Part shown: in pieces, positions 1-42,444 of the stretch
How the letters are laid out: every line of letters begins with the position of its first letter
Numbering within the stretch: position 1 is the first letter of the stretch
Assembly: GCA_030610085.1 (NCBI GenBank)
Contig: JAUWSL010000003.1
Coordinates: forward strand, 1 to 42,444
Direction: 5' to 3'
DNA length: 42,444 nt
Origin: Candidatus Aegiribacteria sp.
GTDB lineage: Bacteria > Fermentibacterota > Fermentibacteria > Fermentibacterales > JCC-6
Notes under the pieces: generated by a model
Told to the model about the DNA's origin: nothing
The model's input: only the letters and a program-made list of their open reading frames with translations
The model's database searches: none
Translations under genes and position numbers: made by a program

Positions 1-24
1 CGGCAATTCCGGCGGCACCGGTGT

Positions 25-150
25 AAAAGACCGGTGTGCGGAACAAAAGAAGAATGGTAGATCAGCTCTGCCTACCGATCAGAAGACCGGCATGCGGAAC
101 AAAACAAGAATGGTAGATCGGTTCTGCATACCGATCAAAAAGGCCGATGC
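25..150. repeat. 56-bp imperfect tandem repeat (2 copies plus a short degenerate third)
   Basis: Copies 25-80 and 81-136 align without gaps with 7 mismatches; 137-150 resembles the start of the unit. The unit length is not a multiple of 3. Confidence 0.85.
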
Positions 151-174
151 CGTCAGCAACAGCCATGGACTAAC

Positions 175-203
175 CATATAACAGTGTAAAAGAACAGTGT
201 CAA
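175..203 (-). promoter_or_regulatory. sigma70-like promoter firing leftwards into the repeat
   Basis: TTGACA (203-198), 17-bp spacer ending in TGT, then TATATG (180-175). Confidence 0.45.
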
Positions 204-305
204 GATACATAAATGGTATGAATTGTAGTAACCTGACCTTTTTATCAGAATACTGACATACTCACCTTTAGATCATCCTGAGCCAGTCTCTCTTGACGGA
301 GAACT

Positions 306-1052
306 CTAATCGGCGAACAGGGTCTTGATACGTCCGAACGTGTACCGCTCCAACGATACAGGAGTCAATGTCACTTCATATATGATATCAGTTGTCTGAT
401 TGGATACCCAGAAGTTGTTTCCATCAAACACTAGAGCTACAGCGTTGAAACTGCTTGATATTCCACTCAGATCATAAGTGTCGACAATCGTACCGGTAGT
501 TGTTACTTCAACAATAGACCCGTCACCTCCGGTAGCGAAATAGAGATTTGAACCGTCATACGCCATATCTCCAATTGACCCATACGGAACAGAAAAAGAA
601 CTCAGAACCGATCCAGCTGTACTCAGCTCGTAGATAGTCTGATTACCACGACATGACATCCAGAGGTTAGTTCCGTCCCAGGTCAGCCCGAGGTTGTATG
701 TTGCGGGACAAATAAAAGTAGAAAGAAACACACCTGAAGTTGTGTATTCATATACTTCTCCTGGTGTCCCTGTATTCAGAAGGAACATTCCCCACAGATT
801 TGTTCCGTCGAAAGCAGCACCAAGTGCGTTTTTACCACCGGGTTCACTCGGCTTGAACTGACTCAATACAGTTCCAGAGGTATTGATCTCATAAAAACCA
901 TCGTAGAATCCGCCAAGAAGCCAGAGATTTGATCCATCCCAGGCAAGCCCGTTCGTATACTGATCAGGACTGTAGAAACTAGACAGAACGGTGACATCAC
1001 CGGCTGTAAGCATGACTGGAAGGACAAGAACAGCTACAAAAACACTTTTCAT
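306..1052 (-). CDS. secreted beta-propeller repeat protein with C-terminal LERYTFGRIKTLF motif
   Basis: ATG at 1052 after GGAGGAGG; signal peptide MKSVFVAVLVLPVMLTA; five repeats of the GL(A/T)(W/F)DG(S/T)NLW type. Confidence 0.85.
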   Translation of the reverse strand: MKSVFVAVLVLPVMLTAGDVTVLSSFYSPDQYTNGLAWDGSNLWLLGGFYDGFYEINTSGTVLSQFKPSEPGGKNALGAAFDGTNLWGMFLLNTGTPGEVYEYTTSGVFLSTFICPATYNLGLTWDGTNLWMSCRGNQTIYELSTAGSVLSSFSVPYGSIGDMAYDGSNLYFATGGDGSIVEVTTTGTIVDTYDLSGISSSFNAVALVFDGNNFWVSNQTTDIIYEVTLTPVSLERYTFGRIKTLFAD

Positions 1053-1222
1053 CACAACCTCCTCCAGAATTAGCACTGATACACGAACACAAAACAGCAA
1101 TAAACAATACCGACTTTACTTATTTGTTGCCAGTGGTTTGAATTGTATCCTCATAACAGAGACTCCATAAATGCAGGCTCTGGCGCTTGCTGAGTCAGAA
1201 AAAGGGAGTGGAGTCCTGGCGG

Positions 1223-1693
1223 CTACTCCTCCGGTATCAGTGAAGCCAATACTGAAGCAATTCCTGCGAGTACGATTCCCGCCACGATCATGACTGGAAA
1301 GGAGCTGGCTTCTGCGAGAGCAAAGGATATTTCCTCTACGAAGTTCATCAGGATTCCGGTGCCTTTCTCAAGCAGGCTCGAATCGTGCGGAATCTTCATA
1401 AGGATCAGGAATGCAGCTGTGCCGGAAAGAAGCGCAACCGCGATCTGCCAGACAGGGAACCGCGGCCGTGGTGCGGTCAATATCTTCGTGAGTACGTTCA
1501 GCCTGAGCTCAGCGGGTGCTGCATCCGGCTTAGTGCACTCAACGAGGCCGTTCTGCAGGGTACGCTCAAGCCTGAGTTCGCGACGGCAGATGGGGCAGCT
1601 TTCGAGATGTTTCTCGAAGAGACCCCTGTCATGCTCATCCAACTCACCCATCAAGTATGAGAGTACGCTAGTCGATCTGCTGCAGGAGCTCAT
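1223..1693 (-). CDS. zinc-finger (zf-HC2/ZAS) membrane anti-sigma factor
   Basis: HLESCPIC is an Hx3Cx2C motif; two hydrophobic helices at the C-terminus; overlaps the end of the ECF sigma gene. Confidence 0.88.
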   Translation of the reverse strand: MSSCSRSTSVLSYLMGELDEHDRGLFEKHLESCPICRRELRLERTLQNGLVECTKPDAAPAELRLNVLTKILTAPRPRFPVWQIAVALLSGTAAFLILMKIPHDSSLLEKGTGILMNFVEEISFALAEASSFPVMIVAGIVLAGIASVLASLIPEE

Positions 1694-2234
1694 TCTCGTG
1701 TCCCTTCAGGTGTTCTCTCAGTCTCTTCCTCGCCCGGTGGAGATAGACGCGTACATTGGGAACCGGTATCCCCATGATACGCCCTACATCCGCAAAACTC
1801 AACTCGTTCCAGTATGCGAGTGTGATAAGCTGCCTGTCCCTTTCGGATAGCTTGCATACAGCCTGTTCCAGCAGAACAATACCTTCTGCGGAGAGCTCTG
1901 GTTTACTCTCGTCTGCACTCTCGATGAAACTTTCTTCAGGCATGCTTACCTCCTTCCTGACCTTTATTCTGCGCAGGTGATCAAGCGCAGTCCTCCGGGC
2001 AGTCGAGCATATCCATGACGGAAAGCTCTCGTGCTTCCGGAGGCTGCGGAGTCTGGTCCACGCCTTAACGAATGTCTCCTGCGCCAGGTCCATGGCTGTA
2101 TCCCGATCTTGAACCATCCTGAGAAGTAACGTGTGCACCAGCCCGCCGTAGTCATCTATAAGCCTTCCGAAGGCCTGCCTGTCGCCCTCACAGGCAAGCC
2201 TGACATCGATCAGCCTGTCCGGGTCGTTGATCAA
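1668..2234 (-). CDS. ECF sigma-70 factor
   Basis: Region 2 DLAQETFVKAW...FPSWI; region 4 LSFADVGRIMGIPVPNVRVYLHRARKRL; TTG start. Confidence 0.95.
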   Translation of the reverse strand: MINDPDRLIDVRLACEGDRQAFGRLIDDYGGLVHTLLLRMVQDRDTAMDLAQETFVKAWTRLRSLRKHESFPSWICSTARRTALDHLRRIKVRKEVSMPEESFIESADESKPELSAEGIVLLEQAVCKLSERDRQLITLAYWNELSFADVGRIMGIPVPNVRVYLHRARKRLREHLKGHENELLQQID

Positions 2235-2238
2235 CTCT

Positions 2239-2619
2239 TTACGACGTGTTTGTGGTTCGATCCATCAGGAACCAGACTGCGATGAGCGCCAGTCCGAATA
2301 CCAGTCCGGCGCCGGCCGCGGCGAGACATGCCTTGACGCCGATAACGAGACCAACCACCAGCGAAGCGAAACTGAGCCCGATGACAACGAAACCGGTCCT
2401 GAAAAACCCTGTCCTGCGACCTGGGGTCTTCGTTTACTCCATAATAGCTATCATCCGTTCGACTTCCTCGGGACTCCTGCCGGATTCGAGCGCCTGATTT
2501 ATCTTATCGTACTTCTGCCGTGCCAGGTTATGTCTGTTCATGAGCAGGATGATCGCAAGGACTACCGGCCCGCCTATTACCAGAAGCAAAGCTATGATCC
2601 GAACTCCCTCATCTCCCAT
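2239..2619 (-). pseudogene. three-TM membrane protein (DUF6249-like) interrupted by an in-frame TAA at 2436-2434
   Basis: The 61-aa ORF continues in frame past TAA as TKTPGRRTGFFRTGFVVIGLSFASLVVGLVIGVKACLAAAGAGLVFGLALIAVWFLMDRTTNTS*, ending 4 nt before the ECF start codon. Confidence 0.75.
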
Positions 2620-2672
2620 TTTCTTCTCCTTCTGTTACTCAAGAGTATATCATACGATGTCAACATCAGTAC

Positions 2673-2699
2673 AGACGGGAAAGCACAATTTTTGTTACA
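2673..2699 (-). promoter_or_regulatory. ECF-type (likely autoregulatory) promoter
   Basis: TGTAAC (2699-2694), 16-bp spacer, CGTCT (2677-2673); fits the general ECF AAC-N16-CGT pattern and lies just upstream of the ECF operon. Confidence 0.7.
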
Positions 2700-2764
2700 G
2701 TCACCAGGCGTTCGTACCGCAGTATTCCTCGTAATAAGGTACGGAATGTACTGCTATGAAGTCA

Positions 2765-2793
2765 TTGACATAGTTTTAATATTCCGATATTTA
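2765..2793 (+). promoter_or_regulatory. possible sigma70 promoter of the esterase gene
   Basis: TTGACA-N17-TATTTA in an AT-rich intergenic region. Confidence 0.4.
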
Positions 2794-2943
2794 AGTTAGT
2801 GTGCAAACAATAATTCGGGTCCGGTAGAAAACATACCAGACACATTATTTCGTAACACCTTGATGTGTTCACTGCATAACAGTTCTTCTCCGGGCTCGAA
2901 AGATATAGTGGAGAGGTTAGTTATACACACAGGAGGGGTTACG

Positions 2944-4218
2944 ATGAAATTCTTCGTTTGTATTCTCGGCTTGCTGTTAATAATTCCAGGTATCGCATCT
3001 GCTGGTGGAACCTGGGTAGACACAACATTTGTTCCTCCTTCACTGGGCGTAGAGAAAGATGTGGTGATCTACCTGCCCGAAGGTTACGATCCTGGCGGAA
3101 CCATCGATTATTCCGTGATATACTGGCTGCACGGCTGGGGCGGTTCACATACTTCGTACATAGCCTACACACAAAATTCATTGGACAGTCTGATCTCATC
3201 CGAGCAGATCCAGCCTGTGATCGTGGTAAAGCCGAATGGATGGTGCGAACCATACGAAGGCAGTATGTGGGTTAACTCTGAACTGTATGGAGATTATGAG
3301 GACTATGTAGTATTCGATTTAGTCGACTTTGTGGAAAGCAGCTTCTGCGCCATTTCAGACCCGGACTTCCGATGCATAGCAGGGCATTCGATGGGAGCTA
3401 TGGGTTCGATGCATCTAGCTCTTTCGCATACTGACCGCTACAAAGCGGTAGCGTCGAACGCTGGTTTTCAGGATATCGAGGTTTCATTGTCTCTTTTCCT
3501 TCCTGAAGTCCTGAATGAATGTCCAGAAACCGTGCCACCTTACACCTACGACTGGGGGAATGGTCTCTACACGAATGCTACGTTTCTTACATCGGGAGCT
3601 TTCTCACCAAATCTGAGCGCTCCCGATTCAGTGGATTTCATTCTAGACGAGAATGGAGCAATAATCGATTCCGTATTTGCCCTGTGGGAGCTGTTCTATC
3701 CCGCCCATATGGTTAAGGAAATGTCCCTGCCGATTGACCTTGACATATTCTTTGACTGCGGTACAGACGATGGATGGATAGGCTGTTACGAATCCAACTG
3801 CGGCTATGCGGACACACTTACAGATCTTGGAATAGATCATGAATTCCAGAGTCTTACAGGTATAGGACACGGCATGAATCTTAGTCGGTTCATCGAGGAG
3901 TTCCTCTTCCTTGATGAAGCCATGACCGGTATTGCTGAAGGCTCACTAATGCCAGCCAGCTTATTACTCGAGCCGGCATTCCCGAACCCTTTCACCACAT
4001 CAACATCATTGCGCTTCGAGCTGTGTGAGCCGGGTCATGCAACACTTAAGGTCTTCGACCTTTCAGGCAGGCTTGTTACAACTCTGATTGACGGAGAGCT
4101 TCAGGAAGGACACCATTCGGTTGAATTCAACGCTGAAGATTTGCACCCTGGCGTTTATATGTATCGTCTGCATACCGGCTCAACAGTGCAGACGCGGAGA
4201 TGTATGGTATTAAGGTAA
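2944..4218 (+). CDS. secreted alpha/beta-hydrolase (putative esterase) with T9SS type-A/FlgD-like C-terminal domain
   Basis: AGGAGG RBS; signal peptide; IYLPEGY, YWLHGWGG and the GHSMG nucleophile elbow; C-terminal PNPF...VFDLSGRLV...PGVYMYRL. Confidence 0.9.
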   Translation: MKFFVCILGLLLIIPGIASAGGTWVDTTFVPPSLGVEKDVVIYLPEGYDPGGTIDYSVIYWLHGWGGSHTSYIAYTQNSLDSLISSEQIQPVIVVKPNGWCEPYEGSMWVNSELYGDYEDYVVFDLVDFVESSFCAISDPDFRCIAGHSMGAMGSMHLALSHTDRYKAVASNAGFQDIEVSLSLFLPEVLNECPETVPPYTYDWGNGLYTNATFLTSGAFSPNLSAPDSVDFILDENGAIIDSVFALWELFYPAHMVKEMSLPIDLDIFFDCGTDDGWIGCYESNCGYADTLTDLGIDHEFQSLTGIGHGMNLSRFIEEFLFLDEAMTGIAEGSLMPASLLLEPAFPNPFTTSTSLRFELCEPGHATLKVFDLSGRLVTTLIDGELQEGHHSVEFNAEDLHPGVYMYRLHTGSTVQTRRCMVLR

Positions 4219-4324
4219 CTCATTTTCCTCCATGGGAGTCTGGTTGTTCTGAAAAAGAAAACAGTACTCATTCGCTAGGGCGGGATAACGCAGGGACGTC
4301 ATCAATCCATGGATCGGGACCTCA

Positions 4325-4474
4325 TCAGAATATGGCGTAGATAAAAGGTGCAAGCACAGATCCCTGGGTCAGTACCAGTACGATGCTGAGAAGTAAAAGC
4401 ACAACGATGATCGGTGCGAGCCACCACTTCTTACGCACTTTAAGAAACCCCCAGATATCGCCAGCTCGTCCCAT
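4325..4474 (-). CDS. 49-aa DUF5989 (SxtK-like) membrane peptide, absent from the ORF track
   Basis: Manual translation MGRAGDIWGFLKVRKKWWLAPIIVVLLLLSIVLVLTQGSVLAPFIYAIF*; AGGAG RBS; RKKWWLAP and APFIY motifs. Confidence 0.9.
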   Translation of the reverse strand: MGRAGDIWGFLKVRKKWWLAPIIVVLLLLSIVLVLTQGSVLAPFIYAIF

Positions 4475-4487
4475 TGTATCTCTCCTT

Positions 4488-4877
4488 TTAGTAGGGCTTG
4501 TCCGGTCTGCCGCACGGCCCGGAAGGATCTACGGGCAGCCAGTAGGACCCGCACTCCCTGTCGAACCTGAGCTTCAGCGGAGTCTTGCCCAGAAGCCTCA
4601 TGATCAGCCCTATAGGGGTGATTGCTATCATATATACGAGTGTAAGCAGAACATTGGTCATTACGAAACCCATCACAATTGCGAGTTTCATCCAGACGTA
4701 CTCGATCGGTCTGAGGATCGTCGGCAAGGTAATCCCCGTAATCAGGAAAAATCCGGAGACTGAAGCGGTAACCGACCATGCTGGTGAATGCCTGAGATAA
4801 AGCAGACCCGATATCAAGGCAATGACACATCCCATGATCAGTCCGAATTTTCTGAGTTCCGCCCTTTTCTTCTTCAA
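4488..4877 (-). CDS. SxtJ-family membrane protein
   Basis: LRKFG start, WMKLAIVMG, ITPIGLIMRLLGK, SYW motifs; directly downstream of the carbamoyltransferase. Confidence 0.88.
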   Translation of the reverse strand: MKKKRAELRKFGLIMGCVIALISGLLYLRHSPAWSVTASVSGFFLITGITLPTILRPIEYVWMKLAIVMGFVMTNVLLTLVYMIAITPIGLIMRLLGKTPLKLRFDRECGSYWLPVDPSGPCGRPDKPY

Positions 4878-4885
4878 ATCCTCTC

Positions 4886-6718
4886 CTAGTCCAGTTCGTA
4901 GATGTTACGCCAGTCGACTTTCTCCTTCAATTCCGGCTGCTCTTCTTTTATAAGCAGGCAGTTGCCGAGTACCAGCAGATCCATCTCCGTCCGCATGAAA
5001 CAGAGATAGGCATCCGATGGTGAGCAGACGATCGGTTCACCCCGGACGTTGAAACTTGTATTGATGATCACACCGTAGCCTGTTTTTTCGCGGAAACGGG
5101 ATATGAGCCTGTGATACCTTGGATTATCCTTCCTGTCAACCGTCTGCACCCTTGCCGAGTAGTCTACATGAGTTATTGCCGGTACATCAGACCTCGGTAC
5201 GTTCAATTGATCAATGCCGAAGAGCGTTTCACTGCCTTCCGGAGGATTAAGGCGCCTGTCCTTTCGTACCGGGGCAACAAGAAGCATGTACGGGCTGCTG
5301 CATTCAAGTTCGAAGAAATCGCTCGCGTTCTCACGAAGAACGGAGGGAGCAAATGGCCTGAATGATTCACGGTGCTTGATCTTAAGGTTCATGGTCGACT
5401 GCATTGTAGTGCTTCTGGCATCTCCGATGATCGATCGGTTGCCAAGCGCACGGGGGCCAAACTCCATCCTCCCTGCGAACCATCCGGTGACTTTTCCGTT
5501 CATGATAGCGTCGGAAACTTCGTCTATAAGGCTTTCTTCATCCATTCGGGCGTAGGGACATTCATGCTCATTGAGCCACTTCTCGATCTCATCGTCGGTC
5601 CATGACGGGCCGAGGTACGAACCCTGCTGCAGATCCCGCTCACCATCCACTTCGCGTCTGCCGTCCAGAACCTGATGCCAGGCGAACAGCGCTGCTCCAA
5701 GAGCACCTCCGGCATCACCCGCAGCCGGTTGTATCCAGATATCATCGAAAATGCCTTCTCTGAGAATCTTTCCATTGGCAACACAGTTCAGGGCTACACC
5801 TCCTGCGAGGCAAAGGCGTTTGAGTCGAGTCTCTTTACTGACGTGTTTTGCTATCCTGAGAACTACCTCCTCGGATACAGCCTGGACCGAAGCAGCAAGG
5901 TCCATGTCCCTCCGGGTGAGATCGCTCTCGGGTTTTCTGGGTGGACCGCCGAAGAGCTTGTGGAAGTGTCTGGAGGTCATAGTGAGCCCCTGACAGTAGT
6001 TGAAGTACTTCATGTTCAGTCTGAAACTTCCGTCTTCCTTCAGGTCCATGACGTGATCAAGTATGGTCTGGACGAACCTTGGCTTACCGTATGGTGCCAG
6101 ACCCATGACCTTATACTCACCGGAATTAACCTTGAAACCGGTGTAATAGGTGAAAGCTGTGTACAGAAGCCCCAGACTGTGAGGGAATTGAAGTTCGTTA
6201 AGAAGCTGAATCCTGTTGCCGCTGCCTGTTCCCCAGGATGCGGTTGCCCATTCGCCGACACCGTCCATAGTGATGACAGCAGCTTCTTCGAAAGGACTTG
6301 GAAAAAAGGCTGATGCAGAATGGGACTGATGATGCTCGGGGAATAGAACGTTCCCGGTATAGCCCTTAAGATCTTTCTTTATCCGGTCTCCCATCCAGAG
6401 TTTCTCCTTGAGCCAGAGCGGCATGGAACGGAGGAAGGAAGGAAGCCCTGCAGGCGCGAAGGAGAGGTACGTTTCGAGAAGTCTTTCAAACTTGAGGAAC
6501 GGCTTGTCGTAAAACGCAACCAGAGTGAGTTCCTCCGGAGAGATTCCCCCGGAGGACATGCAGTACTCTATAGCATGCTCGGGGAAGCGGTGATCGTGCT
6601 TCCTGCGGGTGAATCGTTCTTCCTGCGCCGCACCGATGATCCTGCCATTATGAATCAGGCAGGCGGCCGAATCATGATAGAATGCGGAAATACCAAGAAT
6701 CCAGGAGTCTATGAGCAT
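4886..6718 (-). CDS. O-carbamoyltransferase (NodU/CmcH/TobZ family)
   Basis: HDSAA, AQEERF, EHHQSH, DGVGE, SGEYKVMGLAPYG, GGVALNC, EFGPRALGNRS, NTSFN motifs. Confidence 0.95.
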   Translation of the reverse strand: MLIDSWILGISAFYHDSAACLIHNGRIIGAAQEERFTRRKHDHRFPEHAIEYCMSSGGISPEELTLVAFYDKPFLKFERLLETYLSFAPAGLPSFLRSMPLWLKEKLWMGDRIKKDLKGYTGNVLFPEHHQSHSASAFFPSPFEEAAVITMDGVGEWATASWGTGSGNRIQLLNELQFPHSLGLLYTAFTYYTGFKVNSGEYKVMGLAPYGKPRFVQTILDHVMDLKEDGSFRLNMKYFNYCQGLTMTSRHFHKLFGGPPRKPESDLTRRDMDLAASVQAVSEEVVLRIAKHVSKETRLKRLCLAGGVALNCVANGKILREGIFDDIWIQPAAGDAGGALGAALFAWHQVLDGRREVDGERDLQQGSYLGPSWTDDEIEKWLNEHECPYARMDEESLIDEVSDAIMNGKVTGWFAGRMEFGPRALGNRSIIGDARSTTMQSTMNLKIKHRESFRPFAPSVLRENASDFFELECSSPYMLLVAPVRKDRRLNPPEGSETLFGIDQLNVPRSDVPAITHVDYSARVQTVDRKDNPRYHRLISRFREKTGYGVIINTSFNVRGEPIVCSPSDAYLCFMRTEMDLLVLGNCLLIKEEQPELKEKVDWRNIYELD

Positions 6719-6786
6719 CCTCCCGGGGCAGAGATGGAGTCTGGAGCTGCAGGCAGGCGTGATTCGAAAAACTCAGTTTTCACGCA

Positions 6787-9561
6787 TTACCCGTCTTTGT
6801 CGTATATACCATAATTGGGGCCAAGGATTTTAATATCGTCCTCTTTCGAGGATTTGCGAGGTTTGCTCTTTTTGATATCGTCCTCTTTCGAGGGTTTGCG
6901 AGGTTTGCTCTTTTTGACCGGCGAAGGCTCCTCCGGGGCAGCACTTTCGATCACGCTTTCCGAATGCGACAGGTTATGGATGGTCTCCTTTAACTGCTGG
7001 ATCAAAGATTTGTCAATTTTACTCTTCTTGAAGAAACCTCCCTCTACCTCATCCAGAAGATTTTGCAGTACAGGCAATTCGGCGTCTTCTCCGTACCTTC
7101 CGATGATTTTTATAGCTCCGGAAAGAAGGTTCTTGTGTTCGAAAAGTATGCCGGAAGGCCCTTCCCGGAGGCATTTGGAAAGAAAACTGATAACTTCGTC
7201 ATGGTTGCCAAGCATGCTGAAGGACTCCATAGTCTCGATTCTGATATCTCTGTTTTTCCGGAAGGCTTCCGTTAGTTTTGGAATGAAAGCCGGATTGATC
7301 ATGGCCCTTTTAGTGAGGATATCGAGAGCTATCTCCGCAACTTCCTTTGACTTATCAGTGATAAGGTACATGGCAAGGCTTTCCGCAGTTGTCGTGGATA
7401 CTTTGGTGAGAGCCAGAAGGCATTCACGCCTGATCCTTGAATCAGGTACCTTGCAGAGTTCCGCAAGAATGCTCTCGCTGGAGGTAGAACCCAGATCACG
7501 AAGAACCTGTATCATGTTTCTTGCCTTGTACCATTCCGTGTTCGGCAGGAGATAGTTGCCGGCACCCACCTTTGAATTGAAGGCTGTTACTATCTCAGTG
7601 AGATTACCATGGATCGCTGTCAGGCCTCTCTCTCCCATTTTCAGAAGCATACGGAAGGCTTTTGATCTGAGTCTTCTGTTGTCCTCGCAGAAGATATTCA
7701 CCAGCTGAGTCACCAGGTTATCAGGAGGAGTTATCATCGCAAGATGGATAGCCTCCCGGGAAACGATCTCGTCTTCGGAAAGTATTTTCTGAACAAGAGC
7801 TTCTGCCGCGTTTATAGTATCCATCTTCCTCTGGGCTTCCGCCAGAGAGCGTTTCCTTGCAGCTTCAAGCTCAGTCCTTGAGTAGCGCATCGATTCCAGG
7901 TTATTGAGAATTTTCCCCGCCTCGAGGGCTATAGTCATCATTCCTCTGGCAAGAAGCGCTTCCATAAGGGAAGCTGTGAGGATAACCCCTTTGTACAGAA
8001 CGTCCGGGTCCTGTTCGCGCTTCAGAAGCGTGGATACATTTTCAATAATCTGTAATGTAGAATTCTCTTTGCCGCGCTCCACTGCCAGTAGAGCCATGTC
8101 CTGCAGTTTACTCACGGTGCGGTGCCTTGTATCCGGATCGGGAGAGGGAAGGCTTGTCAGAAGCCTGTCTATAATTTTACGGACTGCTTTCCATGCCATT
8201 CCTGCCTGAATAACACGATTCGAAAGAAGACCCTTTTCAAGGAGGGTGGGGTCAAGAGCAAAGACGAACCTGGCTATCATTCCCCTCTGTTCTTCCCTGT
8301 TTTCCTTCGCGGCTGCTAGAACGGATTTCAGGGCATCACCGATCTTGCTTCCCGGAAGGGAAGCTATGCTTTCTCCCCGCTCAAGCCTGTCTATAAGCTC
8401 GGAGAAGATCGCGTCCTCAATAGTGACTTCCCCCCGTGCCAGAACCTTATCAGCTTCAGTTCCCTCTGAGATAAGCTCGTAGTGGAATCGATTTATTGAA
8501 ATGGTATCCAGTCCCCTGAGTTCAAGAAGTCTTACCATACCACCGTGTTCCGCAATGTAGGCTGGAGGTCTGTTGAATATCTTTGAGAAAGTTTTCACAT
8601 CTTCAGCCGTTACTTTTTTACCGAAGGACAGGCTGTTCATATGACGCTCTGCGAAACAAGCGAAAAATCCGCCAATGCCGGCGCCCTTTCTTCTCACACT
8701 TACATCGTTAACCATTATGGTATCACCCATCACAGAAAAAGTTACCTGCTCCTTCTCTTTGTGGAATTTGGAAAGGGTACCAAGGAAGGATTCTGTTGAT
8801 GGGTCTATTGACGGGTGTCCCGAGGGAAACATTTGAAGAGCTTTCACAAGAAGTTCAAGTCTTTTCACAAGATTTTCAGAATTCCTCTGGGCAACAGCCA
8901 GCGACATTTGACCGGCTCCCATATGAACGAGGAGATTGTTTCCTGAAGCGAAGTTAGTCAGTGATGACGGGCTGAAAGTGAACTGCCATATTCCCTGAAT
9001 CTGCTCTATGAAATCAAATTCTATCAGAATATCTTTCATGAATTTACGTAATTCTACCGGGAAGGAATTGAGAGCTAGCCTGAAAGTAGAGTCCTCTTTC
9101 CTTGTCGCCTTGAGTACGATCAGCGCAACATCTGCACCCGTGCAGTCCATATCCGATTCCGGGTCAAGAAAATCATCTTCTATCAGAATGAAAAGCACTT
9201 CAGTAAGCAGGGATATCTTGGCTGTTACGTACTTTTTTGCGCCTGACGAAATATTGTTGTAAAGTTTCCATACCTCTTGAAGTTTTGTTTTTTTGAACCA
9301 GTCATCCAGGTCGGCCCAGCCCCAGTCAGGAGCATATTTTTTTAGAAGAGGTCTGTCTATGAATGAGAGAAAAGTTATACCGGACTCTATATGCAGACAG
9401 GTATCTGCGACCACCGTCCCAAGAACTTTGCCGATTTCTTCAGGTTTGTAACCGGAGATGAATTTGGCGAGGGCTTTGATCCGATCCTCGGGATTTTCGA
9501 GGGAAGATACTGCCGTTGTCAACCTTGCCGCTATCCAGGTAGGGTCTTTCTTACTCTTCAT
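6787..9561 (-). CDS. large alpha-helical (HEAT-repeat-like) protein of unknown function
   Basis: 924-aa ORF; LQMFPSGHP segment; HEAT-like repeats such as DSRIRRECLLALTKV and DNRRLRSKAFRMLLKM; Lys-rich repeated tail. Confidence 0.75.
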   Translation of the reverse strand: MKSKKDPTWIAARLTTAVSSLENPEDRIKALAKFISGYKPEEIGKVLGTVVADTCLHIESGITFLSFIDRPLLKKYAPDWGWADLDDWFKKTKLQEVWKLYNNISSGAKKYVTAKISLLTEVLFILIEDDFLDPESDMDCTGADVALIVLKATRKEDSTFRLALNSFPVELRKFMKDILIEFDFIEQIQGIWQFTFSPSSLTNFASGNNLLVHMGAGQMSLAVAQRNSENLVKRLELLVKALQMFPSGHPSIDPSTESFLGTLSKFHKEKEQVTFSVMGDTIMVNDVSVRRKGAGIGGFFACFAERHMNSLSFGKKVTAEDVKTFSKIFNRPPAYIAEHGGMVRLLELRGLDTISINRFHYELISEGTEADKVLARGEVTIEDAIFSELIDRLERGESIASLPGSKIGDALKSVLAAAKENREEQRGMIARFVFALDPTLLEKGLLSNRVIQAGMAWKAVRKIIDRLLTSLPSPDPDTRHRTVSKLQDMALLAVERGKENSTLQIIENVSTLLKREQDPDVLYKGVILTASLMEALLARGMMTIALEAGKILNNLESMRYSRTELEAARKRSLAEAQRKMDTINAAEALVQKILSEDEIVSREAIHLAMITPPDNLVTQLVNIFCEDNRRLRSKAFRMLLKMGERGLTAIHGNLTEIVTAFNSKVGAGNYLLPNTEWYKARNMIQVLRDLGSTSSESILAELCKVPDSRIRRECLLALTKVSTTTAESLAMYLITDKSKEVAEIALDILTKRAMINPAFIPKLTEAFRKNRDIRIETMESFSMLGNHDEVISFLSKCLREGPSGILFEHKNLLSGAIKIIGRYGEDAELPVLQNLLDEVEGGFFKKSKIDKSLIQQLKETIHNLSHSESVIESAAPEEPSPVKKSKPRKPSKEDDIKKSKPRKSSKEDDIKILGPNYGIYDKDG
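6833..6916. repeat. 42-bp in-frame tandem duplication in the tail of the 924-aa protein
   Basis: 6833-6874 and 6875-6916 differ at one base; each encodes KKSKPRK(P/S)SKEDDI. Confidence 0.95.
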
Positions 9562-9712
9562 ATCCCGCTCTCCTATCGATTGAACATATTACAGTACGAT
9601 AAACATAAAGCAATAAGAAGGTCAACGCTGTAAAATGAACAATCTTAAATCCTAAGTCCAATAATCATCCTGTAGAGTGGGATATGAAGAGCAAGCCCTG
9701 CGAAAATGCAGG

Positions 9713-10597
9713 TCACTTTCCAATAATGTAGCGGATGGCTTCCCATATTTTGGAAATAGCGATTGAAGCCGGAGTTGAAGGATCGAATGCATTCACCGGC
9801 AGGCCCTTTGACATGGACATTGTTACGGCAGGATCGTAAGGGATTCTGCCCAGCAGGAAGATGTCGTCCTTTACGCAGAAATCTTCTATTTCTCTTGTCT
9901 TGTCGGGGTTGATATCGCTTCTGTTGATGCATACCGCTGGAGTAACACCGAAGTGTCTCACCGTTTCAAGAATACGTGAGAGGTCGTGAATTGCAGATAC
10001 ACCCGGTTCGGTAGATATAACAGCAAGATCAGCGCCGGCGCATGCTGCTATTACAGGACAGCCTATTCCCGGAGGGCCATCCACCAGAAGAATTGATTCA
10101 CCGATCTCTCTGGATTTTTCTATCGCCGCATTTTTGACGATTGTAACGAGTTTGCCGGAATTCTCCTCACCTGCACGCATCTCTGCGTGGAAGAGCGGGC
10201 CATATATCGATTTTGATATATACCACGCTCCGGCAGTTGTTCTCTCGCTTCTTATTGCATTCTCAGGACACTGATGAACGCATGAGTTGCATCCTTCGCA
10301 GGCGATTCTGTCGATTCTGTATTTGCTGCCGGAGGAGAGGACAGCGCCGAACCTGCACACCTCAAAGCACCTGCCGCACCCTGTGCACTTCTCATTATCG
10401 ATCTCCGCCTTGAATCCTCCGGTGAAAGGGAACTCCTTCAGATTTTCAGGCTGCAGAAGTATATCCAGATTCGAGGCATCGACATCCGCGTCCGCCATAA
10501 CAAGCTTGTGCTGATCAGCAGCTTCGACAGCAAGCGCTGCTGTGAGCGAGGTCTTTCCAGTTCCGCCCTTTCCGCTGAGAACAACGATCTGCTTCAC
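9713..10597 (-). CDS. MinD/ParA-superfamily P-loop ATPase with inserted 2x[4Fe-4S] ferredoxin domain (COG1149-type)
   Basis: SGKGGTGKT; CTGCGRCFEVC and CEGCNSCVHQCP; DGPPGIGCPV. Confidence 0.92.
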   Translation of the reverse strand: MKQIVVLSGKGGTGKTSLTAALAVEAADQHKLVMADADVDASNLDILLQPENLKEFPFTGGFKAEIDNEKCTGCGRCFEVCRFGAVLSSGSKYRIDRIACEGCNSCVHQCPENAIRSERTTAGAWYISKSIYGPLFHAEMRAGEENSGKLVTIVKNAAIEKSREIGESILLVDGPPGIGCPVIAACAGADLAVISTEPGVSAIHDLSRILETVRHFGVTPAVCINRSDINPDKTREIEDFCVKDDIFLLGRIPYDPAVTMSMSKGLPVNAFDPSTPASIAISKIWEAIRYIIGK

Positions 10598-11457
10598 TGT
10601 TCAACCTCTTCTCTCACTGCCGAAAGAATATCCAGGAATAGTTCCCTGTACTCAGGCAGTCCGGTAAGCAGGGGAATTCCTTCGGAAAGCATCTCCGCGA
10701 TTCTGCGGTCCATGGGTATCTTTGCCAGAATGGGCAGATTCTCAGCGTGGCAATACATCTCTACATCTTTGTTGCCTATCCCGTCCCGATTGATGATAAC
10801 GCCCGCAGGGATGTGCAACTGGTCAACTACAACATCCACAGCTGCCTTGAGGTCATGGAGACCGAACGGAGTCGGCTCTGTTACCAGAATAACGTAATCG
10901 CTTCTGCCTACAGCCTCCACTACAGGGCAGGATGTTCCTGGAGAAGAGTCAATAATGACCGTCGAACCTTCCGGTTGAGGAAGGTACTCATTGAGCAGTG
11001 ACGAGATCACGGGAACCGCCATAGCCTGCCCGACATTGAGAACCCCTCTTGCAAAGTTAACAGAACCGTCCGTTCCGCCTTCTATTCTGCCGGTTACATG
11101 AACAGTATCGCTGATCGCACCTTCCGGACAGACAAGACCGCAGCTTCCGCAGCCGTGGCATAGATCCCGAAATACCAGTACCTTCTTTCCAGCGACGGCG
11201 ATAGCGTGCCATACACAGACCTCGGAACATCTGCCGCAGTAAGTGCATTTTTCGAAATCTACTTCCGGAACCTGCACTCCCGTATCTCTGCCGGAAGTGT
11301 AGTCTATATCCAGAAACAGGCCGGAATTAGGTTCTTCCACATCGCAATCCAGAAGAAGGGGCTTTTCAGAACATTCGGTACCGGCTGCGATGGCAAGGCT
11401 TACCGCTACTGTTGTCTTGCCGGTGCCGCCTTTGCCGCTGGCTACAGCTATTACCAT
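10594..11457 (-). CDS. second MinD-type ATPase with ferredoxin insert (COG1149-type)
   Basis: SGKGGTGKT; DCDVEEPN; CTYCGRCSEVC and CHGCGSCGLVCP; VTEPTPFGLHDL. Confidence 0.92.
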   Translation of the reverse strand: MVIAVASGKGGTGKTTVAVSLAIAAGTECSEKPLLLDCDVEEPNSGLFLDIDYTSGRDTGVQVPEVDFEKCTYCGRCSEVCVWHAIAVAGKKVLVFRDLCHGCGSCGLVCPEGAISDTVHVTGRIEGGTDGSVNFARGVLNVGQAMAVPVISSLLNEYLPQPEGSTVIIDSSPGTSCPVVEAVGRSDYVILVTEPTPFGLHDLKAAVDVVVDQLHIPAGVIINRDGIGNKDVEMYCHAENLPILAKIPMDRRIAEMLSEGIPLLTGLPEYRELFLDILSAVREEVEQ

Positions 11458-11466
11458 GCCTGTTGT

Positions 11467-11658
11467 CTACTCGCGGGTCATTCTTGAACCGCACTTGGAG
11501 CAGGTAATACTGCTGCAGGGATTACCAACCTTATGCTGCTGCTTATGCCCGCAACTTGGGCAGACGCAGTTCCCGCCGGGTCCGGCTGCGAGCGGTCCTC
11601 CGCCTCGACCCCTTCCTCCAGATGAATTTCTTCCCTGTCCTCTTCCGTCTCCGTACAT
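11467..11658 (-). CDS. small Gly/Arg-rich, Cys-rich (zinc-ribbon-like) protein
   Basis: GPGGNCVCPSCGH...HKVGNPC...CSKCG; GGAGG RBS; position inside the operon. Confidence 0.82.
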   Translation of the reverse strand: MYGDGRGQGRNSSGGRGRGGGPLAAGPGGNCVCPSCGHKQQHKVGNPCSSITCSKCGSRMTRE

Positions 11659-11662
11659 ATTG

Positions 11663-12148
11663 TTATCCTCCAGACTTTTCGTCCGTTTTGTCCGGGAGCC
11701 TGACTATAATGTCATCAAGCTTTTCAAGAAGTGCTGTCGCTTCTTCCCTTAGTCTTTCTGCCGGCTCATGCTCAGAGCCGTCACGGGCATGCTCAATACT
11801 CTCGCGGCAGGGGGAAGCTCCCGGAAGTTCTCCCGCCATGTAACTGTCAACAGAGCTTTTCACCGTTCCCGTCGCTCCGGTTGAACACCTGATCCCGTAG
11901 TCTTCGAAGATGGATACCGCTCTTCGCCCCATGCCCCCTGCAAGCATTACGTCAGCATTAAGCTCCTTTATGAAGGAGGGTACCTGCCCTGGAGAATGGC
12001 TGCTGAAGAAAGGGTTTTCCACCGATTCGACATTGATGATCTCGTTCCCTTCGATATCTACTACCGTAAAATACGGACACCTGCCGAAATGATGACTTAC
12101 AGAGCTGTCGAGTTTTCTACTGTTATCCGATGAGACGACAATTTTCAT
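11663..12148 (-). CDS. NifB/NifX-family (COG1433) protein with C-terminal coiled coil
   Basis: VSHHFGRCPYF, ENPF, ADVMLAGGMGRRA. Confidence 0.9.
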   Translation of the reverse strand: MKIVVSSDNSRKLDSSVSHHFGRCPYFTVVDIEGNEIINVESVENPFFSSHSPGQVPSFIKELNADVMLAGGMGRRAVSIFEDYGIRCSTGATGTVKSSVDSYMAGELPGASPCRESIEHARDGSEHEPAERLREEATALLEKLDDIIVRLPDKTDEKSGG

Positions 12149-12651
12149 TGGGTTTTTTCCTCCCCGATTCTATCCAGCTTCTGCAGGATATCAGCGATCT
12201 GACCTCTGAGATCCCTGAGCCTGGCGGTCAGCATTTCAAGATCATCCTCTCCACCACCAGCCTTCTCCGAAGGTTCTGAGGCGTTTCGGATCCTTCCTGC
12301 ATGGGAATCGGCATTCGCTGCACCCATCATAGGGAGCTCCCCCTGGTTGAATGCCTCAATGGTTTCCCTGACCGTTCCGCCTGCGGCGGTATAACAAGGT
12401 ACCGAGCCTGCGCTGAGCACTTCGTACGCGTTGGGACCTATGCTTGCGGATATTACTGATCCAGGATTTCTCTTCAGAACGAACTGCGCCGCCTGTATGC
12501 CGGCTCCGCTGGCCTGGCCTGCTGCAGGATTTTCAAAGCTCTCACAGGAGAAATCCCCCGTATCAACAAGAAGGTAGTACTCAGCTCTTCCGAAAACCGA
12601 ACTGATTGAAGAATCAACATTCACTCCGGACGAACTTACAATTACTTTCAT
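12145..12651 (-). CDS. NifB/NifX-family (COG1433) protein with C-terminal coiled coil
   Basis: FGRAEYY, ENPAAGQASGAGIQAAQ, IGPNAYEVL. Confidence 0.9.
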   Translation of the reverse strand: MKVIVSSSGVNVDSSISSVFGRAEYYLLVDTGDFSCESFENPAAGQASGAGIQAAQFVLKRNPGSVISASIGPNAYEVLSAGSVPCYTAAGGTVRETIEAFNQGELPMMGAANADSHAGRIRNASEPSEKAGGGEDDLEMLTARLRDLRGQIADILQKLDRIGEEKTQ

Positions 12652-12654
12652 TGA

Positions 12655-12996
12655 CTATTCCTTTTCCTTTTTTCTATTCAGAAGTTGATTTACACGGTAA
12701 GCTATCTGCTCGATAGTGTCCGCCACAAACTGAACCTGTGTCTTCAATGACTCTGTCTCAGTGTGTTCCCTGGGATAAAAGGACACGTCATCCTGTGGAT
12801 ATCTGCGCTGACCCGTCTCGTAGTACCGGTTCCTCCAGCCCCGGCCCCCGCCGCCTCTTCTTGCAAAGAAACCGCTACCTCCTCCGCGGCCTGGGGCTGT
12901 CGTATATCCACCCGACGGATATCCAGCGCATCTTCCCATGGCTCTTCCGGTCAGGCTTCCTTCACCTCTGGGTCCAGTTCCATCTCCTGCTGGCAT
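12655..12996 (-). CDS. DUF5320-like protein
   Basis: N-terminal MPAGDGTGPRGEGSLTGRAMGRC, Gly/Arg-rich middle, C-terminal heptad helix. Confidence 0.85.
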   Translation of the reverse strand: MPAGDGTGPRGEGSLTGRAMGRCAGYPSGGYTTAPGRGGGSGFFARRGGGGRGWRNRYYETGQRRYPQDDVSFYPREHTETESLKTQVQFVADTIEQIAYRVNQLLNRKKEKE

Positions 12997-13013
12997 GATA
13001 ACTCCTTTCTGTT

Positions 13014-13412
13014 TTAAGTTTTCTTGCCGCCACTGTGATGCAGTTCCATATGATCCCTATACTCGTTGAAGAAGCAGTGCAATATTCTGTCGGTTTCCTC
13101 GAGATCACCAACCCACATCTGCAGGTATTCATCACCTGAAGGCGAGAGGGCATATACCCTTCTTGCAGGACCCGAATCGCCTTCAGCCCACCTTGAAGTC
13201 ACAAAACCCCTGTCCTCAAGGCTCCTGAGGATTCGGTAGATGGTGCTTGAATCCGCTGGATTCTCACTGAATCCGAAGCGCCCAAGGTTATCGAGCAATT
13301 CGTAACCATGGGATTCCTCTCCGTGTAGCAGGAGCAGAAGGCAGGGCTCAAGGAACCTTGTTATCCTTCTCCCACAGCGATTCCGGGCACCTCTCATTCG
13401 TCTTCCAGGCAT
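13014..13412 (-). CDS. PadR-family transcriptional regulator
   Basis: ATG at 13412 after AAGGAGG; SHGYEL, STIYRILRSLEDRGFV, GPARRVYALSPSG. Confidence 0.92.
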   Translation of the reverse strand: MPGRRMRGARNRCGRRITRFLEPCLLLLLHGEESHGYELLDNLGRFGFSENPADSSTIYRILRSLEDRGFVTSRWAEGDSGPARRVYALSPSGDEYLQMWVGDLEETDRILHCFFNEYRDHMELHHSGGKKT

Positions 13413-13423
13413 TGTGCCTCCTT

Positions 13424-13475
13424 CATCTATATGCATACTGCACCTAGATGATAATGGCAGGAACAATTTTGTCAA
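13424..13475 (-). promoter_or_regulatory. sigma70 promoter overlapped by a 27-bp dyad (candidate PadR operator)
   Basis: TTGACA (13475-13470)-N16-TATCAT (13453-13448); dyad CATCTA-ta-TGCA-tac-TGCA-cc-TAGATG at 13424-13450. Confidence 0.65.
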
Positions 13476-13576
13476 GTCCTGGCATCATCCACGGATTGTG
13501 CCTTCCATACTCATGTTTGCATATTCAGTTCGTTCTGCAGCCTCCTGAACACACTGACAGATTTGAATGAAGAAAG

Positions 13577-14467
13577 ATGCGTATATTTAACAGAGGTCCT
13601 TTCAAAACAGACCTGCTTCTTCTGCTGACAGCGGCCATCTGGGGCTTCGCCTTTGTTGCTCAGAGGGCAGGTATGAACTACATCGGCCCTTTCCTGTTCA
13701 ACGGTATCAGGTTCGCTCTCGGCACGGCTGTTCTTCTGCCGTTTATCCTCGTCTCCAGAAGAAGGACTCGAACTCCGCGGATTCCTTTGAAATATGGTCT
13801 GCTTGCAGGACTAATACTCTTTGCCGGCGCATCTCTGCAGCAGACAGGGCTTGTCTATACAACTGCAGGAAACGCCGGTTTTGTGACAGGTCTGTACGTG
13901 ATCATCGTTCCGGTTCTTGGGTTGTTCTCAGGGCAGTCCTGCGGAAAAAGAACATGGATCGGAGCTGCCCTGGCTGTCACCGGCATGTTCCTTCTTTCGA
14001 CAGCGGGTTCGTCCAGAATGCAGTCGGGAGACGCAATCGTATTCGCAGGGGCGATATTCTGGGCCATTCATATACAGCTTATCTCAAGGCTGATGAAGCG
14101 ATACGAAGCTCTTACTCTGGCAGCGATACAGTTCGTCTGCTGCTCTTTTCTAAGTATCGTCTTCGCCCTTCTGACGGAAGAACTGTCATTGAACGGTATT
14201 CGCATGGCAGCAGTGCCCATCCTTTACGGCGGAATAGTATCGGTTGGAATAGCGTATACTCTGCAGGTTATCGCCCAGAAGCGTGCTCATCCCGCTCATG
14301 CGGCGATTATTATGAGCCTTGAAGCTGTTTTCGCCCTGATAGGAGGATGGATCCTGCTTTGTGAACCGGTAACTTTACAGGGGACAGCAGGAGGAATGTT
14401 GATGTTAACAGCAATGATCCTTTCTGCCAGGGGACAGATCAAGACACGAAAGTCGGCCGGGTTGTGA
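13577..14467 (+). CDS. DMT/EamA-family transporter
   Basis: About ten hydrophobic segments; IWGFAFVAQR, TTAGNAGFVTGLYV, IMSLEAVFA. Confidence 0.92.
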   Translation: MRIFNRGPFKTDLLLLLTAAIWGFAFVAQRAGMNYIGPFLFNGIRFALGTAVLLPFILVSRRRTRTPRIPLKYGLLAGLILFAGASLQQTGLVYTTAGNAGFVTGLYVIIVPVLGLFSGQSCGKRTWIGAALAVTGMFLLSTAGSSRMQSGDAIVFAGAIFWAIHIQLISRLMKRYEALTLAAIQFVCCSFLSIVFALLTEELSLNGIRMAAVPILYGGIVSVGIAYTLQVIAQKRAHPAHAAIIMSLEAVFALIGGWILLCEPVTLQGTAGGMLMLTAMILSARGQIKTRKSAGL

Positions 14468-14523
14468 TAATGTGTTTTACGTGTTTATACTAGCGCTGTA
14501 TGACGATTTTCCGGGAGAACAAT

Positions 14524-17250
14524 ATGCCATCAGTAGATAATACTGACAGAAAAACAGACATCACTGCGAATCCAAAGGATAAGCGTGACCTCAGCGGACC
14601 GACCCTCAGTACAATTCTTAGGCTTAGCGAAGAGATTGTGCTTGTGCTGGATAAGAACGGCATAGTGATCGAAGCAAGCAAACGGGTTGAAGAGTTATTG
14701 GAGATGCCCAGGGAAGATATAATCGGTAAGCTGTCCTGGACTGACTATATCTCCGAAGAAGATATAAAGCGTGCCACCGGCTATTTCGTTGACAGAATGA
14801 AGGGAACGGGTAACCCGCCTTCCACTTATACTCTCGGTGTGACGCTTCCCGGGCAGGAATCCCGACTGATGCGTGTGAATGTGGATTTCATTCCCGGATC
14901 CGGGAACAGGGTTGTCATAATGAAGAATCTGTCTGACATTGTCTTTGAGCAGGAGAAAGCATCTGAGAACAAAGTAAGATACCGCGCAGTAGTAGAAAAT
15001 ACGCAGGACGGGATACTTATATGTACAAAAGATAGAATTCTCTTCGCTAACAACAGTTTCTCCAGGATGACAGGTCTATCAAAAGAGGAACTCTTCACCC
15101 TCTCTCCTGTGGATTTCTTCCCGAAAACTGACTTGAAGAAAATAGAATCCCTGTTTCTTGAATCCGGGAACTGTAAACAGGAAGCAACGGGTTTTGAAAT
15201 CAGAATAAAACTGAAGAAAGGATTCCTGCACGCTGAACTCTTCTCAATACCCATGGCTTACCAGGATAAAGAGGCGGTTTTCATTTCATTAAGGGACCTG
15301 ACACAATGGAAAGATACCGAGAAGAAACTCAATGAAAGCCACAAGCTCATGAAAGCTGTAGTAGATAACTCTCCGCTGGGCATCTCTGTGCATGACAGGA
15401 ACGGTACCCTGCTCATGGCTAACGCTTCATGGCGCGCCATCTGGAACAAGAGTATTGAAGAAATGAAGGAGAATATGGTGCCGCGCACCGAACTGCGCAT
15501 GGATAAGAAGGATTCCTACCTTGGTGAATACATCGATGAAGTTGAGGCGGTCTACAGAAAAGGTGGTGAGCTGTACATTCCAAAGCTGGAAATTTCCAAT
15601 CCTTCCCATAGAGGGGCTGATTTCATCTCCCATCACTTCTACGCCCTCAAGGATGATAATGGTGAAGTGGACAAGGTGGTTATCCTCACGCTTGATCTTA
15701 CGGAATCGATGAAGACTCTGGGTGAATTGATGGAAACCAGGATTCAATACAAAGAATTGACAGGAAATATACCCGTAGCTGTATACAGAACCACACTTGG
15801 GTTTGGAGGTAAAATAGTATTCTCCAATCCTGAAATGAACAGGATGTTCTTTGGAGAAGAAACCGGCAACTTTGATGGTGTTTCGGTCAAAGACCTCTAC
15901 GCAGATCCATCCGGAAGAAAAGAATTTATAGACAGTCTTAAGGAAAATAATGAAGTCCGAGGTTTTGAAGCTGAGCTGAAAAGAACGAACGGATCAACTT
16001 TCCTTGCATCCATTACTGGACGAAAAGTAACATCGTTTGATGGGAAAGAAGAATACATCGAGGGGATAATAAGGGATATTACAGATCAGCGCCGCATAGA
16101 GGAAGAGCTTCAGAGGATGGATCATCTGGAATCCATAGGAACTCTTGCCGGCGGTATTGCGCATGATTTCAACAATCTGCTCATGGCAATACAGGGGAAC
16201 ATTTCCCTGGCGCTGAATGAGGAGGATCTATCCAAACTCACCATGCGTCTTGGGGAGGCGGAAGCTTCAATTGAAGGAGCTTCGATCCTTACACGACAAC
16301 TTCTGACATTTGCAAGGGGAGGGGTTCCCCTGAAGATATCACTTGACGTTGCGTCATTGATACGGGAATCTGTTCTCTTTTCGCTCAGGGGTTCCGGTGT
16401 TGGAGTAGTATTCGACTTTGAGGATGGTCTGACAAATATAGAAGCCGACAGGGAACAGATAGCTCAGGTTATCCATAATATGATGCTGAACTCCGTTCAG
16501 GCCATGATCGACGGCGGAAGGATTACCGTGAGCTGCAGTAATGCTGAGCTGACAGTTGATTCGGATACCAATCTGGAGACGGGGGAATATGTAAAGATTT
16601 CTATAAAGGATACCGGGATAGGGATCCCGCCCGATGAGCTGAAAAAGATATTCAACCCGTATTTTACAACAAAGCCCGATGGATCAGGCCTGGGGCTTTC
16701 CACAAGTTATTCAATAGTATCAAGACATTCCGGAACCATAAATGCCTACTCTGAAGAGGGCAGAGGAACCGAGTTCGTGATATATCTTCCCACCACCGAC
16801 AGAGAGGGGAAGATAACTGTTCCCGAAGACATATCCGAAAGTGTGGACGTCTCTGTAAAGGCAAGTATACTTATTATGGATGATAACCCCCGTGTAAGGG
16901 ATGTTCTTGCGGGGATGCTGGACGTTCTCGGGCACGATGTCACCGAGTCCGCCGATGGAGCCGAAGCCATTGAGCTGTACCAGGAGAGATTCTCATCCGG
17001 AGAACCCTTCGATGCCGTGATCATGGATCTTACCATTCCCGGAGGCATGGGGGGGGAAGTGGCTATTGAGAAGCTCCAGAAGATAGATCCTGACGTAAGG
17101 GCTATCGTTTCCAGCGGTTATGCCAGTAATACGGTACTGTCCAACTACACCGATCACGGATTCAGTGGAAGACTCCTCAAACCATTCAGGATCTCAACTC
17201 TCAAAAAAGAACTCAATACGGTTCTGACCCGGGATAGAAGAACCCGTTAA
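14524..17250 (+). CDS. cytoplasmic multi-PAS hybrid histidine kinase/response regulator
   Basis: Several PAS-like repeats; H-box GGIAHDFNNLL; DTGIGI, PYFTTK, GSGLGL; receiver ILIMDD...MDLTIPG...K; start at 14524 (RBS) or 14500. Confidence 0.93.
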   Translation: MPSVDNTDRKTDITANPKDKRDLSGPTLSTILRLSEEIVLVLDKNGIVIEASKRVEELLEMPREDIIGKLSWTDYISEEDIKRATGYFVDRMKGTGNPPSTYTLGVTLPGQESRLMRVNVDFIPGSGNRVVIMKNLSDIVFEQEKASENKVRYRAVVENTQDGILICTKDRILFANNSFSRMTGLSKEELFTLSPVDFFPKTDLKKIESLFLESGNCKQEATGFEIRIKLKKGFLHAELFSIPMAYQDKEAVFISLRDLTQWKDTEKKLNESHKLMKAVVDNSPLGISVHDRNGTLLMANASWRAIWNKSIEEMKENMVPRTELRMDKKDSYLGEYIDEVEAVYRKGGELYIPKLEISNPSHRGADFISHHFYALKDDNGEVDKVVILTLDLTESMKTLGELMETRIQYKELTGNIPVAVYRTTLGFGGKIVFSNPEMNRMFFGEETGNFDGVSVKDLYADPSGRKEFIDSLKENNEVRGFEAELKRTNGSTFLASITGRKVTSFDGKEEYIEGIIRDITDQRRIEEELQRMDHLESIGTLAGGIAHDFNNLLMAIQGNISLALNEEDLSKLTMRLGEAEASIEGASILTRQLLTFARGGVPLKISLDVASLIRESVLFSLRGSGVGVVFDFEDGLTNIEADREQIAQVIHNMMLNSVQAMIDGGRITVSCSNAELTVDSDTNLETGEYVKISIKDTGIGIPPDELKKIFNPYFTTKPDGSGLGLSTSYSIVSRHSGTINAYSEEGRGTEFVIYLPTTDREGKITVPEDISESVDVSVKASILIMDDNPRVRDVLAGMLDVLGHDVTESADGAEAIELYQERFSSGEPFDAVIMDLTIPGGMGGEVAIEKLQKIDPDVRAIVSSGYASNTVLSNYTDHGFSGRLLKPFRISTLKKELNTVLTRDRRTR

Positions 17251-17279
17251 CCGGAAACCTTCTTTTGGAGAAATGCAGG

Positions 17280-18626
17280 ATGAAGGCGTTCAAGGCGTAC
17301 GATATCAGAGGAGTATACGGCAGGGACTTTGATGGAGAAACCGTCTACAGGATAGGCTTCTTCCTTCCAGAACTCCTTGAAACGAATAAGATTCTTGTGG
17401 GTTATGACTGCAGGGTATCCACCCCGGATGTTTACAGTCACCTTGTTCAGGGTATCACCGATGCCGGAGCGGATGTTTACGACATCGGTTACGCAACAAC
17501 GCCAATGGTCTACTTCGCTACAGCAACACACGGATTTCAGGCGTCTGTACAAATCACTGCATCCCATAATCCGGCTGAATACAACGGCCTGAAAATATCC
17601 CGCTCGAAAGCCCTTCCTGTAGGATACGACACCGGTTTGAGAGAACTTGAGAGAATGGTTGAAAAAAACGGTGTGCATCCTGCTGTGCTCAAGGGAGAAA
17701 CTAAAGAGCTTTCATCTATCAAGGAGGAATACATCACTTTTCTTGATAAATTCAGAGGGGATTACTCAAATCTGAATTTCGGGATCGACTGTTCCAACGG
17801 AATGGCTTCCCTGCTTGTCAGGGATGTCTTCGGTGATGAACCGGAGTACCTTTACAGCAGGATGGACGGTTCCTTCCCCAACCATTCGCCCAACCCGCTT
17901 GATGAAAGAAATACAGCCGATCTGAAAAGACTCGTCATGGATGCGGGGCTCGATGCCGGTGTGATTTTCGACGGCGATGGAGACAGGGTGATGTTCATCG
18001 ATGAAAGGGGAAGATTCGTGCGGCCCGACCTGATCACAGGAGTTCTCGGGATCAGCTTCCTTAAAGAGGAAACTGGCAGAGTACTGCACGATATAAGGAC
18101 CTCAAGGGGAGTCATCGAATTCATAGAGAAGCTGGGAGGCAGGCCTTTCATGTGGAAGGTGGGACATTCCCATGCGAAGCTGAAAATGCGTGAGTTGAAT
18201 GCAATTTACGGCGGAGAACTGGCCGGGCATTACTATTTCAGAGATTTCTACAACTGCGATTCAGGGATGCTGGCCGCGATTCTCGTTTTGAATATTCTTT
18301 CGGAAATCAAAAAGAAGGGCAGCATGTTCTCCCGGCTTATCGATTCCATTAATGCATACTCAAATTCGGGTGAGATCAACTTCCGGATAGATGATAAGAA
18401 ATCTGTAATGAACAGTATAAAAGATTACTTCACCGGATTGGAAAACCCCGTTGCTTTCTATGATTTCGACGGATACAGGATAGAATTCCCGCAATGGTGG
18501 TTCAATATCCGCCCTTCGAATACAGAACCTTATCTGAGACTTGTTGCCGAAGCCGAAACTCAGGAACTTCTGGAAGAAAAACTTGAGAAGATAAGAGAAC
18601 TAGCCGGGGGAAACGAACAGACGTAA
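17280..18626 (+). CDS. phosphomannomutase/phosphoglucomutase
   Basis: FKAYDIRG, TASHNP, FDGDGDR, GELAGH, RPSNTEP. Confidence 0.95.
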   Translation: MKAFKAYDIRGVYGRDFDGETVYRIGFFLPELLETNKILVGYDCRVSTPDVYSHLVQGITDAGADVYDIGYATTPMVYFATATHGFQASVQITASHNPAEYNGLKISRSKALPVGYDTGLRELERMVEKNGVHPAVLKGETKELSSIKEEYITFLDKFRGDYSNLNFGIDCSNGMASLLVRDVFGDEPEYLYSRMDGSFPNHSPNPLDERNTADLKRLVMDAGLDAGVIFDGDGDRVMFIDERGRFVRPDLITGVLGISFLKEETGRVLHDIRTSRGVIEFIEKLGGRPFMWKVGHSHAKLKMRELNAIYGGELAGHYYFRDFYNCDSGMLAAILVLNILSEIKKKGSMFSRLIDSINAYSNSGEINFRIDDKKSVMNSIKDYFTGLENPVAFYDFDGYRIEFPQWWFNIRPSNTEPYLRLVAEAETQELLEEKLEKIRELAGGNEQT

Positions 18627-18634
18627 CCCCCGGC
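18603..18634 (-). terminator. hairpin between convergent genes, probable terminator
   Basis: GCCGGGGG (18603-18610) / CCCCCGGC (18627-18634); only a weak T-tract follows. Confidence 0.45.
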
Positions 18635-18644
18635 AATTCTATCT

Positions 18645-20261
18645 CTATCGGACGAGAATCACTTTCCTTGATACCGTTGAATCACGAGACCATATCCTCA
18701 CGAAGTAGACTCCCGCAGTCACACTGTTTCCATTGTTGTCCATTCCCGCCCAGGACACGGTATGAACTCCGGCTGCGAATGTTTCCGATGTGATCGATTG
18801 TATCTGCCTTCCGGAAAGATCGTAAACGGAAATATTCACCTCTCCTGCTTCTGCAAGAGTAAAGGGAACTGTAACCATAGAAGAGAAGGGGTTAGGATAA
18901 ACAGGGCCCACTGATAGAGGCTGCATTGCTGTCTCATTCCCCCCGGAAATTGAAGTTCCTGGTGGATTGGTCAGCGCTTTTACGCAGAAATTGCCAGTCG
19001 TGCATATAGTTGTAAAATCGACCCAGGATGAACCGTCAAGGAAATAGCTCTGCCCCGGGTCGGCGCTTGATTCTACGATGGTTCTGGATGAAGCGCCTAG
19101 AAGAACCGGCACATCTGATGTGCAGTCAAAGGGTTGCCCTCCCTCATCCAGCTGAAGGTAGACATGGAAATCGTCTCCTTCGCTGAGCGGTACGGGGCTG
19201 GGAAGATTAACAGTGTGAAATCCCGTACAAAGAGCCGTTCCGGTAACGGATGCAAGCTCATCGGAAAGCTGTCCGCCGGAGAAAGTTCCGTAGACCTTTA
19301 CTGTATAATCGACTCCGTCCTCAACCGTGAAGAAGCTCAGAGCCTGCAGATCTTCATCCTGTTCAGATGTAAATGTATTGAATACTTCCATTGCGGTAGT
19401 AAGAGTATCACGCCAGCCGTGATAATCGTGGTAGTAAATGTTATCGTATTGCTGGAACTCAACATCACGAAGGGATACGGCTCCCATGGTCGGGTTCTGG
19501 CAGGAATGCTTGTCGTAATAGGAGATCCAGAAGTAACCGTTTATTCCCCAACTCGCTCCCCAGCTGTTCTTGCAGATCCAGGCACCCGGTTGGGGAGCCT
19601 GTGTCACTCTTGAATCGTCCCAGCCTACTATTGAGATCGCATGGTTCGGATCCACTGAACTCGATGGCGGCTGATAGTGTTCGTACTGACTGTTCATGAA
19701 TGAGCTGCTGTAGCACATGCAGGTCCCCATTACGCCGTAATCCATTATGGCCTGCTTGATGACATCGATATTCTCCAGGTTGGCTCCGGCCATGTACCAG
19801 ATTATCTCCCTGGGGTAGTAATAGTGGTACGATTCAAGGTATCTATCCGGAGCGGTTGTATAGGACTGCCCGTCAATATTCCGTACAGCGCCCTCTCCCC
19901 GCGTAAGGTATGCTGAGGTTACGAGGTAATCTCCACCCTGGTGTACTTCAAGCCCGCCTCCTGTAGGAGGGTCTGTGTCATCGTTGTTGAACTGGTTGAA
20001 GCCGTTCCACCAGTCGAGGTGGTATTCGGCCAGATCCGGCTCTCCGATTTCACCCTGAGCCGCCCATTCTCCAGTCATGAGCAGGTTGCCCTCGATCGAA
20101 GACATCGCCCCGAAAGTCCAGCAGGTTCCGCCCTGCTGGCTTTTGACAGAAGTTACGTAGTTCACTCCCCCAACGTCACGAAGATCGTAAGTTGATGGCG
20201 GGTCAGCCAATACGATTGCAACTGTGAATAAAATAGTAATCGTAAGCAGGAACTTTCTCAT
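18645..20261 (-). CDS. secreted papain-family (C1) cysteine peptidase with lectin-like domain and T9SS/FlgD-like C-terminal domain
   Basis: Signal peptide; QQGGTCWTF (Cys), NHAISIVGW (His), WICKNSWG (Asn); C-terminal YPNPF...VYDLSGRQI...AGVYFVRI. Confidence 0.93.
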
Positions 20262-20482
20262 AATAACCTCCAGTGGGAATAGTATTGTTTAACTGCTTCG
20301 TCAGAATAAACATAAGAATAGGAAATCGTTCCACTGACAATGTTTTCATTGCAGCTTAAGGTCAAGGAGCATAATATGATGATTCTGTCATGTATTTGGG
20401 CTTATTCATTATATTATTCTTATATTCCATGTTGTGAAAACGAATAGAAATTTCCATTCTGGATTTTTTGAAGGGAGTAATG

Positions 20483-21847
20483 ATGCTTGACAGACTCAGG
20501 TCAATGATAAGCGGTGTTGAAGTCGATTTCATCGATATACGGTACGAGATCAAGACGGAGACCGGGATAGGTTTTGCCGGCAGGGAAATTAAAAGCGTCG
20601 GTTCGAACAGAACTGATGGATATGTTATCCGCGTTGGTAAGAAGGGCGGTTTTTCCTCGGCAACAGTAACAAAAGAGGAAGATGTTCCGCGTGCGATACA
20701 GCTTGCTGTTGAGGGGGCGGAAACCATAATCTCAACCGGGGGAAAAAGGTCTGCCCTGGCTGATGTGCCTGTTGTAAGGAAGACAGTCGAGCTCGTTCTG
20801 GAAGGAGACCCCAGAAAGATCAGTATCGATGATAAGATAGAACTTACCAGAAAGTACAACGATCTCATGCTGGAACAGCCCCAGATAGAGACCACTAACC
20901 TTGGCTATGCTGAAGTAGGCAGAGAAAAACATTATGTAAACTCGGAGGGAACTGCCGTTTCTGAAGAGATACTGACAACGAATATTTCCGGAGAAGTAAT
21001 AGCCAAGCGCGGCAGCCTCGTTCAAAACATCCGTGTATCCATCGGAGGAGCCGACGGGTACAACAAGCTGCTGAACAGGGAAGATGTCTTCCTGAAAAGG
21101 GCGCAGATCGCCGGGCAGCTCCTGGACGCGGACCCTGTGAAAGGCGGCACCTATAATGTAATACTCAGCCCTATGTTAGCCGGAGTTTTCACCCACGAAG
21201 CCTTCGGTCATTTCAGCGAGGCTGATATAATAGAGGACAATCCCTCCCTCAGAGAAAAAATGTCATTGGGTGAGAAGCTTGGTTCCGATGAAATAACAAT
21301 CGTAGCTGACTCCACAATGAACAACCAGATAGGCTATTACGTATACGATGACGAGGGTGTAGCTGTAAAACCTGTCACCCTTATGGACAGAGGGGTTCTG
21401 ACAGGAAGGCTCCATTCCCGAAGAACCGCCAGCGCTTTCGGAGAGCCGGTAAGCGGCCATACCGTTGCTGAGGATATGCGTTTCGAACCCATTGTCAGGA
21501 TGGGAACCATATACATTAAACCCGGCGAACGGAGTCTGGATGATCTTATTGCAGAACTGGGAGACGGGCTTTACCTCATAGACGGCAAGGGCGGCCAGAC
21601 AAGTGGAGAGAACTTCACTTTCGGCGCACAGTACGGATTCAAGGTCAAAGATGGCAGATTGGGTCCCATGATCCGTGACATCAACATAATGGGCAACCTT
21701 TTCTCGACCCTTCAGAACATAGAAGCGATAGGGAACGACATGGAACTCTCGGAGCGGGGCGGCTGCGGAAAGGGACAGCTCAATATCAAGTCCGCCCTGG
21801 GGGCACCCCATATTCTTGTCCGCAACATGGTAGTTGGAGGTGCTTAA
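20483..21847 (+). CDS. tldD: TldD metalloprotease
   Basis: HEAFGH metal motif, YDDEG, RMGTIYI, GGCGKGQ. Confidence 0.92.
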   Translation: MLDRLRSMISGVEVDFIDIRYEIKTETGIGFAGREIKSVGSNRTDGYVIRVGKKGGFSSATVTKEEDVPRAIQLAVEGAETIISTGGKRSALADVPVVRKTVELVLEGDPRKISIDDKIELTRKYNDLMLEQPQIETTNLGYAEVGREKHYVNSEGTAVSEEILTTNISGEVIAKRGSLVQNIRVSIGGADGYNKLLNREDVFLKRAQIAGQLLDADPVKGGTYNVILSPMLAGVFTHEAFGHFSEADIIEDNPSLREKMSLGEKLGSDEITIVADSTMNNQIGYYVYDDEGVAVKPVTLMDRGVLTGRLHSRRTASAFGEPVSGHTVAEDMRFEPIVRMGTIYIKPGERSLDDLIAELGDGLYLIDGKGGQTSGENFTFGAQYGFKVKDGRLGPMIRDINIMGNLFSTLQNIEAIGNDMELSERGGCGKGQLNIKSALGAPHILVRNMVVGGA

Positions 21848-21848
21848 T

Positions 21849-23159
21849 ATGAAAAAACTTCTGGATATAGCAGCGAAAGTATCCGATCAGGCGGAGGTTT
21901 TCTCGATCAGGAGCGATGACAGTTCCCTTGAGATGAGGAACGGGAAACCTACGGACGTGTCAGCGTCCATTCAATCGGGCTACGCCCTTAGAATCCTCAG
22001 GAACGGCAGAATTGGAACGGCTTATACAAAGAACCTCCTTGACAGGGAAGAGCTGGTGTCGAACGCTATGGATTCTCTGAAGGGAAAAGTTGAAGCCGGC
22101 TTCTCCTTCCCCGAGCCATCGGATTTGCCGGCATCATGGCTGCCGGACGAATCAGTTTCCGGAATGGGTTTCCACGACCTCCATTCCCGTTCCAGAAAAG
22201 CGCTTGATTATCTGAAACGAAAAGTTGAAGGACAGATTGACGTGTACTCCGGCAGGGAAGTCCAGGACACGGCTATCATGAATACCAGCGGCCTTGATGT
22301 CTCAAGAAAGAGCGCTTTCATGTATGTTTACACCTCCCTGCCGTTTCCCAACACTGAGACAGGTGTCCATAAATTCTACCAGAGCAGAAAACCCGGGGAT
22401 TTTCCCGAAAGCGAACTGGATAAACTTGTAGATTTGTACACCGCAGGCCTTCCCGAGGTGGACATACCGACCGGCAGAATGAAGGTAGTTTTCACACCTG
22501 ATACAATGTACACCATTCTGTGGAGGCTTTCTGTGGCGACAACGGGTAAATCCTTCTACAACAAAGTGTCACCTCTTCAGGGAAAGCGGGGTGAGAGGAT
22601 TCTCTCTGAGAAATTCACCCTTTACGGAGATCCCACAGATACTGAAGAGATCGATCAGCGTTTCTTCGACGACGAAGGGGTTCCTACGAAGAAGCATACG
22701 ATTTTCGAAGAAGGTGTCTTCAAAAACCTTATCCTTAACCTCGATTATGCCGATAAGCTCAGTGAAGAACCCACGGGGACAGGATATCGCGGAGGGATGT
22801 GGGGAGGGGAGACCGTATCGCTGGCTCCCGGCCCTTCACTTAACTGCAGCCGTGTCGCTCCGGGAAACGTTTCCTTTGAGGATATGATAAAAGGTATCGA
22901 CAGAGGGGTGCTGGTGTTTGGGGTTCTCGGCGCTCACTCCGGCAATATTCTCAATGGTGATTTTTCCGTGGGGCTGAATCCGGGGTTCTACGTTGAGAAC
23001 GGCGTGATAAAGGGAAGAGTCAAAGACGGGATGGTAGCGGGTAACGTTTATGATGTTCTGAAGAATATCGTATCCATAGAGAACCGCCTCCACGATTCTA
23101 CCTCGGGTGGCAAGTACCCGTCAATTCTGCTTGATGATGTCAGTGTAGCGGCGAAGTAA
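21849..23159 (+). CDS. pmbA: TldE/PmbA protein
   Basis: Follows tldD; FDDEGVP, HSGNILNGDFS; lacks the HExxxH motif. Confidence 0.88.
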   Translation: MKKLLDIAAKVSDQAEVFSIRSDDSSLEMRNGKPTDVSASIQSGYALRILRNGRIGTAYTKNLLDREELVSNAMDSLKGKVEAGFSFPEPSDLPASWLPDESVSGMGFHDLHSRSRKALDYLKRKVEGQIDVYSGREVQDTAIMNTSGLDVSRKSAFMYVYTSLPFPNTETGVHKFYQSRKPGDFPESELDKLVDLYTAGLPEVDIPTGRMKVVFTPDTMYTILWRLSVATTGKSFYNKVSPLQGKRGERILSEKFTLYGDPTDTEEIDQRFFDDEGVPTKKHTIFEEGVFKNLILNLDYADKLSEEPTGTGYRGGMWGGETVSLAPGPSLNCSRVAPGNVSFEDMIKGIDRGVLVFGVLGAHSGNILNGDFSVGLNPGFYVENGVIKGRVKDGMVAGNVYDVLKNIVSIENRLHDSTSGGKYPSILLDDVSVAAK

Positions 23160-23185
23160 ACACCGCATTTCTCCGTTCGAACATC

Positions 23186-23211
23186 GGGCAGGCTTCGGCC
23201 TGCCTTTTTTC
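23186..23211 (+). terminator. Rho-independent terminator
   Basis: GGCAGGC-TTCG-GCCTGCC followed by TTTTTT. Confidence 0.9.
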
Positions 23212-23379
23212 TTACTTTGAATACTCCGAAATGAAACTTCCGAATCTCTTCCTCTGGTTTCTGCAGACACTTCTCTTTTTCAGAATTCCATACAGGGGGC
23301 TGAAAAGGGACATGCCCGGAAGGATTTCATCGAACAAAATAACAAGCTATATTCGGGAAACTGACGAAGGGGGGTTCGC

Positions 23380-23955
23380 TTGAAGTTTCACGAGCTTGCA
23401 GAAGAAAACAGGTCAGTAAGAAGATTTCGGGAGACCGAAAGGATTACCGGGCAACAGCTGTTGACATTTATCGACGCATCCCGCCTTGCTCCCTGCGGGG
23501 CGAATCTCCAGCTTCTTCGCTTCACGCCGGTTACATCAGGAGAAAACTGCGCACGTATTTTCCCCGCACTCAGGTGGGCAGGTTACCTGGATGACTGGAA
23601 TGGCCCCGTAGAGGGGGAAAGACCCTCAGCCTACATTATCATTCACGCACCTGTCGGGGAGAGAGGTCATATTCCCGTGGATGTCGGTATTGCCGCCGCG
23701 TACATTGTACTTGCCGCAAGGGAATCCGGTTACGGTTCATGCATGATAATGAGTTTTGACGTTAACATGATCACTGAAGCTGCAGGCACTAAGGAGGGGT
23801 ATCACCCCTTTCTGGTGATCGCCCTTGGCAAGCCCGGAGAAGAAACGGTGCTTGAGGAGGCTGATGGAGACATCAGGTATTACAGAGACGCTAAGGACAG
23901 GCATCACGTTCCAAAGCTTGCTCTCCGGGAAATAATAGTGCCGGTAAAGGATTAA
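23380..23955 (+). CDS. nitroreductase-family protein
   Basis: NRSVRRF, APCGANLQ, DVGIAA, IALGKP, HHVPK. Confidence 0.9.
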   Translation: MKFHELAEENRSVRRFRETERITGQQLLTFIDASRLAPCGANLQLLRFTPVTSGENCARIFPALRWAGYLDDWNGPVEGERPSAYIIIHAPVGERGHIPVDVGIAAAYIVLAARESGYGSCMIMSFDVNMITEAAGTKEGYHPFLVIALGKPGEETVLEEADGDIRYYRDAKDRHHVPKLALREIIVPVKD

Positions 23956-23966
23956 CGGAGGAAGAT

Positions 23967-25220
23967 ATGTTCAACCCTGAAGTCTATACTCGCCGCAGGA
24001 AAAGACTGATAGCAACAATGCCGGAGGAATTTCTGATCATCGTTCCTCCATCAACCTCGAAGGCTACCAGTGCTGACGGTAGCTATCCATACACTCCAAA
24101 CCTGAACCTTATTTACCTTACTGGAATTGATCAGCCGGGGACATGGCTTGTCATCCATCGCCGAAAGAGCATGGATATCCGTGAAGACCTTTTTATCGAT
24201 GCCTACGATGAAACCCATGCCAAATGGATCGGGACCGTACTTACGAAGGAGGAAGCTGCCGAAAGGACCGGTATAGAGAAGATCTCATTCAACAGCGCGG
24301 TGGAGAAATGGATAGACAGGATAATAATTCGCTGGGGGATCGATAACGTATGGGTTGATTTCCCGGTCGCAGGCATTACTGGAGACGGCGGCAGGCGCCT
24401 CGAATTTACCAACCGGCTGATATCCTCGTACCCTCACCTGAAATTCAGGAGACTTTCGGAAGATGTTTTCCGTCTTCGGATGATCAAGGAACCCGAGGAA
24501 CTGGAAATAATGAAAGAAGCGATCGATATAACACGCAGGGGTTTTCTGCATGCACTGAAGTCTCTTAAACCGGGAATGATCGAGTACGAGTTCGAGATGG
24601 AACTTCTTTACGAATTCAGGAAGAGCGGTGAGAAGGGACCTGCTTTCCCCGCTATTGTTGCAGGCGGAAGCAGGGCCACCTGCCTTCATTACGCTGAAAA
24701 TGACAAACCGCTTGAGGACGGGACTCTGCTTCTTCTTGATTTCGGCGCAAAGAAGGAGTACTACAACGCCGATATCACAAGAACCTTCCCGGTGAACGGC
24801 AGGTATACAGAAAGGCAGAGGGAACTCGTTGAAATGGTTATCGAGGTTCAGGAGGAGGCGATCCGACTGCTCAGACCAGGAAAACTCCATTCCGAATGGA
24901 ATAGCGAAGTGAAGAAATTCTATGCGGGAGTCCTTCTGAAAAAGGGTATGATAGAGAATGAGGAGGATATCGAGAAATACTACTATCACAATATCGGTCA
25001 CCATTTAGGTCTGGATACACATGATGAGAACGTAATAAGTGATGAGCTGAAGGCAGGCATGGTACTTACGGTAGAGCCCGGCTTCTACTCGGACGAGGAG
25101 GGAGTCGGGATAAGGATAGAGGACGATGTTCTCATAGGAAAGAAAGAGAATATCGTTCTTTCATCGGAAATTCCGAAGTATCCGGACGAGATAGAGGCTG
25201 TATTGGCTGCAGGGGAATAG
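23967..25220 (+). CDS. pepP: Xaa-Pro aminopeptidase (M24B)
   Basis: LRMIKEPEE, LLDFGA, DITRTFP, HNIGHHLGLDTHD, TVEPG, GIRIEDD. Confidence 0.92.
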   Translation: MFNPEVYTRRRKRLIATMPEEFLIIVPPSTSKATSADGSYPYTPNLNLIYLTGIDQPGTWLVIHRRKSMDIREDLFIDAYDETHAKWIGTVLTKEEAAERTGIEKISFNSAVEKWIDRIIIRWGIDNVWVDFPVAGITGDGGRRLEFTNRLISSYPHLKFRRLSEDVFRLRMIKEPEELEIMKEAIDITRRGFLHALKSLKPGMIEYEFEMELLYEFRKSGEKGPAFPAIVAGGSRATCLHYAENDKPLEDGTLLLLDFGAKKEYYNADITRTFPVNGRYTERQRELVEMVIEVQEEAIRLLRPGKLHSEWNSEVKKFYAGVLLKKGMIENEEDIEKYYYHNIGHHLGLDTHDENVISDELKAGMVLTVEPGFYSDEEGVGIRIEDDVLIGKKENIVLSSEIPKYPDEIEAVLAAGE

Positions 25221-25242
25221 CATAGGATTTTCTGAGATAGAC

Positions 25243-25710
25243 GTGCACTGGATGAGGGTTGCTCTTGAGAAGGCCGAAGAGGCCTTCGGGGCGGGAGAAG
25301 TACCCGTTGGAGCCGTTCTTGTGGAATCGTCAGGCAGGTATTTTGCCGACCGCAACAGAACAGCTGAAACGGGATTACAGACCTCCCATGCTGAGCATCT
25401 TGTGATAACCGCAGCGGCAAAGAGCAGGGGAGACTGGAGGCTTGAGGGCTGCACCCTCTATTCCACCTTAGAACCATGCGTTATGTGCGCCGGCCTCGCG
25501 CTGCTGTCCAGGATACCAAGGATAGTATACGGAGCCCCGGATAATCGCTTTGGCGCATTCGGGTCGGTCACTGATATTCTCAAGATGTCCGGTCTCAATC
25601 ATTATCCGGAAGTTCTCGGAGGATGCCATAAGGAAGAATCCGCAAAACTTCTGAAGAAATTTTTCCGCCTTGGCAGGAAAAGAAAACAGAAGAAGGAGGA
25701 AAAAAGATGA
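25243..25710 (+). CDS. tadA: tRNA adenosine deaminase
   Basis: GEVPVGAV, HAE, TLEPCVMC, LNHYP; exact start uncertain. Confidence 0.85.
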   Translation: MHWMRVALEKAEEAFGAGEVPVGAVLVESSGRYFADRNRTAETGLQTSHAEHLVITAAAKSRGDWRLEGCTLYSTLEPCVMCAGLALLSRIPRIVYGAPDNRFGAFGSVTDILKMSGLNHYPEVLGGCHKEESAKLLKKFFRLGRKRKQKKEEKR

Positions 25711-27302
25711 CCACCATGATTCTGGTCCTTCTGATTTCGTTTCCGGTTAGAATAGCTGTTCTTGGAGACAGAACGGGTAGACCGGATGATGCCGAATTTG
25801 AAATAGCTGTCAGCGCGATAGTCGAGATGTCACCGGATATCGTTCTTTCCGTTGGAGATTTTGTTGAGGGTGACGGTGATGTCGAAACAGCGGTTGAGGA
25901 CTGGGAGAATATTCTTCCAGTTCTTGGAAGGCTCACCAGTGCTTTTCCATTCGTATACACACCAGGCAATAACGATATCTGGAACGAGGAGACCGCCGAA
26001 TACTGGAGACACTACACTGGAACCGAACCCTCAAGGGTAGAGGAGATACTTGGCATCACTTTCGTTGTATGGGACTCCTCAAACGAATACGGATTCACAG
26101 CAGATAATCTGGAAACTATCGGAGATCTCGTAGACGGGATAAATACCGATGATCCATGGATCTTCGTCACCCACAAACCATTCTGGTTCATGGCATGGCA
26201 GGATTCGGTCCTCGTGAACGATTTTAAAAATATCATGGAGGAAACCGGACCTCTTGCTGTTATTGGAGGACACATCCATCTCTTCGCAGCCCTGCGCGAA
26301 AACGGAATTCTATACTTATCCATCGGACCGTCAGGCAGTTCCGTCCCGGAGCCAGATCCGGCAAAAGGTGATTTTACTCAGCTGGGCTGGATGACCGTCT
26401 GGCCGGACTCGGTTGCCTTCGCGATTGTCGATGCCAGAGGTGTATACTCCGAAACCATCAATACCGGTGAGGAAATGAACCTTGCGTACCTTTACGAGCA
26501 GCAGCTTATAAAAGCGAAACCTCTTGAGCAGGAGCTTGAATCCGCGATCATGACACTGGTTCCGGTTGAGAACCGGACTCGTACCGTGACTCTGGATATC
26601 GATCCTGGAAGCTGGAATCTGAATCCCGAAACACTGGAAGTGGAACTTGACGACCAGCCGGTGGATCTGGTCTTCACCCAGTCCCCCGGGGGCAGCCCCT
26701 ACCCTTCCCCTTCAGTTACCGTAAGCCTTGAATACGGCAGCCGGGACAAGGAGCTGCAGTTCGATTATTCGTGGCAGGTTCTTCGAATAGTCAATGCTTT
26801 CCGTTCGGAAACCGTACTTGACGGAGAGCGGTCTGCGGGTGAATACAGAGAACCGTTCCACACCAATTTTGCGGATTTTTCAGGTCAGCCTTCACCAATT
26901 CCGGAAACCGAGTTCGCGGTCGCCACGGATGGAGAGAATCTCTTTGTTTACATGGAAATGACTGACTGCCCGGAGGAGAGTGAAGACTACGGAGGTTTTA
27001 TTTTCAACTCGCTTGATGGCTCTGTCCTGTGGCTGAGAGTATTCAGAGACGGTTCATCGGAGGCATTGATATATACATCTGAAGGCGATCTGATAGACTG
27101 GGAGAGCGGTTTCGATACCGAGGTTGAAGTTGCCGGAAACGGATGGAGCATCGAATTAGCCGTTGATATTGCTCTTCTTGAACAGGAGGACGATCAGGCA
27201 TCGGCGCACGTTTACAGGTCCGCGGGCGACGATTTCGGAACCTGGATATACCCCATAGATTTTTATCCGTCTTCAATGGGAAGGATCTGGCTGCAGCAGT
27301 AA
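25707..27302 (+). CDS. exported calcineurin-like metallophosphoesterase with acidic beta-rich C-terminal domain
   Basis: Hydrophobic N-terminus; GDRT, GDFV, GNND, THKP, GHIH motifs. Confidence 0.85.
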   Translation: MTTMILVLLISFPVRIAVLGDRTGRPDDAEFEIAVSAIVEMSPDIVLSVGDFVEGDGDVETAVEDWENILPVLGRLTSAFPFVYTPGNNDIWNEETAEYWRHYTGTEPSRVEEILGITFVVWDSSNEYGFTADNLETIGDLVDGINTDDPWIFVTHKPFWFMAWQDSVLVNDFKNIMEETGPLAVIGGHIHLFAALRENGILYLSIGPSGSSVPEPDPAKGDFTQLGWMTVWPDSVAFAIVDARGVYSETINTGEEMNLAYLYEQQLIKAKPLEQELESAIMTLVPVENRTRTVTLDIDPGSWNLNPETLEVELDDQPVDLVFTQSPGGSPYPSPSVTVSLEYGSRDKELQFDYSWQVLRIVNAFRSETVLDGERSAGEYREPFHTNFADFSGQPSPIPETEFAVATDGENLFVYMEMTDCPEESEDYGGFIFNSLDGSVLWLRVFRDGSSEALIYTSEGDLIDWESGFDTEVEVAGNGWSIELAVDIALLEQEDDQASAHVYRSAGDDFGTWIYPIDFYPSSMGRIWLQQ

Positions 27303-27325
27303 AGCAGTATAACTGGTGCGTGTAA

Positions 27326-30307
27326 CTATTCTGGTTTCTCTGACAGCTGCGTCCTGTAGATACGGGATAACGCTTCGTCATTCTCGCAGTTCCCGAATAT
27401 CCAGAATATCTCTATGTTCCGTTTTCTGTCGCAGGTGTTGAAGAAAGAAAGATGACTTCCTTTATCCGCGTAATCCTCCGAGAAAAATACACCTTCGGTA
27501 GAGGAATGAGCTTCCACAAAACCTTTTCCGGGAGTCTCCACCCGGCCCCAGCGCCCTACATCGAACCATGCGCCCGCATGCTTCCTGCCCTGCTTAAGCA
27601 GAGGCTGGCTCTGCGCAGTCAGTATTACCTTGCCGTGCTCCCCCCCGGGAGAAAGGAATCCCCGTAACTCTAACTCACCGCCGATGTAAGCCTCGCTGCA
27701 GGCCTGCAGAGAGAACCAGGTTTTCAGAAGAGATACTTCCGGAAGCATGGAAACTCTCCATGTAAGGTCAAGTGAACCGAACTTTTTATGATCCACCTTC
27801 CAGCGCATCTCCCACCCATTTTCCTGCATACCGGCAGAGGTCGTTGTAAACTTGTTCCAGCTGCAGTCGACAGTGTCAAGTTTGAAAGGCTGGTTTCTGC
27901 CGTCCTTAATACCGGGGAGAATGCCTCCGAACCAGGGTTTTTCCCAGCCAAAATCGGAGGGTCCGGGGTGGGAAGACATAAGGTACTCAACCCCATCCAG
28001 ACGCAGGCTGTACACATGTCCGAACTCCGTTGGATCGATCAGAGCTTTCAGTCTGCCGTTGGTTATTGAAAGAATACCGTCCTCCTCGGTAAGTACCGCG
28101 GAAGGCACGCTGTCGCTGATAATTCTTACTGGATAAGCACACTCCCTGCCGGCGATATCAAGTGAAATCTCAGCATCACCCGCTTTGGGAAGTGCTGCCG
28201 TTATGGAACTGCCCCTGCTTATCGAACCTTCTGCGGCGATGGAGCCGTTTATAGCTATCGTCCCGTTGCGCTTTCCAAAGAGATTATGGGAAACCTTCAG
28301 TTCGTAACCTTCGCTGATCACAGGTTCGATATTGTGATCGATGAAATCCGTCTTCTCAATCGCTGAACCTGTGTTCCAGCCAAGGATCCTCGCATCACTC
28401 AGAAGATCCTTCAGATCTCCTCTTGAAATCAGTACTCTGAATGAAGGTGACTGCACTTTTTTTCCCGGAGCAATGATTATATCCTCGGTTTCAGGTCTGC
28501 CGTAATGCAGCTTCTTCCACGAGGGGAACCAGGCCATAATGGATTTGCTTCCGCAGGATACAGCAAGCCAGGGGGCTCCAAGTTCTGCAATATCCTTCGG
28601 GTAATCTTCCGTTATATCCGGTATCTGGTTGTACACTTCCCTGCCGGCAAAAACGTATTCTTTCAATGGAATTATCCGGGTTCCCGCCACAAAGGGGAAT
28701 CCTCCTCCCCACCTTGCCGCAAATCGTACCTTCTGCTCTGAGGAAGACTCGTTGAGAACGCTGCTTCTCACCTCGGTGAAACCCGCAGGATCGATTCTGT
28801 ATCTGATCTCATGACTTAGTCCTGGTCTTGATGGCCAGGTGGTTCGGGCAACAAGCTCATTATCCTTGATTGAAATGTTGTACAGCTGGTGCGGCAGGTC
28901 AGAATTCCAGTGCGGCGGCCCAGCGTTCATTCCTATGTATCCGACAACTTTTTCAGTGTCATCTTCACCAGGCGCTGTTATGGTTCCCATGGCTCCTGTT
29001 CTGGATATTGCAAGGGTGATATCTTTTCCAATTATTACAGCCTTTTTTCTGGTGAGTAAGGCTTCGGGGACTCCGGTGAAGGGACCTGAAACAAGGATGA
29101 TCTTCTCCGCCGCTCCTGCGCTTCCGTTCAGGAATGGTGTCAGAAGCAGTTCGTTCACTCCGCCAGAAAGTTCGGGCAGTGAAATGCGCACCTGCTGAAA
29201 AACGCTGTTTTCCAGCGGGTACGTTTCGTTCAGGAAAACCTCTCCGCCAATACTTGCCTCGAGTCTGAAGGAATCCGATTCGGCAAGCCTCCTGATGTTC
29301 AGAGTCAGTTCTCTCTGTCCCGGTGTAATTCTGCGTACCGACGAAGAGAGAATTGAGACAGGTTCCTCGGCTCTTATTCCTATCCCGATCGAAAGCGGGC
29401 TTGCGCCGGGCAGATTAGTGTACACTCTGGGGGATCTGTCCCTGTCCGGAACAGGCACTTCAACTGCCTGGGGAATGACATCAAAACCCTCTGAGGCATC
29501 TTTAACCGTCACCGATTCCGGAGCAGAAATGTATTTGTGTGATATTATCTGCAGTTCCTGCGGGAGGGAATTTCCAGCAATGCTGACGGAGACAGCTTTG
29601 CCATAGTAGATATTCCCTCTGTTTCTTCTTACCGAGGCTGACAGAACGGGAGTTTCCAGGGATGAAAGTATCCTTCCCCTCCTGTCAAATTCAGCCCTGA
29701 AGCTGTCATTTCCGATTCTGAACAGGTAATTAAAGACCTCCCTGCCCGTTTCGGTTCTCTGTTCATCAGGCTCAACTTCAAGCTCCCTTACAAAACAGTC
29801 GTACCAGTCCCTGCGCCCAAGAAATTCCCTGAATTCAGTTCTTCCAAGCAGGAAAGGCATATAGTTCTGCATGTACACCATGGTGTCGGGCACCCAGAAG
29901 AAGCCTGTCTTTTTGTAAAGAGGCATGGCCTTGATATTCGCGGGCCATGTGTGCAGGTCTATCCGGTAATAGCCATCAGCGGCTGTTCTTCTTACTGCGT
30001 CCAGAAGGAGTTTTTTGCCCAGTTTCCTGCCATGAAGGTCGGGAACAACATTCAGAAGCGCTACGTACGCTGCATCAGACTCTCCACCGTAGGGAGTAGT
30101 ACGGCAATAGCCCACAACTCTGTCATTCTCGATCGCGAGCACGGTGAACAGTTTGCCGGAGGCGATTTCCTCCATCTCAACGCTCTCTGACGAGAACTCC
30201 GATGCCCCCAGAAATCCCGGAGGCCAGCCCTCCCGGCTCTCGGACCACATTCGGGCAACCGCTTCGGCATGAGATTTCTTATAAATTTCAAAGGATATCT
30301 CTTCCAC
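27326..30307 (-). CDS. large (993-aa) protein with N-terminal GNAT acetyltransferase domain
   Basis: LNVVPDLHGRKLGKKLL (motif A), NIKAMPLYKKTGF (motif B); remainder unassigned. Confidence 0.85.
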   Translation of the reverse strand: MEEISFEIYKKSHAEAVARMWSESREGWPPGFLGASEFSSESVEMEEIASGKLFTVLAIENDRVVGYCRTTPYGGESDAAYVALLNVVPDLHGRKLGKKLLLDAVRRTAADGYYRIDLHTWPANIKAMPLYKKTGFFWVPDTMVYMQNYMPFLLGRTEFREFLGRRDWYDCFVRELEVEPDEQRTETGREVFNYLFRIGNDSFRAEFDRRGRILSSLETPVLSASVRRNRGNIYYGKAVSVSIAGNSLPQELQIISHKYISAPESVTVKDASEGFDVIPQAVEVPVPDRDRSPRVYTNLPGASPLSIGIGIRAEEPVSILSSSVRRITPGQRELTLNIRRLAESDSFRLEASIGGEVFLNETYPLENSVFQQVRISLPELSGGVNELLLTPFLNGSAGAAEKIILVSGPFTGVPEALLTRKKAVIIGKDITLAISRTGAMGTITAPGEDDTEKVVGYIGMNAGPPHWNSDLPHQLYNISIKDNELVARTTWPSRPGLSHEIRYRIDPAGFTEVRSSVLNESSSEQKVRFAARWGGGFPFVAGTRIIPLKEYVFAGREVYNQIPDITEDYPKDIAELGAPWLAVSCGSKSIMAWFPSWKKLHYGRPETEDIIIAPGKKVQSPSFRVLISRGDLKDLLSDARILGWNTGSAIEKTDFIDHNIEPVISEGYELKVSHNLFGKRNGTIAINGSIAAEGSISRGSSITAALPKAGDAEISLDIAGRECAYPVRIISDSVPSAVLTEEDGILSITNGRLKALIDPTEFGHVYSLRLDGVEYLMSSHPGPSDFGWEKPWFGGILPGIKDGRNQPFKLDTVDCSWNKFTTTSAGMQENGWEMRWKVDHKKFGSLDLTWRVSMLPEVSLLKTWFSLQACSEAYIGGELELRGFLSPGGEHGKVILTAQSQPLLKQGRKHAGAWFDVGRWGRVETPGKGFVEAHSSTEGVFFSEDYADKGSHLSFFNTCDRKRNIEIFWIFGNCENDEALSRIYRTQLSEKPE

Positions 30308-30372
30308 CTGTTTCTCTTTTCTTACTTTATTCTCAGGATTGCCGCCGTTTACGATAGAGGCTTTACGAGCCG

Positions 30373-31413
30373 CTATTTCCCAAGGAACAGTGAACTCAGG
30401 CTCTTACCCTCATGGGTACGCTTTATAGCCTCAGCAAATATCCTTGCGACGGACAGGGTTTCTATTTTTGTGACAGGGCCCCCTATAACCTTTTCAGCGG
30501 CTTCTGTATCGAATTCCACCGTATCAGTGACGAACAGATTTGTCAAAGCGCTTTCTTCAATCCTCAGGACGGAGTTGCCTGATAGAATACCATGAGTAAC
30601 AAAGGCGTAAACCTCTTTAGCTCCCCGCTCCATTGCTATTTCCGCGCTCATTACCAGGCTTTTGCCGGAAAGGGTTTCATCGTCGATCATGATGACAGTT
30701 CTGCCTGAAAGATCGTCTATACCCTCGACTGTTTTTATGTGCGGTGTTTCAGTGTCATCCACTCTGACTTTCTTAACGTACCCTGTTTCGATATCCGGGG
30801 TCCGCCCTGCTTCCTTCAGGTAACGGGCGACATACATTGCAATTGCATCGTTATACATGATACTGCCCGAATCGGGGGCTACGAAGGCGAGTGTATCCGA
30901 ACCGAACGATACTATCTTATCAAGGAAAACCTCGTCCGCGTGCAGCTGGTCAACCGGGATGTTGCTGAAACCCTGACTCTGGGGACAGTGCAGGGTCATT
31001 GTAAGTACCCGGTCCGCCTGAACCGATTCAAGCATGTCGAATATCATTTTGGCTGTTATCGCGATCCTGGGCTTGTCCTTTTTATCACTTCTTGCGTAGG
31101 GGAAATAGGGCGTAACTGCGGTTATCCTGCCTGCGCTGTCTTTTAGGGCGTATATCATCTGCAGCAGCTCCAGAATGTCGCCGGAAACAGCACCGAAAGC
31201 CCTGTCCCTGTTCTGAAAGATAGACCTTTCTCCAGACTGGATTACGAATACATCCTTTTCTCGAACAGTCTCTCCAATGAAATTCACCATAAGATTGCCG
31301 TTTGAGAACTGTACGAAATCCACAGGTTCGGGATCTACACCGAGGATCTCACATATACGGAAACCAAGAGTCTGGCTGGCCCGACCGCAGCAAATGGCTA
31401 TATTGCCGAACAT
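30373..31413 (-). CDS. prs: ribose-phosphate pyrophosphokinase
   Basis: FSNGN, PYFPYARSDKK, LHCPQSQGF, VAPDSG, IDD, THGILS, TDT. Confidence 0.9.
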   Translation of the reverse strand: MFGNIAICCGRASQTLGFRICEILGVDPEPVDFVQFSNGNLMVNFIGETVREKDVFVIQSGERSIFQNRDRAFGAVSGDILELLQMIYALKDSAGRITAVTPYFPYARSDKKDKPRIAITAKMIFDMLESVQADRVLTMTLHCPQSQGFSNIPVDQLHADEVFLDKIVSFGSDTLAFVAPDSGSIMYNDAIAMYVARYLKEAGRTPDIETGYVKKVRVDDTETPHIKTVEGIDDLSGRTVIMIDDETLSGKSLVMSAEIAMERGAKEVYAFVTHGILSGNSVLRIEESALTNLFVTDTVEFDTEAAEKVIGGPVTKIETLSVARIFAEAIKRTHEGKSLSSLFLGK

Positions 31414-31437
31414 TAAATCCCCTCCTGTTGCAGGATA

Positions 31438-31899
31438 TCAGATAGCTAAAAGCGTATCCCAGTTTTCATCCACTGTTCCTAGAAGAAGGTTGAGCATCAC
31501 AGCGAAGGACTCGTATCCAAGCCCATCTTCCGTGGAAAATGTATACATGGCGGATACATCTCCAGTTTCGGGATCCGCTGCGAACTTCACCCATGTATTG
31601 TTCCAGTTAAGCTGTGCGATTACCTCGAGCGCGGCCGTCCTTTCTGCTCCGGACTCCGGTACTATGCCTGGCGTAAGAGCTACAAGAAGGCATCCTTCCA
31701 TTTCACTGTCCGCAAGTATGTACATATAAGGGATCATGGACCCATCCTCTGTTTCCGCAAGCAGCATGAACTCATTTTCTGCTCTTTCGTAGACCAGGTC
31801 TTCTCCTATTTGATCCAGGTACCCTGCGACTATATCACCACTTATCTCTGCAAAGGAAACCGCTGTCATTACTGATATAACAAGGATAACGCTCATCAA
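31438..31899 (-). CDS. YbjN-like protein with apparent signal peptide
   Basis: LEVIAQLNWNNTWVKFAADPETGDV resembles the YbjN core; hydrophobic N-terminus ending in SFA. Confidence 0.65.
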   Translation of the reverse strand: MMSVILVISVMTAVSFAEISGDIVAGYLDQIGEDLVYERAENEFMLLAETEDGSMIPYMYILADSEMEGCLLVALTPGIVPESGAERTAALEVIAQLNWNNTWVKFAADPETGDVSAMYTFSTEDGLGYESFAVMLNLLLGTVDENWDTLLAI

Positions 31900-32067
31900 A
31901 TCATCACCTCCAGGCTCAGGTTATGCATACTGAATAAAGACAATTATATTATGCTCATTAAAAGAGCTTTCGGGAAGTGTTCACCGGAAGCCATCTGAAA
32001 ACTGTTTGACAGGACCTCCCGCTGCGAACCAGCGGGATTAACGTATCGAAAGCAACCGGAGGCTGCT

Positions 32068-32466
32068 ATGGATCGTAGAATAAGAATCCTGATCGGAAAG
32101 CCCGGTCTGGACGGGCACGACCGCGGAGCCAAGTACATAGCGAGAGCTCTGAGAGACGCCGGTATGGAAGTCATTTATACCGGGATCCGTCAGACACCTG
32201 AGGCAATCGCCGTTGCTGCTATTCAGGAAGATGTTGACTTTGTTGGCCTCTCCCTTCTTTCAGGAGCCCATAATCACCTCTTCCCGGAAGTTGCAAGGCT
32301 TCTTAAGGAGAAGGGCGGGTCGGACATTATTCTTTTCGGTGGTGGTGTTATCCCTGAGGAAGATATTCCAGGTCTGAAAGAAGCAGGATTCAAAGCCATA
32401 TTCACACCGGGAGCCTCTTCATCCGAAGTTGTGGATTTCATTGAGCAGGAAATCCAGACCCGCTGA
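32068..32466 (+). CDS. methylmalonyl-CoA mutase cobalamin-binding (small) subunit
   Basis: [27 protein letters not shown]. Confidence 0.95.
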
Positions 32467-33481
32467 ACCTCCCGCTGAGTTAACCGGATCGGAGGCAGAC
32501 TTGCTTTCCAGCAAGGCAGACGATCTCGCATGTAAAGTACGAAGCAAAGACCAGAGGGGACTTGCCAGAGTTCTTTCCATGGTTGAAAACGGTCATCCCC
32601 TTGCTCCCCCGATATTGCATTCACTCTTCAACCCCGAAAGATCTTCCCTTACAATCGGGATCACAGGCTACCCGGGAACCGGGAAGAGTACACTTACAAA
32701 CCGTCTGATAACGTACTATAGAAGGCATGGCTGCAAAGTCGGTGTTATTGCAGTGGACCCGACCTCCCCCTTTTCAGGAGGAGCCCTCCTTGGGGACCGG
32801 GTAAGGATGCAGGAGCACTCAACGGACCCTGGAGTATTCATACGAAGCATGGGAAACAGAGGTCATCTCGGGGGGCTTTCGGGAACCACAAGAGATGCTC
32901 TTGAAGTTTTTGCCGCTGCATCTTACGACCCGGTGCTTGTTGAAACCATGGGGGTTGGACAGGCGGAGGTTGAAATCGCCTCCCTTGCGGACATAACCCT
33001 TCTGGTTCTGGTTCCCGGCCTTGGTGATGAGGTTCAGACAATGAAGGCCGGGATCATGGAGATCGGGAACATTATAGTGCTTAACAAGGCAGACAGACCC
33101 GGCATCGAACAACTGGAGATGTTCGTGAACGCCAGCCTTGACCTCATTCCCGATCAGACTGCAAGACCCTCGGTTATCAGATGTTCCGCACTGTCCGGGG
33201 AAGGTATCGATAAACTGACGGATGCTATTGTCAGCTGTGTTTCCCTGGGAACCGGACGGAAGATCATCGCGCGAAGACGGACAAAACTGATACTTAGAAG
33301 TATTATCCGGGAAAAGGGAAGAGAACTTGCTCGAAAGCATGTCTCGGACAGGTACGGCAGTGTTGAAGGGGCGGTAGAATCCATTCTTCAGGGGAAGACG
33401 ACTCCCTATGAAATAGGTGAATTGCTTTCCGGATTTCTTACGAATAAACGGGAGAATGACCATGAGCGTAACAGGGATTGA
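32429..33481 (+). CDS. meaB: methylmalonyl-CoA mutase-associated GTPase
   Basis: [45 protein letters not shown]. Confidence 0.95.
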
Positions 33482-33884
33482 TCACATCGGGATAGCGGTT
33501 GAGAGCCTGGAGGAGTCAATATCCTTCTACCGGGACAATCTGGGGTTGAAACTTCTGGGAATAGAGGAAGTCCCCTCACAGAAAGTACGAGTGGCCGTGT
33601 TCAGTGCTGGAGAGTCCATGATAGAGCTCCTTGAGCCGACTTCGGAAGAGAGTCCGATCGCGAAGGCAATAGAGAAGCGTGGAGAGGGAATACACCATAT
33701 CGCCTACTCGGTTGCCAGCGTTTCCGACGAAATAGACTCGATGAAGAGCAAGGGCATAAGAATGATAGACAATGCCCCGCGGAAGGGAGCGGGAGGCACC
33801 AGAATAGCTTTCATTCACCCCGCTGCCAGCGGGAAGGTACTGACGGAATTGTGCGAACATCCGAAAGCTGAAAAGGAAAACTAA
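33462..33884 (+). CDS. mce: methylmalonyl-CoA epimerase
   Basis: [34 protein letters not shown]; operon context. Confidence 0.95.
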
Positions 33885-33885
33885 G

Positions 33886-35436
33886 ATGAGTTCTCTTGAA
33901 AAGGCTGATAAACTCCACTCCCTTAGAGAAAAGGCGTTCGCCGGCGGTGGCGAGAAAAAGATTCAGAAGCAGCATGAGAAAGGCAAGCTGACAGCAAGGG
34001 AACGAATAGACCTTCTTCTCGATGACGACAGTTTTGAAGAATTCGATATGTTCGTTACCCACAGATCTACAAGTTTCGGTCTGGAAAAGAAAAAGATCCC
34101 TGGTGACGGAGTGGTTACCGGTTACGGAACCATAGACGGCAGGCAGGTGTATGTCTTTTCTCATGATTTTACGGTACTGGGCGGCAGCCTTTCGGAAACC
34201 TTCGCCGAGAAGATACTGAAGATCATGGATATGGCCGCAATGAACGGCGCTCCCCTCATCGGGCTTAACGATTCCGGAGGGGCAAGGATACAGGAAGGGA
34301 TCGAGAGCCTTGCAGGGTACGGTAAGATATTCCTGAAGAACGTGCTCTATTCAGGTGTTATTCCACAGATTTCAGCCATACTTGGTCCCTGCGCCGGTGG
34401 AGCCGTCTACAGTCCTGCAATAACCGATTTTACAATAATGGTTAAGGACATAAGCTACATGTTCGTTACGGGCCCTGCCGTTGTTAAAGCCGTAACCGGC
34501 GAAGAGGTCACCAAGGAGCAGCTTGGCGGACCTGGAATTCACAGCAGGCGCAGCGGAGTCTGTAGCCTTGTTTGCGACGAAGAGAGAGAAGCTCTTCTTC
34601 TTATTAGAAAACTCATCAGCTACATGCCGCAGAACAACATGGAGGATCCCATAAAAGTGTCCTGCTCTGATCCTCCTGACAGAATGGAAATGTGGCTGGA
34701 CGAATTCGTGCCCGACAGTCCCAGCAAACCCTACGAAATGCGCACGATAATTGAAGCCATCGTTGATAACGGCGAATTCCTCGAGATCCAGCGGTCCTTC
34801 GCTCCAAACATTATTGTGGGATTCGCGAGAATGAATGGCCATTCCACAGGAATAGTGGCGAACCAGCCCTCATACCTTGCAGGTGTTCTGGACAACGACG
34901 CTTCGGTGAAGGCTGCCCGGTTTGTTCGTTTCTGTGACGCATTCAATATCCCTGTGGTAACGCTTGTGGACGTACCCGGCTTCATGCCCGGAACGGCACA
35001 GGAATACGGTGGGATAATCAGGAACGGAGCGAAGCTTCTTTTCGCCTATGCCGAGGCGACAGTGCCCAAGATAACGGTGATAACGAGGAAAGCGTACGGT
35101 GGCGCTTACGATGTAATGAGTTCAAAGCATATCAGGGCGGACATAAACTACGCCTGGCCCACTGCTGAGATAGCGGTAATGGGTCCTGACGGGGCTGTCG
35201 AGATCATCTTCCACCGTGATATAGAAGAGGCAAAAGATCCTGTTGCCAGGAAGAAGGAGCTGGTGGATCAGTACCGTGAAAAATTCGCAAACCCTTACGA
35301 CGCAGCTTCCAGGGGCTATCTTGATGATGTGATAATAGCCTCAAATACAAGGTTTCGCATAATCAAAGCTCTTGAAATGCTTGAGGGAAAGCGGCAGACG
35401 AACCCTCCCAAAAAACATGGGAATATTCCGTTATGA
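33886..35436 (+). CDS. mmdA: methylmalonyl-CoA decarboxylase carboxyltransferase (alpha) subunit
   Basis: [43 protein letters not shown]; operon context. Confidence 0.88.
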
Positions 35437-35840
35437 CGTGGGCTGCAGCGGTGACGATTACAGCGGTGAATTCTGCCGATCTAAAAGGCGGTCTTGGAAT
35501 AGCCCTGATAGGCATGATAACCGTATTCACAGGGCTTATAGTGCTTGCCTTCATGCTCCCTGCACTGAAGAGCTGGATTGAAGACGGATTCGGCCTTGAC
35601 AGAAAGAAAAAAGATAGATCATCGCTTTCACGGCAGGATACTGATAGAACAATGACAAAGGAGGAAGTGGCTGCTGTATCTGCAGCGATTCATGCTCACT
35701 TCTGCCTTCTTGACCAGGTGGAGAATATGAAACTGACCTGGGAAACCCACGAGACACCCTATACCCCCTGGAGGTTCGCGGGGAGGACTGAACACGTACG
35801 GGATTCCGGGTCACTGCAGAACAGAGTCAGGAGTCGCTGA
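35433..35840 (+). CDS. OadG-family (delta) subunit of Na+-translocating decarboxylase
   Basis: Single [14 protein letters not shown]; EVAAVSAAI; W..AGR. Confidence 0.85.
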
Positions 35841-35841
35841 A

Positions 35842-36282
35842 ATGCCTGAGTATAAAATAACGGTCAACGACAGAACTTACACTGTTAGTTTAGGAAGAAT
35901 ACTGGACGATTCGGTTGCAGTAACGCTCGACGGCAGAACCTACAAGGTTAAGGTTGAAGCCCCGATGAGGAAGGCCTCCAAGACGCCTGTGATCAAAAGG
36001 CATCGCCAGGTTGTCAACGCAGCTGATGTGCCCGACAGAACATCTCCTCCCGGCATTACAGCTGGAAAGGGTGAAATCCTCGCTCCTCTGCCTGGAATTA
36101 TCCTGAAACTTCTCGTAAAAACAGGTGACACTGTAGATGAGGGTCAACCGGTTGCTGTAGTCGAAGCGATGAAGATGGAAAACGAGATTGAGTCGCCTGT
36201 ATCGGGAAAGGTGGGCGAGATTCCTGTATCCGAAGGTGAGAACATTCTTGAAAATGCAGTCATCATGAAAATCGGACGGTAA
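35842..36282 (+). CDS. mmdC: biotin carrier (gamma) subunit
   Basis: APLPG, EAMKMENEI biotinylation motif. Confidence 0.92.
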   Translation: MPEYKITVNDRTYTVSLGRILDDSVAVTLDGRTYKVKVEAPMRKASKTPVIKRHRQVVNAADVPDRTSPPGITAGKGEILAPLPGIILKLLVKTGDTVDEGQPVAVVEAMKMENEIESPVSGKVGEIPVSEGENILENAVIMKIGR

Positions 36283-36285
36283 TGC

Positions 36286-37494
36286 ATGCCCATCTCTTCT
36301 AAACTGCTCATGCTGATCACCGGCAGTCTACAGGGAAACAGTCAGCGGCTGGATCTGCTATCGTACCTGAATGATACCGGGTTTGGTCAGGTTGAGACAG
36401 GTAATATCGTAATGATAGTCATAGGCCTCGTTATGATTTACCTGGCCATCAAAAAGGATTACGAGCCCCTTCTTCTTGTGCCTATCGGATTCGGCATGAT
36501 AGCTGGCAACATACCTTACAATCCTGAGCTGATGCCGATCGGTTACCAGGACATTCTCGGTGGTCAGCAGTCGGTCTTCAGCCTGTTCTACTTCGGAGTG
36601 AAGAGCGGCCTCTTTCCTCCTCTGATCTTCCTTGGCATAGGGGCCATGACCGATTTCAGCGCACTGCTCTCCAACCCCAAACTGCTGCTTCTGGGGGCGG
36701 CAGCCCAGATAGGCATATTCATCACACTGCTGGGATCGCTATTACTGGGATTTAACCTGCAGGAGGCTGCTTCCATCGGGATTATCGGGGGTGCCGACGG
36801 ACCTACCGCGATATTCGTTGCCAGCCAGATGTCCCCGACCCTTCTGGGAGCAATAGCGATTGCGGCATATTCGTATATGGGTCTTGTACCCGTCATACAG
36901 CCTCCGATCATGAGGCTTCTTACTACGAAGGAAGAGCGTCTGCGAAGGATGAAGCCCGTCCGCAGGGTTTCACATACGGAGAAGATACTGTTTCCAATAA
37001 TTGCCTTCCTCATAACGTCGTTCATCGCTCCGGGAGCCATCACTCTTCTGGGTATGCTTTTCTTCGGAAACCTTCTGAAGGAAAGCGGAGTAACCGACAG
37101 GCTGGCCAGAAGTGCACAGGGCTCCCTTAACAACATAGTGGTCATACTTCTTGGATTTGCTGTGGGGACCAGTACCCAGGCGAGTTATTTCCTTACTCTG
37201 GATTCTCTTAAGATATTCATACTTGGAGCTGTCAGTTTCTCGATCGCTACAGCCGGTGGTGTTCTCTTCGCCAAGCTAATGAACCTTTTTCTCAAGGGAG
37301 ACAACAAGATCAATCCTCTTATCGGGGCGGCCGGTGTATCTGCTGTTCCCGATTCCGCAAGGGTTGTGGAGATAGAGGGAAGGAAGTATGACAGGAACAA
37401 CCACCTTCTCATGCATGCAATGGCGCCTAATGTTGCTGGAGTTATCGGAAGTGCCATAGCTGCAGGAGTGCTTCTGAGCATTGTTCCTCACTAG
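36286..37494 (+). CDS. mmdB: Na+-translocating decarboxylase beta subunit
   Basis: YEPLLLVPIGFG, IFLGIGAMTDF, IGIIGGADGPT, GAAGVSAVP, HAMAPNVAGVIGSA. Confidence 0.95.
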   Translation: MPISSKLLMLITGSLQGNSQRLDLLSYLNDTGFGQVETGNIVMIVIGLVMIYLAIKKDYEPLLLVPIGFGMIAGNIPYNPELMPIGYQDILGGQQSVFSLFYFGVKSGLFPPLIFLGIGAMTDFSALLSNPKLLLLGAAAQIGIFITLLGSLLLGFNLQEAASIGIIGGADGPTAIFVASQMSPTLLGAIAIAAYSYMGLVPVIQPPIMRLLTTKEERLRRMKPVRRVSHTEKILFPIIAFLITSFIAPGAITLLGMLFFGNLLKESGVTDRLARSAQGSLNNIVVILLGFAVGTSTQASYFLTLDSLKIFILGAVSFSIATAGGVLFAKLMNLFLKGDNKINPLIGAAGVSAVPDSARVVEIEGRKYDRNNHLLMHAMAPNVAGVIGSAIAAGVLLSIVPH

Positions 37495-37507
37495 GAAAGG
37501 AAAAGAG

Positions 37508-38476
37508 ATGTCCGGACCCGGAGAGTACGATTACCTTGTTACAGGAGGAGCAGGATTTATAGGATCACACCTCTGTGAGCTACTTCTTTCAAGGGGGAAA
37601 AGTGTTCTGGTGCTTGATGATCTCTCAACCGGAAGCCTTTCAAATCTTGATGGATGTTCCGATAACCCTGCGTTCAGGCTGGTTGTAGGTTCCGTTCTTA
37701 ACGAATCTCTGACAAAGGGGCTTGTGCATCAATCACGAACCATCATCCACCTTGCTGCCGCGGTAGGAGTGGAGAACATCATCCGGCAGCCCGTGGAGAC
37801 CATCGAAACCAATGTAAAAGGGACCGAGAACGTTCTGATGGCTGCCGAATCCTGCGGTACGCCTGTTTTCATCGCATCAACTTCCGAAATCTACGGTAAA
37901 AGCGAAAAAGTACCCTTCCGTGAGGATGGGGACATCGTTCTCGGGGCTACCAGCAGAAGCAGGTGGAGTTACGCCTGCTCCAAGGCTATAGACGAATTCC
38001 TTGCTCTGGCATACTGGAAATCCAAGAGCCTGCCTGTTGTGATCGGGCGGCTTTTCAATACGGTAGGACCCCGTCAATCGGGAAGGTACGGTATGGTCCT
38101 TCCCAGATTCATTGAACAGGCTGTCAGCGATCAACCCATAACTGTATTCGGCGATGGCAAACAGACCAGATGTTTCAGCATGGTCTACGAAATAGTGGAG
38201 GCTATCGTTTCGCTTATTGAAAATCCCGATGCTGTCGGCAAAGTTATCAATATCGGATCGACCGGTGAAATATCAATAAGCGAACTTGCTGAGAAGGTCA
38301 GGAAAATATCAGGCTCCAGTTCAGAGATAGTGCTCATTCCATACGAAGAAGCATATCCTGATGACTTCGAGGATATGCGCAGGAGAGCTCCCGATGTGTC
38401 TCTTCTTCGTACCCTTACCGGAAAAGTACCGGTAGCGGACATCGATACTATCATCCGTGAAATCCTCGATAAGTGA
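37508..38476 (+). CDS. NAD-dependent nucleotide-sugar epimerase/dehydratase
   Basis: TGGAGFIG, HLAAAVGV, STSEIYG, YACSK, RLFNTVGPRQ. Confidence 0.93.
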   Translation: MSGPGEYDYLVTGGAGFIGSHLCELLLSRGKSVLVLDDLSTGSLSNLDGCSDNPAFRLVVGSVLNESLTKGLVHQSRTIIHLAAAVGVENIIRQPVETIETNVKGTENVLMAAESCGTPVFIASTSEIYGKSEKVPFREDGDIVLGATSRSRWSYACSKAIDEFLALAYWKSKSLPVVIGRLFNTVGPRQSGRYGMVLPRFIEQAVSDQPITVFGDGKQTRCFSMVYEIVEAIVSLIENPDAVGKVINIGSTGEISISELAEKVRKISGSSSEIVLIPYEEAYPDDFEDMRRRAPDVSLLRTLTGKVPVADIDTIIREILDK

Positions 38477-38479
38477 AAA

Positions 38480-39301
38480 ATGCAGTTTAAGGTTATCAGC
38501 CCTTCTAATACGAGGCTGAAAATCGCGAGAAGCCTTCACTCCAGAACCGGAATTCTGAAGCACGGTCTTTTTCTGATGGAGGGGCCAAGGTTCGTATCCG
38601 ATTACCTGCAGAGAGGAACACCGGAATGGATAATTATTTCAGAAGAAGCCTCTCCTCCGGCAGCAGCTGCAGCCGAAGGAGCTGACCATAGAAGCATCGA
38701 TGTTCTCGAAGTTCCACGGAAGCTCTTTGCCGGTATTTCAGGCACTGAGACTTCGCAGGGAATCACCGCTGTCTGCCAGCTCCCTTCTGTGACTGCGGAC
38801 AATATACCGCGGGAAGGAGTCTTCCTTCTGCTGGACGGGATATCGGACCCCGGCAACATGGGCACCATTCTAAGGTCAGCGGCCGCTTTCGGGTGTACAG
38901 CCGTGATAGCGGGCAGGGACAGCTGCTGCCCGTTTACTCCCAAGGTCACTCGGGCTGCCGCAGGCATGAACTCGGCAGTGCCGGTCATTTTCGATGCTGA
39001 TCTTGCCGCTTTCATGCGTAATAATTCACATGAGATGGAATTCATCGGAGCCGATGCTTCGGGCGAATCAACCGACCGGCTTCATAGAAATGAAAGGTGC
39101 ATTGGTCTGGTTATAGGCTCGGAAGCCCGCGGAATCTCCGAAGACACAGGAAAGCATCTCAGCGGGACAGTTGCCATACCCATGGCAGAGGGAGTGGAAT
39201 CCCTTAACGCCGCCGTCAGCGCGTCGATACTTCTTTACGAGCTGGGGTCGAAGATGGGGCCGGGCCGAACATTTAAACATTTTTCAATGTTTCTTCAGTA
39301 A
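38480..39301 (+). CDS. TrmH/SpoU-family RNA methyltransferase
   Basis: DPGNMGTILRSA, IGSEARG, IPM...ESLNAAVS. Confidence 0.92.
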   Translation: MQFKVISPSNTRLKIARSLHSRTGILKHGLFLMEGPRFVSDYLQRGTPEWIIISEEASPPAAAAAEGADHRSIDVLEVPRKLFAGISGTETSQGITAVCQLPSVTADNIPREGVFLLLDGISDPGNMGTILRSAAAFGCTAVIAGRDSCCPFTPKVTRAAAGMNSAVPVIFDADLAAFMRNNSHEMEFIGADASGESTDRLHRNERCIGLVIGSEARGISEDTGKHLSGTVAIPMAEGVESLNAAVSASILLYELGSKMGPGRTFKHFSMFLQ

Positions 39302-39330
39302 CGAATGTTTAAATGTTAGGCCCGGCCCCA
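39255..39330. repeat. 76-bp inverted repeat (27-bp arms) straddling the TrmH/NlpC junction
   Basis: TGGGGCCGGGCCGAACATTTAAACATT (39255-39281) versus the reverse complement of 39304-39330: one mismatch; 22-nt spacer. Confidence 0.9.
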
Positions 39331-39834
39331 ATTTTAATTTACGTACTCTTTCTGGCGCTGCCTGTTTTACCGGAGTCATCCGGGGAAGCTTTCATCAGCA
39401 CAATTGAGGGATTCTTAAGGAACATGGATTCATCACTCGAGACAGAGGAGGAGACAAGCTCAACACTGGAGAGCATCCTGAACGATGCCGTCTCCTATCT
39501 TGGCGTACCCTACGTGTACGGTGGAGCTGACAGCAGCGGGTTCGATTGCAGCGGCCTGGCATGGAGGGTATTCAATGACAACGGTATTCCTCTGCCGCGT
39601 ACCGTCAGTGCTATGGAAACGTCTGGAATTGCGGTTGACCGGGAAGACCTGCAGCCGGGAGATCTGCTGGTATTCGACGATCCGAAGCACACCGGCATAT
39701 ACCTGGGGGACGGGGAATTCATTCACTGTTCGTCATACCTTGACCGTGGCGTAGTGATAACTCCCCTGAGCCATTCGAACTACTCCCGCAGGTACTCCTC
39801 CGCCAGGAGAGTTCTGGGCATCGATCCGGATTAA
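39313..39834 (+). CDS. NlpC/P60 (C40) peptidase
   Basis: YLGVPYVYGG, FDCSG, LPRT, PGDLLVF, HTGIYLG, FIH; hydrophobic N-terminus. Confidence 0.92.
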   Translation: MLGPAPILIYVLFLALPVLPESSGEAFISTIEGFLRNMDSSLETEEETSSTLESILNDAVSYLGVPYVYGGADSSGFDCSGLAWRVFNDNGIPLPRTVSAMETSGIAVDREDLQPGDLLVFDDPKHTGIYLGDGEFIHCSSYLDRGVVITPLSHSNYSRRYSSARRVLGIDPD

Positions 39835-39864
39835 GATCAGAAAAAACTTTTTATTGAAAACGAA

Positions 39865-39897
39865 TTGGGCCGGACGATCAATGACCGGCCGGCCCAA
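39865..39897 (-). terminator. probable terminator of the minus-strand gene
   Basis: TTGGGCCGG...CCGGCCCAA hairpin followed on the minus strand by TTCGTTTT. Confidence 0.6.
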
Positions 39898-39918
39898 AGC
39901 ACTGCCGTCTGGTTCGGC

Positions 39919-40944
39919 CTAGAGTTTTGTAACCAGCGTTCTCATCTCCAGATCATCCTGACTGACGGCGTGTATCAGGTAGGTGCCGACGGGAGCAGTT
40001 TCACCGGATGCCGTCCTTCCGTCCCAGGTGAAGGAGGCACAGACCGCCAGTTCCGTTCTTAGGACGGTACGGCCCGACAGGTCGTAAATGGTCAGATCAA
40101 CCGGTTCGGAAGCACCGGTCACCGATATGCTGACCGAGCCATAGAAGGGATTGGCAGAAACCGTCAGATCTGCCTGTTCCACCGGCAGGCCGCCTTCTTC
40201 TGCGATCCCGGTTGTGATGTCGATCTTGTAGATCTTATCGACGTTCTCATCACTTACCCAGAGGTAGCCGTCAGTATCGAAGCAGAGCCCTCTGGGCATG
40301 ATATCTGCAGGCAGATGGGACTCCGGAATGTAGTCCACCAGCAAATTACCGGTGCAGTAAGCCTTTATAGGACTTTCTGCGGCATCCGTTGCCACCCAGA
40401 TGTCACCGGTACCACTATTGTTTTCATACGCGATGTCATAGTGAGAGATAAGCGCCGGAAGATCATCAATGTAGGGATACGTCTGAACGTAACCGGAGCT
40501 GCTGAAGTACTCGACCACTGGATCTCCGTAATAACCGTTCCCTAGAACGTAAGTGAAATTACCGCCGGAAGCGAGACCAGTCACCGACTGGTATAGCGCG
40601 CTTCCTCAACAGGTAGAGTCGTACAGCCCCTGGTAGGCTCCCGAGGTGGAGTATCTGTATACGTAGCCGTGGTAGACTCCGATATCGGCGCGGAGTATGT
40701 GCAGTGTGTCCCCCTTGATGGCCAGGCCGCTGGGAGTACCTCCGTAAGGGAAGTAGAAGGAGCTGAGGACGGAACCGTTTGAAGGATCCATCTCGTAAAC
40801 GTAGGAGGTCGTGCCGTCTACTGCCCACAGGCTGCCTGATCCGTACGCCAGCCCGGTAATTCCTGTATCCGGAGCATCGATGGTAAGAACGACACCGGCT
40901 CCGAATGCCGCGGGAACCAGTGCTAGTAGAATGATTAACTTCAT
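39919..40944 (-). CDS. secreted beta-propeller protein with T9SS/FlgD-like C-terminal domain; predicted selenoprotein (UGA at codon 113, C-U-G)
   Basis: ORFs 40606-40944 and 39919-40584 are in the same frame, separated only by TGA plus GSALYQS; signal peptide in the first part, sorting-like domain in the second; SECIS-like hairpin directly after the TGA. Confidence 0.8.
40567..40605 (-). promoter_or_regulatory. candidate bacterial SECIS element
   Basis: UGA-GGAAGCG-cgcuau-ACCAGUC-GGU-GACUGGU-cu-CGCUUCC: two perfect 7-bp stems, with a G-initiated apical loop 20 nt after UGA. Confidence 0.78.
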
Positions 40945-41023
40945 TTAATCTCCCTTCTTCAGTAAATCAAACGTATGCACTACTTAAAAGATTGTCTCCA
41001 TTCCTGATACTGTCAAGCGGACT

Positions 41024-41083
41024 GGATCTCTCCCGGGAGAGATCCGGGTGTCCGGATAAAGAAGCAACTGTATCCCGGATCTC
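41024..41083. repeat. perfect 22-bp palindrome with an overlapping second inverted repeat
   Basis: GGATCTCTCCCGGGAGAGATCC (41024-41045); GAGATCCGGG (41039-41048) also pairs with CCCGGATCTC (41074-41083). Confidence 0.8.
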
Positions 41084-41332
41084 ATATATACTAATTTAAT
41101 AGGGATTTAAGTAATGCAGGAAGGATTGACAAAGAAATTCATCTGAATTATCTATTTATGGAGGATATAATGAGCAAGCAATCATTAGCAAAAGCTGCGT
41201 TCTTTAGAATAAATAACTGTCAAACCTTCCCGCCTTCATTTTTCGTCCTACCTTACAAAGAACCAGCAAAGTCACGAGCAGTTCTTATTTATCAAGATGC
41301 GGACTGCATTATCCAGAGGAAGGGGAAATGAA

Positions 41333-42444
41333 ATGACAAGAAGAAAACAGTTTTCGCTGTGCATCTGCGCAGCTGTTCTTCTGGCTTTATCCTCAAGCGC
41401 CGCCGCCAGGGGATTGCAGCCCCTGTTTATGCCTTTACCGTCCGGTACGGACGTGCGGCCCGATACTGTATCAGTGCTGCACTCCATCGGTAATATCAGC
41501 TCAGTTGTTATGAACATGGGGATATGGGGACATGGACCTTGGGGTGGGCCTCACACGGCCCTGGAATGGCCGAGCGGTTCCGGCAGCGACTATCTTTGGA
41601 GAGGGGAACTCTGGAGCTGCTGCTTCGGTGATATCACACCCGGAGGTTCCACTGACAAATGGGCGAGCTGTGCCGGTTACGGAAACCTGGAATTACAGCC
41701 GAGCGAAGGATATCCCATGGAGTACATGCTGCCCGGACCGCTGGCTCCGGAGCAGTCGCAGTACGGTGCCGATGACTGGGATCCGCTGTACAACACTGAT
41801 CCATACGGGCTTGGCATCTGGGTGGAGAACTACACATGGGACACACCTGGATTCGATAACTTCATGGCCACGGAGATCGTCTTCACGCATCACAGCGATC
41901 AGGGCAACCCGGGTGTCCCGCTTGACGCCTTCGTCGCCGGGATCATGGGGGATTGCGATGTCGCCACTGCTGATGTGACTGAACCTCATCTTGATGATCT
42001 TGCCTACTACGACGGGCACGCTATCTGGTGCAACGATCCGGATGCGACATTCGAATATGTCTTCGATGGTTCGGTCAATGCGAGCACTCAGGACGATTAC
42101 ACCTACCAGCAGAACCCTGACAATCCGCTGCCACCGGGTGATCCCGATAACATCTGGTACCACTACAACTACTTTGGAACAGACGGAGTCCCGGACAACG
42201 ATGTGGACCAGAACGGCGTGAGTGACCATTTTACAATTCTGGCGAAGGTTGTCGGCACTGACACACTTTACAGGCAGGATCCTGAATCAGGTGTTATACT
42301 GTTCGCAGAAGGAATGCCGTACTGGCACTGCAGCCATACAGTGAGCGATACTACTTACCTTGTGGTTCCAAGGAATCTCGGTTACATGTGGGACGGCGAT
42401 TATCCCGGAAGTTCTGAAGATGATTCGGGAGAACCGCTTCTGAG
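41333..42444 (+). CDS. 5' part of a large secreted acidic protein (runs off the window; absent from the ORF track)
   Basis: Manual translation is open for 370 codons: MTRRKQFSLCICAAVLLALSSSAAA signal peptide, then HSIGNISSVVMNMG, LEWPSGSGSDYLWRGELW and Asp-rich loops (DGVPDNDVDQNGVSD). Confidence 0.85.
   Translation, partial: MTRRKQFSLCICAAVLLALSSSAAARGLQPLFMPLPSGTDVRPDTVSVLHSIGNISSVVMNMGIWGHGPWGGPHTALEWPSGSGSDYLWRGELWSCCFGDITPGGSTDKWASCAGYGNLELQPSEGYPMEYMLPGPLAPEQSQYGADDWDPLYNTDPYGLGIWVENYTWDTPGFDNFMATEIVFTHHSDQGNPGVPLDAFVAGIMGDCDVATADVTEPHLDDLAYYDGHAIWCNDPDATFEYVFDGSVNASTQDDYTYQQNPDNPLPPGDPDNIWYHYNYFGTDGVPDNDVDQNGVSDHFTILAKVVGTDTLYRQDPESGVILFAEGMPYWHCSHTVSDTTYLVVPRNLGYMWDGDYPGSSEDDSGEPLL

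What the first reader, a model, noticed from the sequence alone, without database searches (positions are those of the whole stretch)
39919..40944. Hidden selenoprotein gene: in-frame UGA plus SECIS-like hairpin joins two annotated ORFs
Seen: the 112-aa ORF ends ...YDSTC-TGA and the same frame continues GSALYQSVTGLASGG... into the 221-aa ORF. The first half has a signal peptide and two propeller blades but no sorting domain. The second has three more blades and a T9SS/FlgD-like domain, but no signal peptide and no well-placed RBS. Directly after the UGA is a hairpin with two perfect 7-bp stems (GGAAGCG/CGCUUCC and ACCAGUC/GACUGGU) and a GGU loop 20 nt from the UGA. Established: bacterial SECIS elements lie immediately 3' of the Sec codon and carry a G in a small apical loop. 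Inference: one 341-aa protein with Sec113 in a Cys-Sec dyad.
Basis: partly seen in the sequence, partly recalled or inferred. Interest (0 to 1): 0.93.

Follow-up and report, generated by a model that had tools for sequence, protein, structure and literature searches.

The report
Exported propeller selenoprotein split by UGA
Two neighbouring "genes" are one gene for an exported five-bladed propeller protein whose in-frame UGA almost certainly encodes selenocysteine; it belongs to a selenoprotein family I could not find described, seen here only in the uncultured Fermentibacteria.

Summary
On the minus strand, 40944..39919 is one 341-codon frame interrupted only by TGA at 40608..40606 (…STC-U-GS…). 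A hairpin follows (40605..40567) that meets all four points of the published bacterial SECIS consensus. The genome is a cold-seep Fermentibacteria MAG, about 67% complete. It has tRNA-Sec(tca), selB, a Sec-containing selD and selA; selA carries a frameshift in this assembly.

The TGA lies at the same alignment column in 20 of 20 and 80 of 80 homologous loci from related genomes. It always sits in C-U-G or C-G-G-U-G. The apical stem keeps pairing through compensatory changes at synonymous sites, around an almost invariant GGU loop. dN/dS after the TGA (0.20–0.27) is like that before it. TGA is otherwise the commonest stop codon in this genome.

The product has a signal peptide, a 5-bladed β-propeller with Cys-Sec in the loop entering blade 3, and a FlgD-Ig/T9SS-like tail. 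Public gene calls hold it only as unnamed halves. No close homologue has Cys at the Sec position. One distant giant protein has Cys-Cys at that column.

The decoding mechanism is ordinary. The family, its export and its function are new or unknown.

The parts
39919..40944 (-). One selenoprotein gene: 341 codons plus the TAG stop (39921..39919), ATG at 40944..40942.
   Evidence: Searches show a single frame. One search finds homologues with 1 in-frame TGA across related genomes. One search gives dN/dS of 0.20-0.27 after the TGA and 0.11-0.32 before it.
40950..40956 (-). Shine-Dalgarno-like AAGGGAG, 5 nt upstream of the ATG.
   Evidence: Read directly.
40897..40944 (-). Signal peptide (about residues 1-16, MKLIILLALVPAAFGA), Sec-translocon type. 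It has no lipobox Cys.
   Evidence: Judged by eye. pLDDT is below 50 for residues 1-14. All 20 aligned homologues start with a similar hydrophobic segment. No signal-peptide predictor was available.
40204..40896 (-). Five-bladed beta-propeller (residues 17-247). The N-terminal strand 17-23 probably closes blade 5.
   Evidence: The AlphaFold model has mean pLDDT 85.5. The best Foldseek superpositions are 5-bladed glutaminyl cyclases (3mbr TMt 0.75, rmsd 2.9; 3nol; 2iwa); PorZ, YVTN and NHL propellers also match.
40609..40611 (-). Cys112 codon (TGT), directly before Sec.
   Evidence: Nearly invariant in A1. It is replaced by C-G-G-U in one subfamily.
40606..40608 (-). UGA read as selenocysteine 113.
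   Evidence: The column is invariant in 20/20 and 80/80 homologous loci. A DNA contig of run X1 is identical over 40417-41012.
40567..40605 (-). SECIS hairpin inside the coding sequence. Lower stem 40605-40599 / 40573-40567; apical stem 40592-40586 / 40582-40576; loop GGU 40585-40583.
   Evidence: Folds. Covariation: apical helix 95.8% paired, 4 of 7 pairs with changes on both sides. It meets the bSECIS consensus as quoted from review PMC13188914.
39922..40170 (-). C-terminal Ig-like domain (residues 259-341) of the FlgD_ig / T9SS-tail type, after a low-confidence linker (246-256).
   Evidence: Pfam FlgD_ig 38.3 bits against a cut-off of 27, residues 269-329. NCBIfam Por_Secre_tail 17 bits, below its cut-off of 23. 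The same tail ends an unrelated C1 peptidase in the window.

Best explanation
window 40944..39919 (minus strand) is one gene for a 341-residue exported selenoprotein.

Decoding. During translation, SelB·GTP·Sec-tRNA(Sec) is recruited by the hairpin that starts right after the UGA. The hairpin has a 6-7 bp apical stem and a GGU loop 20 nt from the UGA. Selenocysteine is therefore inserted at codon 113 and translation does not stop. This is standard bacterial Sec decoding and is inferred here from sequence evidence.

Product. The protein has a Sec-type signal peptide. It has a five-bladed beta-propeller whose Cys112-Sec113 dyad sits in the 10-residue loop that leads from the outer strand of blade 2 into the inner strand of blade 3. 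By propeller topology this loop lies on the face that usually binds ligands. The protein ends in a FlgD-Ig/T9SS-like tail that many secreted proteins of these genomes share.

Function. I infer an exported, probably cell-surface, protein. Its vicinal selenol/thiol (Cys-x-x-Sec in a sister subfamily) forms a reversible selenenylsulfide or binds a soft ligand outside the cytoplasm. Which substrate it acts on is not shown.

Family. It has 1-7 TGA-bearing copies per genome in the five genomes counted. With these searches it was found only in the order of Candidatus Fermentibacteria.
For: Sec machinery in the same genome:
- tRNA-Sec at 76.4 bits, called tRNA-SeC(tca) by ARAGORN.
- selA and selB at 340 bits.
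- selD with its own in-frame TGA.
- Among 34 relatives of the same order, SelA is found in 31 and tRNA-Sec in 29.

Conservation of the TGA:
- In the 150 rows listed I count 103 homologous matches with an in-frame TGA.
- 32 of 34 order-level relatives have at least one such row.
- The TGA falls in the same column in 20/20 loci and 80/80 loci; the two sets overlap.
- The motif is C-U-G in 52 and C-G-G-U-G-N in 28 of the 80 (my count).

RNA structure:
- Across 77 distinct sequences the apical helix is 95.8% paired.
- Pair 23-33 reads CG 51 / AU 18 / GC 8. Pair 26-30 reads CG 59 / AU 10 / UA 1.
- The 3' partners in these pairs are third codon positions of Thr/Ser and Val.
- The covariation score is 0.243 against 0.124 for shuffles (0/500 reach it) and at most 0.104 for slid partners.
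- All four criteria of the bSECIS consensus are met (for the criteria; for the values).

Coding after the TGA:
- dN/dS is 0.20-0.27 against five orthologues.
- One propeller fold spans the TGA.

No code change: 386 of 749 long ORFs end in TGA.

Not an assembly error: an X1 DNA contig is identical across the site. An X3 contig from another study spans the gene without indels. A 1066-nt contig from an RNA library spans 39915-40961.

Negative control: another in-frame TGA in this genome (C25 peptidase, contig C34) is matched by a Gly codon in 11/11 orthologues.

Export:
- Hydrophobic N-termini in all 20 aligned members.
- FlgD_ig tail.
- SprA_N protein and 11 Peptidase_C25 matches in the genome.
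Against: - There is no protein-level or selenium evidence.
- selA is split by a frameshift at a run of five A in this assembly. If the frameshift is real, this strain could not make Sec-tRNA and the gene would give a 112-aa stub.
- No close homologue has Cys in place of Sec, which is unusual for selenoproteins. The 11 TGA-less paralogues have Ser, Leu or Tyr at the column and no Cys at or directly before it. Four full-length database homologues read lack the motif. Only one distant protein (P0143) has Cys-Cys there.
- RNAalifold on its own recovers only a 4-bp core of the apical stem, with consensus energy -4.44.
- The lower stem is not conserved.
- Single-sequence z-scores are modest.
- The region after the selD TGA in the same genome does not fold into a similar hairpin (z -0.02). 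What this SelB recognises is therefore not established.
- PorV was not found in this 67%-complete genome, and the T9SS tail model scores below its cut-off. The T9SS route is an inference.
Confidence: 0.88

Rival explanations
1. UGA is read through, but not as selenocysteine. A near-cognate tRNA (Trp or Cys) or a suppressor tRNA would read it, with the hairpin acting as a general read-through stimulator.
For: No Cys-for-Sec orthologues were found. selA is frameshifted in this assembly. Four genomes of the genus have a second weak tRNA-Sec-like hit near 49 bits that was not examined.
Against: The hairpin meets the SelB-type bSECIS consensus, with G-G/U in a small loop at 20 nt. Complete Sec machinery occurs alongside the family across the order. 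The codon sits next to Cys in CU or CxxU, the typical redox context of Sec. TGA is the main stop codon, so no general suppressor is likely.
Confidence: 0.06
2. UGA is a real stop. Two separate genes would encode a 112-aa secreted stub and a 221-aa protein started at the GTG in the loop, and the hairpin would be a regulatory or terminator element between them.
For: Public gene callers report exactly these halves: 112-122 aa pieces ending in Cys and 206-221 aa pieces.
Against: Neither half is a closed propeller; the model needs both. Frame continuity across the TGA is kept in 80/80 loci despite 3-nt indels nearby. The downstream half has no signal peptide. In homologues the GTG in the loop is replaced by GTT, GTA or GCG, so it is not a conserved start. 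No terminator-like site was found.
Confidence: 0.03
3. The gene is a pseudogene, or the TGA is a sequencing or assembly error in this MAG.
For: This MAG does contain at least one probably spurious or degenerate TGA (C25 peptidase) and a frameshifted selA.
Against: The same TGA occurs at the same column in 80/80 loci from independent assemblies of many species. An identical independent contig exists. Purifying selection acts downstream.
Confidence: 0.01

Closest known systems
Bacterial SECIS-dependent selenoprotein genes (archetype: E. coli fdhF; consensus model used by bSECISearch)
   Same: In-frame UGA followed at once by a coding-region hairpin: 3-nt apical loop starting G-G-U, 7-bp upper stem, 20-nt spacing, MFE -20.7. 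These are the four criteria quoted in review PMC13188914 (passages read). selA, selB, selD and tRNA-Sec are in the genome.
   Different: The protein family is unrelated to any selenoprotein family named in the main texts I searched. No Cys orthologues were found. The SelB-SECIS interaction is untested.
Gly-Cys-Sec-Gly redox centre of mammalian thioredoxin reductase (recalled, not from a call)
   Same: Vicinal Cys-Sec followed by Gly (here [T/D/Y/N/A/S]-C-U-G), which could form a selenenylsulfide. A sister subfamily has C-G-G-U-G, a CxxU arrangement.
   Different: Here the dyad is in an internal loop of a beta-propeller of an exported protein. It is not on a flexible C-terminal tail of a cytosolic flavoenzyme. 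There is no flavin or NADPH domain and no homology.
Five-bladed beta-propeller glutaminyl cyclases of bacteria and plants (PDB 3mbr, 3nol, 2iwa)
   Same: Best structural superposition of the propeller: TM-score normalised to the target 0.69-0.75, rmsd 2.9-3.8 Å over about 250 columns.
   Different: Sequence identity is 14-19%. No Pfam glutaminyl-cyclase match appears at E ≤ 1. The Cys-Sec loop is a feature of this family. Cyclase activity is not suggested by any test here.
Type IX secretion cargo and surface propellers (PorZ 5m11; YVTN S-layer propeller 1l0q; BtuG-type surface propellers 8bai)
   Same: Signal peptide + propeller + C-terminal Ig-like tail. PorZ is the top Foldseek hit by E-value. 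NCBIfam PorZ and Por_Secre_tail models touch the tail. SprA and C25 peptidases are present.
   Different: The tail scores below the curated T9SS cut-off. PorV was not found. None of those proteins contains Sec.
YjiK / SdiA-regulated-like multi-propeller protein P0143 (2755 aa, metagenomic)
   Same: It shares the N-terminal blade motif (dAPD..g..GLaY...LW). It has Cys-Cys at the column of Cys-Sec in 3 of 3 domain alignments that cover the column. The source names it 'uncharacterized protein YjiK'.
   Different: It is very distant (17-25 bits per domain), a giant multidomain protein of unknown organism, and has no TGA.

Membership tests
Bacterial selenoprotein gene (SelB/SECIS-decoded UGA) | In-frame UGA conserved at the same position in homologues | tested here: met
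   20/20 loci and 80/80 loci. I count 103 TGA-bearing rows among the 150 listed.
Bacterial selenoprotein gene (SelB/SECIS-decoded UGA) | [quoted passage not shown] | tested here: met
   Loop GGU, 7-bp stem, 20 nt spacing, -20.7 kcal/mol. Criteria taken from passages of PMC13188914. Covariation. No dedicated SECIS predictor was available.
Bacterial selenoprotein gene (SelB/SECIS-decoded UGA) | selA, selB, selD and tRNA-Sec in the genome | tested here: met
   Caveat: selA is read in two frames in this assembly because of a frameshift at a run of A. Most relatives have it in one frame.
Bacterial selenoprotein gene (SelB/SECIS-decoded UGA) | Homologues with Cys aligned to Sec | tested here: inconclusive
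   None among the 11 TGA-less paralogues or the 4 full-length database homologues read. In one search, 39 other proteins among the best 150 hits cover the column. One of them, the distant protein P0143, has Cys-Cys there in 3/3 domains.
Bacterial selenoprotein gene (SelB/SECIS-decoded UGA) | Coding constraint continues in frame downstream of the UGA | tested here: met
   dN/dS 0.20-0.27 for residues 114-246 and 0.19-0.33 for the tail, against 5 orthologues. A single fold spans the site.
Bacterial selenoprotein gene (SelB/SECIS-decoded UGA) | Selenium in the protein | not testable with these tools
   Needs 75Se labelling or mass spectrometry.
Type IX secretion cargo (type A C-terminal domain) | C-terminal domain matching the curated T9SS sorting-domain model | tested here: not met
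   TIGR04183 scores 17 bits against a cut-off of 23. The related FlgD_ig Pfam model is met, 38.3 against 27.
Type IX secretion cargo (type A C-terminal domain) | T9SS machinery in the genome | tested here: inconclusive
   SprA_N at 45.6 bits in an 1868-aa frame and 11 Peptidase_C25 matches. PorV was not found in a 67%-complete genome. The GldK/L/M/N components were not searched.
Plant/bacterial-type glutaminyl cyclase | Sequence membership in the family | tested here: not met
   No such Pfam family among the matches at E ≤ 1. Only fold similarity was seen.

The most novel reading that the evidence does not exclude
This would be the first class of selenoproteins exported to the cell surface by a T9SS-type route. 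It is a family in which every close member examined has Sec and none has Cys. The vicinal Cys-Sec (or CxxU) on the ligand face of a five-bladed propeller would act on an extracellular substrate in sulfidic, anoxic sediments, for example polysulfide or elemental sulfur, a soft metal(loid), selenium itself, or protein disulfides. Selenium chemistry would then be used outside the cell.
Probability: 0.3. Interest if true: 0.8.

Novelty: new member of a known kind. Interest (0 to 1): 0.62.

Why it matters
- Annotation. Gene callers cut this family in two everywhere. The public collections hold only unnamed 112-122 aa and 206-221 aa halves. A whole set of exported proteins of an uncultured phylum is therefore missing from annotation and from proteomics databases.
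- Biology. Known bacterial selenoproteins are overwhelmingly cytoplasmic or periplasmic redox enzymes with abundant Cys homologues. An exported propeller with a Cys-Sec dyad, with several paralogues in some genomes (1-7 in the five counted) and no close Cys form, points to a use of selenium at or beyond the cell envelope of strict anaerobes.
- A test set. The family gives 77 natural SECIS variants with clear covariation. These could be used to study what a non-proteobacterial SelB recognises.

Tried and rejected
- Genome-wide recoding of TGA (code 4 or 25): rejected. 386 of 749 long ORFs end in TGA, and several family members themselves end in TGA.
- Assembly error: rejected.
- A second 'CUG' candidate in the window at 19914 (+): rejected. 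It is antisense to a real 538-aa C1-peptidase gene. Four further C-U-G hits in the genome scan (contigs C28, C64, C69+ and the window one) have no family context and were not pursued.
Only 54.5% of cells are paired.
- A Sec reading of the in-frame TGA in a C25 peptidase gene of contig C34: rejected. 11/11 orthologues have a Gly codon, and 0 of the listed relatives' matches carry a stop.
- The single-protein scan of genome contigs found nothing. The alignment-based scan worked.
- The promoter/terminator scan found nothing on either strand.
- Literature. No paper holds 'selenoprotein' with 'Cloacimonas', 'Fermentibacter' with 'selenocysteine', or 'Hyd24-12' with 'selenoprotein'. One irrelevant paper holds 'selenoprotein' with 'type IX secretion'. 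No paper in the listing links Aegiribacteria, Fermentibacteria or Sabulitectum with selenium in a relevant way.
- Term searches in the main texts of PMC13188914, PMC13326102 and PMC12013277 found no Fermentibacter, propeller, FlgD or T9SS. The Sabulitectum preprint 10.1101/146886 has no 'seleno'. Supplementary tables of these papers, such as the family lists of BSepDB and deep-Sep, were closed and could list the family.
- Read cover. Parts of the gene without cover in X1 and X2 say nothing.
- The first script timed out and was rewritten.
Full report
**1. What is in the sequence**

On the minus strand an ATG at 40944 follows an AAGGGAG ribosome-binding site. It opens a frame that runs to TAG at 39921..39919 and is interrupted only by TGA at 40608..40606. 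Under table 11 the frame appears as a 112-aa ORF ending ...YDSTC and a 221-aa ORF. The start assigned to the second ORF is a GTG at 40584.

The lower stem is 40605-40599 / 40573-40567. The apical stem is 40592-40586 / 40582-40576. The loop is GGU (40585-40583), 20 nt from the UGA. The hairpin folds at -23.1 kcal/mol (z -2.64) or -20.7 kcal/mol (z -2.04). The GTG 'start' lies within the loop and the first base of the 3' arm.

**2. The organism can make selenoproteins**

The window is contig C4 of a 1.41-Mb, 76-contig genome estimated 67% complete.
- It has a tRNA-Sec at 76.4 bits, which ARAGORN calls tRNA-SeC with anticodon tca.
- It has selB at 340 bits next to selA.
- It has a selD that itself contains one in-frame TGA.
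- selA is read in two frames. The break is at a run of five A. This could be an assembly error or a real frameshift, and I could not decide which.
- Among the 34 sampled genomes of the same order, SelA is found in 31, nearly all in one frame, and tRNA-Sec in 29 at E ≤ 1e-8.
- TGA is not reassigned. It ends 386 of 749 ORFs of at least 250 codons.

Titles of the closest public records name Candidatus Aegiribacteria, Fermentibacteria, Fermentibacter and Sabulitectum, formerly candidate division Hyd24-12.

**3. The TGA is conserved**

I searched the read-through protein against 41 genomes with stops read through.
- It matched in 37 of them: all 24 of the genus, and 1/1 and 9/9 of two further families of the order.
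- Of the 150 rows listed, I count 103 with an in-frame TGA. Eleven rows span the column without any stop. A further 583 weaker matches were not listed.
- 32 of the 34 order-level relatives have at least one listed TGA-bearing row. The exceptions are G009 (79% complete) and G016 (73% complete). G016 also shows neither SelA nor tRNA-Sec.
- None of the six outgroup genomes has such a match.

In the 20 best loci the TGA aligns to the same column in 20/20. The context is C-U-G-S in 19 and C-G-G-U-G-N in one. In 80 loci fetched from named species genomes, a set that overlaps the first, the TGA is in the motif in 80/80. Five of these were first mapped three residues off because they are of the C-G-G-U type. 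By my count 52 are C-U-G and 28 are C-G-G-U-G-N.

A propeller-only query gives the number of TGA-bearing copies per genome:

| Genome | TGA-bearing copies |
|---|---|
| This genome | 3 |
| G002 | 3 |
| G014 | 7 |
| G006 | 3 |
| G027 (single-contig, 2.5 Mb) | 1 |

As a contrast, another in-frame TGA of this genome lies in a C25 peptidase gene on contig C34. It is matched by a Gly codon in 11/11 orthologues, and none of the listed relatives' matches has a stop. The search therefore does not produce conserved TGAs by itself.

**4. The hairpin is selected as RNA**

In an alignment of 77 distinct sequences, the apical helix is paired in 95.8% of cells. Four of its seven pairs change on both sides.
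- Pair 23-33 reads CG 51 / AU 18 / GC 8, with none unpaired.
- Pair 26-30 reads CG 59 / AU 10 / UA 1.

The 3' partners of these pairs are the third positions of a Thr/Ser codon and of a Val codon. Synonymous sites therefore follow non-synonymous changes on the other arm.

The covariation score is 0.243. Column shuffles give 0.124 (0 of 500 reach the observed value), and slid partners give at most 0.104. The loop reads GGU in nearly all sequences; I noted GGC in three and AGU in one.

The lower stem of the window's gene is specific to its subfamily (54.5% paired). RNAalifold alone keeps only a 4-bp core. Five of five family members folded singly give the apical hairpin.

The published consensus for bacterial SECIS elements asks for a loop of 3-9 nt, a stem of 4-16 bp, a G in the first two loop positions, spacing of 16-37 nt and MFE ≤ -7.5. 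I read these criteria as passages of review PMC13188914. All four are met.

**5. One protein, under selection on both sides**

dN/dS against five orthologues of 71-77% identity is 0.11-0.32 before the TGA, 0.20-0.27 for the propeller part after it, and 0.19-0.33 for the tail.

The AlphaFold model, built on a 20-sequence alignment, has mean pLDDT 85.5. It shows one propeller from residue 17 to about 245, a disordered linker, and an Ig-like sandwich at 259-340.

Foldseek superposes the propeller best on five-bladed glutaminyl cyclases (3mbr TMt 0.75, rmsd 2.9). It also lists PorZ, a YVTN S-layer propeller and NHL domains.

From the strand pattern and the repeated x-G-L-A-x motif I assign the blades as 29-64, 70-109, 120-~158, ~168-206 and 217-242, with strand 17-23 closing the ring. 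The ...STCUGSALYQ... loop (110-119) then joins the outer strand of blade 2 to the inner strand of blade 3. By propeller topology this is the ligand-binding face. That placement is an inference, because I could not inspect coordinates.

**6. Export**

All 20 aligned members begin with a hydrophobic signal-like segment.

The tail matches Pfam FlgD_ig above its cut-off. It matches T9SS tail models below theirs. The same tail ends an unrelated C1 peptidase in the window and many other frames in these genomes.

The genome encodes a SprA_N protein and 11 C25 peptidases. PorV was not found.

The two paralogues in this genome lack the Ig tail. One ends in ...TWANIKSSF. The other, of the C-G-G-U type, has a lipoprotein-like signal. 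All three thus look exported, but the route is inferred.

**7. State of public knowledge**

An exhaustive HMMER search with the propeller profile gave 7700 hits at E ≤ 1e-3 and 62 at E ≤ 1e-30.
- Among the best 150 it returns family members only as halves. Pieces of 113-122 aa end in Cys just before the TGA. Pieces of 206-221 aa start in the loop. None carries a name in NCBI, JGI/IMG, ENA or Logan.
- Four full-length relatives without TGA lack the motif, as do the 11 TGA-less paralogues.
- Re-scoring the 150 hits, 39 proteins other than the query cover the column. Only P0143 has Cys-Cys there, in 3 of 3 domains. P0143 is a 2755-aa protein that IMG names 'uncharacterized protein YjiK'.

The usual Sec/Cys pairing is thus seen only at a great distance.

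My literature searches found no description of the family. Supplementary tables were closed. NCBIfam has no model for the propeller.

**8. Reads**

- A DNA contig of run X1 is identical over 40417-41012, which includes the TGA and the hairpin. X1 may be the source sample.
- A 4344-nt DNA contig of X3, from another study, spans the whole stretch with 51 substitutions and no indel. The two listed differences nearest the TGA (40594, 40615) are synonymous by my reading. Not all of X3's differences were listed.
- A 1066-nt contig from a metatranscriptomic library (X13, about 91% identical) spans 39915-40961, that is both halves. Such a contig shows presence in an RNA library. It does not prove transcription or read-through.

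**9. Verdict**

The gene is a genuine selenoprotein gene decoded by the ordinary bacterial mechanism (confidence about 0.88). It belongs to a lineage-restricted family that I could not find described.

The new points are the family itself, its export with a T9SS-like tail, the Cys-Sec / CxxU dyad on a propeller loop, and the lack of close Cys forms. The function is unknown. My best guess is a redox-active or soft-ligand-binding site used outside the cytoplasm.

I give 0.62.

Noticed in passing
own genome G000, contig C49 about 12232-13319 (locus L007/L008): selA is read in two frames. The break is at a run of five A (…ATCAAAAACATCC…). Most relatives have selA in one frame. This is either an assembly indel or a real frameshift that would disable Sec synthesis in this strain.
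   Followed up: partly
own genome G000, contig C34, TGA at 14012 (locus L129/L136): A 1263-codon Peptidase_C25 (gingipain/PorU-family) gene has one in-frame TGA three residues after the probable catalytic Cys (…ATCDV-TGA-HFD…). All 11 orthologues examined have a Gly codon there, so it is a nonsense change or a base error, not Sec.
   Followed up: yes
own genome G000, contig C30 784-1455 (+) and contig C69 4679-5344 (-): Two paralogues of the selenoprotein. C30 is a short form (C-U-G-S) that ends in …LTRSTWANIKSSF and has no Ig tail; the same kind of ending (…TW.xIK..F) is seen in TGA-less relatives P0014 and P0016. C69 is of the C-G-G-U-G-N type, with a lipoprotein-like signal (…ILSAAC…).
   Followed up: partly
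own genome G000, contig C48 11201-12124 (locus L009): selD itself has an in-frame TGA (context …CAG-U-AGK…). The region after it does not fold into a hairpin like the one in the finding. The best local fold is a stem that includes the UGA, with a loop containing GGU (z -0.02).
   Followed up: partly
window 18645-20261 (-): A 538-aa secreted C1-type peptidase ends in the same FlgD-Ig-like tail as the selenoprotein (29% identity over 82 residues). This supports the tail being a shared sorting module.
   Followed up: partly
window 19914 (+): A 'C-U-G' motif with open frames on both sides. It is antisense to the peptidase gene above and is a chance match.
   Followed up: yes
window 41297-42442 (+), 39313-39834 (+), 38480-39301 (+): Neighbours of the gene: a divergent signal-peptide protein with no Pfam match (runs off the window), an NlpC/P60 peptidase, and a SpoU-type RNA methyltransferase. 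There is no operon partner and no redox partner next to the selenoprotein gene.
   Followed up: partly
relatives G003, G008, G014, G015: Each has a second, 88-nt tRNA-Sec-like match at about 49 bits, just over the Rfam cut-off. Control genomes without Sec also ring at such scores, so these may be ordinary long-arm tRNAs.
   Followed up: no
locus L053 (G026 contig C4 61085-63131): Two TGA-bearing family members lie in tandem on the same strand, showing local duplication of the family.
   Followed up: no
window 39915-40961, run X13: The RNA-library contig of a ~91% identical relative is 1066 nt long. It begins 17 nt upstream of the ATG and ends 4 nt past the stop, which would fit a monocistronic transcript. 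Contigs cannot prove transcript ends.
   Followed up: no

Follow-up and report, generated by a model that had tools for sequence, protein, structure and literature searches.

Most known bacterial selenoproteins are intracellular or periplasmic redox enzymes, for which Cys homologs abound. In mammalian thioredoxin reductase, a vicinal Cys-Sec pair belongs to the C-terminal G-C-U-G redox center of a cytosolic, electron-supplying flavoprotein, and such a pair can in principle form an eight-membered selenenylsulfide ring. We know of no experimental study of the T9SS of Fermentibacterota, and our literature search found no T9SS cargo with selenocysteine, the one paper that mentions both being unrelated to judge by its title. 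Bacterial selenoprotein genes, for example fdhF or those of the 119 families tabulated in a 2026 review (PMC13188914), share an in-frame UGA with a stem-loop directly downstream, the bSECIS. According to that review, the consensus bSECIS has an apical loop of 3-9 nt, an upper stem of 4-16 bp, a G at the start of the loop (first two positions), a distance of 16-37 nt from the UGA and an MFE of -7.5 kcal/mol or lower (PMC13188914). Here, we describe a locus from Candidatus Aegiribacteria that displays these same features, on a protein that otherwise resembles none of the catalogued families.

The window, that is, the whole stretch of 42,444 nucleotides that was analyzed, contains on its minus strand a complete candidate selenoprotein gene at 39919..40944, encoding 341 aa followed by a TAG stop. 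As delimited by translation and by a six-frame match covering residues 1-341, the frame runs from the ATG at 40944 to the TAG at 39921-39919 and has a sole interruption, the TGA at 40605-40603. Reading this TGA as U yields a 341-aa protein with the sequence ...YDST-C112-U113-GSALYQSVTGLASGG..., in which Sec113 (40603..40605, minus strand), assigned by translation and homolog alignment, directly follows its partner Cys112 (codon TGT, 40606..40608, minus strand), assigned by translation. The first-pass annotation of this DNA had placed a Cys-Sec dyad at 40567..40620, and the minus-strand translation bears out its coordinates, its residues and its blade strings. This span takes in both codons of the dyad (40608-40603) as well as the greater part of a downstream hairpin (40602-40564). 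When the locus is read with table 11, it is divided into a 112-aa ORF ending at Cys112 and a 221-aa ORF starting at the GTG at 40584, 18 nt 3' of the TGA, and public gene calls likewise break it there. C-terminal pieces of 190-221 aa make up the 27 top database homologs, which bear the names "hypothetical protein," "FlgD immunoglobulin-like domain containing protein" or "WD40 repeat protein." Similarly, the top matches in a library of 1.84 billion representatives begin at profile position 124/125 or stop at 113-116.

Comparison across genomes reveals how consistently the TGA is kept. A six-frame search of 40 relatives returned dozens of matches, of which those spanning the site have, almost without exception, exactly one TGA. 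A pattern scan of species genomes identified 80 loci, with 82 copies carrying the N-terminal motif; the named hosts of these loci are Candidatus Aegiribacteria, Sabulitectum, Fermentibacter, Fermentibacteraceae, Fermentibacteria and Hyd24-12, the others being labeled "uncultured bacterium." The TGA is present at the equivalent place in 82/82 copies (80 loci), and each time a Cys stands either immediately or three residues ahead of U: 51 copies read C-U-G (44 CUGS, 6 CUGG and 1 CUGM) and 31 read C-G-G-U-G. The idea of a conserved dyad had been staked on the Cys/Sec column being maintained among homologs, with CU, CC and Cx variants to be tabulated, and the column held in every copy. No Cys-for-Sec form was seen among the 82 copies or among the 150 matches listed for a query restricted to the propeller (E <= 1e-12), all of which, in phylum genomes, carry the TGA; another 52 matches fell outside this listing. 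This propeller-only query matched 66 of the 70 phylum genomes, with 1-8 matches each, in all 14 genera, and the reading frame continues past the TGA in family copies down to ~30% identity. The propeller selenoprotein is therefore a multi-copy family across Fermentibacterota (Hyd24-12), always with a Cys-Sec dyad. By sequence search, the family was not found beyond Fermentibacterota among the genomes covered, a small outside sample in which six genomes from outside the order yielded no more than a pair of weak hits, with E-values of 5.7e-6 and 5.8e-5.

Neither Cys nor Sec occurs at the site in 11 TGA-less paralogs and in 7 full-length representatives encoded as a single stretch. The TGA-less paralogs are 25-31% identical, and at this place the sequences of the two groups read, for example, SDSG, SGLG or SGSG. 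Other positions follow the same division, since conservation of D26 and T27 is 100% among 83 Sec forms, as opposed to 6% in 17 TGA-less paralogs, and Y64, Y98, D223 and G226 exhibit a similar Sec-form-specific conservation. The family thus displays what defines a selenoprotein family at the gene level, a UGA at one conserved column with coding sequence on both sides, and lacks a supporting, non-defining feature, which is the pairing of Sec and Cys homologs. In this it differs from the catalogued selenoproteins, nearly all of which have Cys-for-Sec homologs according to the review (PMC13188914).

Immediately after the UGA, folding and the published model identify a putative bSECIS hairpin (40564..40602, minus strand), which overlaps the codons of G114-A124. 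It is composed of a lower stem (GGAAGCG/CGCUUCC), a 7-bp upper stem (ACCAGUC/GACUGGU) and an apical GGU loop at 40582-40580, located 20 nt from the UGA, and it satisfies every constraint of the bSECIS model (PMC13188914). With a predicted energy of -21.9 kcal/mol, a z of -1.92 and an equally good fold in 8 of 200 shuffled sequences, the hairpin alone is only modestly unusual, so its weight rests on the comparison across copies. When the regions following the 82 family TGAs were folded with RNAfold, 70 satisfied the bSECIS constraints and 12 failed the model as folded, compared with ~11% in each of two controls (44 of 385 true-stop TGAs of the source genome; 25 of 221 for other positions in frame within the same genes). 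Across a set of 21 copies, 98.6% of the upper helix is paired, and both sides have changed at three pairs. Covariation in the helix is 0.277, as against 0.107 for shuffles, of which 0/500 reach 0.277, whereas sliding the partners gives 0.084 at most. These compensated substitutions also change the encoded residues, as illustrated by UCG-GUG-ACU (S-V-T) versus AAG-GUU-UCU (K-V-S), so that the helix is kept paired by compensation even where the protein sequence diverges.

The machinery for selenocysteine is encoded in the source genome, a MAG of 1.4 Mb that is 66.9% complete and consists of 76 contigs, the window being one of them (C4). It contains selD (316 bits, with one in-frame TGA of its own), selA (413.5 bits over positions 1-310, plus 86.6 bits over positions 309-453 in another frame), selB (340 bits) and tRNA-Sec (76.4 bits, where the gathering score is 47), and SelA, SelB, SelD and tRNA-Sec are thus all represented. 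Across the phylum, selB scores above its curated cut-off in 64 of 70 Fermentibacterota genomes. The locus consequently resembles catalogued bacterial selenoproteins in its in-frame UGA with a stem-loop directly downstream, the G at the start of the loop, a spacing within 16-37 nt, a low MFE and a genome with selA, selB, selD and tRNA-Sec. Most likely, judging from these sequence features, the UGA at 40605-40603 is recoded to selenocysteine by the SelB/tRNA-Sec system of the host.

The predicted product has three parts. A signal-peptide-like N-terminus of ~16 aa, MKLIILLALVPAAFGA (40897..40944, minus strand), shows an n-h-c pattern in the translation. It is followed by a five-bladed beta-propeller spanning residues 17-246 (40207..40896, minus strand), assigned from an AlphaFold model (m1a99a45150b3) and fold comparison, and by an Ig-like C-terminal domain of T9SS-cargo type spanning residues 259-341 (39922..40170, minus strand), assigned by Pfam FlgD_ig. 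The model, which was built on 21 family sequences (pLDDT 85.3, pTM 0.69), arranges residues 17-246 into ~19-20 strands, linked via residues 247-256 to an Ig-like sandwich formed by residues 259-340; residues 1-14 have a pLDDT below 50. On the tail, FlgD_ig scores 38.3 bits (E 1.3e-09), above its cut-off of 27, TIGR04183 (Por_Secre_tail) scores 17 bits, below its cut-off of 23, and PF18962 is precomputed on many close homologs. SprA is over the cut-off in 5/5 genomes tested, in four of them by summing along the frame, and PorV-like matches are all sub-cut-off (at most 125 bits vs 250). The protein is similar to Bacteroidota T9SS cargo such as the gingipain CTD, with a putative signal peptide, a candidate Ig-like sorting domain and a SprA match in the genome. 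Together, the putative signal peptide, the five-bladed propeller and the T9SS-type C-terminal domain provide computational support for a product that would be exported to the cell surface or medium, in agreement with the export and T9SS-type tail first proposed for it.

As for the propeller, its closest matches in fold are the five-bladed plant/bacterial glutaminyl cyclases 2faw, 3mbr, 2iwa, 3nol and 3nok (Z 22.3-23.5 by VIA-align), which superpose with an rmsd of 2.5-3.0 Å over 210-222 residues. The five-bladed YjiK (3qqz) has a Z of 21.6, and six-bladed NHL domains rank lower (Z <= 17.9). The glutaminyl cyclases (type I, Glu_cyclase_2) are without Sec, unlike the propeller family, and PF05096 (Glu_cyclase_2) gave no Pfam match to the propeller at E <= 1. 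Homology to glutaminyl cyclases at the sequence level was rejected for now, since an hhalign comparison with the Glu_cyclase_2 genes that neighbor C-G-G-U-type loci gave a probability of 28% over 62 columns, out of register. At the level of single blades, the propeller shows likeness to Pizza6 (E 2.6e-13), DUF6923 (25.2 bits) and NHL (14.9 bits), the NHL and DUF6923 scores all being below the Pfam cut-offs. Membership of the NHL repeat propellers was also rejected, given the NHL cut-off of 20 bits and a model with five blades, not six as in the NHL domains of TRIM/Brat and the PknD-derived "Pizza" designs.

Where does the dyad lie? In the model, residues 110-118 connect strand 104-109, the last of blade 2, to strand 119-126, the first of blade 3, which is precisely the linker in which the dyad had been placed before any model was at hand. 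Following the layout of NHL repeats, we take the "xxGLAxx" strands to be the innermost ones (A). Under this assignment, blade 2 is formed by strands 70-77/80-86/93-99/104-109 and blade 3 starts with strand 119-126, and residues 110-118 would thus correspond to the D2-to-A3 loop, entering the innermost strand of blade 3. Because D-A and B-C loops share one face of a propeller, the dyad should lie on that face. Strand order and topology in the model moreover suggest that it is near the invariant A24-P25-D26-T27 loop (D5-to-A1). Since the dyad would share its face with this A-P-D-T loop, which is conserved only in Sec forms, we infer that the Cys-Sec dyad is the functional center of the protein.

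The parallel with mammalian thioredoxin reductase that the first-pass annotation had drawn can be followed part of the way. Both proteins have a vicinal Cys-Sec followed by Gly, and the likeness stops there, because the propeller dyad is internal (residues 112-113 of 341) and the putatively exported protein is without a flavin/NAD(P)H domain; neither the terminal position nor the flavoprotein domain of the reductase has a counterpart. In addition, C-G-G-U replaces C-U in one third of the propeller copies. The dyad also has a likeness among the catalogued bacterial selenoproteins, in which a Cys near the Sec is found and both CU and CxxU are represented (PMC13188914).

The window gene stands alone, with a convergent NlpC/P60 gene on one side and a divergent gene for a secreted protein without a Pfam family on the other, and neither a reductant partner nor a transporter or redox gene adjoins it. 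Pfam identified housekeeping functions alone among eight window neighbors (the NlpC/P60 protein, a SpoU methylase, an epimerase and oxaloacetate-decarboxylase subunits). Neighbors at the loci of the family, which were clustered from table-11 ORFs, include a genuine Glu_cyclase_2 gene (E 1.5e-73) directly upstream and on the same strand at 21 of 30 C-G-G-U-type loci.

Two further genes with a Cys-Sec pair, a signal peptide and a T9SS-type tail were observed elsewhere in the source genome, in a scan for a TGA with coding signal and a hairpin that used ad hoc filters, missed selD and is not a census. The first, family B (C69:880-1878), has the motif FRC-U-GD and is without a Pfam family except for its tail; the second, family C (C70:20499-21746), has the motif SAG-U-C-TG and FG-GAP repeats. 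In both, the TGA is kept phylum-wide and is accompanied by hairpins with a GGC or GGU loop and compensatory changes, and the rare TGA-less members are without the dyad entirely. The propeller family, or family A, and family C are adjacent on at least five contigs.

With regard to chemistry, for which the first-pass annotation had suggested a redox, metal-binding or disulfide-attacking role, we tentatively rank first a redox reaction that targets S-S bonds outside the cell and draws its electrons from sulfide, the most likely of the options considered even if short of an even chance. A selenolate nucleophile would attack extracellular S-S bonds, in polysulfide/S0 or in disulfides, after which the resolving Cys would close a selenenylsulfide. 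The dyad would then cycle through that state, ambient sulfide re-reducing the selenenylsulfide. We favor S-S chemistry because the pair is found with two spacings (CU and CxxU), in both orders (CU and UC) and on three scaffolds, and because of the sulphur-rich habitat: Fermentibacterota have been reported from sulphur-rich anoxic sites, and reduction of S0/polysulphide has been proposed for them (PMC5030696).

A close second is the possibility, itself somewhat doubtful in our eyes, that the dyad of the exported selenoprotein binds a soft, thiophilic metal or organometal (Hg, Cu(I), Cd, As(III), Ni, Co or thio-Mo/W). The protein would then serve for surface capture or detoxification in sulfidic water instead of redox catalysis. 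It takes this place because the CU-motif families catalogued in the review cluster in Hg/organometal biochemistry: the motif is present in SaoL (a MerB-like lyase), HgcA and SaoC, as well as in the metal-binding double selenoprotein MbdU, in KCU-star and in a 2Fe-2S protein, and many selenoproteins are linked to metals (PMC13188914). D26 and D223, both acidic and characteristic of the Sec forms, go along with the dyad, and an obligate Sec would suit the need for a very soft ligand. However, the CU and CGGU spacings and the CU and UC orders on three scaffolds fit a redox pair with a resolving Cys equally well, and beside the gene in the window there is neither a metal transporter nor a mer, ars or cop gene. 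Some other chemistry altogether is a comparably uncertain prospect.

The remaining alternatives deny the selenocysteine itself, and each of them (termination, pseudogene, assembly error and code reassignment) is contradicted by the results. It is very improbable that the TGA terminates translation, leaving a 112-aa secreted fragment and a separate 221-aa protein from the GTG at 40584, even though gene callers yield exactly these two pieces and the GTG is suitably placed downstream. The propeller needs both halves, with blades 1-2 before the TGA and 3-5 after it, strand order being the sole basis on which the N-terminal strand 17-23 is counted with the last blade. Furthermore, the frame is unbroken beyond the TGA in every copy, the most divergent included, a separate C-terminal piece would keep its export tail without a signal peptide, and both the SECIS covariation and the phylum-wide Sec machinery speak against a plain stop.

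Even more improbable, to the point of being negligible, is a lesion in a pseudogene or a mistake made in assembly or sequencing, which might be imagined in so incomplete a MAG, with its selA in two frames, but which is at odds with the same TGA recurring across 66 of 70 species genomes. It is also at odds with a DNA contig from another study (X3), which spans the whole stretch at 95-99% likeness and shows no change at 40603-40605 among the 40 differences listed, 90 more lying outside that listing. This contig and a second one (X1) come from two runs labeled cold seep metagenome, the gene being whole in X3 and partial in X1. Two contigs from RNA libraries of one study, X14 (1066 nt, covering 39915-40961) and X15 (1005 nt, covering 39963-40954), are 90-95% alike, have nearly exactly the extent of the gene and both bridge the place of the TGA. 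They may at most indicate that both halves of the gene are on one transcript-sized unit in a relative, DNA carry-over being possible. A reassignment of TGA to a standard amino acid throughout the lineage (code 4 or 25) has next to no chance of being the explanation, since 386 of 749 long ORFs of the source genome end in TGA, its commonest true stop, each gene has one TGA at a single column, and a genuine TGA terminates 3 of 21 propeller family genes. Overall, we consider it likely that the gene is a real selenoprotein, a joint claim that Sec is inserted, that the product is exported and that the dyad is its functional center.

Despite being large and phylum-wide, the propeller family is absent from the selenoprotein catalogues examined, as had been surmised at the outset. 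No model of NCBIfam release 20 matches the propeller, and the families of Haft and Gwadz in 2023 and of Haft and Tolstoy in 2025 reportedly usually receive NCBIfam models. A literature search joining Fermentibacteria and selenocysteine found no publication, and term searches of the two founding genome papers (PMC5030696, PMC4846661) returned no instance of "selen." Table 1 of the 2026 review (PMC13188914), with its 119 prokaryotic families, has no propeller, NHL, FG-GAP or T9SS entry, and the review has zero occurrences of propeller, NHL, Fermentibacter or secret, as has a 2022 review. The main texts of BSepDB and deep-Sep likewise have none of propeller, NHL, FlgD, Fermentibacter or secret. 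A propeller scaffold, a T9SS-type tail and a multi-copy expansion are therefore what distinguishes this family from those in the 119-family table (PMC13188914). According to the same review, SECIS-independent search methods depend on Cys homologs (PMC13188914), and since the family has no Cys form and its genes are split by callers, it would be invisible to such methods.

The propeller family thus shows that entire exported selenoprotein families can escape detection, and Fermentibacterota gene models at the dyad loci need correction. To the known selenoproteins it would add a new scaffold, a new location reached by a T9SS-type route and an instance of obligate Sec, which bears on why Sec is kept over Cys. 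Considered with families B and C, which together with it account for up to ~20 matches per genome, it suggests that the selenium demand and the extracellular sulfur/metal chemistry of this widespread, uncultured and anaerobic phylum are larger than annotated. Speculatively, extracellular selenium chemistry in Fermentibacterota might even amount to a surface "selenoproteome" of at least three unrelated exported scaffolds with an obligate vicinal Cys-Sec pair and no Cys-only version. These would be the five-bladed propeller, the FG-GAP propeller and a third domain without a Pfam family, all with T9SS-type tails. If this were true, such a "selenoproteome" would open insoluble S0/polysulfide or capture thiophilic metals in sulfidic sediments, and surface selenoproteins would be the main reason why Fermentibacterota keep the Sec machinery.

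The Cys-Sec propeller encoded in the window (family A) is accompanied, in the same genome (G000), by two other candidate exported selenoproteins. The candidate second one (family B; 333 aa, L131), encoded at G000:C69:880-1878 (+), combines a signal peptide, a domain bearing an FRC-U-GD motif that matched no Pfam family, and a Por_Secre_tail/FlgD_ig tail. Among the phylum matches listed, 26 of the 27 spanning this motif contain one TGA, and the family displays a hairpin with a GGC loop, about 19 nt 3' of the UGA, in which compensatory changes are present. The single full-length member lacking a TGA (in G052) has TGRAD at the site and no dyad. The candidate third exported selenoprotein (family C; 416 aa, L132), encoded at G000:C70:20499-21746 (-), has FG-GAP repeats and a T9SS-type tail, with a SAG-U-C-TGATNPQ motif immediately preceding a DxNxDG loop. 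Genomes harbor up to 13 matches to this family, and nearly all of those listed contain one TGA. Family C genes also adjoin those of family A, as seen on at least five contigs, for example G014:C168, G003:C166, G014:C3, G020:C34 and G054:C200.

The genomes with Sec forms of the family A propeller also encode paralogs without a TGA (L036-L046; P0112, P0117, P0183, P0058 and P0065), which share 25-31% identity with it. These display SDSG, SGLG or SGSG at the C-U-G-S site of the Sec forms, and lack D26 and T27 of the A-P-D-T loop. Some of them carry the T9SS tail, and some terminate in a …W..IK..F tail.

As for the window gene itself, contigs from two metatranscriptome libraries (X14 and X15) are 90-95% alike to window 39915-40961, which is nearly the exact span of the gene, and terminate close to both of its ends. 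The divergent neighbor (window 41297-42442, +, continuing past the window end) encodes a product with a signal-peptide-like N terminus and a vicinal Cys-Cys (…WSCCFGD…), which matched no Pfam family.

The Sec machinery of G000 includes selB (C49:10304-12169), directly downstream of selA (C49:12196-13532, -). The selA match is split between neighboring frames, with positions 1-310 in one and 309-453 in the other; the split may stem from a frameshift, from misassembly or from a programmed event. Since selD (C48:11201-12124, +) contains one in-frame TGA, SelD of this organism is probably a selenoprotein too.

In 21 of the 30 family A loci of the C-G-G-U type, a Glu_cyclase_2 gene (Pfam, E 1.5e-73) lies immediately upstream on the same strand as the selenoprotein gene, at about 500-1440 in each locus (L060, L096, L097, L099, L102-L104, L112-L115, L117, L119, L121-L124, L126 and L128-L130). 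This neighbor is a genuine glutaminyl cyclase, which is also the top fold match of the family A selenoprotein itself. Their adjacency may stem from tandem duplication, or it may reflect functional coupling.
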